DNA of 64,000 nt. It comes from an uncultured delta proteobacterium (lineage in GTDB: Bacteria > Desulfobacterota > Desulfomonilia > UBA1062). The position numbers and the translations under genes are program-made. The notes beneath the pieces are model-generated. The model had not been told where the DNA came from. It was given only the letters and a program-made list of their open reading frames with translations, and searched no databases. Position 1 is the first letter of the stretch; each line of letters starts with the position of its first letter. The stretch is taken from contig CAWCTR010000007.1 in assembly GCA_963798485.1 (NCBI GenBank), forward strand, positions 160,001-224,000. Reading direction: 5' to 3'. Positions 1 through 64,000 of this stretch are shown here, in pieces.

Positions 1-246
1 CTGGCCGAATACAAGGGCAAGGACGATCGTCTTCGCAAGATAGTGGACAAATCACTGCTATCGAGGTATGACCGTATCAAGCAGAGCAAGAAGGGCCTGG
101 CCGTGGTGGAATGTTTTGAAGGGGTATGCAGGGGCTGCCACATGCACATCCAGCCTCAACTCTTCAACGAGCTCATTCGTGGCGACAGGCTGATCAACTG
201 CCCGGCATGCCAGAGGATACTCTATGTGAAGGCCAAGGAAGAGTAG
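1..246 (+). CDS. C4-type zinc-ribbon domain protein (COG1579-like), 5'-truncated by window edge
   Basis: C-terminal CRGCHM...CPACQRILY zinc ribbon; frame open to position 1. Confidence 0.85.
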   Translation: MAEYKGKDDRLRKIVDKSLLSRYDRIKQSKKGLAVVECFEGVCRGCHMHIQPQLFNELIRGDRLINCPACQRILYVKAKEE

Positions 247-524
247 GAATAGGAAGGGCATAGGATTACTATGTAATGATATCAATACGGTATGGGTGGG
301 TAACCGGCGACGGTTTCTCCTATACTCCACGAACCTGCACGACCCCCGCACGGTTACCAAAACGCACACGAAATAATTACCTTTAAAGTTTTAAAAAAAT
401 TATCCGTAAAGAGATAATGAAATGATAATTGCTGAACTATGCACGTTCATTCTACCGGGCCGCAGGGCGCCTAGGCTTATTTTATACATTAAGCGTATTC
501 CACAAACCAAGGAGGAATGAGGCA

Positions 525-1007
525 ATGTTAAAAATGTTCAGGTCAAACAAAAAAGGTTTTACATTAATCGAGTTGATGATCGTCGTGGCGATCATCGGTA
601 TCCTGGCGGCCATCGCAATCCCCATGTATTCCGGTTACACCAAGAGGGCCAAAGTATCGGAAATCACCAATGCAATGGGCGCAGTGTCAAATTCGGCCAT
701 GGAGATATACCACTCCAACCAGACCTTCCCAACTGCTGGAACCTTCAGCATAGCGGCGATTGCAAACACCTATGGTGTGACAGTTCCCGGCACCTATCTT
801 AAGGGGGGTCTTACTAATGGTGCTACTGCAATTACTATTACTAAAGACGATGCTGCTGGACAATTTGTAATCCAAGCTAACATTGATGGTACGGTGATAG
901 CACTCAATGGAGGACAAGCTGACACTAACATTATACTAACGACAACCATTGGACAGAAGGGTGTCTGGTCAGGTTCGGCCCAGACCCAGTACATCCCCAA
1001 GAACTAG
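525..1007 (+). CDS. pilA: Type IVa major pilin
   Basis: Prepilin motif KKG|[22 protein letters not shown]; GGAGG RBS upstream of ATG 525. Confidence 0.92.
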
Positions 1008-1030
1008 AGATTACGAAATTTCACAGACTC

Positions 1031-1059
1031 GGGCCCGGGCTTTTGCCCGGGCCTTTTTT
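1031..1059 (+). terminator. Rho-independent terminator of pilin gene
   Basis: GGCCCGGGC-TTTT-GCCCGGGCC hairpin followed by T6. Confidence 0.9.
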
Positions 1060-1373
1060 GTGTTCCAAAAAGGGGAAAATTGGGACAGCGCCAATTTATA
1101 TTGATAAAATGATGTTCATTTCTTGACGGCATCTTGACGATATCTCTTTGCAGGGAATCCAGAGAAGGGTTGTCCGCAAAATGATCTTGTTCTGCCTCTT
1201 TAACAATTAATACAATGATATTATATAATTAGCTGAAGAAACAGTAAAAACAAAAGTCGCCAGGATATTCCGGGAAAGGGGCTGGTTACAAAAGAGCAGC
1301 CACATGTACGATAATGTAACAAAAACCATAAAAAATGAAACGCAACTGTTTGATAAATAACCAGGTAATAAAG

Positions 1374-1389
1374 TGGCCTGGTTTTTGCT
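1374..1389 (+). promoter_or_regulatory. Putative sigma54 (-24/-12) promoter
   Basis: TGG-CCTGGTTTTT-GCT: GG and GC separated by exactly 10 nt, about 45 nt upstream of ATG 1433. Confidence 0.6.
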
Positions 1390-1432
1390 TTTATTTATTA
1401 AAGTGCTGCATTGGAACTAATGGATTGGAGTT

Positions 1433-3430
1433 ATGTTCATGAGGTATGTTCGAAATATCGGCGTTATTATCATAGTCGTTATATCTCTTTTCCCTCCTCT
1501 TTGCAACGCGGCTTCCCTTCTTATTACATGGAAAGCAGTTACCGACACGGATCTGGCCGGGTACATGGTGTACTACGGCACCCAATCGGGAACGTACGGG
1601 GCTGTTGCAGATGTGCAAACGGCCACGAGTTATCAGATAAGCAATGTTCAGAATGGATACACATACTATATTGCTGTGAGTTCGTATGACAACTCCGGGA
1701 ACGAGTCGAGCCGATCAAATGAAGTAAGTGTTTATATTCCTGTCCCTGCGGCAGTCGTAGACACCACACCCCCGACAGGAAGCGTGGTGATCAACTCAGG
1801 GGCAGCGACTACTACGACCGATTTAGTGACTCTCACACTGAGCGCCAGCGATGCAGGCGGAACAGTGACAGGGATGAAGATCAGCAATGACGGGGTGAGC
1901 TACTCCAGCGAATTTGTCTATACCACCAGTTGCACGTGGACGCTTTCAAGCGGCTATGGGAATAAGACGGTGTATGTCCTCTTCAAGGATGCTGCAGGTA
2001 ACTGGATGAAGTCGCCTGCCACTGCCACGATCCAGGTCGTAGACACCATACCCCCGACAGGAAGCGTGGTGATCAACTCAGGGGCAGCGACTACTACGAC
2101 CGGTTTAGTGACTCTCACCCTGAGCGCCAGTGATGCAGGCGGAACAGTGACAGGGACGAAGATCAGCAATGACGGGGTGAGCTACTCCAGCGAATTTGTC
2201 TATACCACCAGTTGCACGTGGACGCTTTCAAGCGGCTATGGGAATAAGACGGTGTATGTCCTCTTCAAGGATGCTGCCGGTAACTGGATGAAGTCGCCTG
2301 CCACCGCCACGATCCAGGTCGTAGACACCATACCCCCGACAGGGAGCGTGGTGATCAACTCAGGGGCGGCGACTACTACGACCAGTGCAGTGACCCTAAC
2401 CCCGAGCCCCGGCGATGCAGGTGGAACAGGGAGCGCAGCGACCAAGGACCAGTCGGGAACCTCCCTTATAAAACCGGAAATCATCTCTCCGGAAAACAAT
2501 GCGGTCGAAGTCTCGCTGAGGCCTCTCCTGAAGACGACTGCTCTCGCCAAGAACTATATACTGACAGAGTGGGAGATCAGCAATGATAAAGGCGATGTAC
2601 TTCTCGATCTAAAGAGCTCTACGCAACGTACCGAGTTGGTCGTTCCTGAGCTGATTCTTGACCCTGCGATGAAAAACTACTGCAGGGTGAAATTCTATGA
2701 CGATCAAAACAATGCAACAGAATGGTCGGACCCGGTGGCATTCGAAACGGTGCAAATCGATCCAGAAGATCTTAATAAAAATGGCATACCGGATGATCAG
2801 GAACTGCCCTTAGGTGAAGCTGTGAGTTTAAATAAGACTGGGGTTTCAGACCGTGATCAGGATAATATGAAAGCCCTGGTTTCTGTTGTGGGAGAAGAAG
2901 ACATAATCCTTACGGCATCGACAAACTGCAAGGCTATACGATATTTTAAATCAATTGATCCTACCTCGATCCAAGATTCTGCAGGGAAGCCAGGGGCTCT
3001 TCCCATAGGGCTGATCGATTTTAAGGTTGAGGTAGCCAACCCCGGTGATTTTGCCGAGGTGGTTATAACTCTATCCGACCCGGCCCCTCAAGGTGCAAAG
3101 TGGTATATGTATGATGAGACAAACGGGTGGAGGGTATACCCCCATGCCACATTCAGTGATGATCGCATGAAAGTGACTTTACAGTTGAAAGATGGAGATC
3201 CGGATTACGGAGATACGGATGGAGTTGCCAATGGGATTATCGTTGATCCAGGCGGTATTGGCGTAGGAGAGATTCAACAGGCAAATGCAGATAGTAGTGG
3301 TAGCGGAGTATGTTTCATAGCTACATCGAGTCATTGTTCTCCATTGCAGGATGTGTGGGATGTCATTATTCTATTGATACTCTTATTAATTTCAAACATT
3401 AGCGGGTACAGAAAGAATATTGTTGGATAA
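1433..3430 (+). CDS. Secreted/surface protein: FN3 domain, tandem Ig-like repeats, choice-of-anchor U-like domain, CFI-box-like C-terminal sorting tail
   Basis: Signal peptide; W..VTDTDLAGYMVYYGT FN3 motif; LKDGDPDYGDTDGVANGIIVDPGG; GSGVCFIAT followed by hydrophobic helix and basic tail. Confidence 0.75.
   Translation: MFMRYVRNIGVIIIVVISLFPPLCNAASLLITWKAVTDTDLAGYMVYYGTQSGTYGAVADVQTATSYQISNVQNGYTYYIAVSSYDNSGNESSRSNEVSVYIPVPAAVVDTTPPTGSVVINSGAATTTTDLVTLTLSASDAGGTVTGMKISNDGVSYSSEFVYTTSCTWTLSSGYGNKTVYVLFKDAAGNWMKSPATATIQVVDTIPPTGSVVINSGAATTTTGLVTLTLSASDAGGTVTGTKISNDGVSYSSEFVYTTSCTWTLSSGYGNKTVYVLFKDAAGNWMKSPATATIQVVDTIPPTGSVVINSGAATTTTSAVTLTPSPGDAGGTGSAATKDQSGTSLIKPEIISPENNAVEVSLRPLLKTTALAKNYILTEWEISNDKGDVLLDLKSSTQRTELVVPELILDPAMKNYCRVKFYDDQNNATEWSDPVAFETVQIDPEDLNKNGIPDDQELPLGEAVSLNKTGVSDRDQDNMKALVSVVGEEDIILTASTNCKAIRYFKSIDPTSIQDSAGKPGALPIGLIDFKVEVANPGDFAEVVITLSDPAPQGAKWYMYDETNGWRVYPHATFSDDRMKVTLQLKDGDPDYGDTDGVANGIIVDPGGIGVGEIQQANADSSGSGVCFIATSSHCSPLQDVWDVIILLILLLISNISGYRKNIVG
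1754..2430 (+). repeat. Intragenic tandem repeat, 282-bp unit, about 2.4 copies
   Basis: GTCGTAGACACCA unit starts at 1754, 2036 and 2318; first two copies nearly identical. Confidence 0.95.
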
Positions 3431-3842
3431 AGAATACACCTCGCCGGTATACCTTTTCCCGAATGCGATTAAACATGACTAGTTTAATAAAACCTTTTGT
3501 TATTACAGATATAATCAATAATAGTTGATATAAGTTATAATGGTTTATCGTATTATTAGTTATATCTGATTTAAGTTGATAATCAGAAAATAAGGTATCT
3601 CCTTATTAAAAAAAGGGGTTGCTGATATAGCATTGGTGCTAGAGGCATAACAAGAATCCTTACTCAAGGAGATAACCGTTGGATTCATCTAAGTCCTGTT
3701 CATCAGAAATAATCAATTGATTTTATGAGCATAATTGTCACCACGGGACAAAGGCAACATGAGATTAACTCTATATAAATATAATATAACATAAATTAAT
3801 TATATGTGTTTCCTCTCTCTGTGTAAAATGATCATTGTTGAC

Positions 3843-3982
3843 GGGGCATCCTCTTCGGGTGGATTACAGCAAGCTATTGTGAACCCTGTTGCTTAATGTC
3901 GGGGTTCCGGCCTTGCACGTTTAGCATGAGCCCCTGCATGCCGGGCGAACCGAGCGGTGAGGGCCAGCATGACGGTGATGCC
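3843..3982 (+). mobile_element. Orphan GC-rich structured segment resembling an IS110-family non-coding end
   Basis: Ordered motifs GCTTAATG..GGTTCCGGCC..TTAGCATG..GCGAAC..ATGACGGT within AT-rich DNA; ends GGCATC/GATGCC are complementary; no recombinase nearby; family resemblance is recalled, not searched. Confidence 0.45.
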
Positions 3983-4059
3983 TATTGTTTATAACTAATT
4001 GAAATACACGGCAATAAAATTATGTTTATGCATATCTGCGACTTAAGCTTCCTTGACAG

Positions 4060-5166
4060 TCACACCCCCAGCCCCTTTTCCAGCTCAATGGTCTTGGTGA
4101 GGGATTGGTTCATTTCGTGGCGCTTGAGCGCCAGTTCGAAGAGCTTTGTGATCAGGGTCGTGTACGGTATGCCTGTCGCCTCCCAGAGCTTGGGGTACAT
4201 GGAGATACTGGTGAACCCGGGGATGGTGTTGATCTCGTTCAGGTAGAACAAATCGTGTGATACGAGAAAATCAATGCGGGCCATGCCTGAGCCGCCGATG
4301 GCCACAAAGGCGTCCACGGCCGCGAATTGCATCTCCTCGCTCATGGCCTTGCCGATCTTCGCAGGGATGATGAGCTCGCTCGCGCCGTCCACATACTTGG
4401 CCTTGAAGTCATAGAACTCGTTGCTGGGGACAACCTGGCCCGGGACGGATGCCTTGGGCTCATTGTTACCCAGGACAGCGATCTCAACCTCGAGCGGCTT
4501 ATCCACCGCCTGCTCCACCACGACCTTGGTGGAAAAGTTCAAGGCATAATCGAGGCCCTTGATGACACCCTCCAGATCAACAGCCTTACTCACACCAATG
4601 CTCGATCCCATGGTGGCGGGCTTGATGAACAGGGGAACTTGCAGTGTGTTCTCTATCTCCTTGAGGACCTCATCCCGGTCGGTATCCCACATCCACCTGG
4701 ATACGCATGTCCCTTTCACTACCGGGAGGCCATGCTGCGCCAGCACGCGCTTGGTCATGTCCTTGTCCATGGCAATGGCGGATGCCATGGTGTCGCACCC
4801 CACACAGGCGATCCCGGCAAGCTCGAAAAGCCCCTGGATGGTGCCGTCTTCGCCTCGGGGGCCGTGGAGTACCGGGAACACGACGTCCACAGGGGTAACC
4901 TTGCCGGAATCCGGATGAAAGAAGCCTTTCTTATCAGGGTCCATAGAGGGGATGACCGGCCCTGCTTTTGTAATATTGCCGCTCCGCAGGCTGTCAAAAG
5001 CGCCTTCCCCAAGGAGCCACCTGCCGGTCTTGTCTATGCCGACATAAACCGGATCGAACCGGTCCTTATCAATGCTGCGGGCAATGGAGCCCGCTGAGAC
5101 GATGGAGACTTCGTGCTCGGTGGATACACCGCCGAAGATAATGGCGACCTTGATCTTGGCTTTCAA
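4060..5166 (-). CDS. ddl: D-alanine--D-alanine ligase
   Basis: FGGVSTEHEVS, LHGPRGEDG and NEINTIPGFT motifs; TTG start at 5166 with GGAGG RBS. Confidence 0.95.
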   Translation of the reverse strand: MKAKIKVAIIFGGVSTEHEVSIVSAGSIARSIDKDRFDPVYVGIDKTGRWLLGEGAFDSLRSGNITKAGPVIPSMDPDKKGFFHPDSGKVTPVDVVFPVLHGPRGEDGTIQGLFELAGIACVGCDTMASAIAMDKDMTKRVLAQHGLPVVKGTCVSRWMWDTDRDEVLKEIENTLQVPLFIKPATMGSSIGVSKAVDLEGVIKGLDYALNFSTKVVVEQAVDKPLEVEIAVLGNNEPKASVPGQVVPSNEFYDFKAKYVDGASELIIPAKIGKAMSEEMQFAAVDAFVAIGGSGMARIDFLVSHDLFYLNEINTIPGFTSISMYPKLWEATGIPYTTLITKLFELALKRHEMNQSLTKTIELEKGLGV

Positions 5167-5182
5167 AGGATGCAACCTCCCT

Positions 5183-6388
5183 TTACGCACCATATTTGGT
5201 GAGCTTGTCGGCATGAGCCAGGGCCAGGGGCATAAGGTCCACATGGCGTATATGCCCAAGGCCGCCTGCCATGCATGGGCGCTCACCGAACTCCTCCACC
5301 GCATCTTTGCGTATGTTGTTTGCATACAGGAGCACGGGCAGCTCGTGCCAGGAGTGCGACTTTAGGGCAGCCGGCGTGGAATGGTCGCCGGATATAAGCA
5401 CGACATCCGGCTTCAGGGACATTATCTCAGGCATGAGGATATCCACCTCCTCGATGACCTTGACCTTGGCATCGAAGTTGCCATCTTCGCCTGATGAGTC
5501 GGTCTTCTTCACGTGGAAGAAAAAGAAGTCGTACTTTGCCCAGGAATCCTTCAATATCGCAACCTCGGTGGCCAGTGTCTCGCCGGCATCCAGCACATCC
5601 ATACCCACCAGGCGGGCAAGGCCTTTGTACATGGGGTATGTGGCAATGGCACATGACTTGAGCCCGTAGACCTCCTTGTAGGATGGCAGCCCCGGGTCCT
5701 TGGCAATGCCCCGCAGGGTGCACCCGTTGGCAGGCTTCTCGTCACGAAGCATGGCAAAGGCCTTTTCGATCCAGGCATTCAAAAGCTGCGCGCTCTTCTT
5801 TGCACCCGCGTGCAGGGGCTCCACCATCAGCGGCTTCAGACCTGTCTTCTGGGGGTCTGTCTCGCTTAAGCCTTCCTCCAGCCCTTCTCCTTCGAGAATG
5901 AGGGCGAACCGGTAGTCCTTTACGGGCTCCACAATAACCTTGACCCCTTCCAACGTAATCACCTTGAGTTTGTTCACGAGCTGTGCGCACTTCTCAGTGG
6001 GGATCCTGCCCGCCCTCCGGTCAGTGATTACCCCGCTGGCCGGATCAAGGGTGCAGAAGTTGCCGCGTGCAGCCAGGCTCTTAGGGGTTAACGTCAGCCC
6101 GATGCCCAGGGCCTCGAGAACACCCCTGCCGATGGCGTACTCCAGGGGATCATAGCCGAACAGACCAAGGTGGCCGGGTCCGCTGCCCGGGGTGATGCCG
6201 ACGCCCACCGGTGTGGAGAGCCCGCAGATGGATTCCTTGCAGAGCTTGTCCATATTCGGGGTCCGGGCGGCCTCCAGCTCGGTTTTGCCGGACTCGTCCG
6301 GCAGGCCTCCGAGGCCGTCCAGCACGAGCATGAGGATCTTTTTGTCGGAAGGGACATGGAGTTCTTTCATCAGATCGATCTGTTTCAT
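5183..6388 (-). CDS. apgM: 2,3-bisphosphoglycerate-independent phosphoglycerate mutase (ApgM type)
   Basis: LDGLGG..TELEAARTPNMD, TPGSGPGHL and GDHSTP motifs. Confidence 0.9.
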   Translation of the reverse strand: MKQIDLMKELHVPSDKKILMLVLDGLGGLPDESGKTELEAARTPNMDKLCKESICGLSTPVGVGITPGSGPGHLGLFGYDPLEYAIGRGVLEALGIGLTLTPKSLAARGNFCTLDPASGVITDRRAGRIPTEKCAQLVNKLKVITLEGVKVIVEPVKDYRFALILEGEGLEEGLSETDPQKTGLKPLMVEPLHAGAKKSAQLLNAWIEKAFAMLRDEKPANGCTLRGIAKDPGLPSYKEVYGLKSCAIATYPMYKGLARLVGMDVLDAGETLATEVAILKDSWAKYDFFFFHVKKTDSSGEDGNFDAKVKVIEEVDILMPEIMSLKPDVVLISGDHSTPAALKSHSWHELPVLLYANNIRKDAVEEFGERPCMAGGLGHIRHVDLMPLALAHADKLTKYGA

Positions 6389-6483
6389 GCATCACTCCTT
6401 GGCATTGGGAAGAATAGGTACCAAAAAAGGTATAGATACCGAAGAAAAACATATACAGGCTTTACGGAAAAATCAAGCTCCGA

Positions 6484-7434
6484 TCAGGTAATACCCTGCT
6501 CGAAGGCCTTTTCGATACATGCCCTGGCCCTGTCCATGGTCTTCTCCCTGCCCACGTTTTTGCACAGATGGTGGCCGAAGGTGAGATTCTTCGAAAGCCA
6601 GAACAATGCGGTCTTGAACCTTTTAAGGGCCACATCAGGGGTGAAATGGACCATGAGGAGCCGGTGCAGTTCGAGCATCACGTCCATGAGCGCCGGGGGG
6701 TCCTGAGGCTTGGCACCGGCAATCAGCGCCTTGATATCCCTGAAGATCCAGGGCCGGATCAGGGCCTGCCTGCCGATCATCACCCCGTCGCAGCAGGTTG
6801 CGGAAAACATATCCAGGGCATCTTGAGCTGTCTGGACGTCGCCATTACCCACAACCGGGACCCTTACATGGTCTTTCAATGCGCCGATATATTCCCACTT
6901 GGCCCTGCGCGACATGCCGTCTTCTACGGTGCGGGCATGGAGAACGATGAAGTCAACCCCGGACTCCACCAGCATGGAGGCGAACTCCCGCATGGCCCAT
7001 ACATCCGGGCTGTGGCCGATCCTCATCTTGACGGACAGGGAGTGCTTTACCACCTTCCTCACCGCGGTAACCACTTCCTGCGCCAAGGACGGGTCCTTCA
7101 TGAGCCCGGCTCCCCAGCCATGACAGGTGACCTTCTTGAGCCAGCATCCCATGTTGATATCGATGCCGAAGGGCTCGAAACTATCGAGCCTGGCGGCAGA
7201 CTCCTGCATCTTTTCAGGGTCATTACCCACGATCTGGAAGATGAGGTCGTCAAGCCTGCTCCATTTCAGGTAACCCGATCCCCCGGGCTTTTCAACAGGC
7301 ACGATGCGGGCATTGAGCATCTCGGAACAGAGAAGGTCACAGCCGGTAAACGATCGTATGAGATCCAGGTAGGCCACATGGCTCAAGTCCACCATGGGCG
7401 CCATGAAGAGCGCGTTCTTGGGGATAAGCGGCAT
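6484..7434 (-). CDS. tRNA-dihydrouridine synthase family protein
   Basis: MAPMV, DINMGC, LSVKMRIG, LHART, VVGNGD and GVMIGR motifs. Confidence 0.9.
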   Translation of the reverse strand: MPLIPKNALFMAPMVDLSHVAYLDLIRSFTGCDLLCSEMLNARIVPVEKPGGSGYLKWSRLDDLIFQIVGNDPEKMQESAARLDSFEPFGIDINMGCWLKKVTCHGWGAGLMKDPSLAQEVVTAVRKVVKHSLSVKMRIGHSPDVWAMREFASMLVESGVDFIVLHARTVEDGMSRRAKWEYIGALKDHVRVPVVGNGDVQTAQDALDMFSATCCDGVMIGRQALIRPWIFRDIKALIAGAKPQDPPALMDVMLELHRLLMVHFTPDVALKRFKTALFWLSKNLTFGHHLCKNVGREKTMDRARACIEKAFEQGIT

Positions 7435-7440
7435 TCGCTT

Positions 7441-8124
7441 TTACGATGCCTTGGGGTTCCTTAGTATCACCAACGCATCCACGGCAATGGGCATGTCATC
7501 GTGGATGATCATGGGATTTATGTCGATCTCTGCCACCTCTTCTACCTCGAGCCCTATCCTGCCCAGGTTGATGAGTGCCTTGGCAAGCACATCCCTGTTC
7601 ACTGCAGGCTTGCCCCTGAAGGCGTCCAGGAGCTTCCTTGCCCTGATCTCGTCCATCATCTCCAGGGCGTCACGCATCTCTAAGGGAGCGACCCTGAAGG
7701 TGACATCCTTTAAGACCTCGGTGAAGATTCCGCCAAGGCCGAACATTACGCAGGGGCCGAACTGGGGGTCACGGATAAGCCCTGCCACAAGCTCGCGCTC
7801 ACCCTTGACCATCTGCTGGACAAGGATGCCGTCAAGCTGGCCCATACCGCGCTCTGTGAGGACCGCATACGCCTTCTCCAGCGCCTGATCGCTATCAATG
7901 CCGAGCTCGATGAGCTTATGCTCGGTCTTGTGGGTGAGCGTACGGGAAGATCCCTTGAGCACCACCGGATAGCCGATCTGTTTGGCAAACGAGAGGGCTT
8001 CCTTGATGCCGGTTGCAACGAACTCCTTGGTAACCGGGATGGAATATGCGTCCAGGAGGCGCTTGGATTCATATTCGTTGAGCGCCTTGTCGCCCCTTTT
8101 CAGTGCATCTTCAATGATTTTCAT
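7441..8124 (-). CDS. ADP-forming acyl-CoA synthetase beta subunit (ATP-grasp)
   Basis: GYPVVLK..HKTE, DPQFGP.VMFGLGGIFTE and EIDINP motifs. Confidence 0.9.
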   Translation of the reverse strand: MKIIEDALKRGDKALNEYESKRLLDAYSIPVTKEFVATGIKEALSFAKQIGYPVVLKGSSRTLTHKTEHKLIELGIDSDQALEKAYAVLTERGMGQLDGILVQQMVKGERELVAGLIRDPQFGPCVMFGLGGIFTEVLKDVTFRVAPLEMRDALEMMDEIRARKLLDAFRGKPAVNRDVLAKALINLGRIGLEVEEVAEIDINPMIIHDDMPIAVDALVILRNPKAS

Positions 8125-8363
8125 AGTATCTCCCTATCCTTGCTGTCAAAGACTTATGTATTACTAACAGAAAATACAATCCATGTGAATGGTTATCTGA
8201 GAACCGCCAATGACAATGGAGCACTCGCTATAGCCTGTTTCTCATAAAATACCTATTTATCCAATCAGTGAACACCTTGACGAAGAATTGCCCAGGGTAT
8301 ACGTAGCTTATCACGCACACAAGCTCCATGAGCGCATACACAAGGAAGGCGGGTTGAGGTAAC

Positions 8364-8999
8364 ATGAAGCTGGTTGTAACCGAGATCTTTTATTCCCTCC
8401 AGGGCGAAGGGCCTTTCATGGGTTTGCCTTCGGTCTTCATCCGCCTGGGCGGATGCATAGACCCCTTATGCCCATGGTGTGACACCGAATATGCCTGGCA
8501 TGAATACAGCGAGATGGGAACCGACGAGATTATTGCAGAGGTGAACAGGTATGCCTGCAAGGATGTGGTAATCACCGGCGGGGAACCTTTCCTCCAATGG
8601 GAATTGGGGCTCAAAGATCTTCATAGCGAGCTTGTCGGAAGCGGATACCGCATATTCTATGAGACCAGCGGCAAGATTGACATCCCGGGTCTATTAGATG
8701 CAACCATTGTCATGAGTCCGAAAAATATCGCAGGACAGTGGCATCTCCCTTTAGGAAACATAGAAAAAGCCGATTATTTCAAATTTGTGGCAGATGATGC
8801 GGCAGCGCTTGGCGAGATCGACCGGTTTGTAAAGGACCATGCCATTGCCAAAGACCGTGTGTTTATGATGCCCCAGGGCAAGACCAGGGCCGAACAGCTC
8901 AAAAGGATGGCGACAATATTTTCCTTCTGCAGGAAACACGGCTACCGGATGACCCCACGGCTCCATGTGCTCATCTTTGATGATAAACGAGGTGTATGA
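8364..8999 (+). CDS. queE: 7-carboxy-7-deazaguanine synthase (radical SAM)
   Basis: EIFYSLQGEG..FIRLGGC..CPWCDT, ITGGEP, PRLH. Confidence 0.92.
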   Translation: MKLVVTEIFYSLQGEGPFMGLPSVFIRLGGCIDPLCPWCDTEYAWHEYSEMGTDEIIAEVNRYACKDVVITGGEPFLQWELGLKDLHSELVGSGYRIFYETSGKIDIPGLLDATIVMSPKNIAGQWHLPLGNIEKADYFKFVADDAAALGEIDRFVKDHAIAKDRVFMMPQGKTRAEQLKRMATIFSFCRKHGYRMTPRLHVLIFDDKRGV

Positions 9000-9658
9000 T
9001 GGATGATGCCGTGATCCTTCTCTCCGGCGGCATGGACTCGGGCGTGATGCTGGCCTGGGCAAGGCCCCGCTTCAGCCATTTACATGCCTTAAGCTTTGAT
9101 TATGGTTCAAAGCATGCCGTAAAAGAGCTCATTATGGCTCAAAATCTTGCGGAAGTATACGGTGCCCGCTTCACAAAGGTGGAGCTGCCGTTTGTCAACA
9201 CCCTGTTCTCTTCCAGCCTGTTGCAATCAGGAGAAGAGATCCCGGACGGACCCTACCGGACTGACTCCATTTCATCCACAGTGGTCCCCTTCAGGAACGG
9301 GATCATGCTGTCAGTCGCTATTGGCTATGCGGAAACCCATCAGATCTCTACCGTGCTCATTGCATCACATTCAGGAGACCATCCCATTTATCCTGACTGC
9401 ACTGTTGAGTTCACCGAGGCCATGTCACAGACGGCAGCACTCGGCACCTTCACCAAGGTAAAGATCGAGGCCCCCTTTGCAGGGTTTGACAAGAGACGGA
9501 TCGCAGGGATCGGCCGGGGGTTGAACTTTGATTTCACCCGGACCTGGTCCTGCTACAAGGGCCTTGAGCTGCACTGCGGAGCCTGCGCCACCTGCCTGGA
9601 GAGAAAATACGCCCTGGAGTATGAGGCCGGCCTTGACCCAACGAGGTACCTGGTATGA
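8996..9658 (+). CDS. queC: 7-cyano-7-deazaguanine synthase
   Basis: LSGGMDS, VPFRN, YPDC, TWSCY..HCGACATC. Confidence 0.95.
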   Translation: MMDDAVILLSGGMDSGVMLAWARPRFSHLHALSFDYGSKHAVKELIMAQNLAEVYGARFTKVELPFVNTLFSSSLLQSGEEIPDGPYRTDSISSTVVPFRNGIMLSVAIGYAETHQISTVLIASHSGDHPIYPDCTVEFTEAMSQTAALGTFTKVKIEAPFAGFDKRRIAGIGRGLNFDFTRTWSCYKGLELHCGACATCLERKYALEYEAGLDPTRYLV

Positions 9659-10455
9659 ACCGGATACCGCTTGGCAGAAAAATCCCTCAGCCCAAGGGTC
9701 ATGACCCTAAAGTGCTTTATCCCATACCAAGAAAGCCCTGCGAAATAAGGCTCTACGGGTATGACCTCTGGCGGTCTTACGAACTATCCTGGCTTAACAG
9801 CAAAGGCAAACCCCGGATAGGCATCCTCGAGATCGTCTATCCCACCCAAAGCAAGTGTATTGTGGAGTCGAAATCCCTCAAGCTCTACTTAGGCGGACTC
9901 TCATACGAGAATTTCGATTCGGCCAAAGGGATTGAAGAAATCATCCGGCATGACCTCGATCATATCCTGCTGCCCGAATGGATCTCGGTGCGCATCATTG
10001 AACAGGCCGGTTTTCCGCAGATGACATGTCAGCCTCATCCGGATGGCACCTGCCTGGACAACCAGGACGTTCAGATTCCTGGCTTCCAAAGGGACCCTGC
10101 CCTGCTCTCATGCGCACAAGGCTTATCTGAAGAGACACTCTACTCGGATTTGCTGAAGACCAACTGCCCTATCACAGGCCAGCCGGACTGGGGGAGTGTG
10201 GCCATATGCTACCAGGGAAGGACTATCGACCATGAAGCGCTGCTGAAATATATCTATTCCTATCGTGATCACGAAGGATTTGCAGAAGATGTTTGTGAAC
10301 AGATATTTTTAGATATTATGGAGAGATGCAAGCCGGACACGTTAACCGTCAGGTGTTCTTATACGAGGCGAGGCGGAATCGATATAAACCCCTTCAGGAG
10401 CTCTCACCCAATCGACCCGGATAATATCGACAAGGCAAGGCTCATCCGCCAGTAA
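9655..10455 (+). CDS. queF: NADPH-dependent preQ0 reductase (bimodular)
   Basis: VESKSLKLYL, NCPITGQPDWG, YTRRGGIDINP. Confidence 0.92.
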   Translation: MNRIPLGRKIPQPKGHDPKVLYPIPRKPCEIRLYGYDLWRSYELSWLNSKGKPRIGILEIVYPTQSKCIVESKSLKLYLGGLSYENFDSAKGIEEIIRHDLDHILLPEWISVRIIEQAGFPQMTCQPHPDGTCLDNQDVQIPGFQRDPALLSCAQGLSEETLYSDLLKTNCPITGQPDWGSVAICYQGRTIDHEALLKYIYSYRDHEGFAEDVCEQIFLDIMERCKPDTLTVRCSYTRRGGIDINPFRSSHPIDPDNIDKARLIRQ

Positions 10456-10533
10456 TACCCCCCCTCTCAAAAGATTATCTTAAGTGGGATGACAAGGGAA
10501 AGATGGTTAGGTAAAAGAGTAACATCATGCGCT

Positions 10534-11028
10534 TCAATGCGGCGTGATTGATATCGTCCCTTTGATATCCGCCTTAAATCCCAACATCGCGAAATCGCCC
10601 AAGCTCGGTCCCGTCGTATCGTTCCCAACGCGAATGGCGCCGATGGTGAATTTGTTGATATTGATGGTCATATCGATCTGCTGTGTGCCGAGACCAAAAG
10701 ACCCGAGACCCATCAATCCGAGACCCATCATCCCGAAACCAGGAACAGCGGCATTGGCCATTTGATTGGCCAGGTTTGTATTCGGGGGAGTGGAATTTCT
10801 TGAGGTCACGGAGCCTTGGATTGTTACATCGCTGAAATTAAAAAACCCATCCCCCATGTTGGGAATATACGAGTTGAACGTAGCGGTTGTATCCTCGGCA
10901 AACCCCGCCTGACCGATGACTTCGCTCAAATCGGCATCGGACAAAGCCACCATCTTGGCTAATCCTGCCTGCGGGAGCATGAGCATTGCGATTATACAGA
11001 GAGCAGCAAGTAGGGTTGTTCTGTTCAT
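10534..11028 (-). CDS. Secreted DUF6160/FilA-like protein
   Basis: Signal peptide followed by MVALSDADLSEVIGQAG, typical of the DUF6160/FilA N-terminus; AAAGGAG RBS before ATG 11028. Confidence 0.7.
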   Translation of the reverse strand: MNRTTLLAALCIIAMLMLPQAGLAKMVALSDADLSEVIGQAGFAEDTTATFNSYIPNMGDGFFNFSDVTIQGSVTSRNSTPPNTNLANQMANAAVPGFGMMGLGLMGLGSFGLGTQQIDMTININKFTIGAIRVGNDTTGPSLGDFAMLGFKADIKGTISITPH

Positions 11029-11049
11029 TGGAACTCCTTTCTGATGAGG

Positions 11050-11135
11050 TTCTCCAGGCGACCCGGCTGTCCACACTCCCTGTGGACCCGTGGCTTTCCG
11101 GCCCATGGTTACCCATGGTGTGGCTAGAGTGAGAA
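11050..11135 (-). ncRNA. c-di-GMP-I (GEMM-I) riboswitch, gene-proximal copy
   Basis: Minus strand AGCCACACCAUGG-GUAA-CCAUGGGCCGGAAAGCCACGGGUCC..GGACAGCCGGGUCGCC; UUCUC/GAGAA P1. Confidence 0.85.
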
Positions 11136-11146
11136 GTGCTGGTGAA

Positions 11147-11233
11147 TCCTTTTCAGGCGACCCGGCTGTCCGAGCACTATTTCGGACCCGTGGTTTTCCG
11201 GCCCATGGTTACCCATGGTGTGGCTCTGAAGGA
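11147..11233 (-). ncRNA. c-di-GMP-I (GEMM-I) riboswitch, middle copy
   Basis: Same P2 with GUAA loop, GGAAAACCACGGGUCC..GGACAGCCGGGUCGCC, different P3 tip. Confidence 0.85.
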
Positions 11234-11316
11234 GGCGACCCGGCTGTCCACCCTCCGTTAGGCATGGACCCGTGGTTTTCCGTCCCACAGTTACCTGTGG
11301 TTTGGCTTGTGAAGGA
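11234..11316 (-). ncRNA. c-di-GMP-I (GEMM-I) riboswitch, promoter-proximal copy
   Basis: AGCCAAACCACAG-GUAA-CUGUGGGACGGAAAACCACGGGUCC..GGACAGCCGGGUCGCC; compensatory P2 changes relative to the other copies. Confidence 0.88.
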
Positions 11317-11459
11317 GTGCGCGAGAGATCTCTCAAGGAGATCCCGGCGCGAGTTTTCCCTCGTTGTTTCTATTAAAAAGGTACGAGCGCTGCTTTAAGT
11401 TACTCTTTTACCCATGTGTGGCCTCTGGAGCCAAAGAGCACACATGGCTCTTTCATAAA

Positions 11460-11472
11460 TTGTCAAAGAACA
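11460..11472 (-). promoter_or_regulatory. boxA-like Nus-factor antitermination site
   Basis: Minus strand TGTTCTTTGACAA versus boxA TGCTCTTTAACA, at the 5' end of the long leader. Confidence 0.5.
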
Positions 11473-11503
11473 CTTCAGGCATTAAGCCCTGCTATAATTT
11501 AAC

Positions 11504-11530
11504 CTATCGAGCACAATGGCAAAAACATTA
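11504..11530 (-). promoter_or_regulatory. Possible sigma28 (FliA) promoter
   Basis: TAAT-N15-CTCGATAG versus consensus TAAA-N15-GCCGATAA. Confidence 0.35.
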
Positions 11531-11670
11531 GCCCTGTTGTCTTAATAAACGCAGGGTTTCAGGTTCACCGGGAAAGTAAGCTGGGAAGAGCGTGTAAGGC
11601 CGCTGGATATAAGTGTGAAGAGTAGCATGGATTACAAAAAGGGAATTCCATTTGATAGGCTATCATACTT

Positions 11671-14600
11671 TCAGGCATGTTCCTTATGTTTAAGCTCTTT
11701 TGCCATTCGTTTTTCCTGTAGCGGATTACCCATCTCTTTCCAGAGCTCGAGTGATTTACCAAAGCACCGTTGCGCCTTTGATGACTTGCCGGCCGCCTTG
11801 AGGAGATTCCCCCATGAGGCAATGAGCCAGGCCTGATGGGGTTTCATCATGGATGAGCAAGCAAGGGCATATGCCCGTGATAGTGTTTTATGGGCAGTAT
11901 CATATTGACCTTGGGAGGTGCATATCTCGGCAAATACCCTTAAGGCCCAGATGAGCTGGTCGACATTCCCCTTTTGCTCATTCCAGGTTATACTTTCCTG
12001 GGCAGCACTCAGTGCAGTGCTATAATCACCCAGGAGGCGGCATGCCTCAGCCAGTGCGTTCAGGGCATAGGGCACCCGGTTGGCAACACCATCCCTTAGG
12101 CCAGGAAGTGCATTATTGATGAGCTCCTTTGCCTCTTCAGGATTACCTTTTTCCAATGCAATCCATGCACGGTACAGGTCCTTTATCGAACCTGCACAGT
12201 GGATTTCTCCCCCCAGGGCATTGAATGCATCCAGATCGGCAGTGGCACCCTGTATGTTTCCGAAATACCGAGCGCGGAAATAGATGGAACCCTGAATCCT
12301 CAAATAGGAAAGCCCGCCTGCAATCATCCCTAGCTTCATCTCCCTCGAAGATACATCCTCAAAAACCCTACGGGCCTCTTCAAATCTTCCTTCAAGACAA
12401 CATATATGGGCAAGCCATATGTCCGCCATGAGATCAATGTCCATATATGCACTGCTGAATCTCTTTGTTTCTCCATACCAAGATCGTGAACCCTCCAGAT
12501 CACCCTTCCATACGCTTGCAGCCAACGTAGTCAGGACATTGACGGTATAAAGAAACCGGTCCGATGCGTCGAGGGTAGGTCTGGCATTATCAAGCAGGCG
12601 CAAGGCATCAAGGGGCTTGCCGAGAAAGGTGTAGGTATAGGCAAAGGCGGTATGTGCTGCGGCAATCAACACCGGATTATCACAGATGAGGTTTAAGGCA
12701 AAGTCATAGCACTCTTTTGCCTTATTAAAGAGACCCTTCTGGGAATAGAGGTTAATGAGCCGGATGGAGCAAAAGGCCTCTTCCTCATTAAGGCCCTTAT
12801 TGCGGTAAATGCCCGCAAGACGCTCCAGGGCGATAATGGCCCGGCCCGGACTGAATATACGATAGCATCTCCAGATCCCTTCTTGTATAGCCACAAGCAG
12901 CTCTTCTGCGTCAGGCAACGTTTTGCCGGCCTTAAGATGTTGTTCTGCTGATAAAAAATGCGCCCCGGCCTCAACCCATGCCCCTGTTGCCTGGCAGTGT
13001 TTGCCGGCTTCCATATGGTAATACACCGCCTTCGAATGTTCCTGTGCCTTTCCGAAATGATGGGCAAGCTCTCCGGCATGATCCTTTAAACATAATCCGC
13101 AACTGTCTTCAATGGCCAGTGCGATCTTCTTGTGCAGCCTGATCCGCTCTTTCTTCAAGAGGGTCCTGCTTGCAACATCGCGGATAATCTCATGCTTGAA
13201 GATGTATTCGCCCTTACCGAGGGATTGGATGAAGCCATGTTTGACTGATTCACTTAAGCCCTCTTTCAAGACATCCTTCTCTGAGCACACCAAAACCAAT
13301 AAGGCTTCAGTAAATATCCTTCCAATAAAGGCCGACTCCTGGAGTATCCTCTTGGAAGCGGCCCCCATATGATCAAGCCGCGAAGAGATGAGCCCGTACA
13401 GTGTCGTGGGCAGATCATCCAAAAGGACTATTTGGCCTTGATTGGTTAGATCCACCCCTTTTTCCAGGAGGTAGTTGGTCACCTCTTCAACAAAGAATGG
13501 GTTGCCTCCTGTTGCTTCAGCCAGAGAACTCACCGTCATATCAGGGACTAGGACAGCATTAAGCATATTTTTAAGCATCTCACCCACTTCAGCTTCACCG
13601 AGCTCCTGCAGGATCAGGCGGGCACCGGGAAAGGCGCTCGCCACTCCATGACGGTGCGTAAGGAGCAGCAGACAGGGACAGGACTTATCCCACCTATGGA
13701 TAAGATATGTCAGAAGATCAAGCGTACTCTGGTCCGCCCAATGGATATCCTCAATGCAGAAGATTGTAGGCAGATTCAAGGCCGCAGAGCTGAGCAGCCA
13801 CAACATGGCATCACTGCCTTTCACCTTGAGGATATCCGGAGATTCACCACCTTTGGTGGCAGCGCTATCCATGAAGAAGGCAAGGTGAGCAGCATACTCC
13901 CCGGACAGTCCATGCCGGGTTAAGGCCCGGGCAATATCATGGGTGTCGCTATGCATACTATCGAGCCCCAATAATGCCTGTACGAGTCTCGAAAAGGGAA
14001 AGTACGGCTTAGAGCTTGTATGATCGAAACAGGTTGCTGTTATGAATAGTACACCCTTATCAAGGGTTATCTTAAATTCTTCAATGAGCCTGCTCTTGCC
14101 GACACCTGCATCGCCGATGATGCAGGTTACGCAGCCTTTGCCTGATTGAAGATCCCTCGCCTTTGATAAAAGTATAGACAGCTCATGCTCGCGGCCCACC
14201 AGCGGCGAGGTGACCCCACCCACCCTGTGTAGTGCAAGGGGGATTTTTCTCTCCTGGATAACCTTGTATACGTGGATGGGCTTTCTGAATCCCTTGAGCA
14301 ACTTTTTGCCCATCCATTCGAGATGAAAATACCGCATCGCATCGGATACAAGCGCCTCTCCGATGAGTATCTCTCCATCTGACGCCATGTCACACAGCCT
14401 GGAAGCTATGTTGATGGGCTTACCCAGCGTGCCGTGCGATGAGTGGCATGGATTGCCGGAATCAACAAGCACCTCGCCCGTGTTTATGCCCGTATGCATG
14501 TTCAAACGGATGTTACAGGTATTAAGCAGGGGCATATTCAACCCTCCCACGGTCTTGTGGATTTCCAGGGCGGCAAGGATGCCTCTTACAGGATCATCCT

Positions 14601-14898
14601 CCCGGGCCTTAGCATTGCCGAATATGGCAAGCACTGCATCACCGATATACTTTTCCACTATGCCGCCATAGCCCCTGATAACCCCGGTGATTTCGCTCAG
14701 GACTTTGCCCATGAACGCACTGAGGTCCTCATGGTCGAGCCTTTCGGACAGCAGGCTGTATCCGCTTAAATCCGTACAGACAATGGTAACAAAGCGATAT
14801 TCAGGGACAGGTTCACCCTGAGAAAGGCAAGAGCCGCACCGGGAGCAGTACCGGTCGGATGAATCAACACTCGCGCCGCATACCGTACAATCTTTCAT
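11671..14898 (-). CDS. Zinc ribbon-class III nucleotide cyclase-STAND AAA ATPase-TPR protein
   Basis: CTVC..CSRC; TDLSGYS, EKYIGDA, INIASRL; Walker A GDAGVGKS; IEDIHWAD; GGNPFF; helical C-terminus. Confidence 0.9.
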   Translation of the reverse strand: MKDCTVCGASVDSSDRYCSRCGSCLSQGEPVPEYRFVTIVCTDLSGYSLLSERLDHEDLSAFMGKVLSEITGVIRGYGGIVEKYIGDAVLAIFGNAKAREDDPVRGILAALEIHKTVGGLNMPLLNTCNIRLNMHTGINTGEVLVDSGNPCHSSHGTLGKPINIASRLCDMASDGEILIGEALVSDAMRYFHLEWMGKKLLKGFRKPIHVYKVIQERKIPLALHRVGGVTSPLVGREHELSILLSKARDLQSGKGCVTCIIGDAGVGKSRLIEEFKITLDKGVLFITATCFDHTSSKPYFPFSRLVQALLGLDSMHSDTHDIARALTRHGLSGEYAAHLAFFMDSAATKGGESPDILKVKGSDAMLWLLSSAALNLPTIFCIEDIHWADQSTLDLLTYLIHRWDKSCPCLLLLTHRHGVASAFPGARLILQELGEAEVGEMLKNMLNAVLVPDMTVSSLAEATGGNPFFVEEVTNYLLEKGVDLTNQGQIVLLDDLPTTLYGLISSRLDHMGAASKRILQESAFIGRIFTEALLVLVCSEKDVLKEGLSESVKHGFIQSLGKGEYIFKHEIIRDVASRTLLKKERIRLHKKIALAIEDSCGLCLKDHAGELAHHFGKAQEHSKAVYYHMEAGKHCQATGAWVEAGAHFLSAEQHLKAGKTLPDAEELLVAIQEGIWRCYRIFSPGRAIIALERLAGIYRNKGLNEEEAFCSIRLINLYSQKGLFNKAKECYDFALNLICDNPVLIAAAHTAFAYTYTFLGKPLDALRLLDNARPTLDASDRFLYTVNVLTTLAASVWKGDLEGSRSWYGETKRFSSAYMDIDLMADIWLAHICCLEGRFEEARRVFEDVSSREMKLGMIAGGLSYLRIQGSIYFRARYFGNIQGATADLDAFNALGGEIHCAGSIKDLYRAWIALEKGNPEEAKELINNALPGLRDGVANRVPYALNALAEACRLLGDYSTALSAAQESITWNEQKGNVDQLIWALRVFAEICTSQGQYDTAHKTLSRAYALACSSMMKPHQAWLIASWGNLLKAAGKSSKAQRCFGKSLELWKEMGNPLQEKRMAKELKHKEHA

Positions 14899-15124
14899 AG
14901 GTTCCCTCCTTCTCACGCAGGTTAAACATGCACAACGATGAAGGTTTCTGTTCAGGAGGGGTGGTATTTGAATTCAAATTGACCATCAGGTCAAAATCAC
15001 ACATAATAACTCAAATATACCTAATACTCCTCGCCGAGGCCATTCAATAGAGAAATCTTGATCGGAAGAGCATATAGTGATACGAAAGTGAGGAAAGGCT
15101 TATAAATTATAGGGGAAGATCTTT

Positions 15125-16201
15125 ATGGACATCAAAATCACAAAATGTTCACCGGACAAGCTGAAGGCAAAACCGGCAGATGAATCCAAACTGGGCTTCG
15201 GCCAGATCTTCACGGATCATATGTTTACGGTAAAATATAAGGACGGCAAGGGTTGGCATGAACCCGTCATCGGCCCTTACGGTCCGATCATCCTTGACCC
15301 CACGGCCATGAGTCTCCACTATGGCCAAGAAATCTTTGAAGGGCTGAAGGCCTATCATGGAAAGGACGGGAGTATCTACCTGTTCCGGCCAATGGAAAAC
15401 ATCAAACGGATGAATGCCTCGGCAGAGCGCCTGTGCATGGCCACAATCGATCCGGAGCTGTTTATGGAGGCCATGAAAAAACTTGTCCTTCTGGAACAGG
15501 ACTGGATCCCTCGCGGCGCCGGAACATCCCTGTATATCCGCCCGACCATGATCGCCACGGAGCCGGCCCTGGGTGTCCACCCGGCAAATCAGTATCTTTT
15601 CTTCATCATTGTCGGTCCTGTCGGGGCTTACTATCCTGAAGGGTTTTCTCCGACGAAGATCTACGTCAGCGAGGATTATGTCAGGGCAGTTCGCGGCGGT
15701 GTCGGAAACTGCAAAAATGCGGGGAATTATGCGGCCAGCCTCTACGCCAGCCAGAAGGCCAAGGAAATGGGGTATACGCAGGTCCTTTGGCTGGATGCCA
15801 TTGAGCGGAAATATGTAGAAGAGGTGGGGACGAGCAATGCCTTCTTCGTGATCGGCGATGAACTTGTTACACCTCCGCTCTCAGGTTCGATTCTCCCCGG
15901 TGTCACACGGGATTCCGTCATCCAGTTGGCGCGGAGCTGGGGCGTGAAGGTGACGGAACGGGCACCGTCCATGAGTGAGATTGTTTCCGGGATTGCTGAT
16001 AAGTCAGTGAAAGAGGCGTTTGCCTCAGGTACGGCGGCCATTGTCTCTCCTATCGGCCAGATCTTTTATCAGGGGAAAGAGCACGTCATCAACGGCGGCA
16101 AGACAGGGGCCCTGACGGAACGCTTGTATAACGAGATCTTACAGATCCAGTATGGAGAAAGGTCAGATCCCTTCGGCTGGCGCGTGAAGATATCGGACTG
16201 A
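15125..16201 (+). CDS. ilvE: Branched-chain amino acid aminotransferase
   Basis: LHYGQEIFEGLKAY, LYIRP, KNAGNYAAS, ILPGVTR. Confidence 0.95.
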   Translation: MDIKITKCSPDKLKAKPADESKLGFGQIFTDHMFTVKYKDGKGWHEPVIGPYGPIILDPTAMSLHYGQEIFEGLKAYHGKDGSIYLFRPMENIKRMNASAERLCMATIDPELFMEAMKKLVLLEQDWIPRGAGTSLYIRPTMIATEPALGVHPANQYLFFIIVGPVGAYYPEGFSPTKIYVSEDYVRAVRGGVGNCKNAGNYAASLYASQKAKEMGYTQVLWLDAIERKYVEEVGTSNAFFVIGDELVTPPLSGSILPGVTRDSVIQLARSWGVKVTERAPSMSEIVSGIADKSVKEAFASGTAAIVSPIGQIFYQGKEHVINGGKTGALTERLYNEILQIQYGERSDPFGWRVKISD

Positions 16202-16275
16202 ACCCTTGAGGGTTATAAATTCCATTGATGGGGAATAATCCGAAGCACCTGGACTGGCTGGACTATCTATAAAAT

Positions 16276-16307
16276 AAGAGGCCGGGGGAATAACCCCGGC
16301 CTCTTTC
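16276..16307. terminator. Hairpin terminator between convergent genes
   Basis: AAGAGGCCGGGG..CCCCGGCCTCTT inverted repeat followed by T residues. Confidence 0.75.
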
Positions 16308-16357
16308 ATTTGGGTTACAAGTTTCCTTGCCTGAATAAACCGCTTTGTATTGCTGCT

Positions 16358-16903
16358 TTAAAAAACCCTGATCATGATGAGAAAGGTAACAAGCAGAACA
16401 GCCAATGCGGTCTGGTGCTCGGTGTTTTCGATAGTCTGGGCAAATGACCACAAATGCTTGCTCCCATCGGGGTAGGGATCCAGCCGGGGCATGAAATAAT
16501 CCACTGAACGTTTGTACTTGAAAAATTCTTCTCCGAACCTCTGTTCCAGCCTTCCCCACTCGATCTTCTGCTTCCTCGGCACATAGGAGATGAAGAATAT
16601 GAGGCTGGCCAGGATCCATATGACCGCGTTCATGGCCATAATACACATCCCTGTGCCGATAATATAGCTACCGAGATACAGCGGGGACTGGAGGTACGCA
16701 TAGGGCCCGGATGTGGTAAGCTCTTCATTCTTTCGAAGGTGGCCCGTGGCCCAGAACCTGAGTGCCTCACCGGCCAGGACAAGGATAAAACCCAAGAAAC
16801 ACGAGGCCCAAGAAGGGTCGGCAAATATCACAAGCAGGGCTATGGTCCCATAGAGAACCGCAGTTTTGCTTGTTACCTTCCTCAGTTTATGCTCCAAGTC
16901 CAT
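16358..16903 (-). CDS. Isoprenylcysteine carboxylmethyltransferase/PEMT-family membrane protein
   Basis: LRFWATGHL..ELTTSGPYAY..PLYLGS; RFGEEF..Y. Confidence 0.8.
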   Translation of the reverse strand: MDLEHKLRKVTSKTAVLYGTIALLVIFADPSWASCFLGFILVLAGEALRFWATGHLRKNEELTTSGPYAYLQSPLYLGSYIIGTGMCIMAMNAVIWILASLIFFISYVPRKQKIEWGRLEQRFGEEFFKYKRSVDYFMPRLDPYPDGSKHLWSFAQTIENTEHQTALAVLLVTFLIMIRVF

Positions 16904-16996
16904 GCTTCATACCTCCCCCTAATGCTAGACAACGCTATGTATCCGTTTCTTCCCCACCCCGTCAAGCCAAACCTGGATTATCCAATTTTTGGGAAT

Positions 16997-17593
16997 TCAC
17001 CCGCCCAAGAGAGGCTTTTTCGCCTGCTTCCTGATCTCTTTCTCATCGGCCCATTCGATAAGGCCTGACTGGATGTTCACAAGATTCAGCGTAAATTTAT
17101 AATAGACATCCTTGACACGGCCGGCTGATTTTCTTATGGAGGCAAGCTCGCCGTAAAGGAAATAATCAGCACCCACCAGTTTGCCTATAGACTTGGCCGT
17201 CTTGGGGGCCACCATGCCGGAGCTCGCCTGGAATTCAAGCTGGTTAACCAGCTCGTCCTTCACCTCTGTGATGGCAGAGAACCTGACCTTGCCGGATTTG
17301 AGCAGCGTTACCTTTATCTTGTCGGTCACCGACTTGGTGTCAATGTGCTCATCCGTCTTGTTTCTCACGTTCTGGACATAGAAAACCGGCCTATTGCCGG
17401 AAGAGAGCACCGGGGTAGCCAGCAGCGAGTTCACCATCTTCTCGGCGATCATCTGCAGGTCCGTTGAGCCGAAATCCGCTGTGACCGTCTCCACTTGATC
17501 AGGGTTGCCGTACGTCACCTCCGGCGTGCTGGCGCAGCCCGTCAAGAGCATCACCAGAGCTGCAAGGCTGACGAAATACACTATTCTTTTCAT
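16997..17593 (-). CDS. lpoB: Penicillin-binding protein activator LpoB lipoprotein
   Basis: Lipobox LTGC; FGSTDLQ, VRNKTDEHID, GLIEWADEKEIRK. Confidence 0.85.
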   Translation of the reverse strand: MKRIVYFVSLAALVMLLTGCASTPEVTYGNPDQVETVTADFGSTDLQMIAEKMVNSLLATPVLSSGNRPVFYVQNVRNKTDEHIDTKSVTDKIKVTLLKSGKVRFSAITEVKDELVNQLEFQASSGMVAPKTAKSIGKLVGADYFLYGELASIRKSAGRVKDVYYKFTLNLVNIQSGLIEWADEKEIRKQAKKPLLGG

Positions 17594-17619
17594 ATCTCTT
17601 TTCTCCTCCTGTTCGTCTC

Positions 17620-18051
17620 TCACGACCCCGTATCCGTTACAGGATGGGGGTTACGTACCATAAGTTTAAATCCTGCCGCATTTGCTCCGGGTGCCGCCGA
17701 ACGAAATCCCTTTGACTCTTTACCGCCAAGCACTGCCGGCAGCCATGAAGTCATGTTCGAAAGCTCGTAACCGTGTGCATCATACCAGATAAAGCGGTAC
17801 TCGAAGGACAAGTCCCTGTCGCTCTCATTTTTCAGAATAACCTGGGCTTCAAATGAGTTTGCTCCATCAAACGGCTTGATGCTCACATCACCATAGCTCA
17901 GGTTCCGTTCGAGGTATTTGTCGTTGATCTCGATCTGCCTCGCGCTTACCCCCATGGGGCCGGCCTGAACATTGAGGATATTGGGGGCTGTCCCTGCACA
18001 GGCAACCGCAAATAAGGTCAAAATAAAAAAGGATCTGTTGATTTTTCTCAT
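17620..18051 (-). CDS. YcfL/DUF1425 lipoprotein
   Basis: Lipobox AVAC; FEYRFIWYDAHG; adjacent to lpoB. Confidence 0.8.
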   Translation of the reverse strand: MRKINRSFFILTLFAVACAGTAPNILNVQAGPMGVSARQIEINDKYLERNLSYGDVSIKPFDGANSFEAQVILKNESDRDLSFEYRFIWYDAHGYELSNMTSWLPAVLGGKESKGFRSAAPGANAAGFKLMVRNPHPVTDTGS

Positions 18052-18066
18052 AGAGTACCTCCTTAT

Positions 18067-18231
18067 TTAGAATGATTTCGTATAGATGGCCAGCCGGATG
18101 GTCATCCTGGCCTTGAGATATGACCGCACTATCTGCTTGGTAAAGATAATGGGGAAGTCATCCAGCAGGTTCCTTGCCGCAACGGCATCAACATCAAAAA
18201 CCGTGGATGTCTCCTCGCTCATCCTGGCCAT
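18067..18231 (-). pseudogene. Remnant of COG3014-type lipoprotein gene
   Basis: 54-aa frame ..TVFDVDAVAARNLLDDFPIIFTKQIVRSYLKA.. in the usual position upstream of ycfL-lpoB. Confidence 0.6.
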
Positions 18232-18265
18232 TGTCTACATGGGGATAAATAATGATGGCCTTTTT

Positions 18266-18751
18266 TCAGAAAGCCACCCCAAGGCTTGCCGTGACCCCGC
18301 GTCGATAATCATAACCTAAACCAATATCGAAGGACTTTACCACATAACGCATACCGAGCATCCAGGTGCCGAAGTTATCAGTGCCTGAGCCGGTCCCGTC
18401 AGTGTTCTTTGTATCCTGGCTTGCATACCCGACGCCAATAACACCAAAGAACGCAGGCACGATCTCGGCGCCAAAGGAGGCATAGATCTCCTGCTCGGTT
18501 CCATCTTTGTATTTTCCCGTAAAGTTTGGTGATGGATGTTCGCCGGTCTGGGCTATGCTCGCTCCGATCCCGAGGCTGAAAGCCCCGCCATTGGGATGGT
18601 AAGGTGAAAGGAATATCCCGCCCAGCTCGAGCCCATAGCTTGAGGCATCAACCTTGCCTCCATCGCCATAATTTGCAAGGACATACCCCGCCCCATGTGA
18701 AATTACAGGAAGGACGGTAATTACAAGTGTTATGAGAATAATCTTCTTCAT
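18266..18751 (-). CDS. Small outer-membrane beta-barrel-like protein
   Basis: Signal peptide, Gly/aromatic alternating strands, C-terminal SLGVAF. Confidence 0.6.
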   Translation of the reverse strand: MKKIILITLVITVLPVISHGAGYVLANYGDGGKVDASSYGLELGGIFLSPYHPNGGAFSLGIGASIAQTGEHPSPNFTGKYKDGTEQEIYASFGAEIVPAFFGVIGVGYASQDTKNTDGTGSGTDNFGTWMLGMRYVVKSFDIGLGYDYRRGVTASLGVAF

Positions 18752-18858
18752 ATCTTGACCTCCCGTGAAATCGTTTCTATTGTAAATATACATTAGTCAC
18801 TGGGATTGGTTAAAATCAAGTTACTTTATGTTAATCCCGCATGGAAGGTTTTCAACTT

Positions 18859-19818
18859 ATGTATGATGTGATCATTATCGGAGGCGGACCTGCAGGCCTT
18901 ACTGCAGGTATCTATGCAACACGCTCGGATATGAAGACGCTGCTCATCCGCAGCGCCTACAAGACAAGCCTCATTACGACCACCGACCTCATCGAGAATT
19001 ATCCCGGGTTTCCCGATGGAATCGGCGGTTTCGAGATCATTGAGCGCTTTACCCGGCAGGCCCTCAAGTTCGGCCTTGGAATCGTTGACGATGACATCAT
19101 AGCTGTTGCAAAGACCGGGACAGAAGGCCACGATGCCTGGGAGGTAAGCACGTCGGGCTCTGTTTACCAGGCATTGTCTCTGATCATCTCCACCGGCACT
19201 GAATATGCGCACCTCAATGTACCTGGTGAGGCCGAGTTCACGGGCAGAGGGGTATCCTACTGCGCCACGTGCGATGGTCCTTTTTACCGCGATGGCCGGC
19301 TTATCGTGGTGGGCGGAGGAGACACCGCAGTGCAGGAGGCCCTCTATCTTACGAATTTTGCATCGAGTGTCATCATTGTCCACCGGAGAGACCGGCTCAG
19401 GGCCGCAGCTGTCCTTAAGGACCGGGCGTTTGCCAATGCCAAGATATCATTTGAATGGAATGCCGTTATCGAAGATATCACCGGAGACTCGGTGGTTAAA
19501 GCGGTCAGGCTCAAGGATGTCAAAGACCCCGGGAAGTTAAAGACCGTACCCATAGACGGGGTCTTCATCTTCACAGGCACTATCCCCAATACTGCAATGT
19601 TCAATGGCGTTGTGGATATGGATGCACATGGGTACATAAAGGTGGATGCACACATGAATACATCCGCCAAAGGGATATTCGCCGGAGGCGACTGTACCAG
19701 TAAGCTCTTGCGGCAGGTGGTGACAGCCTGCGGGGACGGTGCCACCGCGGCCTTTGCTGCATACGAGTATGTAAGTACACTCAAGGGTACATCGTACGAA
19801 GGGGCCAAGACCCCTTAA
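18859..19818 (+). CDS. trxB: Thioredoxin reductase
   Basis: GGGPAG, GVSYCATCDG, GGGDTA, IFAGGD. Confidence 0.95.
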   Translation: MYDVIIIGGGPAGLTAGIYATRSDMKTLLIRSAYKTSLITTTDLIENYPGFPDGIGGFEIIERFTRQALKFGLGIVDDDIIAVAKTGTEGHDAWEVSTSGSVYQALSLIISTGTEYAHLNVPGEAEFTGRGVSYCATCDGPFYRDGRLIVVGGGDTAVQEALYLTNFASSVIIVHRRDRLRAAAVLKDRAFANAKISFEWNAVIEDITGDSVVKAVRLKDVKDPGKLKTVPIDGVFIFTGTIPNTAMFNGVVDMDAHGYIKVDAHMNTSAKGIFAGGDCTSKLLRQVVTACGDGATAAFAAYEYVSTLKGTSYEGAKTP

Positions 19819-19836
19819 AGGAAAAAGGAGGAGATC

Positions 19837-20187
19837 ATGCCGGAAGAAAAATTTGTGGATAACCCGGATACTGCCATTACCCTGACGGATAAGGATATCA
19901 ACGAGGCAGTGGCCAAGTATCCTTTCATCGTGGTGGATTGCTGGGCTGAGTGGTGCGGCCCGTGCAAGATGCTGGGCCCCATCGTGGAGAACCTTGCAAA
20001 AAAGCATGCCGGGCAGATTGTCTTCGGAAAGCTGGATGTGGATAAAAACCCCGATACTGCCAAAAAATACGGCATCCGCTCTATTCCGAACCTCCTGGTC
20101 TTCAAGGATGGTCAGAAGGTGGGTGACATAGTAGGCGCCCTGCCCGAGCCAAAGCTCATTGAGCGCATCAATGCACTGAAAGGTTGA
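19837..20187 (+). CDS. trxA: Thioredoxin
   Basis: WCGPC active site. Confidence 0.95.
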   Translation: MPEEKFVDNPDTAITLTDKDINEAVAKYPFIVVDCWAEWCGPCKMLGPIVENLAKKHAGQIVFGKLDVDKNPDTAKKYGIRSIPNLLVFKDGQKVGDIVGALPEPKLIERINALKG

Positions 20188-20198
20188 GCGGCGACCCT

Positions 20199-20651
20199 TT
20201 AAAAAAGCTTTTTACTGTCAAGCAGGATGGTGACAGGGCCATGGTTGATGATTGAAACGTCCATCATGGCCTGGAATTTTCCTGTCTCCACCTTGCCGGG
20301 AAAAAATTCTTTAACCTTTACGATAAGCCCTTCGAACTTCTCCCTGGCGGCTTGAGGCACTTCAGCACGCGAATAGGACGGCCTCCTGCCCTTCCTGGCA
20401 TCCCCGTGCAGGGTGAACTGTGATATGAGCAGGATTTCCCCTCTCACATCCGAGACATCGAGGTTCATAACCCCGGTTTCATCATCGAATATCCTTATGC
20501 TGCAGATCTTCCGGGCAAGGTAATCAATGTCAATAGGCCCGTCTCCCGCCTCAATCCCCACCAGGCAGCACAGGCCCATGCCGATCCTCGACAACTCCTC
20601 CCCATCCACGGTTACGGATGCGCCCTTTACCCTCTGTATCACTGTCCGCAT
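20199..20651 (-). CDS. dtd: D-aminoacyl-tRNA deacylase
   Basis: MRTVIQRV, SQFTL, KGRRPS, NHGPVT. Confidence 0.95.
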   Translation of the reverse strand: MRTVIQRVKGASVTVDGEELSRIGMGLCCLVGIEAGDGPIDIDYLARKICSIRIFDDETGVMNLDVSDVRGEILLISQFTLHGDARKGRRPSYSRAEVPQAAREKFEGLIVKVKEFFPGKVETGKFQAMMDVSIINHGPVTILLDSKKLF

Positions 20652-20670
20652 CTCTTATTACTTTTTTAAA

Positions 20671-20696
20671 ATAGGCCCCCAAACGAGGGGGCCTAT
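20671..20696 (-). terminator. Probable terminator after the DegP/DegQ gene
   Basis: ATAGGCCCCC..GGGGGCCTAT hairpin with a short U-run on the minus strand. Confidence 0.55.
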
Positions 20697-20703
20697 GAAG
20701 AAC

Positions 20704-22083
<1,380 letters not shown>

Positions 22084-22188
22084 TGATGTCCCTCCTTTTC
22101 CTGGAGGGGGACATAACACAGAAATCCGGTCTCATCAATCGATTTGCCCTTGTAAATTTCTCCAAAAATCCTGTAGTAACTTGATGCC

Positions 22189-23097
22189 ATGGGCATAAAC
22201 AGCACCCGCGGCTTTCATAGGGCTACCCCCATCGATCTTCTGAAGGAGCTCACCATCTGCGAATCTCTGGGCTCACTTAAGAGCCCATACATAAAGGCCT
22301 TTAATCTGGACAAGGCATATGGAGGGCTTCTGGGTGATTTTCTGGTGAAAATGGGCCTGCTCGATCCCTGTTCGGTTGTCCTTGAGATGGGCGGCGGTTA
22401 CGGCAGCCTCATGCACGGCCTGCTGACCTCCCCGCATGGCCGGCTTATACAAAAGGCCTTCATGATGGACTTATCCATGATGCTGCTGAAAAAACAGCGT
22501 GAAAGGCTTGAAGAGTTTCATGACAAGGTCTCCTTCATCCAGGCCGATATCCACGAGCTCAAGGGGGCCAAAGGCCGCTTGGACCTTATCATCATAAATG
22601 AGGTCATCGGTGATCTTGATACGGCGACCGGCCTCGATCCTCACCATCTCCCCCTAGATGTAACACAGCTCATTACAGCCTATGGGCTCGAATTTCCACG
22701 TCAGGGGCCCTTCAACTTTAATATCGGGGTGCTACGGCTCTTGGAAACCATCTGCAGGCTCGGGGTGCCGGCATTCATCAGCGAGCATTCCTGTGACCCC
22801 ATTATCCCTGGAGATATGCCCTACCTTACGGAAGGATTAGCGCTCGATTCCTTCCCCAGGGAGATCCCGCTCTATGCCCACAAAGAGTATACCATCCGGT
22901 TCTCGCATCTTATCAAGGTGGCCCGCTTCTTCGGCAGGACCATTGCCACCGGGTCGCTTTTAGATCTCCTGGGGATTAAAAACGCCGCAGCATTGAGGTT
23001 TATCTTTACCAGCCGTGCCTGTTCAACGGAAAAACAGGAGATCATCTTCGAATTCCTTGACCATGTGCGCGAATACCGGTGGCTCACTATTACCTGA
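22189..23097 (+). CDS. Class I SAM-dependent methyltransferase
   Basis: VLEMGGGYG motif I; DLS; ADI. Confidence 0.65.
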   Translation: MGINSTRGFHRATPIDLLKELTICESLGSLKSPYIKAFNLDKAYGGLLGDFLVKMGLLDPCSVVLEMGGGYGSLMHGLLTSPHGRLIQKAFMMDLSMMLLKKQRERLEEFHDKVSFIQADIHELKGAKGRLDLIIINEVIGDLDTATGLDPHHLPLDVTQLITAYGLEFPRQGPFNFNIGVLRLLETICRLGVPAFISEHSCDPIIPGDMPYLTEGLALDSFPREIPLYAHKEYTIRFSHLIKVARFFGRTIATGSLLDLLGIKNAAALRFIFTSRACSTEKQEIIFEFLDHVREYRWLTIT

Positions 23098-23224
23098 TAA
23101 TCCCTTAACCGAGGTCTTAAGGATTGATTCGTCCCCCATGCACTTTAAGATTTACTCTGAATGAGATTTCAATTATAGCATCCATCTACCCGATATACCT
23201 TTAATCTATTTATTGAGGTCACAC

Positions 23225-24679
23225 ATGACACAGGAAAACAATTCGGACGACACCACCAAGACCATGGCAGAGCTCCTTGATTCCTACGGCTCTGAACAAC
23301 GCGACACCATCCAGGTGGGAGACAGGATCAAGGGCAAGATCATTTCCATCGGAAGAGAGCATATTTTCGTGGACACCGGATACAAGATGGACGGTGTCAT
23401 CGAGCGCTCGGAGTTTGTTGATGAGGACGGAAACCTGCCTTATGAGGTCGGCGACACCATCGATGCCTTTGTCATGTCCCGAAAGGGCGGCGAGATCAAG
23501 CTGAGCAAGGCCATCTCCGGCATCGGCGGTCTGACCATCTTACAGGATGCCCATGAAAAGGCAGTGCCCATCGAAGGGAAGGTGTTGGAGCAGGTCAAGG
23601 GAGGGTACCGTGTTGAGGTGGTAAAACGCAAGGCCTTCTGTCCCTTCAGCCAGATGGACCTGTTCCGTGTCGAAGATAATTCCATCCATATAGGCAAGAC
23701 ATACCTCTTCCTCATCACCGAGCTGGAGGAAGACGGCGATAATATTATCCTTTCCAGAAAGATCTTGCTGGAGCAGGAGCAAACCAAGATAAAAGAGGCC
23801 TTCTTCGACCGTATGGAGGTAGGCGCCGTGCTTGAGGGAACCGTGAACAGGCTCATGCCCTATGGCGCGCTTGTGGAATTGGCTGAGGGCATTGAGGGCA
23901 TGGTTCACGTATCCGAGATGAGCTGGTCCAGGATACTCTCGCCCGAAGACATCCTGCACGCAGGCGAGAAGATCACGGTCAAGGTGCTCAGCATCGAGCA
24001 AGACCCGAAGTCCAGCCGCAAGAGGATATCGCTGTCCATGAAACAGGTGGGTGATGACCCCTGGGGCAGTGTGCTGAACCGCTTCAAGCCTGGGGAAAGG
24101 CTGCGGGCAAAGGTGACGCGAATCGCGGACTTTGGTGTGTTCGTGGAGATAGCACCGGGCATCGAGGGGCTCGTGCACATCAGCGAGATGAGCTACAAGA
24201 AACGCGTGAAAAAGCCCCAGGACATGGTCTCGGTGGGTGATGAAGTGGATGTGATGATCAAGGACATCTCGCCTGAATCCAAGCGGATCTCGCTTTCCAT
24301 GAAAGAGGCCGAGGGTGACCCGTGGATCGCCCTGGCCGAGCGTTTTAAGATCGGCCAGGTGGCGGAAGGGACCCTGGAGCGCAAAGAAAAGTACGGGTAC
24401 TTTGTCAACCTGGAGCCCGGCGTTACGGGCCTCATGCCCAAATCCAAGATCGCTGCCTCGTACGACGCCCAGGAGATCGAGAAGAAGCGGGAGGGTGAGA
24501 CGATCACGGTGTGCGTCGAGGAGATGGACATCACCAACCGCAAGATCACCCTCGCCCCTGGCGACGCGCATGCAGGAGGCGACTGGAAGGGCTTTGCATC
24601 TGAATCCGGCAAGTCATTCGGCTCGCTTGGGGATAAGCTGAAATCGGCCCTCGATACCAAGGATAAGAAGAGAACGTAG
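23225..24679 (+). CDS. rpsA: 30S ribosomal protein S1-like (multiple S1 domains)
   Basis: Repeated GIEG(M/L)VH(V/I)SEMS..RISLSMK S1 repeats. Confidence 0.85.
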   Translation: MTQENNSDDTTKTMAELLDSYGSEQRDTIQVGDRIKGKIISIGREHIFVDTGYKMDGVIERSEFVDEDGNLPYEVGDTIDAFVMSRKGGEIKLSKAISGIGGLTILQDAHEKAVPIEGKVLEQVKGGYRVEVVKRKAFCPFSQMDLFRVEDNSIHIGKTYLFLITELEEDGDNIILSRKILLEQEQTKIKEAFFDRMEVGAVLEGTVNRLMPYGALVELAEGIEGMVHVSEMSWSRILSPEDILHAGEKITVKVLSIEQDPKSSRKRISLSMKQVGDDPWGSVLNRFKPGERLRAKVTRIADFGVFVEIAPGIEGLVHISEMSYKKRVKKPQDMVSVGDEVDVMIKDISPESKRISLSMKEAEGDPWIALAERFKIGQVAEGTLERKEKYGYFVNLEPGVTGLMPKSKIAASYDAQEIEKKREGETITVCVEEMDITNRKITLAPGDAHAGGDWKGFASESGKSFGSLGDKLKSALDTKDKKRT

Positions 24680-24857
24680 GGATAGAGCCGCCGGCTGGCG
24701 GTTATAAGCTGAAGGGGCATACCTAAGAAAAAAGTTACATCGATCGGGACGAAAATTTCTATTCATGAGTCATTCCTCGGAGTCTTCGAATCCAGAGATA
24801 GTATCCAAATTTTGTTCAGGCATACCGAATAATCTTGATTGTTATTATGACTTGTAT

Positions 24858-24887
24858 AATAGTAAGTTCATCAGTCAACTTACTATT
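24858..24887. promoter_or_regulatory. Inverted repeat upstream of GntR/FadR regulator (possible operator)
   Basis: AATAGTAAGTT-N8-AACTTACTATT. Confidence 0.5.
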
Positions 24888-24896
24888 GGAATAGCT

Positions 24897-25640
24897 ATGG
24901 AGGCAAAAGGAAGATTCATCTCGCCGATCCGGAAGTCGCCGGCTATCCCTACGCTGGTGGCTGATCAGATTATCGACCTTATCAGCCGGGGCAAGCTCAA
25001 GCCGGGCGACAAGCTCCCCTCCGAGCACGAAATGACCGAGCGCTTCCGCATCAGCAGGATCTCGCTGCGGGAGGCCATGAAGCTTCTCGAAGCCAAAGGA
25101 TACGTCGAGTCCCGGCACCGGAAAGGCAAGTATGTCAGGTCCTCTGCAGATGCGGGAAGGTCATCGCTCGAGGACCTCCTGCTTGTGGACCAGGAGAAGA
25201 TCTGGGAACTGCTGTGCGTCCGCAGGATACTGGATTCCGAGGCAGCCCGCCTTGCCTGCCTGAACGCCTCACCGAAAGACCTCGCACAGCTCAAAAAAAT
25301 ATACGAGCGCGCGTTAGAAGTAGGAGAGGACGAGGTCCTCCACAATGTGGTCCTGGGGGGCAAGCTCTATATCGATTTTTTCAACGCCCTTTTGGAATCG
25401 ACAAAGAATTCAATCTTTTTGCATATCCGCAAGTCAATGAACTCGCTGCTCATCGGCGCGTTGCCCTACACCAGGAAAAAGCTTTCAACCATCGAGGGAA
25501 GCTCGCGCACCATTGTCAGACAGCTCTATGCACTCTGCCAGGCCATTGAACGGCGTGATGCAGAGGCGGCGCGCCAGGCTACCGAGGAACATATAGATTA
25601 TCTGAAACGATCGTTGAAAAAGGCATTATCGGTCTCCTGA
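24897..25640 (+). CDS. GntR/FadR-family transcriptional regulator
   Basis: LKPGDKLPSE..SRISLREAM HTH and FCD domain. Confidence 0.9.
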   Translation: MEAKGRFISPIRKSPAIPTLVADQIIDLISRGKLKPGDKLPSEHEMTERFRISRISLREAMKLLEAKGYVESRHRKGKYVRSSADAGRSSLEDLLLVDQEKIWELLCVRRILDSEAARLACLNASPKDLAQLKKIYERALEVGEDEVLHNVVLGGKLYIDFFNALLESTKNSIFLHIRKSMNSLLIGALPYTRKKLSTIEGSSRTIVRQLYALCQAIERRDAEAARQATEEHIDYLKRSLKKALSVS

Positions 25641-26160
25641 ATCAACCCTCCTGTTTAATATTGTCTTGGCGCCCACGGTATCGATGTACCTGAAGGGGCC
25701 GCCCGTGAACGGCGGAAATCCCAGGCCGAACACGGCGCCGATATCGCCGTCCCGTGCGCAGGAGAGGATCCCCTCCTGGAGGCAAAGCGCGGCCTCGTTG
25801 AGCATGGGGATGAGGATGCGGGTGGTATAAAACCCCGGGCAGTCCTTCACCACGATACAGGTCTTTCCCTGAGCGATACCGAACTCCAGGGCCGTTGCCT
25901 TGACCCAGTCCGCAGTCTTGTCCGTTGTGATGATCTCAAGGAGCGGCATCTTGGGCACGGGTGAGAAGTAGTGCATGCCGATTGGACATCGCGTTCGAAG
26001 CGGGTGATGGACCCGGACTTAGCCCTCTTGTCGAGCCCTTTATATACCTCCTTCATGCCCTTTGCCGCCGCGGCAAGGGAGATGTCTTTTATCAGGAGGG
26101 TTTCACAAAGACCTGTGGAGACGGATGCAATACCATGCCCCATGAGCCCCGCCCCAAGGT
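25626..26160 (-). pseudogene. Fragments of fatty-acid oxidation complex alpha subunit (FadJ-like)
   Basis: LGAGLMG, MHYFSPV.KMPL, VVKD.PGF and FGLGFPPFTGGP motifs joined by deletions and frameshifts. Confidence 0.85.
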
Positions 26161-26592
26161 TACATCCAAGATAAACCTCCGGTACCGCTTGGAGACCTTG
26201 ATGTCGGCATCCGAACAGCTCTCCACGCCGCCTGCTATCACAATATCCGCATTCCCGGTTTCGATGAGATTGGCCCCGTTGGTAAAGGCCATATTGGCGG
26301 ATACGCATGCAAGGGTGCAGGTATGCGCAGGCACATTGATGGGCAGGCCTGCGCCGAGCGCCACCTCGTGCGCAACGTTCGTCATGGCGATGTCCTTGGC
26401 CACACACCCCATCAGGACATGATCGATATCGTGGGGCGAAACACCGGTCTTGGCCAGGAGACCCTTCACGGCAAAACTGCCGAGCTGCCAGGCCATGAGG
26501 TCATAATAACCGGTGCCGGACCTTTGGAACGGGACACGGCAGCCATCGATGACCACGACCCTGCGCACCGACTTATCTACCTTTTTTGCCAT
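26161..26592 (-). pseudogene. N-terminal fragment of thiolase (FadI-like)
   Basis: VVVIDGCRVPF, AHTCTLACVS, IAGGVES; C-terminal two thirds missing. Confidence 0.85.
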
Positions 26593-26638
26593 ACTCCCTC
26601 CACGATCTCATATTCTTGTTGTTCATCCACTCCTCTGG

Positions 26639-27790
26639 CTACAGCCCGAGCTGCCTTGAAATGATGAGCAGCATGATCTCGGACGTGCCTGCATAGATGG
26701 TCTGGACCCGTGCGTCGCGGAACATGCGGGCGATGGGGTATTCCTCCATGTACCCATAGCCGCCGTGGAACTGGAGGCATTGTGTGACCACCCTGTTGAG
26801 CATCTCGCAGACCCAGTACTTGGCCATGGATGCCTTCTTGACATCTTTTCTGCCTTCTATGTGATCGATGAGCAGGCTCTCCACAAAGGTGCGACCCACC
26901 TCCACCTCGGTCGCCATCTTGGCGAGCTCGAAGGAGATGTACTGGAAGCGGCTGATGGGCCTGCCGAAGGCCTCACGCGTCTTGGTAAACTCGATGGTGA
27001 GGCGCAGCGCCTCTTCCGCCCCCACCTGTGAGCCCATGGCGCACACGAGCCGTTCCTGCTGGAGCTTGTCCATGAGGCAGTAGAACCCCTGGCCCTCGTT
27101 TCCCAGCAGGTTCGAGGCAGGGACGCGGCAGTCCACAAAGGCCATTTCAAGGGTGTCCTGGGAATGCAGCCCGAGCTTGTCGAGCTTCCTGCCCTTTTCG
27201 AAACCCGGCGTGCCGTCCTCCACCACGATGAGCGACATGCCCTCGTACGGGCTGGCGGCATTCAGGTTGGTCCGGGCGGCCACGATGACCAGGTCGCAGT
27301 TGATGCCGTTTGATATAAAGGTCTTCTGGCCGTTGATAACGTATGAATCGCCATCCTTGATCGCCGTGGTGCGGATGGCCGCCAGGTCGGAGCCCGTGCC
27401 CGGTTCGGTCATGGCGATGGCCGTGATGATATCGCCCGTGACGCAGCCAGGCAGCCATTTTTTCTTCTGTTCATCAGTACCGTAGGTGAAGATGTAGGGT
27501 ACGACGATGTCCGAATGGAGCGGGAAGAAAAAGCCCCCGCAGCGGGTCCGTGCGAGCTCCTCGGTCAGGATAAAGGAATAGAGGAAGTCGACCCCGGAGC
27601 CGCCGTATTCCTCGGGCAGCCATGGGCAGAGGAAGCCCTGTTCTGCAAATTTCTTCCAGGCCTCCTTGGGGACGATCCCATCTATCTCCCATTGGTCCGC
27701 TTTCGGGGTGACCTCTTTTTCGAAATATCGCCTCACCGATTCCCGGAATATTTGATGTTCCTCGGTATAGTACTTGTCCAGCAATGACAT
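26639..27790 (-). CDS. Acyl-CoA dehydrogenase (LCAD type)
   Basis: AMTEPGTGSDL, NGQKTFISNG, LQQERL, HGGYGYM, IYAGT. Confidence 0.95.
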   Translation of the reverse strand: MSLLDKYYTEEHQIFRESVRRYFEKEVTPKADQWEIDGIVPKEAWKKFAEQGFLCPWLPEEYGGSGVDFLYSFILTEELARTRCGGFFFPLHSDIVVPYIFTYGTDEQKKKWLPGCVTGDIITAIAMTEPGTGSDLAAIRTTAIKDGDSYVINGQKTFISNGINCDLVIVAARTNLNAASPYEGMSLIVVEDGTPGFEKGRKLDKLGLHSQDTLEMAFVDCRVPASNLLGNEGQGFYCLMDKLQQERLVCAMGSQVGAEEALRLTIEFTKTREAFGRPISRFQYISFELAKMATEVEVGRTFVESLLIDHIEGRKDVKKASMAKYWVCEMLNRVVTQCLQFHGGYGYMEEYPIARMFRDARVQTIYAGTSEIMLLIISRQLGL

Positions 27791-27823
27791 GGCATCCTCC
27801 TTTAAGATCCTTTCCCCATCATT

Positions 27824-29452
27824 TCAGAACTGCAATGACTTCAGCTTGCCGTCCGCATAGAGCCGCCTGAGCTCACGCTTGTTGAATTTGCCTACACTTG
27901 TCTTGGGGAGCTCGGCCATGAAGATGAACTCATCCGGGATCCACCAGGCGGCCTTGACCTTGTCCTTGAGGAAATCCTTCAGTTCGTCGGCGGTAACGCT
28001 CTGGCCGGGTGCCATGGCGATACAGGCCAGAGGGCGCTCCTGCCATTTGGGGTGCGGTACGCCGATGATGGCGGCCTCCATGACCTTGGGATGGGCCATG
28101 ATAAGGTTCTCGAGGTCCACCGAGGAGATCCACTCACCCGCGCTCTTGACCAGGTCCTTCTTCCGGTCAACGAGCCTTACATAGCCCTCCTCGTCAATGA
28201 CACCGACGTCGCCGGTGTGGAACCAGCCGTCACCGAAGGTCTCCTTGGACCGCTCCGGGTCCTTGTAGTATTCGTTCGCGATCCACGGTCCGCGGAGCCA
28301 GATCTCGCCCCACTCCTTGCCGTCCATCTTCACCTCGGCTCCTAAGTCGTTCACGATCTTCATCTCGAGTCCGATCGCAATGAGCCCCACGCTCGTCTTG
28401 AGGTCGTAGAGCTTGTCCGCCGGCCAGTCCTTCATATAGCTCTTGGGTATGGCTGCTGTGGCGAGCGGCGTAGTCTCGGTCGAGCCGTAGGCCTGCTTGA
28501 TGGGGAAGTTGTACTTCTCGGTCAGGTCTATCATGAGCTGCCTGGGTATGGCGGCGCCGCCGCTGGCAATGGTCCTGAGCGACGAGAAGTCGTGCCATCC
28601 GCCTTTTTCCAAATAGTCGTAGAGGAGCATCCAGATGGTGGGCACACCCGCGGTGAAGGTGACCTTCTCTTGGGCAATGGTGTGGCAGAGCTTCTCCATG
28701 TTGATCACCTCCCTGCCGGGAAGGACCTGCTTGCACCCTGCGCCAACCGCGGCAAAGGGCGCACACCAGGCATTGGCGTGGAACATGGGCACGATGTGCA
28801 GGATGCAGTCCGCCTCGCTTGCACCGAAGGTGATGGCCACGGCATAGGTGTGGAGTATGATGGCCCGGTGGGAGTACACCACGCCCTTGGGGTCGCCCGT
28901 GGTCGCCGAGGTGTAGCAGATCATGGCCGGGTCCCACTCGGAGAGGTCAACAGGGAAGTCGTACTCTTCCGGGAACTGGGCGATGAGCTCGTCATACATG
29001 ATGAGGTTCTCTATGGAAGATGCCGGCTTCTTGCCCGTGTGCGAGAGCACCACGATGTGCCTGACGTTCTTGAGCTGGTCTTTTACCATCTCCACGAACA
29101 TGAGCAGGTCTTCGTCCACGAAGATAACCTGGTCTTCCGCATGGTTGATGATGTAGACGAGGTGGTTCTGCGGGAGCCTGAAGTTCACGGTGTGCAATAC
29201 CGCCCCGGTGCACGGCACGCCGAAGTAGAGCTCCAGGTGCCGGTGATCGTTGAGCGCCATGCTCGCAACCTTATCCCCTCGCTTGATGCCCAGCGACTTC
29301 AGGGCATGGGCGAGCTGGCACACCCTTTTGTAGTAGTCCCCATAGGTGTACCGGTGCACGCCTTCGGGGAATACGGAGACGACCTCTTTCTTTGGGAAAT
29401 ACCTGGCAGTCCTCATCAGAAACGTCCTGAGCAGAAGGGGTGTGTCCATCAT
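27824..29452 (-). CDS. Fatty-acid--CoA ligase
   Basis: YTSATTGDPKG, VPMFHANAW, WFHTGD, LPKTSVGK. Confidence 0.93.
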   Translation of the reverse strand: MMDTPLLLRTFLMRTARYFPKKEVVSVFPEGVHRYTYGDYYKRVCQLAHALKSLGIKRGDKVASMALNDHRHLELYFGVPCTGAVLHTVNFRLPQNHLVYIINHAEDQVIFVDEDLLMFVEMVKDQLKNVRHIVVLSHTGKKPASSIENLIMYDELIAQFPEEYDFPVDLSEWDPAMICYTSATTGDPKGVVYSHRAIILHTYAVAITFGASEADCILHIVPMFHANAWCAPFAAVGAGCKQVLPGREVINMEKLCHTIAQEKVTFTAGVPTIWMLLYDYLEKGGWHDFSSLRTIASGGAAIPRQLMIDLTEKYNFPIKQAYGSTETTPLATAAIPKSYMKDWPADKLYDLKTSVGLIAIGLEMKIVNDLGAEVKMDGKEWGEIWLRGPWIANEYYKDPERSKETFGDGWFHTGDVGVIDEEGYVRLVDRKKDLVKSAGEWISSVDLENLIMAHPKVMEAAIIGVPHPKWQERPLACIAMAPGQSVTADELKDFLKDKVKAAWWIPDEFIFMAELPKTSVGKFNKRELRRLYADGKLKSLQF

Positions 29453-29479
29453 GGCTAAAGCCTCCAATGCATTTTGTAT

Positions 29480-29494
29480 TATTGTATTACAATA
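29480..29494. promoter_or_regulatory. GntR/FadR-type palindromic operator upstream of ligase operon
   Basis: TATTGTA-T-TACAATA palindrome. Confidence 0.5.
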
Positions 29495-29595
29495 CTAATA
29501 TATGCAGAATTTTTCGTGACAAATCAAGCATGTTTTTCGGAGGAAGGTACCCGGGTAATTTCAAAGGGTCCCCCTTTTTAGAGACTATGCAGCAA

Positions 29596-29689
29596 TGTCA
29601 TTACGAGGGAGTGAAACGACCGCGGCAATCTCGTAACTTACTGATGTTGTATGAGATCGCCACGTCGCCTTTGGCTCCTCGCGATGACA
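29596..29689. repeat. REP-like palindromic element (GTCATTGCGAG..GCAATCTC/GAGATTGC..CGCAATGAC type), degenerate
   Basis: TGTCATTACGAGG..GGCAATCTC..GAGATCGCC..CCTCGCGATGACA inverted arms. Confidence 0.7.
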
Positions 29690-29883
29690 GACGCGAGTTA
29701 TGACACCGTCTCTTGGCAAGAGAGGTTGTGTAGTACTACACGGCTTATCACCCCGCGGCCCCACATCGGTGAGCACCCGCTGTATCCATGGAAGAAACTT
29801 TTATTGTTATTTCGAGCGTAGCACAGCAGGCGTGGCTCACTGTTATCCATGGAGGTAACTTGGCATAGACGTTGTTTCTTCAA

Positions 29884-29977
29884 GTCCCCCTCCTTTTTAA
29901 GGAAGGGGACAGGGGAGATTTTCTTCCACTATGCATAATGCGTGCTCAAATCCCTTCTATCCTCCCTTTACAAAAGG
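29884..29977. repeat. REP-like element (CCCCCTTT..AAAGGGGG type), degenerate
   Basis: CCCCCTCCTTTTTAAGGAAGGGG..GGGGAGATTT and inverted AAATCCC..CCCTTTACAAAAGG. Confidence 0.55.
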
Positions 29978-30324
29978 CAGCGACTTGGCGGCACGATCCA
30001 GCCGCAACCCCTTTTCTTTGACAACTCCACTCTCTTACTGGTAAAATACAGCCTTATCCTGTGCAGTACAGCATGAAATGGAATGACAACAGCCTGCCGC
30101 TTTTGAAGGAGAGCCCTATACAACTCCACGAATCCACCCTCCATACACGGAGTTTGGGTGATATCAGCCCATTCGGGCCAACGGTTTCTTTACGCGGTCT
30201 CGGGTCTCTTCAAGGCACAATCAGTATAGGATGAAATATGTAAGGCGAGTAAATGGCAAGATCATGGTCAAAGCGCATGGTCGAAGCAAAATAGTTTTTC
30301 CACATTTTGTGTCTATTAGTCCCT

Positions 30325-30380
30325 TATACCGAATTCTGTCATATTAAATATCAAAGAATTCGGTATAGTAATTGTTCGCC
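30325..30380 (+). mobile_element. Integron attI-like site
   Basis: 13-bp perfect IR TATACCGAATTCT/AGAATTCGGTATA, then GTAATT-GTTCGCC core directly before the cassette ORF. Confidence 0.55.
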
Positions 30381-30399
30381 TCACAAGAAAGGATCAATT

Positions 30400-31047
30400 A
30401 TGGAACCTCTAATTGTTTTCGCCGTCTTCGCGGCCCCCTTCGTTTTTCTTTTGCTTGTAAGTATGCCTTTGAGGTCATCTTTGAGATTACGCTTCAAGAA
30501 AAAGGATGGAATTCAAATCCCACCGACCTGTGTCATGACGGGCGAGCCGGCAACGGAATTCCACGCGCTTAGAGGATTCACAGGTAGCCCATGGCACATC
30601 GGAAAGATCGAAATTGGCCTGCCGTTCTCACAACATGGATGGAAGAAGTTTTCTGACGCATATCCATCATCACTCACCTTTTTTAAGGGCGGAATCAACG
30701 TTCTTGTAAAAGTTCCACTGTTTGGGCCATATTTCGCTATCTTCTTCTGGGTCCCATTTGCTGGGTTTCTTGCAGGCCTTTTCGCATTCGTTGAACTCCT
30801 ATCAGGGAAGAAGCAATTGATTGTCCCAATTCGGTTGACGATCAAAAAAGAGCGTATCATAGGAATTCATCTTTACGGTGTCAGTCAGGCGTTCTTGACG
30901 AGTTTTCTCGAAGTCAATGGTGGTACATCTGCCTTCGCAGAACATGAGAAATCCTTGAAACGTTATTCAGTGCTTCGCACGACCATCATTGTCGCAGTTA
31001 TCCTTTATGTGCTTGGCCTTGTCGTATTTCTATTACATGAAATTTGA
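30400..31047 (+). CDS. Integron cassette gene, hypothetical membrane protein
   Basis: ATG 20 nt after the GTTCGCC core with AAAGGA RBS; several hydrophobic segments; followed by attC. Confidence 0.75.
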   Translation: MEPLIVFAVFAAPFVFLLLVSMPLRSSLRLRFKKKDGIQIPPTCVMTGEPATEFHALRGFTGSPWHIGKIEIGLPFSQHGWKKFSDAYPSSLTFFKGGINVLVKVPLFGPYFAIFFWVPFAGFLAGLFAFVELLSGKKQLIVPIRLTIKKERIIGIHLYGVSQAFLTSFLEVNGGTSAFAEHEKSLKRYSVLRTTIIVAVILYVLGLVVFLLHEI

Positions 31048-31070
31048 AGGACAAGATTGGAGAAGATCGA

Positions 31071-31127
31071 GACGAACAAGACACTTCAGCGGATGGCTTA
31101 AAGCCACCGCTGACCTCATCGTTAGCT
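31071..31127 (+). mobile_element. Integron attC site
   Basis: R'' GACGAAC..TCAGCGG-A-TGGCT-TAA-AGCCA-CCGCTGA..R' GTTAGCT; 57 bp with an extrahelical base. Confidence 0.8.
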
Positions 31128-31267
31128 CTTGAATTAAAAATTGGTAAAAATTGGGGTCGGACCAAGCTAGCTATTTGATATCATGTTATTTATCAACAAT
31201 AAGCAGCCCAAATAAGCCTTAAACCCTCCATTTTGACCATGAAATTGTATCTCTAAGCAAGGAAGGC

Positions 31268-31696
31268 ATGCCGAGAGCGAATGGACATTACCTACCAGGT
31301 TATGTGTGGCACATCACACACCGCTGCCATAAGAAAGAATTCCTCTTAAAATTCTCCCATGTCAGGAAAAATTATCTTCAGTGGCTATTCGAGGCGAAGA
31401 AACGATATGGTCTTTCGATATTGAACTACATCATCACGTCGAATCACATTGGCTATTCGAGGCGAAGAAACGATATGGTCTTTCGATATTGAACTACATC
31501 ATCACGTCGAATCACATTCATCTCTTGGTTATTGATACCGGCAAAGACGTTATCCCTAAGAGCCTGCAACTAACCGCGGGAAGAACCGGGCAGGAATACA
31601 ATCAGAGGAAGAAACGTAAGGGGGCTTTCTGGGAAGACCGCTACCATGCCACAATTGTACAGACAAACGAGCACCTGTTGAGATGTATGACGTATA
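31268..31696 (+). pseudogene. REP-associated tyrosine transposase (RAYT, HUH/Y1), disrupted
   Basis: MPRANG..WHITHRCH, SNHIHLL, GAFWEDRY; 68-bp duplication frameshift; cut by IS at Y|IEVN (continues 33062-33089). Confidence 0.85.
31382..31517 (+). repeat. Exact 68-bp tandem duplication
   Basis: TGGCTATTCGAGG..GAATCACAT at 31382 and 31450. Confidence 0.95.
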
Positions 31697-33061
31697 GAAA
31701 CCTTTGCACAACCCGCAGGTGCTTAAACGCAGATCCGGAGCTGATATCTCGTGATAGTAGCAATTAACCAATTGATAATATTGATGATATATGGTAGTCT
31801 TTCCCTAGCAATTAACGAGCAGGGGGAGACGCCATGGGTTTTAAGGAATACGAGAAGAACATGAGCTTCCTGGATATGGAACTGAGCAAGACCTTGGGGA
31901 CATCGAGGACACAGAGGGTTTTGAAGGAGATCCATGATCATATCAGATGGGAATCCATGGAGAGGATACTGCTCGAAGACTACCCTGTGGGGAAGTCTCC
32001 GGTAGGCAATGCAGCCTATCCACCCGTGATGCTTTTGAAGGCACTCCTTCTGCAGAAGTGGTTTGGGATCAGGAGCGATCCGGAGCTGGAGAACCAGATC
32101 AATGACCGGGTATCGTTCAAGGTGTTCATAGGGTTGCCGCTGGGTGATGCTTCACCTGACCACAGTGTAATCAGCCGGTTCCGAGACCGGGTGGGTGCCA
32201 AAGTGATGGAACGTGTCCATGCCAATCTCCTGGGGCAGCTTCAGAAGAAGGGATTCTCCATTGATGCAGGGCTTGCGGTAGATGCGAGACTGGTCCGGTC
32301 GGTATCTTCTCCAATAAGCAAGGACAAGCTTGAAGAGAAGAGACAGGAGCGGGAGCAGAGGAAACAGGATAAATCGAAGGAGCCCATGAAGTTTGGACGG
32401 GACCTTGAGTCTGACTGGACGAAGAGGAAAGAGGTTTCCTTCTATGGGATGAAGGAGCACGCATCAATAGATGTAAAGAGCGGGTTGGTGATGTCCACCC
32501 TGCTATCGAAGGCATCCGAGCATGATACGAACTATTTCCAGTATACAGTGATCAAGGGGATTCACACGAAGAAGCTACCGCCGAAGGTGTATGCGGATAA
32601 GGGTTATCATGGGCAAGCGAACCGTGAGTTTTTGCATATCAACGACATGGCGGACGGGATCATGCGCAAGGATGAGAGGAATGCGGTATTGACAGAGATG
32701 GAGATCGAGCGGAACAAGATGATCTCGAAGGTCAGATACAAGATTGAGCAGTATTTCGGAGTGACAGCGCTCCACCAGGGTGCGGGACAAGCCCGGTTCA
32801 CCACCCTTGTTAAGGAGGGTTGGGATCGGCTCTGTCATGCCATTGCGTTCAACATCAAGAGATCATACCTCGCGGGGGTCAGTAAGACGGTTCCTGTTCC
32901 TGCAACCTAGGGACAGGTGTGTCCAGAGGATGAGAACTGCCACAGGGCAGAGGGCAAAAGGGGAAGATCAGGCACCAGAGACAGTTCAGATTCATGGATT
33001 TTGAATGAAAAATGAACCGAAAATATTTGATCCAAACCTAAACTTTGAATATGCAAAGGTC
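31697..33061 (+). mobile_element. IS5-family insertion sequence
   Basis: Terminal IRs GAAACCTTTGCA/TGCAAAGGTC flanked by TA; removal restores the RAYT reading frame. Confidence 0.85.
31834..32910 (+). CDS. IS5-family DDE transposase
   Basis: LLLQKWFG..SDPELE, PDHSVISRFR, VDAR, YADKGY, RYKIEQYFG. Confidence 0.93.
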   Translation: MGFKEYEKNMSFLDMELSKTLGTSRTQRVLKEIHDHIRWESMERILLEDYPVGKSPVGNAAYPPVMLLKALLLQKWFGIRSDPELENQINDRVSFKVFIGLPLGDASPDHSVISRFRDRVGAKVMERVHANLLGQLQKKGFSIDAGLAVDARLVRSVSSPISKDKLEEKRQEREQRKQDKSKEPMKFGRDLESDWTKRKEVSFYGMKEHASIDVKSGLVMSTLLSKASEHDTNYFQYTVIKGIHTKKLPPKVYADKGYHGQANREFLHINDMADGIMRKDERNAVLTEMEIERNKMISKVRYKIEQYFGVTALHQGAGQARFTTLVKEGWDRLCHAIAFNIKRSYLAGVSKTVPVPAT

Positions 33062-33090
33062 TATTGAAGTGAATTTTCTCAGGGTTTAAT

Positions 33091-33148
33091 GCCCAATAAT
33101 CATATCCGGCGAAACGGCTTAAGCCGCCAGCGATGCCTGGCGTTAGAC
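33091..33148 (+). mobile_element. Degenerate integron attC site
   Basis: GCCCAAT-AATCA..CGGCTTAAGCCG..GATGCCTGGC-GTTAGAC; 58 bp. Confidence 0.6.
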
Positions 33149-33189
33149 AGCAGATGGTTGGGCCGATCTGAGCTGGCAGGAAGAGATCT

Positions 33190-34102
33190 GTGAACGAGTT
33201 CATCGCAAGCAGCACGGCACTCGCTACCTCGCATGCGAGCGGTTCATACTCGCCTCGATCCGGATCCGCTTATCGATGATCCCTGGGGGGAGCGTATCGT
33301 ACCGGAATGGTTCCGGGAGGCGTTTCGCCAACTGGTGCTTGCCGAAATGGATTCGGATGCGCGTGCCAAAGCGCCGGCCTCGCCTGACTCGATTCTCGAT
33401 GCTGCCCTGCGCGCCAATCCAGCATACGCGGGCGTCATCATCCGGGCGCGCTACACGGAAGATGCCCTGAGAGCGGCAGTGGAGAACGGTATCCGCCAGT
33501 ATGTCATTATCGGCGCCGGATTCGACAGTTTCGCACTTCGTGGTCCCGCCTTTGCCCGAGAAGTAGATGTCTATGAAATCGACCATCCCGCAACACAGGG
33601 AATGAAATGTCAGCGACTGCGGGAATGCGGCCTCTCTCTCCCAGGATCGGTCCACTTCATCGAAGCTGACCTTGCCGAGGAAGAACTCGGAACAGCATTG
33701 GCCCGGTCGTCCTTTCGGTCGAATCATAGAGCCTTCTTCTCCTGGCTCGGCGTAACGGTGTACCTCACACGCGAGGCGAATCTTGCAACCCTGCGCGCAA
33801 TCGCTACATGCGGAACTCCGGGAAGCGAACTGGTCTTCACATACATTGATGAACGCGAGTTCAATTCGGATTCCGACACGGGATCGTTTCGCGAGGTTCA
33901 GACAGCTACAGCGTCCGTGGGTGAACGATGGGTATCGGGATTCGATCCGACAAAGATCGCCGAGGACCTGCGACGGGCCGGCCTCATACTGGTGGAGGAT
34001 CTGGAGGGAAATCAAATGGCAGAGCGCTATGGTAGAACCGGTGAGAATAGCTTGCGGCCTGCGGCTACGGCGCACATCGCTCGTGTGCGCATCCCCGGTT
34101 AA
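33190..34102 (+). CDS. SAM-dependent methyltransferase (TIGR00027/LCM-like) cassette gene with N-terminal frameshift
   Basis: QYVIIGAGFDS, YEIDHPATQ, SWLGVTVYL; GTG 33190 gives MNEFIASSTALATS, one base out of frame with MRAVH at 33233. Confidence 0.85.
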
Positions 34103-34419
34103 TTCAAGTTACGCGCCGTCTGAAAATCCGGGGACATCATGCGGGGTCAATAAAACCCTGGATATGAGACGGTCGTTCGAATCGGCCGCATGCATCGACG
34201 TAGAGACAGTTACGGTTGAACAGATGAATTCCATCATTTCCGAGGCCCTCATCGACGGCAGGGGGATCTTCATGGATATGCTTCAGGAGGAGCTGGGAAA
34301 ACGGCTCATCCATGTCCCCTTTACGGCGCATGACCTGATTGCCGAGATACAGGGAATACAATCGAGTGCGGCGATACCGTTGTCCTGAACGAGGGAGTTT
34401 CTCTCACATCTTGAAAAGA

Positions 34420-34448
34420 CTGGATTCGAAGCTTCCGCGGGAATGACA
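34420..34448. repeat. Half REP-like element (CTGGATTCCCGC..GCGGGAATGAC type)
   Basis: CTGGATTCGAAGCTTCCGCGGGAATGACA. Confidence 0.5.
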
Positions 34449-34732
34449 ATCTCGGACTTTTGCAATTGGCTCAAACGAATGGCAGGTATTATCAAACGGA
34501 TTTCACAATTCTTATAAAACTGGCGCCGGGTATTCGGCAGTCGGTAAAGGAAGGCATATCATAAGCCAAATACCCGGCACCCGGGGCCGAGAAGGAAAAT
34601 AGGCCTCAATAGTATTTCATGTCCGGCGGGTTACTCATCGCTTCACCCGCCCTGTATCCAAGAGAATCAGGGTCAGAATCCACCCCATGCATTTGGATTC
34701 TGACCTTTGAACCCCGAGAGCTGTCCCCTTTT

Positions 34733-35992
34733 TTACTCGTAAACCTTTTCATCCTCCGCATCGGCGTTTACCGCGTCGGCTTCAACGTCTCGCACGTCCT
34801 CTTTAACAATCGACTTGAAGTATTCCTTGTACCACTCGTTCTGGATGATGAGCTGCATGATCTCGTTAGAGCCCACCCAGATCATGGAGAGTCTGATGTC
34901 GCGCACGATCCTCTCCAGCGGGTAGACATTGGTGTAGCCGATGCCGCCGACCGTCTGCATACACTTGTTGGCGATCTCCCAGGCCGCCTCTGTCACGAAT
35001 TTCTTGGCCTCGGAGACCAGACGCCGCACCCGGTTCGGGTGGACCTTGCCCGAATCCACTGCCAGGCAGGTGGAATAGACGAGCGAACGGGCTGCATCCA
35101 GCATCATGACGGAATCCGCCACCTTGAAGCCTACGGCCTCGAACATCTGTATGGGCAGCCCGAAGGCCTTGCGCTTGCTCGTATAACGCGTGGCGATCTC
35201 TATGGCCGGCCGAACCGAGCCGAGCGTCATGGCCGCAGTGCCGAGCCGCTCCGGGATCATCATGCGCACGAACACATCGAAACCTCCGTTGATGCCGTTC
35301 AACGCATAGCGCTCGGGTACGCGCACGTCCTTCAGCACGAGCCTGCCTGCACCGCCTCCCCGCACGCCCATGAGCCCATATAGGTATTTGCTCTCAACAC
35401 CTTGTGTCCTCGGCACCATGAAGGCGGTCATGCGCTTGTGCGGCGGTGCATCCGGGTCGGTGGCCGCATAGACCAGAAACCAGTCGGCACCCTCTGCGCC
35501 CACGATAAAGCGCTTCTGGCCGTTTATGATCCAGTCGCTGCCGTCTTTCTTGGCTATTGTGGTGGCGCCGAAAAAGTCTGACCCGCCTCTTGGCTCGGTG
35601 AGCCCTTCCGCTGCAAAGGTCTCCCCCTTGAGCAATGGCACCACTATCGCCTGTTTCAGCTCGTCATTGCCGAAGAGCGTGATGGCCTCGCACACGATGT
35701 CCGCGCCCACACCCCACAGGCACGCGAGCGAGTAACTGGCAACACCCACTTCCTCGGCCACGATGGAGTCATCAACCCAGCTTAAGCCCCTGCCGCCGAG
35801 CTCTTTAGGGAGCCTGATGCCTAAGAGGTTCCTGCGCCCTGCCTCCTGCAGGTATTCGTGCGGGAACTGGATCTTCTCGGCATCCATGTCGAGGATGAGC
35901 TGCTTGGGGACCCATTTGGTGAATGCCCGGGCCTCGTCGCGCAGTTTTTTCTGTGCATCGGTCATGATATAGTCGAACATGGTTCTCTTCAC
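34733..35992 (-). CDS. Acyl-CoA dehydrogenase
   Basis: LTEPRGGSDF, NGQKRFI, IPERLG, VGGIGY. Confidence 0.93.
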   Translation of the reverse strand: MKRTMFDYIMTDAQKKLRDEARAFTKWVPKQLILDMDAEKIQFPHEYLQEAGRRNLLGIRLPKELGGRGLSWVDDSIVAEEVGVASYSLACLWGVGADIVCEAITLFGNDELKQAIVVPLLKGETFAAEGLTEPRGGSDFFGATTIAKKDGSDWIINGQKRFIVGAEGADWFLVYAATDPDAPPHKRMTAFMVPRTQGVESKYLYGLMGVRGGGAGRLVLKDVRVPERYALNGINGGFDVFVRMMIPERLGTAAMTLGSVRPAIEIATRYTSKRKAFGLPIQMFEAVGFKVADSVMMLDAARSLVYSTCLAVDSGKVHPNRVRRLVSEAKKFVTEAAWEIANKCMQTVGGIGYTNVYPLERIVRDIRLSMIWVGSNEIMQLIIQNEWYKEYFKSIVKEDVRDVEADAVNADAEDEKVYE

Positions 35993-36127
35993 CCCGTATA
36001 ACGAATTGTTGTTTTATTATCCATTTTTGTTATATTTCTGTCAAGGCTTCCCTGCAGACCCCAAAATGGGCTTGCCTTTTAACGACCGGGGAACCTACAT
36101 GGAACTCAACCCTTTGGAGATGCGGCC

Positions 36128-36475
36128 ATGGGATTTAAAGAAATCGGAAGAAAGATTCAGCAGGCGCGTGAGGCAAGAGACTTGACCCAGGTGGAACTCG
36201 CACAGACACTGGGCATCACCCAGGCCGCCCTATCCAACTATGAGCTGGGAAAGCGCCGGCTCTACCTCCACCAAATCGAAGAGATCGCCCGGCTTCTGAA
36301 CAAGGACCTGGAATACTTCATCGGCACCAATAATGAGGTCGTCCCTGAGCGCCCTCTTGACGCATCCTCGCTTCAGGATCGGATCATCCCCTGCATAAAG
36401 GCTATGGACGAAGGCGATCTCCGTGCCCTGACCCTATACCTCGACTTCCTGACATGGAGGAAAAAACATGGGTGA
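36128..36475 (+). CDS. XRE-family HTH regulator
   Basis: LTQVELAQTLGITQAALSNYELGKR. Confidence 0.9.
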   Translation: MGFKEIGRKIQQAREARDLTQVELAQTLGITQAALSNYELGKRRLYLHQIEEIARLLNKDLEYFIGTNNEVVPERPLDASSLQDRIIPCIKAMDEGDLRALTLYLDFLTWRKKHG

Positions 36476-37592
36476 GCTAACCCCCAAACAGTACAAACTC
36501 ATTGAACAGGCCCGTGCATTTGCCCGGGAATTGACTTACCATTTGGACGAAGAGGCCGGGAAGATAGAGCAGGCCCGCAGGCTCTTTTCCGCCTTTGCCG
36601 AGAAGGGCTACCATGCCCTTCTGATCCCCAAAAAGTATGGCGGCAAGGGACTTGATTATCTGAGCACCGGGATGATCTATGAGACCTTGGGCTGTGAGAT
36701 CCCGGGCACCCTTTCCGGCCCACTGTCTTCGGTGCATTGCGCATTAATGATCGAAAGCGCCTGTCAGAATGCCTTTCATGAGCAGTGTCTGAGGGACATT
36801 GCCAAGGATTATGCCCCGCCGGGGTTCTGCCTGACCGAGGAGGCCGCAGGCTCCGACATTACCGCCATAAGCACTACGGCCATCAGGCAAGGTGATGGAT
36901 ATGTTGTTAACGGCACCAAGAGCATTGTTATCAACCATGCCATCGCGCGTATCTTCATCGTCTTTGCCACTTATCCGACAGGATCGGGCCGGGCTGCGTT
37001 GAATGCCTTTGTCGTGGGCGCGGACCTTCCTGGAATCACCTTAAGCGAGCCGTATGATACGTTAGGGTATGCGAGCGGGGTAATGGGGAGCGTATCCTTT
37101 AACAATGCTCGCATTCATAAAGATTGCCTCTTGGGCGAACAAGGCAGCGGCTATCTCCTCTTCATAGAAACCCTGGACAAGGGCAGGCCGCTGGTAGCTG
37201 CCTGCTGTGTAGGCGAGACCAGCCGTGCCCTTGATCTGATCATCCGCTATTCAAAGGACCGTATCCAGTTCGGCAAGCCCTTGAGCACCTTCCAGGGTGT
37301 CACCTTCACCTTGGCCGACCTTGCCACAAGGGCGCATGCGGCGAGGCTCATCTGCCGGGATGCCCTGGAGCGCATCGATGCGGGCAAGCCTTTCACCATG
37401 GAGGCATCCATGGCCAAGCTCTTTGCCTCTGAGGTTCTCTTCGATTGCGCATCCTTCGGCATGGATATCCTCGGACACAAGACCATCACCGCAAAAAGCG
37501 AGATCACCCGGATCTACCACGACGCCAGGCTCATGAAGGCCATCGACGGGACAGCGAACGTCCAGAGAATGATCATCGCCTCCCAGTTGTGA
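36468..37592 (+). CDS. Divergent acyl-CoA dehydrogenase-family protein
   Basis: FCLTEEAAGSD, NGTK, RIQFGKPL, ASMAKLFA, AIDGT. Confidence 0.85.
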   Translation: MGELTPKQYKLIEQARAFARELTYHLDEEAGKIEQARRLFSAFAEKGYHALLIPKKYGGKGLDYLSTGMIYETLGCEIPGTLSGPLSSVHCALMIESACQNAFHEQCLRDIAKDYAPPGFCLTEEAAGSDITAISTTAIRQGDGYVVNGTKSIVINHAIARIFIVFATYPTGSGRAALNAFVVGADLPGITLSEPYDTLGYASGVMGSVSFNNARIHKDCLLGEQGSGYLLFIETLDKGRPLVAACCVGETSRALDLIIRYSKDRIQFGKPLSTFQGVTFTLADLATRAHAARLICRDALERIDAGKPFTMEASMAKLFASEVLFDCASFGMDILGHKTITAKSEITRIYHDARLMKAIDGTANVQRMIIASQL

Positions 37593-37683
37593 TCGGGTGC
37601 ATGAAGTGAACCTTTTAGATGGATATCAAAAAACTCAAAGGATGGACAGTCACTCGAAATGCCTATTCTTTATAGAGGCTTTT

Positions 37684-37714
37684 GATACCCTTTAGCTTGC
37701 TGCGGGGTAGTTCA
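37684..37714. mobile_element. IS200/IS605-like hairpin end remnant
   Basis: GATACCC-TTTAGCTTGCTGCG-GGGTAGTTCA. Confidence 0.4.
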
Positions 37715-37748
37715 GTTCAATGAAATAATTTGAACTTCCAGGCATGCA

Positions 37749-38108
37749 TCAAGCCTTTTTCTTGGCCGCCTTCTTTTTCTTTGAAGGAGCCCGGTACGCC
37801 GCTGCGAGCGCATTCCTTGCCCATGCTGCGAGATCGTCACTGTCCTCCAGAACGTCAATGGGTACTTCATAGTAACTCATGACATATGATGTGTCGTCAA
37901 AAGGCCGGAAGGGTTCCATTCCGGCCTCTTCAAAATCGGACCGGTTCGTTTCATCCACCTTGAAGTACAGCGTATCATAGGCAATAAGGGCGAAGATGGT
38001 GCCGTCCAGGTAGAGGCCCGCCCCGCCGAACATCTTGCGGGAGGTGACCACCCCCAGGCCTCTCAACTGGTCGAGGACATAGCGCAGGAACTCATTATTC
38101 ACTGACAT
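37749..38108 (-). CDS. TfoX/Sxy N-terminal domain protein
   Basis: RKMFGGAGLY..FALI..LYFKVD..MSYYEVP. Confidence 0.9.
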   Translation of the reverse strand: MSVNNEFLRYVLDQLRGLGVVTSRKMFGGAGLYLDGTIFALIAYDTLYFKVDETNRSDFEEAGMEPFRPFDDTSYVMSYYEVPIDVLEDSDDLAAWARNALAAAYRAPSKKKKAAKKKA

Positions 38109-38157
38109 GGATGTCTCCTGTATCAAAAACTTCATTCCTTTGCAGAATAACTACACC

Positions 38158-40092
38158 CTAAACAAGCGAGAAATCGAGCTGGCCGTTGGTCCTGTCCGCC
38201 CGAATGAGCCTTACCTGAACGATCTGCCCTATGGTCTGCCGCACTGACTGCGACCGCCTGCCCCTTCGTGAAGGCTCGCCTTGAAAGCTATCATTCCTCA
38301 CCAGCCCGTCCACGGGCGGATCAATGACCTCGATGAACATGCCGTAGGGCATGATGCTCGTGATCACTGCATCGAACTCATCGCCGAGGCGCGACGCCAT
38401 AAAGGCCGCAGCCTTGATCTTGAGCGCCTCCATCATTGCATCATCCGTGATCTTCTCCCGCTCGGTCACCTCCGGTGCCACCTTCTTGAGCTGTTTTAGG
38501 GTATGGTCCTGCTCCTTCCTGGTCATGCCCCTGGGGTCCAGCGCAGCCTTGACGAGCCGGTGTATCACCAGGTCCGGGTATCTCCTGATGGGTGAGGTAA
38601 AATGGAGGTAGCCCGTGCAGGCCAGCCCGAAATGGCCGAGGTCTTCGGGAGAATACTGGGCCCTTCTCAGCGACCTCAGGATGTTGGTGTTCACAAAACC
38701 CTCCAGGTCTTTCCCCTTGTAGGAATCGGAAATGGCCTGGAGCACCGTCGAGACACCCTGTGATGAAGTAGCCGCCTTCTTGAGCCGCGACAAGAGTGCG
38801 GATGAGAACCCTATCTCGCCTAAGGTCTCCACGAGTTCGAGGAGGTCTTCGGTCTTTGGAGGCTCGTGCACACGGAACAGCACGGGCATGCGGCGTTCCA
38901 GTAAAAACGTGCATACCGTCTGGTTCGCTAATAGCATGGCCTCCTCGATGAGCCTTTCTGCCGGTCCGTTCCTGGACCTCTTGATACCCTCCACCTTTCC
39001 TGTGCTGTCGGTCGTCATCTCCACCTTGGACATGTCAAAGTCCAGGCCGCCCCGCTTTCTTCTACGGTCCCGCAAGTGTATTGAGAGCTTATGGAGTTCG
39101 CCGAGCCGCCAGGCGATCTCGTCATCAAAGCCCTTTTCAGAGGCATTTCCCTCCAGGAACAGCCCCACCTCATCATAGGTGAGCCTTGCTCGGGACCTTA
39201 TGACCGCTTCGAATACCTTATGAGAGACCACCTTGCCCCTGGGGCCCATCACGATCTCAACAGCCATGGCAAGCCTTTCCTTACCGGGCTTGAGGCTCAT
39301 CACATCATTGCAGAGCACCTCTGGAAGCATGGGGATGGCGACCTCCGGGAAGTAGACACTAAACGATCTGGCCCTGGCCTCCATGTCGAGAGCCGTGCCC
39401 GGCCTCACTGCATGGGCAACATCTGCTATGGCGACAGTAAGCAGCCTTGTCCCGTCTTCAAGCCGCTCGATACCCACGGCATCATCGAAGTCGCGGGCAT
39501 TGACGCCGTCGATGGTGAAGAGCACCCGGTCCCTGAGATCAGTTCGCAGCGATTGTTCTTTGTGCATATCGATACTGCCGGCCCGCGCGGCCTCGCCTTC
39601 CACCTCCTCGGGGAAACCCCAGGAAAGGCCGTATTTGACAGTCACCATCCTCAGGTCATCACCCACACCCTCGGGGATGGATAGTGACCTGTCCACCTTG
39701 GCCTCCAGGGTGCCCACCTTCCTGATGCCCTTGGAGGGGACGATTACAACCGTGACCATATCGCCGCTTCGTGCATCGCCCTCGGAGCCGAGCGGGATGA
39801 TTATGGTGTAAGGCATCGGCCTTGCAGGCTCCAGGACACCGAACTTGCGCAGCCTCACATACCTTCCGCTTATGGTGCGCCTGGATTGATTGATGATGGA
39901 TACGACCTTTCCCCTTAAGCCCTTGCGGTCGCGCCATGCGCTCACCTCTACAAGGTCTCCGTCAAGGGCGCCGTTCATGGCCTCAGGCGGAATGAAGACC
40001 CCGTCATCCAACCCCTTGGCATCCACAAAGGCGTATCCTTTGGGGTTCCATGTCAGTTTCCCGGTAATACCTTTTTTCGTTCTCTTATCCAT
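38158..40092 (-). CDS. rnr: Ribonuclease R (RNB family)
   Basis: FTIDG..ARDFDDA, IEEAMLLAN, HFTSPIRRYPDL, C-terminal S1. Confidence 0.88.
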   Translation of the reverse strand: MDKRTKKGITGKLTWNPKGYAFVDAKGLDDGVFIPPEAMNGALDGDLVEVSAWRDRKGLRGKVVSIINQSRRTISGRYVRLRKFGVLEPARPMPYTIIIPLGSEGDARSGDMVTVVIVPSKGIRKVGTLEAKVDRSLSIPEGVGDDLRMVTVKYGLSWGFPEEVEGEAARAGSIDMHKEQSLRTDLRDRVLFTIDGVNARDFDDAVGIERLEDGTRLLTVAIADVAHAVRPGTALDMEARARSFSVYFPEVAIPMLPEVLCNDVMSLKPGKERLAMAVEIVMGPRGKVVSHKVFEAVIRSRARLTYDEVGLFLEGNASEKGFDDEIAWRLGELHKLSIHLRDRRRKRGGLDFDMSKVEMTTDSTGKVEGIKRSRNGPAERLIEEAMLLANQTVCTFLLERRMPVLFRVHEPPKTEDLLELVETLGEIGFSSALLSRLKKAATSSQGVSTVLQAISDSYKGKDLEGFVNTNILRSLRRAQYSPEDLGHFGLACTGYLHFTSPIRRYPDLVIHRLVKAALDPRGMTRKEQDHTLKQLKKVAPEVTEREKITDDAMMEALKIKAAAFMASRLGDEFDAVITSIMPYGMFIEVIDPPVDGLVRNDSFQGEPSRRGRRSQSVRQTIGQIVQVRLIRADRTNGQLDFSLV

Positions 40093-40157
40093 AGGGTAAA
40101 ATCCTACCATTGCGCATCCAGGCATGCAATGATAGAGCGTTAAAAGAGCCTTAAAAC

Positions 40158-40796
40158 ATGCAGAAGACGAAGACCATGGAGAAACAGCTCAAAAAAAAGC
40201 GCCCCTACGGTCCTGATGTGAACCTGGTCTACCAGGACGGGGCGGCCCTTGTGGAAAAGACGTATCGGGACAAGCCATGGTCAGTCAAGAAGGCCGGCTT
40301 GCTCATGGTGCGCTGGGAGACATATATCTATTCAAAATTAAAAGGCATCACCGGCATCCCTCGTGTCATACAGAGCCCGGATGCCTATACCATCACAACC
40401 ACCTTCATGGGGGGGCATGACCTGAAAGACGCCGGCAGTAAGCCTGACGAGGCCTATTTCAAGAACCTGGAGGAACTCATCAAGACAGTCCATATAAAAG
40501 GCGTTGTACACCTGGACATGCGCAACCGCAGGAACTACGGCATGGACGATGAGGGCATGCCCTATCTTGTGGACTTTGCCACAAGCCTCTACACACCCCT
40601 TAAGGGGCCGTTGTGGAGGATGTTATGCAGGATCGACTGGATGGGATACCTGAAGGTCAAGGCCAGGCTTAACCCCATGCTCCTCTCCCGCCAGGAGAAC
40701 ATGCAGCACACCATGGGAAACGCGCTGAGCCGCCTGTGGTTTCCATCGAAGATTGTGCCCTTCTTAAGGGGCTTATTTCGCCGGTTCTCCCGGTGA
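40158..40796 (+). CDS. RIO1/Kdo-like small kinase
   Basis: GVVHLDMRNRRN and LVDFA motifs. Confidence 0.7.
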   Translation: MQKTKTMEKQLKKKRPYGPDVNLVYQDGAALVEKTYRDKPWSVKKAGLLMVRWETYIYSKLKGITGIPRVIQSPDAYTITTTFMGGHDLKDAGSKPDEAYFKNLEELIKTVHIKGVVHLDMRNRRNYGMDDEGMPYLVDFATSLYTPLKGPLWRMLCRIDWMGYLKVKARLNPMLLSRQENMQHTMGNALSRLWFPSKIVPFLRGLFRRFSR

Positions 40797-41069
40797 GCCG
40801 CCAAGTTGACGCAGTGTGTCCTGTGCCTGTTTGATCTGGCGCTTAATGACCCTCACCCTGAGGTAATGGGAGGCCTGCCGGGGAAGCTCTATTGTCATGA
40901 TGGGAACCATACCGGCCACAAAGAAGACCAGCATGAGTGTCCAGAGCTGGAGAGGCGCCATGATCCGGTAGCCTAGAAAAGAAAGGGTAAAACCCTGTAT
41001 GTTGTTTACACAAAAGGTGATCACCACAAGCAACATCAGGATGGAAAACACGATTCTCATATACTGCAT
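40773..41069 (-). CDS. LapA/DUF1049-family membrane protein
   Basis: Two TM helices with FCVNN motif and a basic coiled tail. Confidence 0.65.
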   Translation of the reverse strand: MQYMRIVFSILMLLVVITFCVNNIQGFTLSFLGYRIMAPLQLWTLMLVFFVAGMVPIMTIELPRQASHYLRVRVIKRQIKQAQDTLRQLGGSPGEPAK

Positions 41070-41249
41070 GGAATTCCTATACTCCCTCATAAATAGTGAA
41101 ATCAATCTCAATAGTCACATGAAACGAATTCCCGGAATCCGGATACGTTCATACCCTTAATGAAAATGGTATTGATATTTTTAGCGGCCCCATATATATA
41201 CCTCTGTTTGTGTCTATTGTTCACTTCCAGGCCAATAGAGGAGCCGTGA

Positions 41250-42533
41250 ATGCCAAAGATACGTTCCTTCCGGGGAATCAGATACAACGCTGATCAGGTT
41301 GATCTGGCAAGTGCGGTATGCCCCCCCTATGACATCATAGCGCCCCCGCAAGTCGATGATTTTTATAACAAGAGCCCATATAACACCATAAGGCTCGTAC
41401 TCGGCAAGCAGTTCCCCAAGGACAACAAGGACAACAACCGCTATACCAGGGCGCGGGACTTGTTCAGGCAATGGATAAAAGGTGGTGTCCTCATCCAGGA
41501 TAAAAAACCTGCGCTGTACTACCATGAGCAGACCTACACCATCGGGGACAAGACCTCTACAAGAAGGGGCTTTATTGCATCGGTCCGCCTTGACGACGAC
41601 GACAAGAAGAATATCCGGCCTCACGAGCATACAATAAAAAGCCCCAAGCTCGACCGGCTTCGCCTGATGAGTGAGGTGAGAACGAATTTCAGTTCAATCC
41701 TCGGCATCTATTCCGACTCGAAGAAGACCATTGAAACTCAGGTCAAGGCCAAGCTCGGACCTGCTGACATCGATTTCTCCACCAAAGAAGAGGCCCATAA
41801 GCTCTGGATCATCAATGATGCGTCAATAATAGAGAAGATGGCAAAAATGATGCAGAGCAAAAAGATCCTCATCGCAGACGGGCAGCACCGCTACGAGACC
41901 GCCAAGATCTATCGCGACCGTATGAGGGCTGTATCCGGCAAGCATGACGGAAATCAGAATTACGACTATATCCAGATGTACCTCACCAATATGGATGATG
42001 GTATCAAGATACTGCCTGTTCACCGCATCATCATCGACAGTATGGGTGTCGGTCTCGTGGATCTGGAATACCGGATCAAGGAAATCTTCAACATGGTGCC
42101 CTTTGACAACCGCAAGGCGTTTATCACGGCCTTGAACAAGAGCGGAAAGGGGAGCATCGGCCTGTATGTAAAAGGCATACCCAGATTTTACCTTCTGCAG
42201 CTTTCCCATGATACCGAGTTGGAAAAATATCTGCCGTCAGGCACCCATCCGCTTCTGAAGAATCATGACGTGACCATCCTCCATGAATGCATAATCGACC
42301 CCATTTTAGGCATCGGCACAAACCTGGAGAACAAGCGCATCATGTTCACGAACAAGGCCGATGAGGCTATTGACATGGTAGCAAAGGAACAGGCCGACAT
42401 TACCTTTCTCCTCAACCCACCCACCATGGAAGATGTTTTGGAGGTCGCAGAGGCGGGCTTGAGGATGCCGCACAATTCAACCTATTTTTATCCCAAGACC
42501 CCCGCAGGCCTGGTCTTCCATTCCTTAGAATAA
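41250..42533 (+). CDS. DUF1015 family protein
   Basis: PPYDII, IRPHEHT, IADGQHRYETA, STYFYPK. Confidence 0.9.
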   Translation: MPKIRSFRGIRYNADQVDLASAVCPPYDIIAPPQVDDFYNKSPYNTIRLVLGKQFPKDNKDNNRYTRARDLFRQWIKGGVLIQDKKPALYYHEQTYTIGDKTSTRRGFIASVRLDDDDKKNIRPHEHTIKSPKLDRLRLMSEVRTNFSSILGIYSDSKKTIETQVKAKLGPADIDFSTKEEAHKLWIINDASIIEKMAKMMQSKKILIADGQHRYETAKIYRDRMRAVSGKHDGNQNYDYIQMYLTNMDDGIKILPVHRIIIDSMGVGLVDLEYRIKEIFNMVPFDNRKAFITALNKSGKGSIGLYVKGIPRFYLLQLSHDTELEKYLPSGTHPLLKNHDVTILHECIIDPILGIGTNLENKRIMFTNKADEAIDMVAKEQADITFLLNPPTMEDVLEVAEAGLRMPHNSTYFYPKTPAGLVFHSLE

Positions 42534-42686
42534 GGATCAATGCACGGGTCATTCCTGAAGGAATGGACAAGAGAGAAGCTTGACGAGATTAAATCTTCTA
42601 TTTTTTAATTTTCTTGGTATTCTGGAAAAGGCACCGGCAGAGTTCATGGCCGGAATTATGGAGGAATTCCTACGGAGGTTACCACA

Positions 42687-43973
42687 GTGAGGAAAAATAT
42701 TTTTATAATCATGATCGGTTTTTTCTTCTTGGGGGTATTCAGCGCACATGCATCCGATTACATGACGCTCGAAAACTCCATCACCATGGCCATCGAGCGT
42801 AACCCAGCCGTAAAGGCCCAGGACCAGGACGTCCTCGGGAAGGATATGGACAAGAAATCCCAGGTCGCCAAAATGCTCCCTTCGGTAGATCTTTCGTATG
42901 GGTACGTACGGCTGCAGGATGCCCAGACGATATCGTTGCCTCTTATCGGTGCAGTCCCGTTAAGTTCAACAGGTATATACAGTACCGATATTAAGGCGAA
43001 GCAGGTCCTATTCACCGGAGGGGCCTTGTACAACAGCTATCTCATTGCCCAAAATGATAAACTTTCTGCAGAGTTCGATCGTGAGAAATTCATAAGAGAT
43101 CTCAAACTTCTCGTCATTGATACCTATTATGGTGTGATCAAGGCCAGACAGCAACGGGAGTTGGCCAAGAGCAACGTGGCGTCTGTCAAGAGCCACCTTG
43201 ATGTGGCCAAGGCCTTTTTCAATCAGGGAATGATCCCGAAAAACGATCTGCTGGAGGCCCAGGTAAAATATGCACAAAGCGAGGAGCTGCTTATTACCGC
43301 TGAGAACGCAGTCAAGATCGCCGAGGCCAACCTGAACATCCTTTTGCAAAGAAACCTTATGGAGGAGGTAAACATCGACTCGGAGATACCGCTGACCAGC
43401 ATTGACCTAACCTTTGATCAATCCCTTGCCGCCGCCATGGAAAGCAGGCAGGAAATCAGGACAGCAAAGCTTCAGGTAGAGAATTCCGCCAAGGGGATCA
43501 ACCTGGCGAGATCTGCCTTCATGCCGAGTGTGGCCGCCACCTATGATTACGAGAGGCAGAGAGGTGAAGATCCCTCCATGACATATAATACATGGCAGGT
43601 AGGTATAGGCCTGACCTGGAACCTCTTTTCGGGGGGGTCAAGCTATTGGAATTACAACAAGTCCCAATACATGAATTCCAAAGCAGGTTTCCTGTTGGAA
43701 AGCCTGAAGAACCAGGTTACCCTTGAGGTCAAGAACTCGTGCCTCAATATTGAGGAAGCAACGGCCCGTTTGCAGGTGGCGGAAAAGACCATTGCGCAGG
43801 CAGAAGAGTTAGCCAGGATACAGAAAGACCGGTATAACCTCCAGGTGGCGACCACTACCGATGTGCTGGATGCACAGACCTTGCTGATTCAGGCGAAAAA
43901 TAATTATTTAACCGCACGCGCCGATCATGCAAGGGCTATTGCAGCATTGCGCGCCTCCATGGGCACCCTCTAA
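42687..43973 (+). CDS. TolC-family outer membrane efflux protein
   Basis: Signal peptide and duplicated OEP repeats (LP.V.L..; DLLEAQ/DVLDAQ). Confidence 0.9.
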   Translation: MRKNIFIIMIGFFFLGVFSAHASDYMTLENSITMAIERNPAVKAQDQDVLGKDMDKKSQVAKMLPSVDLSYGYVRLQDAQTISLPLIGAVPLSSTGIYSTDIKAKQVLFTGGALYNSYLIAQNDKLSAEFDREKFIRDLKLLVIDTYYGVIKARQQRELAKSNVASVKSHLDVAKAFFNQGMIPKNDLLEAQVKYAQSEELLITAENAVKIAEANLNILLQRNLMEEVNIDSEIPLTSIDLTFDQSLAAAMESRQEIRTAKLQVENSAKGINLARSAFMPSVAATYDYERQRGEDPSMTYNTWQVGIGLTWNLFSGGSSYWNYNKSQYMNSKAGFLLESLKNQVTLEVKNSCLNIEEATARLQVAEKTIAQAEELARIQKDRYNLQVATTTDVLDAQTLLIQAKNNYLTARADHARAIAALRASMGTL

Positions 43974-44004
43974 CCGGAATCTCTCCACCCTGAGGAGATA
44001 GTGC

Positions 44005-44036
44005 AAAACCCCCGGGATAATCTGGGGGTTTTCTTC
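44005..44036 (+). terminator. Rho-independent terminator
   Basis: AAAACCCCC..GGGGGTTTTCTT. Confidence 0.7.
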
Positions 44037-44091
44037 TATTGAAAGATGCCGGCCTTGATAGTCCGCAAGCAAGTGTGCTAACCACTCCCCC

Positions 44092-45723
44092 ATGACAAAA
44101 CAGCACTCCTTAACGGCCGAGATATCAAAGGTGCTTGCGTGCCCGCCTTCGGAGCGTGGCAGGGGCATCATCGACTCGCCGTTTACCAAGCAGATCCTCG
44201 AACAACTGCCTCCGCAAGAAACATATTTAATAATCAAGGAGGCCTGGGGCTCGGATAGCCAGATCCTGCTCCAGTATGTGCCTCCCGAGGCGGTGTGCCA
44301 CTTCATAGACCTTGACTGCTGGGATGGGGAGAATTTCTCCGTGGAAGCAGGCATGGAATGGCTTGTTGAGATCCATAATGCCTCTTTCGAGACGTTTATG
44401 CAGGCCCTTGAAACCATCGACCTGGAGATACTGGTGCTCCTCTTCCAGACTTATATCGAGGTAGTACACGTAAGGCCTTCTGACGAACAGATCCCCGATC
44501 TCATCGATGAAGGTTTCGAAAGCATCGATAATATGTACTATTACCGTATCGTCCTCGATGATGACCACACCCACTTCATCAAGGAAATGCTGAGTATCCT
44601 CTTTACCGGTTACCGGGACCTCTATTACGTTATCCTTGAAGGCGTCATGAACGAACTGAAGACCGGGATGGAGGAGACTACCTTCGAGCGGAGGTCTTTA
44701 CGCCTTATGGAGATGGGCTTCCCCCAGCCGGACGAGGCCATTAGCATCTATCAGCATATAAGGCCGGAAAGGCTCCTTAATCAAGGCATCATAAAGGAAA
44801 AGACTCCAATCATTAACAAGCACCTGAACATGCTCCCCACGATATACCTGGAGCAGTTCTCCCAAAACAGGGGATTGCTCGTGACATCCCTTGAAAAGAC
44901 CCCTTCCGAGACGAGAGAACGGTTTCTCTATGAAATGATCTATCTGGCCAATAAGATCATTATGGCTGATTTCAGGCCGCTCAATAACAGTAATGAGATC
45001 AAGCACAGCATGGAGAAGGCAAGCTCTCTTGCCACTTTAGGGTTAAGCATCGCCATGAAGGAAAAGGGGATGAGCGCAGAGAACGTCTTACGCGATATAA
45101 ATGCCGAGACCCTGTTCTCCCTCGGGTATAACATGATCTACAAGCAGCAGCGAAGGCTCAGGCTGCTCCTCAATGATGTCGAAGTGTCCATGATCCCGGA
45201 AAGATTCAAGGGGTATGCAGAAGGGCTCCTTAAGAAAAGACCTCTCTTTAAGGACAAAGAGTATTCCCGCATGGAGGACCTCGAAGAGGTAACGCACTTC
45301 GTTGATAAGATCGAAACCATGTCCCGCATCATGTCTGCCCTGAAGTGGGAGAACCAGATACCGAACCTGGCCGGGACCAATACCGGGGCAAACCTCGATA
45401 TGGAAACCGTCATCCTTACTTCAGTTGCGGTTAATGCCACCACGCAGCGCTCCGACTTCCGTCCATTGACCGCTGCAGAACTCACTACCTTCCTCTCTCA
45501 GGCAACCCGCCGCAAGGGCGGCATGCGTATCTCAGCACCCACGTTCATGAACGAACTGGAGACATACCTCTTAGGGCTCGACCGCACCCTGGACCCAGCC
45601 TTAATCGCAGATACCGCATCATCCCTTACGACCCGGATGGAAGACGAGATCGGCGGGCTGAAGGACCTGGGCCAACTCGATCCGAGGTTCATCTCCTGCT
45701 TTACCGTAAAGATCAAGGGCTGA
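44092..45723 (+). CDS. DUF6178-like hypothetical protein
   Basis: IDLDCW, R..RL.EMGFP..DEA..IY pattern typical of this deltaproteobacterial family. Confidence 0.65.
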   Translation: MTKQHSLTAEISKVLACPPSERGRGIIDSPFTKQILEQLPPQETYLIIKEAWGSDSQILLQYVPPEAVCHFIDLDCWDGENFSVEAGMEWLVEIHNASFETFMQALETIDLEILVLLFQTYIEVVHVRPSDEQIPDLIDEGFESIDNMYYYRIVLDDDHTHFIKEMLSILFTGYRDLYYVILEGVMNELKTGMEETTFERRSLRLMEMGFPQPDEAISIYQHIRPERLLNQGIIKEKTPIINKHLNMLPTIYLEQFSQNRGLLVTSLEKTPSETRERFLYEMIYLANKIIMADFRPLNNSNEIKHSMEKASSLATLGLSIAMKEKGMSAENVLRDINAETLFSLGYNMIYKQQRRLRLLLNDVEVSMIPERFKGYAEGLLKKRPLFKDKEYSRMEDLEEVTHFVDKIETMSRIMSALKWENQIPNLAGTNTGANLDMETVILTSVAVNATTQRSDFRPLTAAELTTFLSQATRRKGGMRISAPTFMNELETYLLGLDRTLDPALIADTASSLTTRMEDEIGGLKDLGQLDPRFISCFTVKIKG

Positions 45724-45806
45724 TAATTCTTTCTGCCTTATAAATTAGGGTTTTACATTCGAAGATGCTGTGAACCGTATGGTTTCTCTTAGACAGCAGC
45801 CCTTTA

Positions 45807-46871
45807 TCAAACCTCGCCCTCAAGATGTTTTTTGAACTCTGCATCTATGATATGTACAGCGAAGATAAGCAGCTTAAATCGTTCGTCTTTCGTCTGCCCA
45901 TGGTAATAACGGTAATAGATCTGCTGGAGAATAACGGCAATACGGAAGAACCCGAAGTAGAGGTAGAAATCGAAACTCTTTAGGGTGATGCCGGCCTTGT
46001 CCTCATATCGCTTGACCATCTCTTGGCGGGTGAGCGCGCCGGGCAGGTTGGTGGGCAGCATCCCTGCTAACTGGACTTCAGGCGGGTCATCGGCCTGAAC
46101 CCAGTATCCGAGCGAGTTGCCCAGGTCCATGAGGGGGTCGCCGATGGTGGCCATCTCCCAGTCGAGCACGCCGATGATCTTGAGTGGGTTGTCAGGATCA
46201 AGCACTACATTGTCGAACTTGTAATCGTTGTGGATGATGGCAGGTTTCTTATAATCCGGGGGCATGTTGTCATGGAGCCACTGCATGACCTTCTCAAAGG
46301 TGGGGGCGTCCGGGGTCCATGCGGCCTTGTAGCGTTCCGACCACCCCTCGACCTGTCTCCGCACATACCCTTCGGGCCTGCCGAAGCTTTCGAGCCCGAT
46401 AGTCTTGTAATCGATGGAGTGGAGCTCGTAATGGACATCCAGCAGATTTTCGCACAAGGTACGCATCTGAGCCGGGCTTAGTTCGAGCCCCTTGGGGAGC
46501 TTCTTCCTCAGGATGATACCGGGGATGCGCTCCATCACATAGAAGGGGCAGCCCATGACGGATTCATCTTCCTTATAGACCAGCGGCTTGGGACAATAGG
46601 GGAATACGGGATGTAAGGCGGTGAGAATCCGGTACTCCCTGCCCATGTCATGGGCGGTCTTGGCCTTGCGTCCGAAAGGCGGCCGCCTGAGCACGAGGTC
46701 CGTACCGCCGACCTTGATGAGGTAGGTGAGGTTCGAAAACCCGCTGGGGAACTGCTCAACCACGAGATCCCCGGATAACCCCGGGATAGCGTTCTTGAGG
46801 AAGTGCTCAACAACCTTGAGATCAAGCTCTTCGCCTTGTCTTACCTTCGTGGATTTGTCAATAAGATCCAT
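45807..46871 (-). CDS. APH-like phosphotransferase (LvaA/ACAD10-11 kinase-domain type)
   Basis: QFPSGFSNLTY, VLRRPP, AHDMGRE, HNDYKFDN, LDWEMATIGDP. Confidence 0.9.
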   Translation of the reverse strand: MDLIDKSTKVRQGEELDLKVVEHFLKNAIPGLSGDLVVEQFPSGFSNLTYLIKVGGTDLVLRRPPFGRKAKTAHDMGREYRILTALHPVFPYCPKPLVYKEDESVMGCPFYVMERIPGIILRKKLPKGLELSPAQMRTLCENLLDVHYELHSIDYKTIGLESFGRPEGYVRRQVEGWSERYKAAWTPDAPTFEKVMQWLHDNMPPDYKKPAIIHNDYKFDNVVLDPDNPLKIIGVLDWEMATIGDPLMDLGNSLGYWVQADDPPEVQLAGMLPTNLPGALTRQEMVKRYEDKAGITLKSFDFYLYFGFFRIAVILQQIYYRYYHGQTKDERFKLLIFAVHIIDAEFKKHLEGEV

Positions 46872-46888
46872 GTAACCCCTCCTTCTCC

Positions 46889-47587
46889 TCACTGTTGAGG
46901 CACTGCAAGGTATGTCTCAACAAGGTCCACGACAAATGCGGCATACTTCTCTACTGAAACATTCCGTCTGGCATATTTCCATCTCTTGAGGTACCAGTCC
47001 TGAAGCATGGCCTTTATTACTGCGCCTGTGAGCTCCATATTGACGGCCTTGAAGACCCCCTTGTCACGGCCTTCCTTCATGATGTCGATGAGGAGCTTTT
47101 CCGTGGCAAGCTCCGCCTCGATGGCCTTTTTGTGCTCCTGCTTGGCAAGGTTCTTGGTCTCCATATAGGCAAAGTAGAACCACGGCTGCATGACCTCGCT
47201 GAGAAAGAGGTGGGACTGGATCACCCGTTTCAGTTTTAAGAGGGGGTCTTCTATGCCCTCGATCTGGTCCACCAACACCTTTATGACAACTGAAATCTGT
47301 CGCTGGATCATCTGCAGCAACTCTTCCTTGCTTGTAAAGTAGGTGTAGAGCGCCCCCATGCTCAAGCCGGCCTTGGCGCTCAGATCGCGCAGGCTCATGG
47401 CGGCAAAACCTTTTTCATTGCTCAAGGTCAGGGCTGCATCGAATATCTTCACGAGGTTCTTTACCGCCACCCCTTCCTTCTTGATCTTAATGCTCTCCCG
47501 GTTATCAAGGAAGAGCTCCCGGCACAGGTCCTCCATGGAGAGGCTCACGAGACCCTTGAATGTCTCGAATCTCAAATTACTATCCAT
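46889..47587 (-). CDS. TetR-family regulator
   Basis: GFAAMSLRDLS..GLSMGALYTYFTSKEEL. Confidence 0.92.
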   Translation of the reverse strand: MDSNLRFETFKGLVSLSMEDLCRELFLDNRESIKIKKEGVAVKNLVKIFDAALTLSNEKGFAAMSLRDLSAKAGLSMGALYTYFTSKEELLQMIQRQISVVIKVLVDQIEGIEDPLLKLKRVIQSHLFLSEVMQPWFYFAYMETKNLAKQEHKKAIEAELATEKLLIDIMKEGRDKGVFKAVNMELTGAVIKAMLQDWYLKRWKYARRNVSVEKYAAFVVDLVETYLAVPQQ

Positions 47588-47590
47588 AGG

Positions 47591-48799
47591 CTAGCGGGCC
47601 GTCCTGCCTTCATAGTCCCTTAGTATCCTCTTGGCTACGGACATCTTGTGGACCTCGTCCGCGCCGTCGTATATGCGGGCGGCCCTTTCGTGCCGGTAGA
47701 AGTAAGCAATGATGGTGTCATCCGTCATGCCCATGCCGCCGTGCACCTGCAGGGCCTTGTCGATGACCTCCTGCATGACGCCTGCCACAAAGAACTTGAT
47801 GAACGATATGTCGTAGCGGGCGGCCTTGGCGCCAAGCGTCTCGATCTTCCAGGCCGCGTTCAAGGTCATGAGGCGGGCCGCCTGGATGTTGGCCGCGCAC
47901 TCGGCGATCCAGGCCTGGATGATCTGCTTGGTGGCAAGCGTCTTGCGGTCGGGTTGAATGATGCGCGTGGAGGCCCTCACACACATGAGGTCAAAGACAC
48001 GGTTGCAGATACCGATCCAGCGCATGCAGTGGTGGATTCGGCCGGGGCCGAGCCGCTCCTGGGCGATCATGAATCCGTACCCCTCCGGCCCTAAAAGATT
48101 GGTCTGGGGGACCCGGCATGACTGGAACAGGACCTCGCCGTGGGAGGCATAGTCGTCGCCCGAATGACCCATGACCGGGATGTTCCTCACCAGGTTGAAG
48201 CCTTTGGTGTCGGTAGGCACGATGATCATGCTCGCCTGCATGTAGGGCGGCGCTTCCGGGTTGGTATTTGCCATGACAATGGAAAAGGCCGAGCCATCGG
48301 CCGCGGTGGAGTACCACTTCTGGCCGTTGATGATGTAGTCGTTGCCGTCCTTGACCGCGGTGGTGTCCATCATCACGGGATTGGAACCGGGCATCTCCAC
48401 TTCGGTCATGGAAAAGCAGCTCCGGATCTTGCCCTCGACCAGGGGCCTCAAGTACTTTTCCTTCTGCTCGGGCGAACCATGGAGGTGGAGGATCTCTATA
48501 TTGCCGGCATCCGGGGCATGGCATCCAAAGACGAAGTGTCCCAGCGGGGATCTGCCGAGTGATTCCGAGATAAAGGCATGCTCCACGAGATTAAGACCCA
48601 TGCCGCCGTACTCCCTGGGGTGGTTCGGGGCCCAGAGCTCCATCTTTTTTACCATGGTGCGTTTTTCTTCAATGACAGGGAGCATCTCCCTGAAGGTCTT
48701 GTGGAGAAACTCAGGCTCCAGCGGTATGAGTTCCTTTTCCACGAACTCGTCCATCATAGAGGTGATGGCCTTTATCTTATCCGGGACTTCAAAATCCAT
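47591..48799 (-). CDS. Acyl-CoA dehydrogenase (LvaC/ACAD11 type)
   Basis: CHAPDAGNIE, AQERLGPGRIHHCMR, RIYDGADEVH. Confidence 0.92.
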   Translation of the reverse strand: MDFEVPDKIKAITSMMDEFVEKELIPLEPEFLHKTFREMLPVIEEKRTMVKKMELWAPNHPREYGGMGLNLVEHAFISESLGRSPLGHFVFGCHAPDAGNIEILHLHGSPEQKEKYLRPLVEGKIRSCFSMTEVEMPGSNPVMMDTTAVKDGNDYIINGQKWYSTAADGSAFSIVMANTNPEAPPYMQASMIIVPTDTKGFNLVRNIPVMGHSGDDYASHGEVLFQSCRVPQTNLLGPEGYGFMIAQERLGPGRIHHCMRWIGICNRVFDLMCVRASTRIIQPDRKTLATKQIIQAWIAECAANIQAARLMTLNAAWKIETLGAKAARYDISFIKFFVAGVMQEVIDKALQVHGGMGMTDDTIIAYFYRHERAARIYDGADEVHKMSVAKRILRDYEGRTAR

Positions 48800-48826
48800 G
48801 GTCTCTCTCCTTTTTGTTGTAAGACG

Positions 48827-49538
48827 TTACCGATAGGTAATGAGGGCAGGGTCGCATGCGAGATCGAGATGGGCTATAGAATTGAACCCCGCCATGGTGA
48901 TCCTTTCTTTATTATACATGTAACGTGATATGGACGTATTCACGATCTGCCAGTTCAACCGCATGGCGTGCCCGCCGGGGATGCCTAAGACATATGCAAG
49001 GGATGCGGCAATGGCCCCGCCTGAGGTAAAGACCGCAATAATCCTGCCGTTGCCGTGCCTGGCCATAATGGACCGCAGCGATTCCGCAACACGGGCCTTG
49101 AGCCCTTCCCATGTCTCTATCCCCGGGGTATCGAATTCCCCGGTGACCCACCTGAGCATGGCGGTCTCGAAGACCCGCTTGAAGGAGGCCTTGCTAGACA
49201 TACATCCGGGCAAGCTCATCATGCAATGTCGGGTCGTCTAGTGCCATGGCCGGGAACATGGCCGTTACGATGGAGGTGGTGTCATACTCATTGAACCCGC
49301 CCATGAGCTCAAGACCGGGCAACTCTTTGCCACCGCTACGATAGGCAGCCAGGACCTCCTCGGCCGTGTCCTTCTGCCGTACCATGGTGCCCGAGTAGAC
49401 GGCATCGGGCCGAAACCCCGTATCGAAGAGGTGCCGGGCCAGGATGCGGGCCTGCTGTTTTCCAAGGGGTGATAGGTTGTCATAGTCATTATGGCCGAAG
49501 GATGCCTGGCCGTGACGGATGAGATAGATCATACTCAT
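48827..49538 (-). pseudogene. Histidine phosphatase family protein, frameshifted near 49196
   Basis: IYLIRHGQASF N-terminus and AVFTSGG..NTS..FN..HL..LITYR C-terminus in different frames. Confidence 0.85.
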
Positions 49539-49664
49539 GCAGTCATGATAACCAAGGGAGGGGGGTTTTGTCAAGCATTTAATGAGCGAGCGCTCGTTAT
49601 TTTACTTGCACTTTTTCTCTTTCTGATCTATCTTCTATACGAGAAAACACAGGAGATATTAAGG

Positions 49665-50444
49665 GTGAAAATCCTCGTATGCGTTAAACAGGTCCCTGAT
49701 TCCAGCGATACCCTTGCCATCGATGAACAGTCCGGCCGGATAGTATTCAAGCCCTCAACCGTGTTCAGGATGAACAGGTACGACGAGTTCGCCCTGGAAG
49801 AGGCACTTCTTATTAAGGAGAAGTTTCCAGGGACCTCGGTCCATGCGTTGTCTTTCGGTCCCGAGCGGGCCGGCGTAACTGTCCGCCGGGCCCTTGAGAT
49901 GGGAGCCGACCATGGTATCCATTTGGTTTTTACGCCCGAGATTTATATAAGCCCCTTTATTACTGCATCGTTCATCGCTTCATATGCCCGAACCAGGGGC
50001 TATGATTTGATCATGGCCGGGGTCATGGCCGAGGACGATATGGCCTGCCAGACAGGCCAGCTTATTGCAGTATTATTGGATCTGCCTTATGCCACCTCGG
50101 TCATCAGTACGGATTTCCAGAAGGAGGGCGGCACTGTGATTGTGGATAGAGAGATTGAGGGCGGGCGCAGGCTTTCTGTCCGACTCGAGATGCCGGCCGC
50201 GCTCACCATTCAGTCAGGGATTAACACCCCCCGTTATCCATCTCTCTCGAATGTTATGAGGGCAAGGACCCAGCAGCAAGAGGTCATAAAAATTGAGACC
50301 CCTGAGTTGCCGGAGCAACGCGAAACCTGCTCAAATCTCCGCCTTCCTGATTCCTCGTCCTTAGGGACTTTCATAACGGGATCGCCTAGGGAAAAGGCCG
50401 GCAAGCTTCTGCAGATCCTTTGTGAGAAGGCATTTCTTCGTTAG
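49665..50444 (+). CDS. etfB: Electron transfer flavoprotein beta subunit
   Basis: KILVCVKQVPD, ALEMGAD, NTPRYPS. Confidence 0.92.
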   Translation: MKILVCVKQVPDSSDTLAIDEQSGRIVFKPSTVFRMNRYDEFALEEALLIKEKFPGTSVHALSFGPERAGVTVRRALEMGADHGIHLVFTPEIYISPFITASFIASYARTRGYDLIMAGVMAEDDMACQTGQLIAVLLDLPYATSVISTDFQKEGGTVIVDREIEGGRRLSVRLEMPAALTIQSGINTPRYPSLSNVMRARTQQQEVIKIETPELPEQRETCSNLRLPDSSSLGTFITGSPREKAGKLLQILCEKAFLR

Positions 50445-50454
50445 CGGTATACCT

Positions 50455-51420
50455 ATGGAAAAGAAGATCTTCATTATCAATGAATCGGATCAGGGAAATA
50501 GTACACAGGACACCTTCGAGCTTATCTCCTTTGCCAGGGAACTCTCATGCGTGCAATTGCCTACCATCATTCTCCTTGGCAGCCGCATTGAAGCACAGGC
50601 CAAGGAACTCTCCGAGAAGACCGGATGTGATACGATCGCCGTCACGGGTGGCCATCTTGGCCTCTTCAATGCCCAGGCATACTGCCATGCAATCATGGAT
50701 ATTCTTCCCCCAAAAACCCCCTTATGGGTGTGTCTGCCCCATACCTCCATGGGTTATGACCTTGCCCCCCTGCTCGCGGTCAAGCTGAATGCCGCCTGCA
50801 TAACGGCAGTTGATGGCATACAGAGAGGGGCATTAAGCAGGTCTATCTATTCAGGCCGATTCACCATAGATATCATCCCTTGGACACCGACAGCGGTTGT
50901 CACGGTGGTCCCGGGGGCCTTCGAGTCTTTTGCACCGGGAATGCCCCTTCCCGGCTCAATAAGGATGGTTCAAGCCTCTTTTCCCGCCCTGAAATCAAAG
51001 ACCCTTGGAATACAGGAACCCTTGCACCGTGACAGCACCTTGAAGGATGCCGAGGTGATCGTGTCTGCAGGTAGGGGAGTGGGGAAGAAAGAGAACATGG
51101 CACTTATCAAAGGGCTTGCAGCATTGTTCCCAAAGTCGGCAGTGGGGGCGTCTCGCCGGGTGTGCGATTCAGGCTGGCTTGAGTACCGGCACCAAGTCGG
51201 CACAACAGGCCAGACCGTTGCTCCCAAGCTGTACATCGCATGCGGGATTTCGGGCGCAATCCAGCATGTCTCGGGCATGAAAAAGGCCCAGAATATCATT
51301 GCCATCAATATCGACCCGAATGCAGCCATCTTCCATGTGGCACACATCTGCATTGTGGAGGACCTCGTTTCATTCATCCCAATTCTCATTGAGGAGATAA
51401 AGGGATTGGATTTGCTTTAA
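50455..51420 (+). CDS. etfA: Electron transfer flavoprotein alpha subunit
   Basis: VSAGRG, QVGTTG, LYIACGISGAIQH. Confidence 0.92.
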   Translation: MEKKIFIINESDQGNSTQDTFELISFARELSCVQLPTIILLGSRIEAQAKELSEKTGCDTIAVTGGHLGLFNAQAYCHAIMDILPPKTPLWVCLPHTSMGYDLAPLLAVKLNAACITAVDGIQRGALSRSIYSGRFTIDIIPWTPTAVVTVVPGAFESFAPGMPLPGSIRMVQASFPALKSKTLGIQEPLHRDSTLKDAEVIVSAGRGVGKKENMALIKGLAALFPKSAVGASRRVCDSGWLEYRHQVGTTGQTVAPKLYIACGISGAIQHVSGMKKAQNIIAINIDPNAAIFHVAHICIVEDLVSFIPILIEEIKGLDLL

Positions 51421-51470
51421 CAGGAGTTTCGGGATCCCGGGCGGGATACGCAGCCGATAATCAAGCAGCC

Positions 51471-53750
51471 TTACATACACGTAAGGGCATCTTTTATTGC
51501 TACACCTATCTTCTGGAGGAGATAGGGTTTCTTGATATAAGACACAGCGCCGATACGCAGGGCCTCTTTCACCCTGTCGGTATCGGAATATCCGCTTGCA
51601 ATAACAGCTTTCTGGCCGGGGTTCAGCTCAAGGACCCTCTTATAGGTTTCCAGGCCGTCGATCCCGGGACTCATGATCATATCAAGGACCAACAGATCGA
51701 CTCCTTTACCCTTTAAATATTCCAGGGCCTCCTCGCCACTTGAAACCGTCTCCACATGATAACCGAGACGCTCAAGGATCTTCGTGGCGATCTCGCGCTG
51801 CTCTTTCACATCATCCACCACCAGGATCTTTTCCCCGTTCCCTTTGTATTCATCAATGGAGACCTGGACATCTTCCTGCACAATCTGTTCCTGGGTGGAA
51901 GGGAAATAGAGGGTAAAGGTGGAGCCGATCCCCGGCTCACTGGACACCTCCAGATAACCGTCATGATCCTTGACCGTTCCCCACACTACGGCCATTCCAA
52001 GACCGGTTCCGCTCCTGCCCATGGCCTTCTTGGTATAGAACGGCTCAAAGATACGCTGCCGGTCCGCTTTGCTCATCCCAGTCCCGGTATCGGCTATGAC
52101 TAGGGTGATATAATTCCCCTCTTCGACGGCATCGTATCCCTGCAAGGGCTTATCGATGTATCTGTGTGTAGTTGATATCCTAATCATGCCGCCATCAGGC
52201 ATGGATTCTACGGCATTAACCACCAGGTTCATAACGGTCTTGAACAGGTGTACCGGTGATCCCATGATGTTCATCAGATTGGATTCCAGGGAAGTTTCGA
52301 TCTCTATACGCGGATTGATTGTCAAAATTCGTTCATGCTCAAGGCTGACCAGATATTCCGTGATGACCTGGTTCAGACTCACTACCTCTGAGATGGGTAC
52401 CCCCCTTCTGGCCAAGGTCAGGAGGTCCTGAACTATGGAGGCTGCCTTTTCTCCGGACTTCTGGATGGTGACAAGGGGTTTCCTCATGGGGCTGTCATCG
52501 GGTATCTCCATCAGGAGAAGCTCGGGATAGCTTACAAGCCCTGAAAGGATGTTGTTCAGATCGTGCGCAACTCCTCCGGCCAAGAGGCCGATTGCCTCCA
52601 TCTTCTGCGCCCTCTGGAGTTGGTCCTGAAGTTTCAGCCTTTCGCGCTCTGCAATCAGGCGCTCGGTGATATCCCGGGCAGAGCCTCGAACCCCCTTTGG
52701 GATTCCCCTTGCATCTCTGATGAGAGAGTTGCGATACTCGAAGATCCTCTCCCCGCTGCTTGTGATAACCCTTATGAGTCCTTCACTCCTTCCATGGTGA
52801 ATGATCTCAGTAAGGTACTTATCAAAAAGCGCCTTATACTCGTCAGGGATCAGTGTCCTGATGTTCAATACTACTGGGATTTGATCGTCTTCGCTCACAC
52901 CGAACGACTTTTTAAACCCCCCGTTCACTTCAATGAAATTCCCCTCCAAATCATGGGAGAACAGTGCGTCGGGTACATTTTTAAAGATGTCATGGAGCTT
53001 CTCTTCGCTCTCCCGGAGCGCATACTCCGCCTTGATTCGATCATCGATCTCGTGGCGTAATTTCTCGTTGGCCATCCCCAGGGCAAGATTTTTTTCCTTC
53101 AGGCGGATTTTAGCCTCCTGGAGGACCTTTGAGGTATAGGAAGCCATGAGTGCAATGACAAAGAGTAAGGCTGTCAGGAAACAGAGAATAAAGACAACTA
53201 GATGCCATGGATAGTTATACACGAAGATCATGTCCTGATGAGGTATATATCCAAAATGCTCCAGGGCAACCATAGTGCCGAAAGATAGCGAGCAGAAACC
53301 TGCCAGGATAAACGGATAGCGCATGGGGGCCTGTACCCCGACATAGAAGATCATTGCTGCATAGATCGGGGTGAGATAGGTGGACCTGAAACCACCGACA
53401 AAATAAATGAACCCGGTATACCCGAGTATCTCAAGGACATTGATAAGGAACGAAAACTGCTCATAGAGCACCTTTCGTCTGATGCGGCGAAGTATCGCAA
53501 GCATGGGGATATTCATTAAGATGATGTAGGCATTAACAATGCTTGCTCCCTCAAATGAAACCTTACTTATTATTCCAAACCAGTATGCAGTGAAGGTGAG
53601 CAGCCAGATAAAGACACTGGCGCCGGAACGGACAAATGCCCCCTGGAGGTGGGTCTTATTTAGACGATTCAACTTCTTTGGCATTAAGAAGCGGTTATCA
53701 TGATCATCTTTAAAGACCAATTCGCTGTTTCCTTGGTCTGGGTGGCGCAT
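51471..53750 (-). CDS. Membrane PAS hybrid sensor histidine kinase with receiver domain
   Basis: TM region, PAS, AGGVAHDLNN H-box, GTGLG, LVVDD..VLDM..KP. Confidence 0.93.
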   Translation of the reverse strand: MRHPDQGNSELVFKDDHDNRFLMPKKLNRLNKTHLQGAFVRSGASVFIWLLTFTAYWFGIISKVSFEGASIVNAYIILMNIPMLAILRRIRRKVLYEQFSFLINVLEILGYTGFIYFVGGFRSTYLTPIYAAMIFYVGVQAPMRYPFILAGFCSLSFGTMVALEHFGYIPHQDMIFVYNYPWHLVVFILCFLTALLFVIALMASYTSKVLQEAKIRLKEKNLALGMANEKLRHEIDDRIKAEYALRESEEKLHDIFKNVPDALFSHDLEGNFIEVNGGFKKSFGVSEDDQIPVVLNIRTLIPDEYKALFDKYLTEIIHHGRSEGLIRVITSSGERIFEYRNSLIRDARGIPKGVRGSARDITERLIAERERLKLQDQLQRAQKMEAIGLLAGGVAHDLNNILSGLVSYPELLLMEIPDDSPMRKPLVTIQKSGEKAASIVQDLLTLARRGVPISEVVSLNQVITEYLVSLEHERILTINPRIEIETSLESNLMNIMGSPVHLFKTVMNLVVNAVESMPDGGMIRISTTHRYIDKPLQGYDAVEEGNYITLVIADTGTGMSKADRQRIFEPFYTKKAMGRSGTGLGMAVVWGTVKDHDGYLEVSSEPGIGSTFTLYFPSTQEQIVQEDVQVSIDEYKGNGEKILVVDDVKEQREIATKILERLGYHVETVSSGEEALEYLKGKGVDLLVLDMIMSPGIDGLETYKRVLELNPGQKAVIASGYSDTDRVKEALRIGAVSYIKKPYLLQKIGVAIKDALTCM

Positions 53751-53963
53751 TGTCCTTTATCCTCCTATTACAGGAACATTGAGAGAGATTGCCCCCAATA
53801 AACTCATTTCACAATACAATTATTTAAATTCTTATCGTCACTTTTTTTATCGATCTTGAGATGATTTTACTATTATATTTTTTTCTATCCTGAACCGGCT
53901 TTCTCATGGCAAGTGAATGTGTGGATTAAAAAGGTTATTTATCTCCAAGAGAAGGATGAACTT

Positions 53964-54482
53964 ATGGCAATCTTCGAATTCAACGGCAAGGTCCCTCTGG
54001 TGGGCGAAGGGACATGGATCGCACAGAGCGCTGAGATTATTGGCGACGTGAGGATAGGTAAAAACTGCTGGATCGGGCCCTGCGCTGTGATCAGAGGTGA
54101 TTTTGGGACCATATTAATTGGTGATGAAACCGCTGTTGAAGACGGGGTAGTCATCCATACACCTTCCATCATGACAATCGGGCAACGGGTGACCATCGGC
54201 CACCTTGCCACGGTACATGGCAGCATCATCAAGGACTATGCCGTGATCGGTATGAACTCAACCCTTGGCGATAACGCCCAGGTTGGGTCCTGGTCCATCG
54301 TTGCAGAGCATTCTTTGGTGAAAAAGAACCAGGTGGTCCCGGACTATAAACTGTATGCCGGTTCTCCTGCTGTTGAAAAGGGAGACATCAGTCAAATATA
54401 TAAGGAGGTCATGGAGGCGGGAAAACAGATGTATGTTGAACTCGTGAAGCAATATAAAAACACCTTGAAAAGGATCGGCTGA
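53964..54482 (+). CDS. Gamma-carbonic-anhydrase-like hexapeptide repeat protein
   Basis: AEIIGDV.IG, IRGD, VTIGH.ATVHG. Confidence 0.88.
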   Translation: MAIFEFNGKVPLVGEGTWIAQSAEIIGDVRIGKNCWIGPCAVIRGDFGTILIGDETAVEDGVVIHTPSIMTIGQRVTIGHLATVHGSIIKDYAVIGMNSTLGDNAQVGSWSIVAEHSLVKKNQVVPDYKLYAGSPAVEKGDISQIYKEVMEAGKQMYVELVKQYKNTLKRIG

Positions 54483-54621
54483 CCCGGCATAATTCTTTTT
54501 GAAACAATCGATCGCTGCCATGCATCCTGAGCCTTAATAATATTTCTTTTTCTTAGGGACGCTTGCCTGAATGACTGAACATAGGTATCATATGTTCATC
54601 TTGCAATGTGAGGAGGTTCGC

Positions 54622-55245
54622 ATGAATCACCCGGAAGCTACTGCCATGGCCCTTTCCATACTAAGATCCGGCAACCCTTTCCAGTGGTATGTGATCACAT
54701 TGCTGGCCCTGACGCTTTATGTCTATATCAACGAGATCTCCCAAAAGAACTGGAAGGGCATCGCAGCCGGGCTTTCCTTGTACATGGTTCATTGGTTTGT
54801 GGAGATCGTCAATGCCCTGATCCAGCACTTCTCCGGGCATGCCCTCTGGACCGTTCCATCAGGGACTGCGTTCCTGATCCTGGTGGGGGTAGGTGTTGAG
54901 ATAAGCCTCATGTTCTCAATAGCAGGGCTCATCCTGAGCAAGCTCTTGCCCGAAGACCCCAACATGAAAATCTTCGGCATAAACAACCGGCTGGTATTTG
55001 CCATCGGCAATGCCGCGTTCTATTCGATCTTCGAGATCTTCCTTGTTAAAACCCCGACCTTTGTATGGGTTTATCCATGGTGGGGGTCTTTCCCGGTCTT
55101 TATAACGGTTTATATCCCGTTCTTCCTGGCAGCATTCTATGCTTATGACTGGGCGCCAAGGACGCAGAAACTGTTTATCGGGACACTCTTTGCGATCAAT
55201 GCCGTGTCACTGATTCTCTTTGCAGGGATCCTCAGATGGATATAG
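54622..55245 (+). CDS. Conserved integral membrane protein
   Basis: GAGGAGG RBS; about six hydrophobic helices. Confidence 0.75.
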   Translation: MNHPEATAMALSILRSGNPFQWYVITLLALTLYVYINEISQKNWKGIAAGLSLYMVHWFVEIVNALIQHFSGHALWTVPSGTAFLILVGVGVEISLMFSIAGLILSKLLPEDPNMKIFGINNRLVFAIGNAAFYSIFEIFLVKTPTFVWVYPWWGSFPVFITVYIPFFLAAFYAYDWAPRTQKLFIGTLFAINAVSLILFAGILRWI

Positions 55246-55339
55246 CCAGACACATGCGGGTTCATGCGATCAAAGTATGCCCAACACCTTAAGGCATTAA
55301 ACATAAGGCCTCAGGGTTGGGCACCTGTGGAATTGTCGA

Positions 55340-55915
55340 TTACCAGTTCTCGCCGAGGAGCTCGAAGTAATCCTTCGGATGTGCACAGGCAGGGCAAGCC
55401 CCGGGTGCCTCGGCGCCTTCGAAGAGGTATCCGCAGTTGCGGCATCTCCATACAACCGCCTTATCTCTCTTGAAGACCCTTCCGGCCTCGATATTCCCGG
55501 CAAGGTCGTTGTAGCGCTTCTCATGCTGTCTTTCTGCAACCGAAATGGCCTCCCAGACCTTTGCAATTGTCTCGAACCCTTCTTCCCGTGCTATCTTGGC
55601 AAATCCAGGGTACAACACTGTCTGCTCAAGGTGCTCTCCTGCAGCCGCAGCCTTAAGGTTCTCCAGGGTAGATCCGATAACCCCGGACGGGAAGCTTGCC
55701 TGGATCTCGAGATCTCCCCCTTCGAGGAAACTGAAGAATCTCTTGGCATGTTCCTTTTCCTGGTTTGCCGTCTCCTCAAAGATATCGGCTATCTGGATGA
55801 AGCCTTCTTTCCTGGCCTTGCTGGCAAAATACGTGTACCGGTTCCTCGCCTGGGATTCACCGGCAAATGAGCCCAGAAGATTTTTTTCGGTCCGTGAACC
55901 CTTTAACTTTCCCAT
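55340..55915 (-). CDS. rbr: Rubrerythrin
   Basis: FAGESQARNRY, EKEH, E..H, CRNC..CPAC. Confidence 0.95.
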   Translation of the reverse strand: MGKLKGSRTEKNLLGSFAGESQARNRYTYFASKARKEGFIQIADIFEETANQEKEHAKRFFSFLEGGDLEIQASFPSGVIGSTLENLKAAAAGEHLEQTVLYPGFAKIAREEGFETIAKVWEAISVAERQHEKRYNDLAGNIEAGRVFKRDKAVVWRCRNCGYLFEGAEAPGACPACAHPKDYFELLGENW

Positions 55916-55949
55916 ATATTCCTCCTTAACAGTAGTGTTCGTTTCGTTA

Positions 55950-56390
55950 TTATGAATAAACCTTTGCTCCATCAATCTTGTGAACGGCCATCTTTTTTTT
56001 ACATTTTGGACAGATGCCCTGAAAATCCATCTCACAACCCAGCACTTCATAGCCGCTTTGGCTGCTTACAATATCCTTAATAGTAAGAGTGCTCATAGCC
56101 GGATTCAAGGGAACATCATCCACCTTGGCGCAGGAGATGCATCGAATATGCGAGTGATCATCCGTCACGGCATCGAATCTTCTCTGTCCTTGACCCATAT
56201 CAAGCCTCCGGATTTGTCCGCCGGAAGAGAGCTGATCGAGGTTTCTATATACTGTTCCGAGGCTGATCCGGGGGAGTCTCGATTTAACCATCTCGTAAAC
56301 ATCATATGCAGTAGGATGATTTTTCACCTTGCTCAACTCTTCAAGGACAACCCTCTTCTGTTTTGTCATCCTCTGTTGTCTCTTGCTCAT
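55950..56390 (-). CDS. perR: Fur-family regulator (PerR-like)
   Basis: HPTA, SLGTVYRNL, HSH.RCISC, CPKC; directly upstream of rbr. Confidence 0.75.
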   Translation of the reverse strand: MSKRQQRMTKQKRVVLEELSKVKNHPTAYDVYEMVKSRLPRISLGTVYRNLDQLSSGGQIRRLDMGQGQRRFDAVTDDHSHIRCISCAKVDDVPLNPAMSTLTIKDIVSSQSGYEVLGCEMDFQGICPKCKKKMAVHKIDGAKVYS

Positions 56391-56437
56391 ATTACCCCCG
56401 GCAAACCCGGAAATTAGTACCAAGAAATCCAAGTTTA

Positions 56438-56457
56438 TTGATAATAGTTACTATTAA
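56438..56457. promoter_or_regulatory. Fur/PerR-type box
   Basis: TTGATAATAGTTACTATTAA containing the TAATAGT-T-ACTATTA palindrome, between perR and ccdA. Confidence 0.6.
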
Positions 56458-56564
56458 CTAGTCCTCATGTCAAGACCCCTTATTGTATGTTAATAAGAAA
56501 CAGAGCTGAAAAAAGTAATACAAGATTGTTGATAAAGGTCCTTTATGATACATTCTCGCCGGAT

Positions 56565-57275
56565 ATGCTCGAAAATCTTTCAACCGGTCTTGAATCATAC
56601 CTGCACGGGTCTGTGTTGCTGGCTTATATTTCAGCCTATATCGGCGGGGTCCTGGTGAGCTTCACCCCGTGCATGTACCCACTCCTGCCCATTACCGTGT
56701 CATTTATCGCCTCGCGGAAAAAATCTTCACGCAGCAACGGCTTTACCCTCTCTCTCGTGTATGTACTCGGCACATCGCTGACATACACCATCCTCGGAAG
56801 CATTGCAGGCCTCACGGGAGGATTCTTCGGTACAATCCAGACCAGCCCGTGGATAAACCTCTTTATCGCCAATGTCTTCATCCTTATGGGCCTGTCCATG
56901 CTTGATGTATTCTTTATCCCCCTGCCGCGGATCTTCAGCAGCCCTCTTTTCACAACTCAAAAGAAGGGCCTTTTTGGGGCACTGCTCCTTGGTATCGCTT
57001 CGGGCCTCATTATGAGCCCCTGTTCAGCCCCGGTACTGGCCGTTCTTTTAAGCTATGTGGCAACCAAGCAGCATGTTATCTTCGGCATGAGCCTGCTCTT
57101 TGTCTTTGCCTTTGGGATGGGTACGCTCCTCATTATCCTCGGCACGTTCACCGGCCTTTTGACAAGCATACCCAAGTCCGGACCGTGGATGGTTTGGATC
57201 CAAAAGGTCTTTGGATTCATCTTTATTGTATTGGCAGAATACTTTCTCATTACAGCGGGCAAATTTTGGATTTAA
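56565..57275 (+). CDS. ccdA: Cytochrome c biogenesis CcdA/DsbD transmembrane protein
   Basis: SFTPCMYP..P and SPCSAP motifs. Confidence 0.85.
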   Translation: MLENLSTGLESYLHGSVLLAYISAYIGGVLVSFTPCMYPLLPITVSFIASRKKSSRSNGFTLSLVYVLGTSLTYTILGSIAGLTGGFFGTIQTSPWINLFIANVFILMGLSMLDVFFIPLPRIFSSPLFTTQKKGLFGALLLGIASGLIMSPCSAPVLAVLLSYVATKQHVIFGMSLLFVFAFGMGTLLIILGTFTGLLTSIPKSGPWMVWIQKVFGFIFIVLAEYFLITAGKFWI

Positions 57276-57292
57276 AAAGGAGTTCCCTCATT

Positions 57293-57820
57293 ATGAAACC
57301 TAAGGTCTGTTTGGCTGTCCTTGCCTCTGTCCTCTTTATTCTCATAGCATGGAATGCAACCACCCATGATGTCCTGGCCGGTGAGACGGGCATTCAAAAG
57401 ATCAGCGTAAATCAGCCAGCCCCCCTGGCCCCCAATTTTACCTTGAAGGATCTCAGCGGTAAGACCAGATCATTGAAAGACTATCGGGGTAAGATCGTGC
57501 TCCTCGACTTCACCACTACCTGGTGCCCGTACTGCAAAAAAGACATCCCGAATTTGAAGAAGCTCTATACTTCAATGAAGGGTAAGGACTTTGAGCTTAT
57601 ATCGATTTATGTGGCGGAATCACCGAAAAAGGTTGCCTCTTTTGTTGAGAAATACGCACTTCCCTACACCATCCTTGTTGACAGCGAAGCCTCTGTTGCA
57701 CGCGCCTACGGTATACGAGGAGTGCCCACCAAGATCGTAGTGGCAAAAAGCGGGCTTATCAGCTGCTGGCAATGTACTTCGGCTGAGGACAAGATCGATG
57801 AGCTTCTGAAGGCGAAGTAA
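57293..57820 (+). CDS. TlpA/ResA-like thiol-disulfide oxidoreductase
   Basis: APNFTLKDL, TWCPYC, GVP. Confidence 0.88.
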   Translation: MKPKVCLAVLASVLFILIAWNATTHDVLAGETGIQKISVNQPAPLAPNFTLKDLSGKTRSLKDYRGKIVLLDFTTTWCPYCKKDIPNLKKLYTSMKGKDFELISIYVAESPKKVASFVEKYALPYTILVDSEASVARAYGIRGVPTKIVVAKSGLISCWQCTSAEDKIDELLKAK

Positions 57821-58008
57821 AAACCTATTGAGGCATGGGCACACCCATACAAACGGCATAAGATACTACGTCCACCTTTGCTTGTGAATTTGTTATGATC
57901 TTGGAATGTAATCTACAAAATGGAATAAAAAATGCATTCTGCATAGGTAATGGATATAAGCAGCAGCAATTGTCTGTATAAGCCAGTTAATGGGAGGACC
58001 AGCACATT

Positions 58009-59823
58009 TTGATACAGGAGGGTAGGAAATATTTGCCGCTCAATCAAAGGATCTCCTTGGAGGCGTTGGTCTTCAACAAGACGAAGGGTAATCGTCAAGA
58101 ACAGCTTGAGGAGGCGAAGAAGATTTGCGCCGATATTTTGCGCGAAAATCCTGCGAATCCTGTCTTCATTTGCATGCGAGGCATCATCGACTTTCATCTG
58201 GGACAGACGAAAGAGGCAGAGGCTTGGATGGAAAAGGCCTTGATACTCGCGCCTCAATCAACCATGATCATCTATAACTATGCTATGGTACTGATGGCCC
58301 AGAAGAAGTTTGCCGTCGCTTTACCTCTCATGATGCGTGTTGTCGCTCTTAAACCGGATCATGCCGAAGCCTATTGGCATATTGGTATTGCTTTAAGAGA
58401 AACCGGTGATTCGGGGGGCGCTTTGGCGGCTTTTAACAAGGCGCTGGAAATTAACCCGCAAGATGCTGAGGTTTTGAGCGATAAGGGAACGATGCTGAAA
58501 GAAATAGGCCGTCTGCCCGAAGCGGCCACTTGCTACGAACAGGCCTTGACCCTCAAGCCGAACCATTATGGGGTCATCAATAATCTTGGCGCCATCCATT
58601 TTCTGCAAAACGATCTGGATGGCGCTGCGGCATTATATCAGGAGGCTCTCGCCGTTCATCCTGCGTGTCCCGAAGTTCTCAGTAATCTGAGCGTGATCCG
58701 GCGATTAAAAGGCGATCTTGATGATGCGATCCTTCATTGCCAGAAAGCCTTGGCCTTACGTCCGGATTATCCGGATGCTCTCAACAACCTCGGCAACGCA
58801 TTGAAGGATGCCAGACGCTTTGAGGAAGCTATTGTGGTTTATAAAGAGGCTTTATGCCTCGAACCGGACAATGCCGAAGTTCACAAAAATCTTGCGATAG
58901 CCTTGTTGGCTTTGGGGCGCTTCGACGAAGGATGGCGCGAGTATGAATGGCGCTGGAAATTGAAGCAACTTCGCCATGCCTTCCGGGATTTCGCCCAGCC
59001 TGAGTGGCAAGGCGAAGCCGGCGAAGGGCGAACCCTTCTGATCCACGCCGAGCAGGGATTCGGCGACACCTTGCAATTCTGCCGCTATGTGCCTCTCGTC
59101 AAAGAACGCGGATTCCATGTAGTGATAGAGGTGCCGTTGCCGTTGAAGCGGATCATTCATTCTTTGGATGGTGTCGAAAAGGTTGTGACCACAGGCGATG
59201 TCATTCCACCTTTCGATCTTCACTGTCCAATGATGCACCTGCCCCTGGCATTTCATACAACCCTCGAGACGATACCGGCCAAGCTTCCCTATCTGAGACC
59301 CGACCCAGCCGATTTGATCAAATGGCGGGATCGAGTTGCGGCATTGGCGAACAACGCTTTAAAAGTCGGAATCGTATGGGCGGGAAGTTCGCGCGCCCAT
59401 ATGCACTCGCCCGATATTATCGCGACGGACCAGAAAAGATCGGTTGCACCAGAGGTTCTGGCTCCTTTGATGGACGTGCCGAACGTGCAATTCTTCTCCC
59501 TTCAGAAAGAAGGATCGCGAGCCCCCGACGCCTTTCATCTGATTGATTGGATGTCAGACTGCCGCGATTTTGCCGACACGGCAGCGCTCATTATGAATCT
59601 GGATCTTGTTATCAGCGTCGACACGGCCGTCGCTCATTTGGCGGGGGCCTTGGGTAAGCCGGTGTGGCTCTTGAACCGGTTCAACAGCTGTTGGCGCTGG
59701 TTCATCGAACGCGACGACAGTCCATGGTATCCCGGTACACTCCGTCTTTTCTATCAGAAAGAAATAGGCAATTGGGATGAAGTCGTAATGTGCGTCCGTG
59801 CCGCCTTTGCGGAAAGGCAATAA
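58009..59823 (+). CDS. TPR-repeat protein with C-terminal glycosyltransferase-like domain
   Basis: Multiple TPRs; GW.EYEWRW, AEQGFGD, DLVISVDTAVAHLAGALG, SPWY; start uncertain. Confidence 0.88.
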   Translation: MIQEGRKYLPLNQRISLEALVFNKTKGNRQEQLEEAKKICADILRENPANPVFICMRGIIDFHLGQTKEAEAWMEKALILAPQSTMIIYNYAMVLMAQKKFAVALPLMMRVVALKPDHAEAYWHIGIALRETGDSGGALAAFNKALEINPQDAEVLSDKGTMLKEIGRLPEAATCYEQALTLKPNHYGVINNLGAIHFLQNDLDGAAALYQEALAVHPACPEVLSNLSVIRRLKGDLDDAILHCQKALALRPDYPDALNNLGNALKDARRFEEAIVVYKEALCLEPDNAEVHKNLAIALLALGRFDEGWREYEWRWKLKQLRHAFRDFAQPEWQGEAGEGRTLLIHAEQGFGDTLQFCRYVPLVKERGFHVVIEVPLPLKRIIHSLDGVEKVVTTGDVIPPFDLHCPMMHLPLAFHTTLETIPAKLPYLRPDPADLIKWRDRVAALANNALKVGIVWAGSSRAHMHSPDIIATDQKRSVAPEVLAPLMDVPNVQFFSLQKEGSRAPDAFHLIDWMSDCRDFADTAALIMNLDLVISVDTAVAHLAGALGKPVWLLNRFNSCWRWFIERDDSPWYPGTLRLFYQKEIGNWDEVVMCVRAAFAERQ

Positions 59824-59952
59824 ACCTTCAGTATAGGCAAACGTTGGTTGTTACACGATAGGTACACTTTTACATGACAGCCAGGAAGTGTCTATACCTC
59901 ATTACGCTCTTTCAACTTAAAGAGTATGCTTGATCCGGATGAACCGGAACTA

Positions 59953-62373
59953 TCAGGGGGTTTGCTTTGCCCTGATTATGTTTTCAGCAATCCGCACTGC
60001 CTCGACACCATCTTTGGCATAATAAGCCCCTATGGAGGCGGCATAGTCTGATGTCACAACAGCCCCTCCCACGAGGTAATCACAGGACAACCCTGCTTGT
60101 CTCATAAGATCAAGGGCCCCTTTCATATTCACCATGGTCGTCGTCATGAGGGCTGAAAGGCCCACAATGTCAGGGTTGTGTTTTCCGGCTGCCTCAATGA
60201 GCTCTTCATGGGATATGTCTTTGCCCAGGTCAATCACCTCGAAGCCATTATTCTTCAGCATTAAGCCTACGATGTTTTTCCCGATGTCGTGGATATCACC
60301 CTTGACCGTTGCAAGGATGATCTTTCCCTTGCCGGCCGAAGAGGCGCCTTCCTTATGTAATTGCGGCTGGAGAAATTCGAAGCCGCGCTTCATGGTCTCA
60401 GCGCTGGCTATGAGCTGGGGAAGAAAATACGTTTTCTTCTCATAGAGCTCTCCGACCTTTTGAATGGCGGGGATCATCACCTCATCCACAAGGTCCCGGG
60501 CCGGCCCGCCTTGTTCCATGACGTTTTTGATAAGGGCCGAAATCCCATCCCTGTCTCCCTCGATGATGGCCTGGTATACCTGCTCTTCCATGCTTTTCGG
60601 TGAGGATGTTAACACTCCGCCAAGAAGGGCATCCCTTGATCCGCTGAAATGGGCAATGAAGGCGGCGGCGTCTTTATCCCTTCCTGCAAGCACATCACCG
60701 GCCCTCTTTATGCTCATGAGCTCAACACTTTCCGGATTTGCTATGGCGCTCGTGAGCCCGTTGCAGATAGCCATGGCCATGAATGAGGCATTGATCCACT
60801 TCCTCTCGGGCAACCCGAAAGAGACGTTCGAGAGCCCTACAACGGTCTTTACCCCGAATTTACCGGTGCACCACTCAATGGTCTTCAAGGTCTCAAGGGC
60901 GGCTGACCTATCTGCAGATACCGCCATGGTAAGGGCATCCACAATGATATCATCCTTCATGAATCCAAACTGAGAGGCCTTTTTATAGATACCCTTGATG
61001 ATTGTGCTTCGCTCGGTTGACGTCTTGGGCACGGCCCTGCCGGTTATGGGCAGAAGGATGAACATGGCCCCGTAGAACGCAGCCAGCCTGAAGCGTTCCT
61101 CAAGGGTATTCTCCTCTCCGGATATGGAATTGATCAGAGCCCTGCCCGGATAGATCCTCAGGGCAGCCTCAAGGGAATCGAGGCGGGATGTGTCGATGCA
61201 CAAGGGCGCATCGGTACTCAAGGTTATCTGCCTTACAGCCTGAGACAAGGTTGAAGTCTCATCAAGGCCCGGCATGCCCACGTTCACATCGATGATGGAC
61301 GCACCTTTTTTCACCTGGTCCCTTGCAAATGAGCAGGCAAGAGAAAACTTGCCCGCCAGGAGTTCTTGCTGGAGGTCCTTTTTGCCCGTGGGGTTAATGC
61401 GCTCTCCGATAATGGCAAGGGGCCTGCCCCTGTCCAGCATCACGGTCTTTGAATGCGAGCTGAGAGCACTTACGGACTTCACCAGGGGGGGTTGCCCTTT
61501 AAGATCCAGGCACCTTTTTTTCAGCACCCTGATATGCTCAGGTGTTGTCCCGCAGCATCCCCCCAGGAGGTTTGCCCCGGCATCAACGAGGTCATGGGCA
61601 AATCCTGCAAACTCCTGTGGGTCCATATCGAATAAGGTTTTTCCTTCTTTCAGCCTTGGCAGCCCCGCATTGGGCTTTGCCACCAGGGGCACCTTTGCAA
61701 GGTGTTTCATCCCTCGGATCAGAGGGATCATCTCTTTCGGACCCGCCGAGCAGTTGCACCCGAAAACATCAGCCCCCAGGGCCTGGAGGGTGATGAGTGC
61801 CGAGGCGGTATCCGTGCCGTTCAGCGTCCGGCCTGAGGCATCAAAGGTCATGGAGCAGATCGTGAACCTTTCCGAGATTTCCTTGATGGCGATAAGGGCG
61901 GCTCTGGTCTCCTGCAAATCTATCATGGTCTCTATCACGAACAGGTCGACACCACCGTCGAGAAGCCCTTGCGCCTGCTCTTTATAGCATTTGACCGCAT
62001 CCTCGAAATCAAGGTCCCCGAAGGGGTCTACAAATCTCCCTGTGGGCCCGATATCCCCGGCAACAAGCCCGTTCTTTCCGGCGGCTTCCCTGGCAATAAC
62101 CGCCAGAGCTCGGTTCACGTCATATGCGTCGGATAACCCGTAATCGGCGAGCTTGTACCTGTTCGCCCCGAAGGTGCAGGTATAGATGATATCCGAGCCC
62201 GCATTCAAATAACCCCTGTGCACTGCCTTGATGGCCTGGGGGTTATTGATACAGAACAATTCCGGCGATACACCTTCCGGCATGCCTTGCGCCTGGAGCT
62301 CCGTACCGGTTGCCCCGTCTAGGATAATCAGTCCTTGCCGGATCATCTTTTGAATCCTGAGTTTTGTGTTCAC
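59953..62373 (-). CDS. metH: Cobalamin-dependent methionine synthase lacking the activation domain
   Basis: LDGATGT, GGCCGT, IIGERINPTGK, GDIHDIGKNIV. Confidence 0.9.
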   Translation of the reverse strand: MNTKLRIQKMIRQGLIILDGATGTELQAQGMPEGVSPELFCINNPQAIKAVHRGYLNAGSDIIYTCTFGANRYKLADYGLSDAYDVNRALAVIAREAAGKNGLVAGDIGPTGRFVDPFGDLDFEDAVKCYKEQAQGLLDGGVDLFVIETMIDLQETRAALIAIKEISERFTICSMTFDASGRTLNGTDTASALITLQALGADVFGCNCSAGPKEMIPLIRGMKHLAKVPLVAKPNAGLPRLKEGKTLFDMDPQEFAGFAHDLVDAGANLLGGCCGTTPEHIRVLKKRCLDLKGQPPLVKSVSALSSHSKTVMLDRGRPLAIIGERINPTGKKDLQQELLAGKFSLACSFARDQVKKGASIIDVNVGMPGLDETSTLSQAVRQITLSTDAPLCIDTSRLDSLEAALRIYPGRALINSISGEENTLEERFRLAAFYGAMFILLPITGRAVPKTSTERSTIIKGIYKKASQFGFMKDDIIVDALTMAVSADRSAALETLKTIEWCTGKFGVKTVVGLSNVSFGLPERKWINASFMAMAICNGLTSAIANPESVELMSIKRAGDVLAGRDKDAAAFIAHFSGSRDALLGGVLTSSPKSMEEQVYQAIIEGDRDGISALIKNVMEQGGPARDLVDEVMIPAIQKVGELYEKKTYFLPQLIASAETMKRGFEFLQPQLHKEGASSAGKGKIILATVKGDIHDIGKNIVGLMLKNNGFEVIDLGKDISHEELIEAAGKHNPDIVGLSALMTTTMVNMKGALDLMRQAGLSCDYLVGGAVVTSDYAASIGAYYAKDGVEAVRIAENIIRAKQTP

Positions 62374-62391
62374 GAATACCTCTCTTGTAAC

Positions 62392-63030
62392 CTACATCTT
62401 CGCTCGGGGCGCTACAACCCCTGCAATGGCGGTGACACTCTTTTCAGGCATGAGAATGTATCTGTCCGTAATAGAAACACCGATCTTATCCAGATGGAGA
62501 AGCTCATGAATGGCCTTCTGGTTCTCCAGGGAAAAATCCCCGTAGCCTGCAGAAAACCGGGCCTTTGTAAGGCTCCTGGCCTTTCTCATGAGATCCCGGT
62601 TCATATAATCCATCATCCAGTCAAGCCCTGAATCGGTCATCTCACTGGCAACGGCATCGAGTATTACCGCCCTGGTCAGACTTTCCGATTGAGTGGCCGA
62701 TGAAATCTCTTCCATAATCGCCTGACCGGCAGTGGCGCCCATGAGCAGCACCTGCCCGCAACCGGAAAGCATCCCTGCAAGCGCACTGCTCGTAAAGACG
62801 GTCTTATCTTCCAACTCAACGCCGGATCGATCAACCCTCACAAGGTCCAGCATACAGGCAGCCCCCTTGAGATGAACAATCCTAGAGGCCTCGTCGATGG
62901 TGGCCGTAAGTTTATTCTCTTCGGCAGGGTTGAGTTCGGTTACACCCTTCTTGAAACCAAGCCGTTTATAGATCGCCTTCATGGGCAGAGGCACCCGCAT
63001 AGCATTAAAATAGACCGGTCCTTGAAACAT
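62392..63030 (-). CDS. Stand-alone methionine synthase activation domain
   Basis: RFSAGYGDF.L..Q, PEKSVTAI; directly upstream of metH. Confidence 0.85.
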   Translation of the reverse strand: MFQGPVYFNAMRVPLPMKAIYKRLGFKKGVTELNPAEENKLTATIDEASRIVHLKGAACMLDLVRVDRSGVELEDKTVFTSSALAGMLSGCGQVLLMGATAGQAIMEEISSATQSESLTRAVILDAVASEMTDSGLDWMMDYMNRDLMRKARSLTKARFSAGYGDFSLENQKAIHELLHLDKIGVSITDRYILMPEKSVTAIAGVVAPRAKM

Positions 63031-63195
63031 GCTGTATGATCTAGTTGTTCAACAAGAAAGATTCAAGCCCTTTTCATACTCCATGGGTAGATCCGTGATT
63101 CACAGGCCAGGGATAAATCTCTGGTAGACCGACTATTGTTTTGGTATTATGCTATGATCGTAACACATCCTGTGCAACATAGATGAGGAGTTCCT

Positions 63196-64000
63196 ATGGA
63201 TCTTCAGAGGCTTTTTTATCCTGAGAGTGTTGCGGTTATGGGTGCCTCTCCAAAATTGGGAGGCGGAAAGATGCCGTACTACCAAATACTCCAGTGGGCC
63301 GGCTATAAGGGGAGGTTGTATCCTGTCAATCCAAAGTATACGGATATTAATGGGATCAAGGTATATGCGTCCCTGGACGATATCCCGGAAGCGGTAGATC
63401 TTGCCATCGCAGGCGTGCCGGCAAACAAGGCTTTGGAGACGGTTGAGGCGGCGGCCCGCAAGGGCATCAAATACCTTCACTTCTTCACTTCGGGCTTTTC
63501 AGAGATCGGAAACATCGAACTTGAAAAGGCAATACTAATGGCTGCCGCCAAGGGTGGCACGAGGATCATCGGACCCAACTGCATAGGCATCCATTGCACT
63601 GAGGCTTCAATCACCTGTGACATCCCCAAGACCCCCATTTCCGGCATCGGCACAGTGGCCTTTCTTGGTCAGTCGGGCGGCATGACCCACAACTTCATGC
63701 GGATGGCCCATTCCCGCAAACTCGAGCTTAATAAAGTAGTCTCATACGGCAACCAGATCGACCTGAAAGTGGAGGATTTTCTGGAATACTTAGCCGAGGA
63801 TGATACGGTAAAGGTGATTGCCGCCTATATTGAAGATATCAAGAACCCCAGGCGCTTCATGGATGCCTTGGATAAAACGACACGTAAAAAGCCCGTGGTC
63901 ATCCTCAAGGGGGGGATAACGGAACAGGGCGCCAAGGCGGCGGCATCTCACACAGGCGCCATGGCGGCAAGCCATGAGATCTGGACTGCCGTCATGAAGC
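63196..64000 (+). CDS. ADP-forming acyl-CoA synthetase alpha/CoA-binding subunit, 3'-truncated by window edge
   Basis: Not in the ORF track; translates MDLQRLFYPESVAVMGAS..YPVNPK..IIGPNC..QSGG..SYGN..KGG..ASHTGA. Confidence 0.9.
   Translation, partial: MDLQRLFYPESVAVMGASPKLGGGKMPYYQILQWAGYKGRLYPVNPKYTDINGIKVYASLDDIPEAVDLAIAGVPANKALETVEAAARKGIKYLHFFTSGFSEIGNIELEKAILMAAAKGGTRIIGPNCIGIHCTEASITCDIPKTPISGIGTVAFLGQSGGMTHNFMRMAHSRKLELNKVVSYGNQIDLKVEDFLEYLAEDDTVKVIAAYIEDIKNPRRFMDALDKTTRKKPVVILKGGITEQGAKAAASHTGAMAASHEIWTAVMK

Follow-up and report, generated by a model that had tools for sequence, protein, structure and literature searches.

Three tandem c-di-GMP-I aptamers upstream of a DUF6160 gene and their plausible coupling to a single Shine-Dalgarno platform

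Three c-di-GMP-I units of 70–75 nt each were read from the sequence on the minus strand, within positions 11050–11316 of the window (the whole 64-kb stretch of DNA that was analyzed), in the leader of a gene for a DUF6160 protein. As judged by comparison with related loci, the three aptamers are real RNA domains, and each has been retained since before the lineages diverged. The array family was retained in uncultured Desulfomonilia as well as in related Thermodesulfobacteriota. We propose, with a probability of approximately 0.5, that the three aptamers feed one translational ON switch at a single Shine-Dalgarno (SD) platform, which would be an uncommon layout in this riboswitch class. This plausible platform model was inferred from conserved complementarity and energy calculations, not from covariation.

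Results

Position, scores, and packing of the aptamers

All three copies scored above the gathering score of Rfam family RF01051 (35 bits). Aptamer 1 (11231–11316, minus strand, core at 11234–11307) reached 60.9 bits (E = 1.9e-09), aptamer 2 (11153–11225, minus strand) reached 48.0 bits (E = 3.6e-09, region scanned alone), and aptamer 3 (11054–11134, minus strand) reached 55.1 bits (E = 5e-08). These covariance-model scores bear out a preliminary description of the same DNA, in which three minus-strand GEMM-I copies had been proposed. When the 64-kb window was scanned at the gathering thresholds, only aptamers 1 and 3 were reported. Aptamer 2 was also missing from a permissive scan of 10900–11700, and it appeared when its region was scanned alone. 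A weak aptamer was ruled out as the cause of the missed middle copy by the score of 48.0 bits; the copy was lost because its match shares a few bases with the higher-scoring aptamer 1 match and is discarded by the overlap filter. The same under-counting of abutting copies affected every related locus. Because Rfam drops such copies, the number of aptamers was taken from an aptamer-core HMM together with the leader alignment.

The array was tightly packed: approximately 9 nt separate aptamer 1 from aptamer 2, and approximately 30 nt, with no U-run, separate aptamer 2 from aptamer 3. The distance from the end of aptamer 3 to the ATG at 11028 was 25–28 nt; the last aptamer thus lies just upstream of the start, as first described, at a distance somewhat larger than the 20 nt given at that time. 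No terminator-like site was found in the leader when the minus strand was scanned (11029–11400), in agreement with the earlier observation that terminators are missing between the aptamers, and the two minus-strand sites that were found lay inside the coding region.

Aptamer core and ligand contacts

All three window copies showed a GUAA loop on P2, a CGGAAA junction, and ACGGGUCC...GGACAGCCGGGUCGCC (the GGGUCC...GGACAGCCGGGUCGCC motif). P2 carried compensatory differences, with CACAG/CUGUG in copy 1 vs. CAUGG/CCAUG in copies 2 and 3, and the tips of P3 differed among the three copies. Each of these features had been listed in the preliminary description, and all were present. A GNRA tetraloop on P2 is a feature of type 1 GEMM; the P2 loop was GNRA in 56/56 of the copies that were aligned from the window and 18 loci. 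Over these 56 copies, the GEMM-I structure (22 pairs) was paired in 94.4% of the cells, and seven pairs were changed on both sides. Its covariation score was reached by 0/500 shuffles, and the slid-partner controls were 23–45% paired.

The ligand-contact triad G/A/C was found at Rfam model positions 11, 38, and 83 in all three window copies. These positions, which were mapped by hand from the Rfam consensus, we take to be G20, A47, and C92 in the Vc2 numbering. Across the 56 copies, the triad read G in 54/56, A in 56/56, and C in 56/56. An A at the G20 position was restricted to the middle aptamers of two loci (L001_c2 and L008_c2). In the window copies, the A for G20 that marks the cGAMP type GEMM-Ib was not found: all three read G at Rfam position 11, as had been read earlier for the specificity position. 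The variant families c-di-GMP-I-GGC (RF03167, cut-off 59) and c-di-GMP-I-UAU (RF03168, cut-off 65.9) were rejected for the window, whose copies scored below the cut-offs (57.6 and 53.9 bits, and 59.1 bits, respectively; the 53.9 bits being the RF03167 score of aptamer 2). Some copies in the relatives passed the RF03167 or RF03168 cut-off, and the contact triad was still G/A/C there.

The three copies differed in P1. No P1 was found for aptamer 1: the P1 pairs of its RF03167 alignment were flagged as non-canonical, and its two flanks both carry one pyrimidine motif and are not complements of each other. The lack of an obvious P1 in the first copy, as previously noted, was therefore confirmed. 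The candidate P1 of aptamer 2 consisted of 7 bp with a 2-nt bulge, and it was 97% paired across 15 leaders, with no covariation. The candidate P1 of aptamer 3 consisted of 5 bp in the window (5/5 pairs) and was poorly retained, with only 70.7% of its cells paired across the 15 leaders.

Relatives and age of the array

The protein search yielded 46 proteins including the query, nearly all of them DUF6160 proteins from environmental assemblies, and 41/46 homologues were precomputed as PF19657. An alignment of 22 proteins was scanned against the GTDB species genomes, which gave 23 loci, mostly from Desulfomonilia or "Deltaproteobacteria" MAGs. In this survey of the leaders of other DUF6160 genes, which the preliminary description had suggested, Rfam GEMM-I matches were found directly upstream of the homologous gene in 20/23 loci. 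The three loci with none were L004, L022, and L023; L004 lies at a contig edge with no upstream DNA, and copies were counted in the 22 loci with upstream DNA.

The most frequent arrangement was that of the window. Three aptamers, at approximately −279, −197, and −97, were found in 14 of the 22 loci (L001–L003, L005–L012, and L015–L017) in addition to the window. Four aptamers were found in two loci (L018 and L019), two aptamers in two loci (L013 and L014, the latter with a decayed extra copy upstream, as judged by eye), one aptamer in two loci (L020 and L021), and none in the remaining two. The fourth copy of L018 scored 59.8 bits with RF01051 when scanned alone. Identity to positional counterparts in other loci was 0.83–0.86, vs. 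0.76 to neighbors within the same locus, and the nearest copy was one from the same array position in 41/42 cases. The copies are orthologous by position, and the triplication therefore predates the divergence of the lineages, whose proteins are down to approximately 52% identical. Synteny, with a cyclase fusion upstream and convergent que genes downstream, was retained in most of L001–L017.

These comparisons bear on whether every copy senses c-di-GMP. Aptamer 1 might serve as a scaffold that binds no ligand, or be a ghost aptamer, or at least one copy could respond to 3′,3′-cGAMP as GEMM-Ib does in related bacteria. Such a reading would suit the missing P1 of aptamer 1, the decay of the first copy in L014 and the loss of one copy in L013, the A at the G20 position in the middle aptamers of L001 and L008, and the class III nucleotidyl cyclase fusion encoded by the upstream neighbor. 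However, the contacts are G/A/C in all three window copies. In addition, no core position has been lost from aptamer 1, covariation across loci is seen in its P2 and P3, and first copies from different loci had an identity of 0.83, vs. 0.74 when copies from different loci and different positions were compared. On this evidence, we regard a non-sensing or cGAMP-sensing copy as very unlikely.

Leader strands and complementarity to the Shine-Dalgarno sequence

The strands that flank the aptamers (linker, T2, T3, and SD) were near-invariant in 15 leaders and mutually complementary. The SD sequence AAGGAG (11034–11039, minus strand) lies 5 nt upstream of the ATG (11026–11028) and was invariant in 15/15 leaders. 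The linker between aptamers 1 and 2, F2 (11226–11234, minus strand), contains CUCCUU at 11229–11234, the exact complement of the SD, and it also contains UCCUUCA, the 5′ strand of the aptamer 2 P1. F2 was likewise invariant in 15/15 leaders; the linker length was 9–10 nt, with a shortening by 3 nt, to 6, in two of the 15. On the 3′ side of aptamer 2 lies the switching strand T2 (11139–11156, minus strand), which starts across the leaders with an SD-like UGA(A/G)AAGGA. Its 5′ part, UGAAAAGGA, is SD-like and pairs with F2 to give the P1 of aptamer 2, P1(A2), and the whole strand can alternatively pair with T3 to give a helix that we call H23. T3 (11041–11057, minus strand) lies between aptamer 3 and the SD, is nearly invariant, and pairs either with T2 or with F3 (CUCUA; 11125–11129, minus strand), the candidate 5′ strand of the aptamer 3 P1, P1(A3). 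F3 is also weakly anti-SD-like. H23 is a 14-bp helix that encloses aptamer 3, and it was 96.2% paired across the 15 leaders; an alternative reading of H23 is that of an extended aptamer 3 P1.

A second anti-SD-like tract, F1 (ACUCCUU; 11312–11318, minus strand), lies directly 5′ of aptamer 1. F1 was not conserved in three to four of the 15 leaders (L015, L016, L017, and partly L011). In many relatives, F1 formed the 3′ side of a hairpin in the leader, opposite a purine-rich strand. When compared with shuffled leaders, sequestration of F1 by such a hairpin was clear in 6/16 loci and not in the window, where 36/100 shuffles did as well.

In the two-aptamer locus L013, one aptamer lies between the pyrimidine tract known from the linker and T2, which give it a normal P1. 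The linker sequences of L018 and L019 are unrelated to those of the window; competition between two 5′ strands, one distal and one proximal, for a single aptamer 3′ strand recurs there, as judged by eye. The repetition of the competing-strand layout with unrelated sequences would favor alternative pairing as the design principle. The last two aptamers of L018 and L019 are joined by an 8-nt linker that can pair only with the real SD, at the position of a P1 3′ strand, and has no decoy partner.

Covariation of the platform helices was assessed in the 15 leaders. H23 showed one compensatory change, a score reached by 49/500 shuffles, and P1(A2) showed none. Covariation is uninformative for these helices because their strands are nearly invariant.

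The strands and their spacing are also relevant to a different reading, in which the array consists of three independent riboswitches in series. These would act pseudo-cooperatively, as in Bc3-5 of Bacillus thuringiensis, through a mechanism invisible in the sequence (e.g., Rho-dependent termination or RNA decay), and the complementarity to the SD would be incidental. Published tandem c-di-GMP-I systems are described as independent units in the accessible parts of three articles (PMC4759541, PMC9481103, and PMC12452182), and the platform helices are not proven by covariation. Against this, the leader contains no terminator-like site, the spacing is only 9–10 nt after aptamer 1 and approximately 30 nt, lacking a U-run, after aptamer 2, and aptamer 1 has no P1 through which a signal could be transmitted. 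All linker strands were near-invariant in the 15 leaders, which argues for a function. Independent units are, in our assessment, quite unlikely.

Proposed translational switch

The shared ON switch would operate as follows. In the OFF state, without ligand, T2 would pair with T3 as H23. This would leave the 9-nt linker free, and its CUCCUU would pair with the SD AAGGAG, so that translation would be off. In the ON state, with c-di-GMP bound, aptamer 3 would close its own P1 (F3 and the start of T3), and H23 would open. Aptamer 2 would then close its P1 (UCCUUCA of the linker and UGAAAAGGA of T2), the anti-SD would be captured, the ribosome-binding site would be freed, and translation would be on. 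Aptamer 1 would have no P1 to close; its pocket runs up to the first linker base, and ligand bound there should favor the same helix. The aptamer 1 equivalent of C84 would be the first base of the anti-SD helix, and its ligand might act, as a speculation, through stacking onto the distal end of P1(A2). The response would be steeper than that of a single aptamer because three sites would push one conformational switch.

Folding and energy calculations

The energy model leaves out the ligand, tertiary contacts, and co-transcriptional folding, and the following values refer to the RNA as so modeled. When the 15 leaders were folded together with RNAalifold, the three aptamers were folded and CUCCUU paired with AAGGAG in 13–15 of the 15, a result that agrees with the shared translational platform suggested in the preliminary description. 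With the aptamer helices enforced and F1 blocked, the minimum free energy (MFE) structure paired the SD with the linker in 13/15 leaders, and under the same constraints the MFE was H23 plus linker:SD in 8/15 leaders. Forcing P1(A2) with F1 blocked cost 4.0–13.3 kcal/mol in the 15 leaders. The SD was then unpaired with a mean probability of 0.36–0.86, up from 0.04–0.26, and the increase was seen in all 15. Forcing P1(A3), alone or in addition, barely freed the SD and resulted in little change in most leaders. In the window, F1 is a better anti-SD than the linker. In the unconstrained MFE of the window, H23 was present and the SD paired with F1, not with the linker. This F1:SD pairing persisted under forced P1(A2) and kept the SD closed, and the ON model would therefore need F1 to be sequestered by the leader hairpin.

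The behavior of F1 is also central to a reading of opposite sign, in which the same aptamers and one translational platform are used and c-di-GMP turns translation OFF. Compact bound aptamers would bring F1 or the linker onto the SD, by a long-range P1. This reading draws on the window MFE, in which the whole array is closed by F1 (ACUCCUU) pairing with AAGGAGU even with P1(A2) forced, and the 8-nt linker of L018 and L019, for which the real SD is the sole possible partner, is no less compatible with an OFF switch. However, an OFF switch would leave the invariant SD-like decoy T2 without a role, and F1 is not conserved in three to four of 15 leaders. With P1(A2) forced and F1 blocked, moreover, the SD became more accessible in 15/15 leaders. 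Surface and matrix proteins are usually induced by c-di-GMP, which also speaks against OFF. We therefore consider the OFF switch unlikely, and the shared ON switch was retained as the main reading.

Regulated gene, neighbors, and promoter region

The regulated gene (10534–11028, minus strand) encodes a 164-aa protein that matched PF19657 over residues 10–89 (31.7 bits, E = 1.9e-07; gathering cut-off 27), so that the DUF6160-like product reported earlier was recovered. The ORF list opens the frame at an ATG within aptamer 3; the N-termini of the homologues all agree with a start at 11028, which lies 5 nt downstream of AAGGAG. The gene is monocistronic since the next gene is convergent. The downstream neighbors form a convergent queF/queC/queE cluster, and the upstream neighbor on the same strand encodes a 1081-aa fusion of nucleotidyl cyclase (class III), AAA, and TPR domains.

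The product has a signal-peptide-like N-terminus, as judged by eye, and a middle part rich in Gly, Met, and Leu. The earlier label "FilA" found no support: zero NCBIfam families were matched, and the PDB profile search gave nothing below E = 0.3. An AlphaFold2 model built from 22 sequences was beta-rich and of low confidence (mean pLDDT 60.9). Foldseek against the PDB gave 0 matches at E ≤ 0.001, and the best match was an environmental "pilus-like-alpha" fiber (9xfv_A, E = 0.12, TM = 0.28). This non-significant fold match, no more than a lead, was the sole hint of the filament role that had been proposed. The available part of the paper on 9xfv_A (PMC12956863) makes no link to DUF6160. The ESM Atlas search returned only DUF6160 or unnamed clusters, and a literature search for DUF6160 returned only unrelated work. 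The product is predicted to be a secreted, beta-rich protein, and its induction when c-di-GMP is high would be in keeping with a role at the surface or in the matrix.

A promoter-proximal element (11399–11447, minus strand), consisting of an imperfect palindrome (11412–11447) and an invariant 15-mer (11399–11413), was kept in every leader, even in those of the distant loci L018 and L019. This element is a possible −35/−10 region with an operator. A sigma-70 scan found one minus-strand site (11522–11494), no more than in shuffles (mean 1.3), and the element at 11399–11447 was not picked up.

Discussion

A sharper switch between motile and sessile life is attributed to tandem c-di-GMP riboswitches, and the examples studied to date are chains of independent terminator-based units. 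If the proposed reading is true, three to four aptamers on one SD-sequestering platform would provide a natural test of allosteric cooperativity in a second-messenger riboswitch, and a compact part for steep c-di-GMP biosensors. DUF6160, which has no known function, would gain its first regulatory clue, a predicted tight control by c-di-GMP that would suit a surface or matrix component.

We also raise, as a tentative and rather doubtful extension, that the array is a truly cooperative riboswitch. In such a device, three pockets (four in the Desulfosudis-like relatives) would be wired to one ribosome-binding site by a strand-exchange relay. The linker:T2 helix would be both the P1 of aptamer 2 and a stacking platform for aptamer 1, with two ligands capping one helix, and aptamer 3 would gate T2. 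This would set the array apart from tandems of independent units, and it would be for c-di-GMP what the tandem glycine riboswitch is for glycine.

Comparison with known systems

The tandem glycine riboswitch has two adjacent aptamers for the same ligand and one platform, an arrangement that allows real cooperativity. It appears as such also in Table 1 of Sherlock et al. 2022 (PMC9481103), in the portion of that article available to us. Adjacent same-ligand aptamers feeding one platform are what we propose for the window array, whereas the fold and the ligand are unrelated and the window has three aptamers, not two. The sequence analysis gave no evidence of tertiary contacts between the window aptamers.

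GEMM-Ib riboswitches for 3′,3′-cGAMP occur in Geobacter. They are mentioned also in the portion of Sherlock et al. 2022 (PMC9481103) cited above. The window array resembles them in its fold, in the related phylum, and in the A variant of the L001 and L008 middle aptamers, but it differs in the G at that position in all three window copies.

When compared with RF01051 (Vc2 type), each window copy scored above the gathering score and had a GNRA-capped P2, a P3 with an AG bulge, and the G/A/C contacts. The differences were the C-G orientation of the pair beside G20, which is flipped in all window copies, the missing P1 of window copy 1, and the apparent sharing of one platform by three aptamers.

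Sherlock et al. 2022 (PMC9481103) counted, in the sections available, 347 doublets and 12 triplets of c-di-GMP-I and filed them as "multiple expression platforms, pseudo-cooperative"; those sections make no mention of a quadruplet array. The window array is a triplet of that kind. The preliminary description had called triple arrays rare and had given a B. thuringiensis precedent; the precedent stands, and the word "rare" is to be qualified by the counts in those sections. As described in the accessible text of Zhou et al. 2016 (PMC4759541), that precedent, Bc3-5, comprises three complete terminator-based c-di-GMP-I ON riboswitches with a more digital response. In Bc3-5, as far as that text goes, and in the window array alike, a single 5′ UTR carries three class I aptamers that resemble one another. 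In Bc3-5, according to the same text, each unit has its own terminator and transcriptional control, whereas the window array has no terminators, a 9-nt spacing, and what appears to be one SD-based platform, and it belongs to another phylum and gene family. Contiguous c-di-GMP riboswitches were enriched in Thermodesulfobacteriota in a 2025 survey in Microb Genom (PMC12452182), the consulted part of which treats them as complete units. Our literature searches, with most subscription journals outside their scope, returned no description of a packed layout with a single platform.

Triple c-di-GMP-I arrays are thus already known, and each window copy is an ordinary member of RF01051. As far as can be read from the sequences, the window array differs from the known arrays in its packing (a 9-nt linker and no terminators), its apparent single SD platform, an aptamer 1 without P1, its association with DUF6160, and its four-aptamer relatives.

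Conserved element upstream of the aptamers

Upstream of the three c-di-GMP-I (GEMM-I) aptamers, an element on the minus strand (11399-11470) was strongly conserved in all 15 aligned leaders, which comprise the window and the three-aptamer loci, and likewise in the related loci L013, L014, L018, and L019. The element includes a TTGACA-containing motif (11461-11466), an imperfect palindrome of 36 nt (11412-11447), and an invariant 15-mer, GGGTAAAAGAGTAAC (11399-11413), all on the minus strand; between loci, the palindrome showed some compensatory differences. The gap between the element and the start of the first aptamer is 5-12 nt in L015, L018, and L019, and this spacing suggests either a promoter with an operator or a 5′-terminal RNA hairpin. 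Read as a promoter, the element would contain a putative -35 near 11429-11434 and a putative -10, TAAAAG, at 11405-11410 (both minus strand). The element (11399-11470) was not detected in a sigma-70 promoter scan.

The 3′ arm of the palindrome, together with the bases that follow it (11412-11420, ..CCACACAUGGGUAA..), is a near-repeat of the 5′ half of aptamers 2 (11200-11216) and 3 (11100-11116), which reads GCCACACCAUGGGUAA. This likeness could be the leftover of a partial aptamer copy, or it could be due to chance.

Neighboring genes

In most of the related loci L001-L017, the gene immediately 5′ of the predicted riboswitch-controlled DUF6160 gene encodes a cyclase fusion protein. In the window, this protein has 1081 aa (11671-14916, minus strand) and brings together a zinc ribbon, a class III adenylate/guanylate cyclase domain, an AAA_16 ATPase, and TPR repeats; it is similar to TOMM kinase/cyclase fusions in their cyclase half, with a score well below the cut-off. 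On the other side, a queE-queC-queF cluster for preQ0/preQ1 synthesis (8364-10455, plus strand) is convergent with the DUF6160 gene, the stop codons being approximately 78 nt apart. The Rfam scan of the 64-kb window found no preQ1 riboswitch.

Variation in aptamer number and sequence

One aptamer copy was entirely missing from L013, where the pyrimidine tract and T2, the strand 3′ of aptamer 2, form an ordinary P1 around a single aptamer. Approximately 100 nt upstream of position 3242, L014 carries a decayed-looking first aptamer, with P2 retained, the junction and P3 diverged, and the usual CUCCUC linker on its 3′ side; it may be a ghost aptamer. Four tandem GEMM-I aptamers preceded a distant DUF6160-like gene in L018 (3597-3958) and, at the same coordinates, in L019, from Desulfosudis oleivorans and Desulfocicer metagenome-assembled genomes. 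The available portions of tandem-riboswitch surveys (including PMC9481103) make no mention of a c-di-GMP-I quadruplet. The last two aptamers of both quadruplets were separated by just 8 nt (UCCUUAUA).

In two closely related loci (L001 and L008, both 3805-3874), the middle aptamer has A rather than G (AACC vs. AGCC) at the position that we equated by hand with the Vc2 ligand contact G20. In GEMM-I riboswitches, the G20-to-A substitution is linked to 3′,3′-cGAMP sensing, and the array in these loci may be a mixed c-di-GMP/cGAMP/c-di-GMP sensor.
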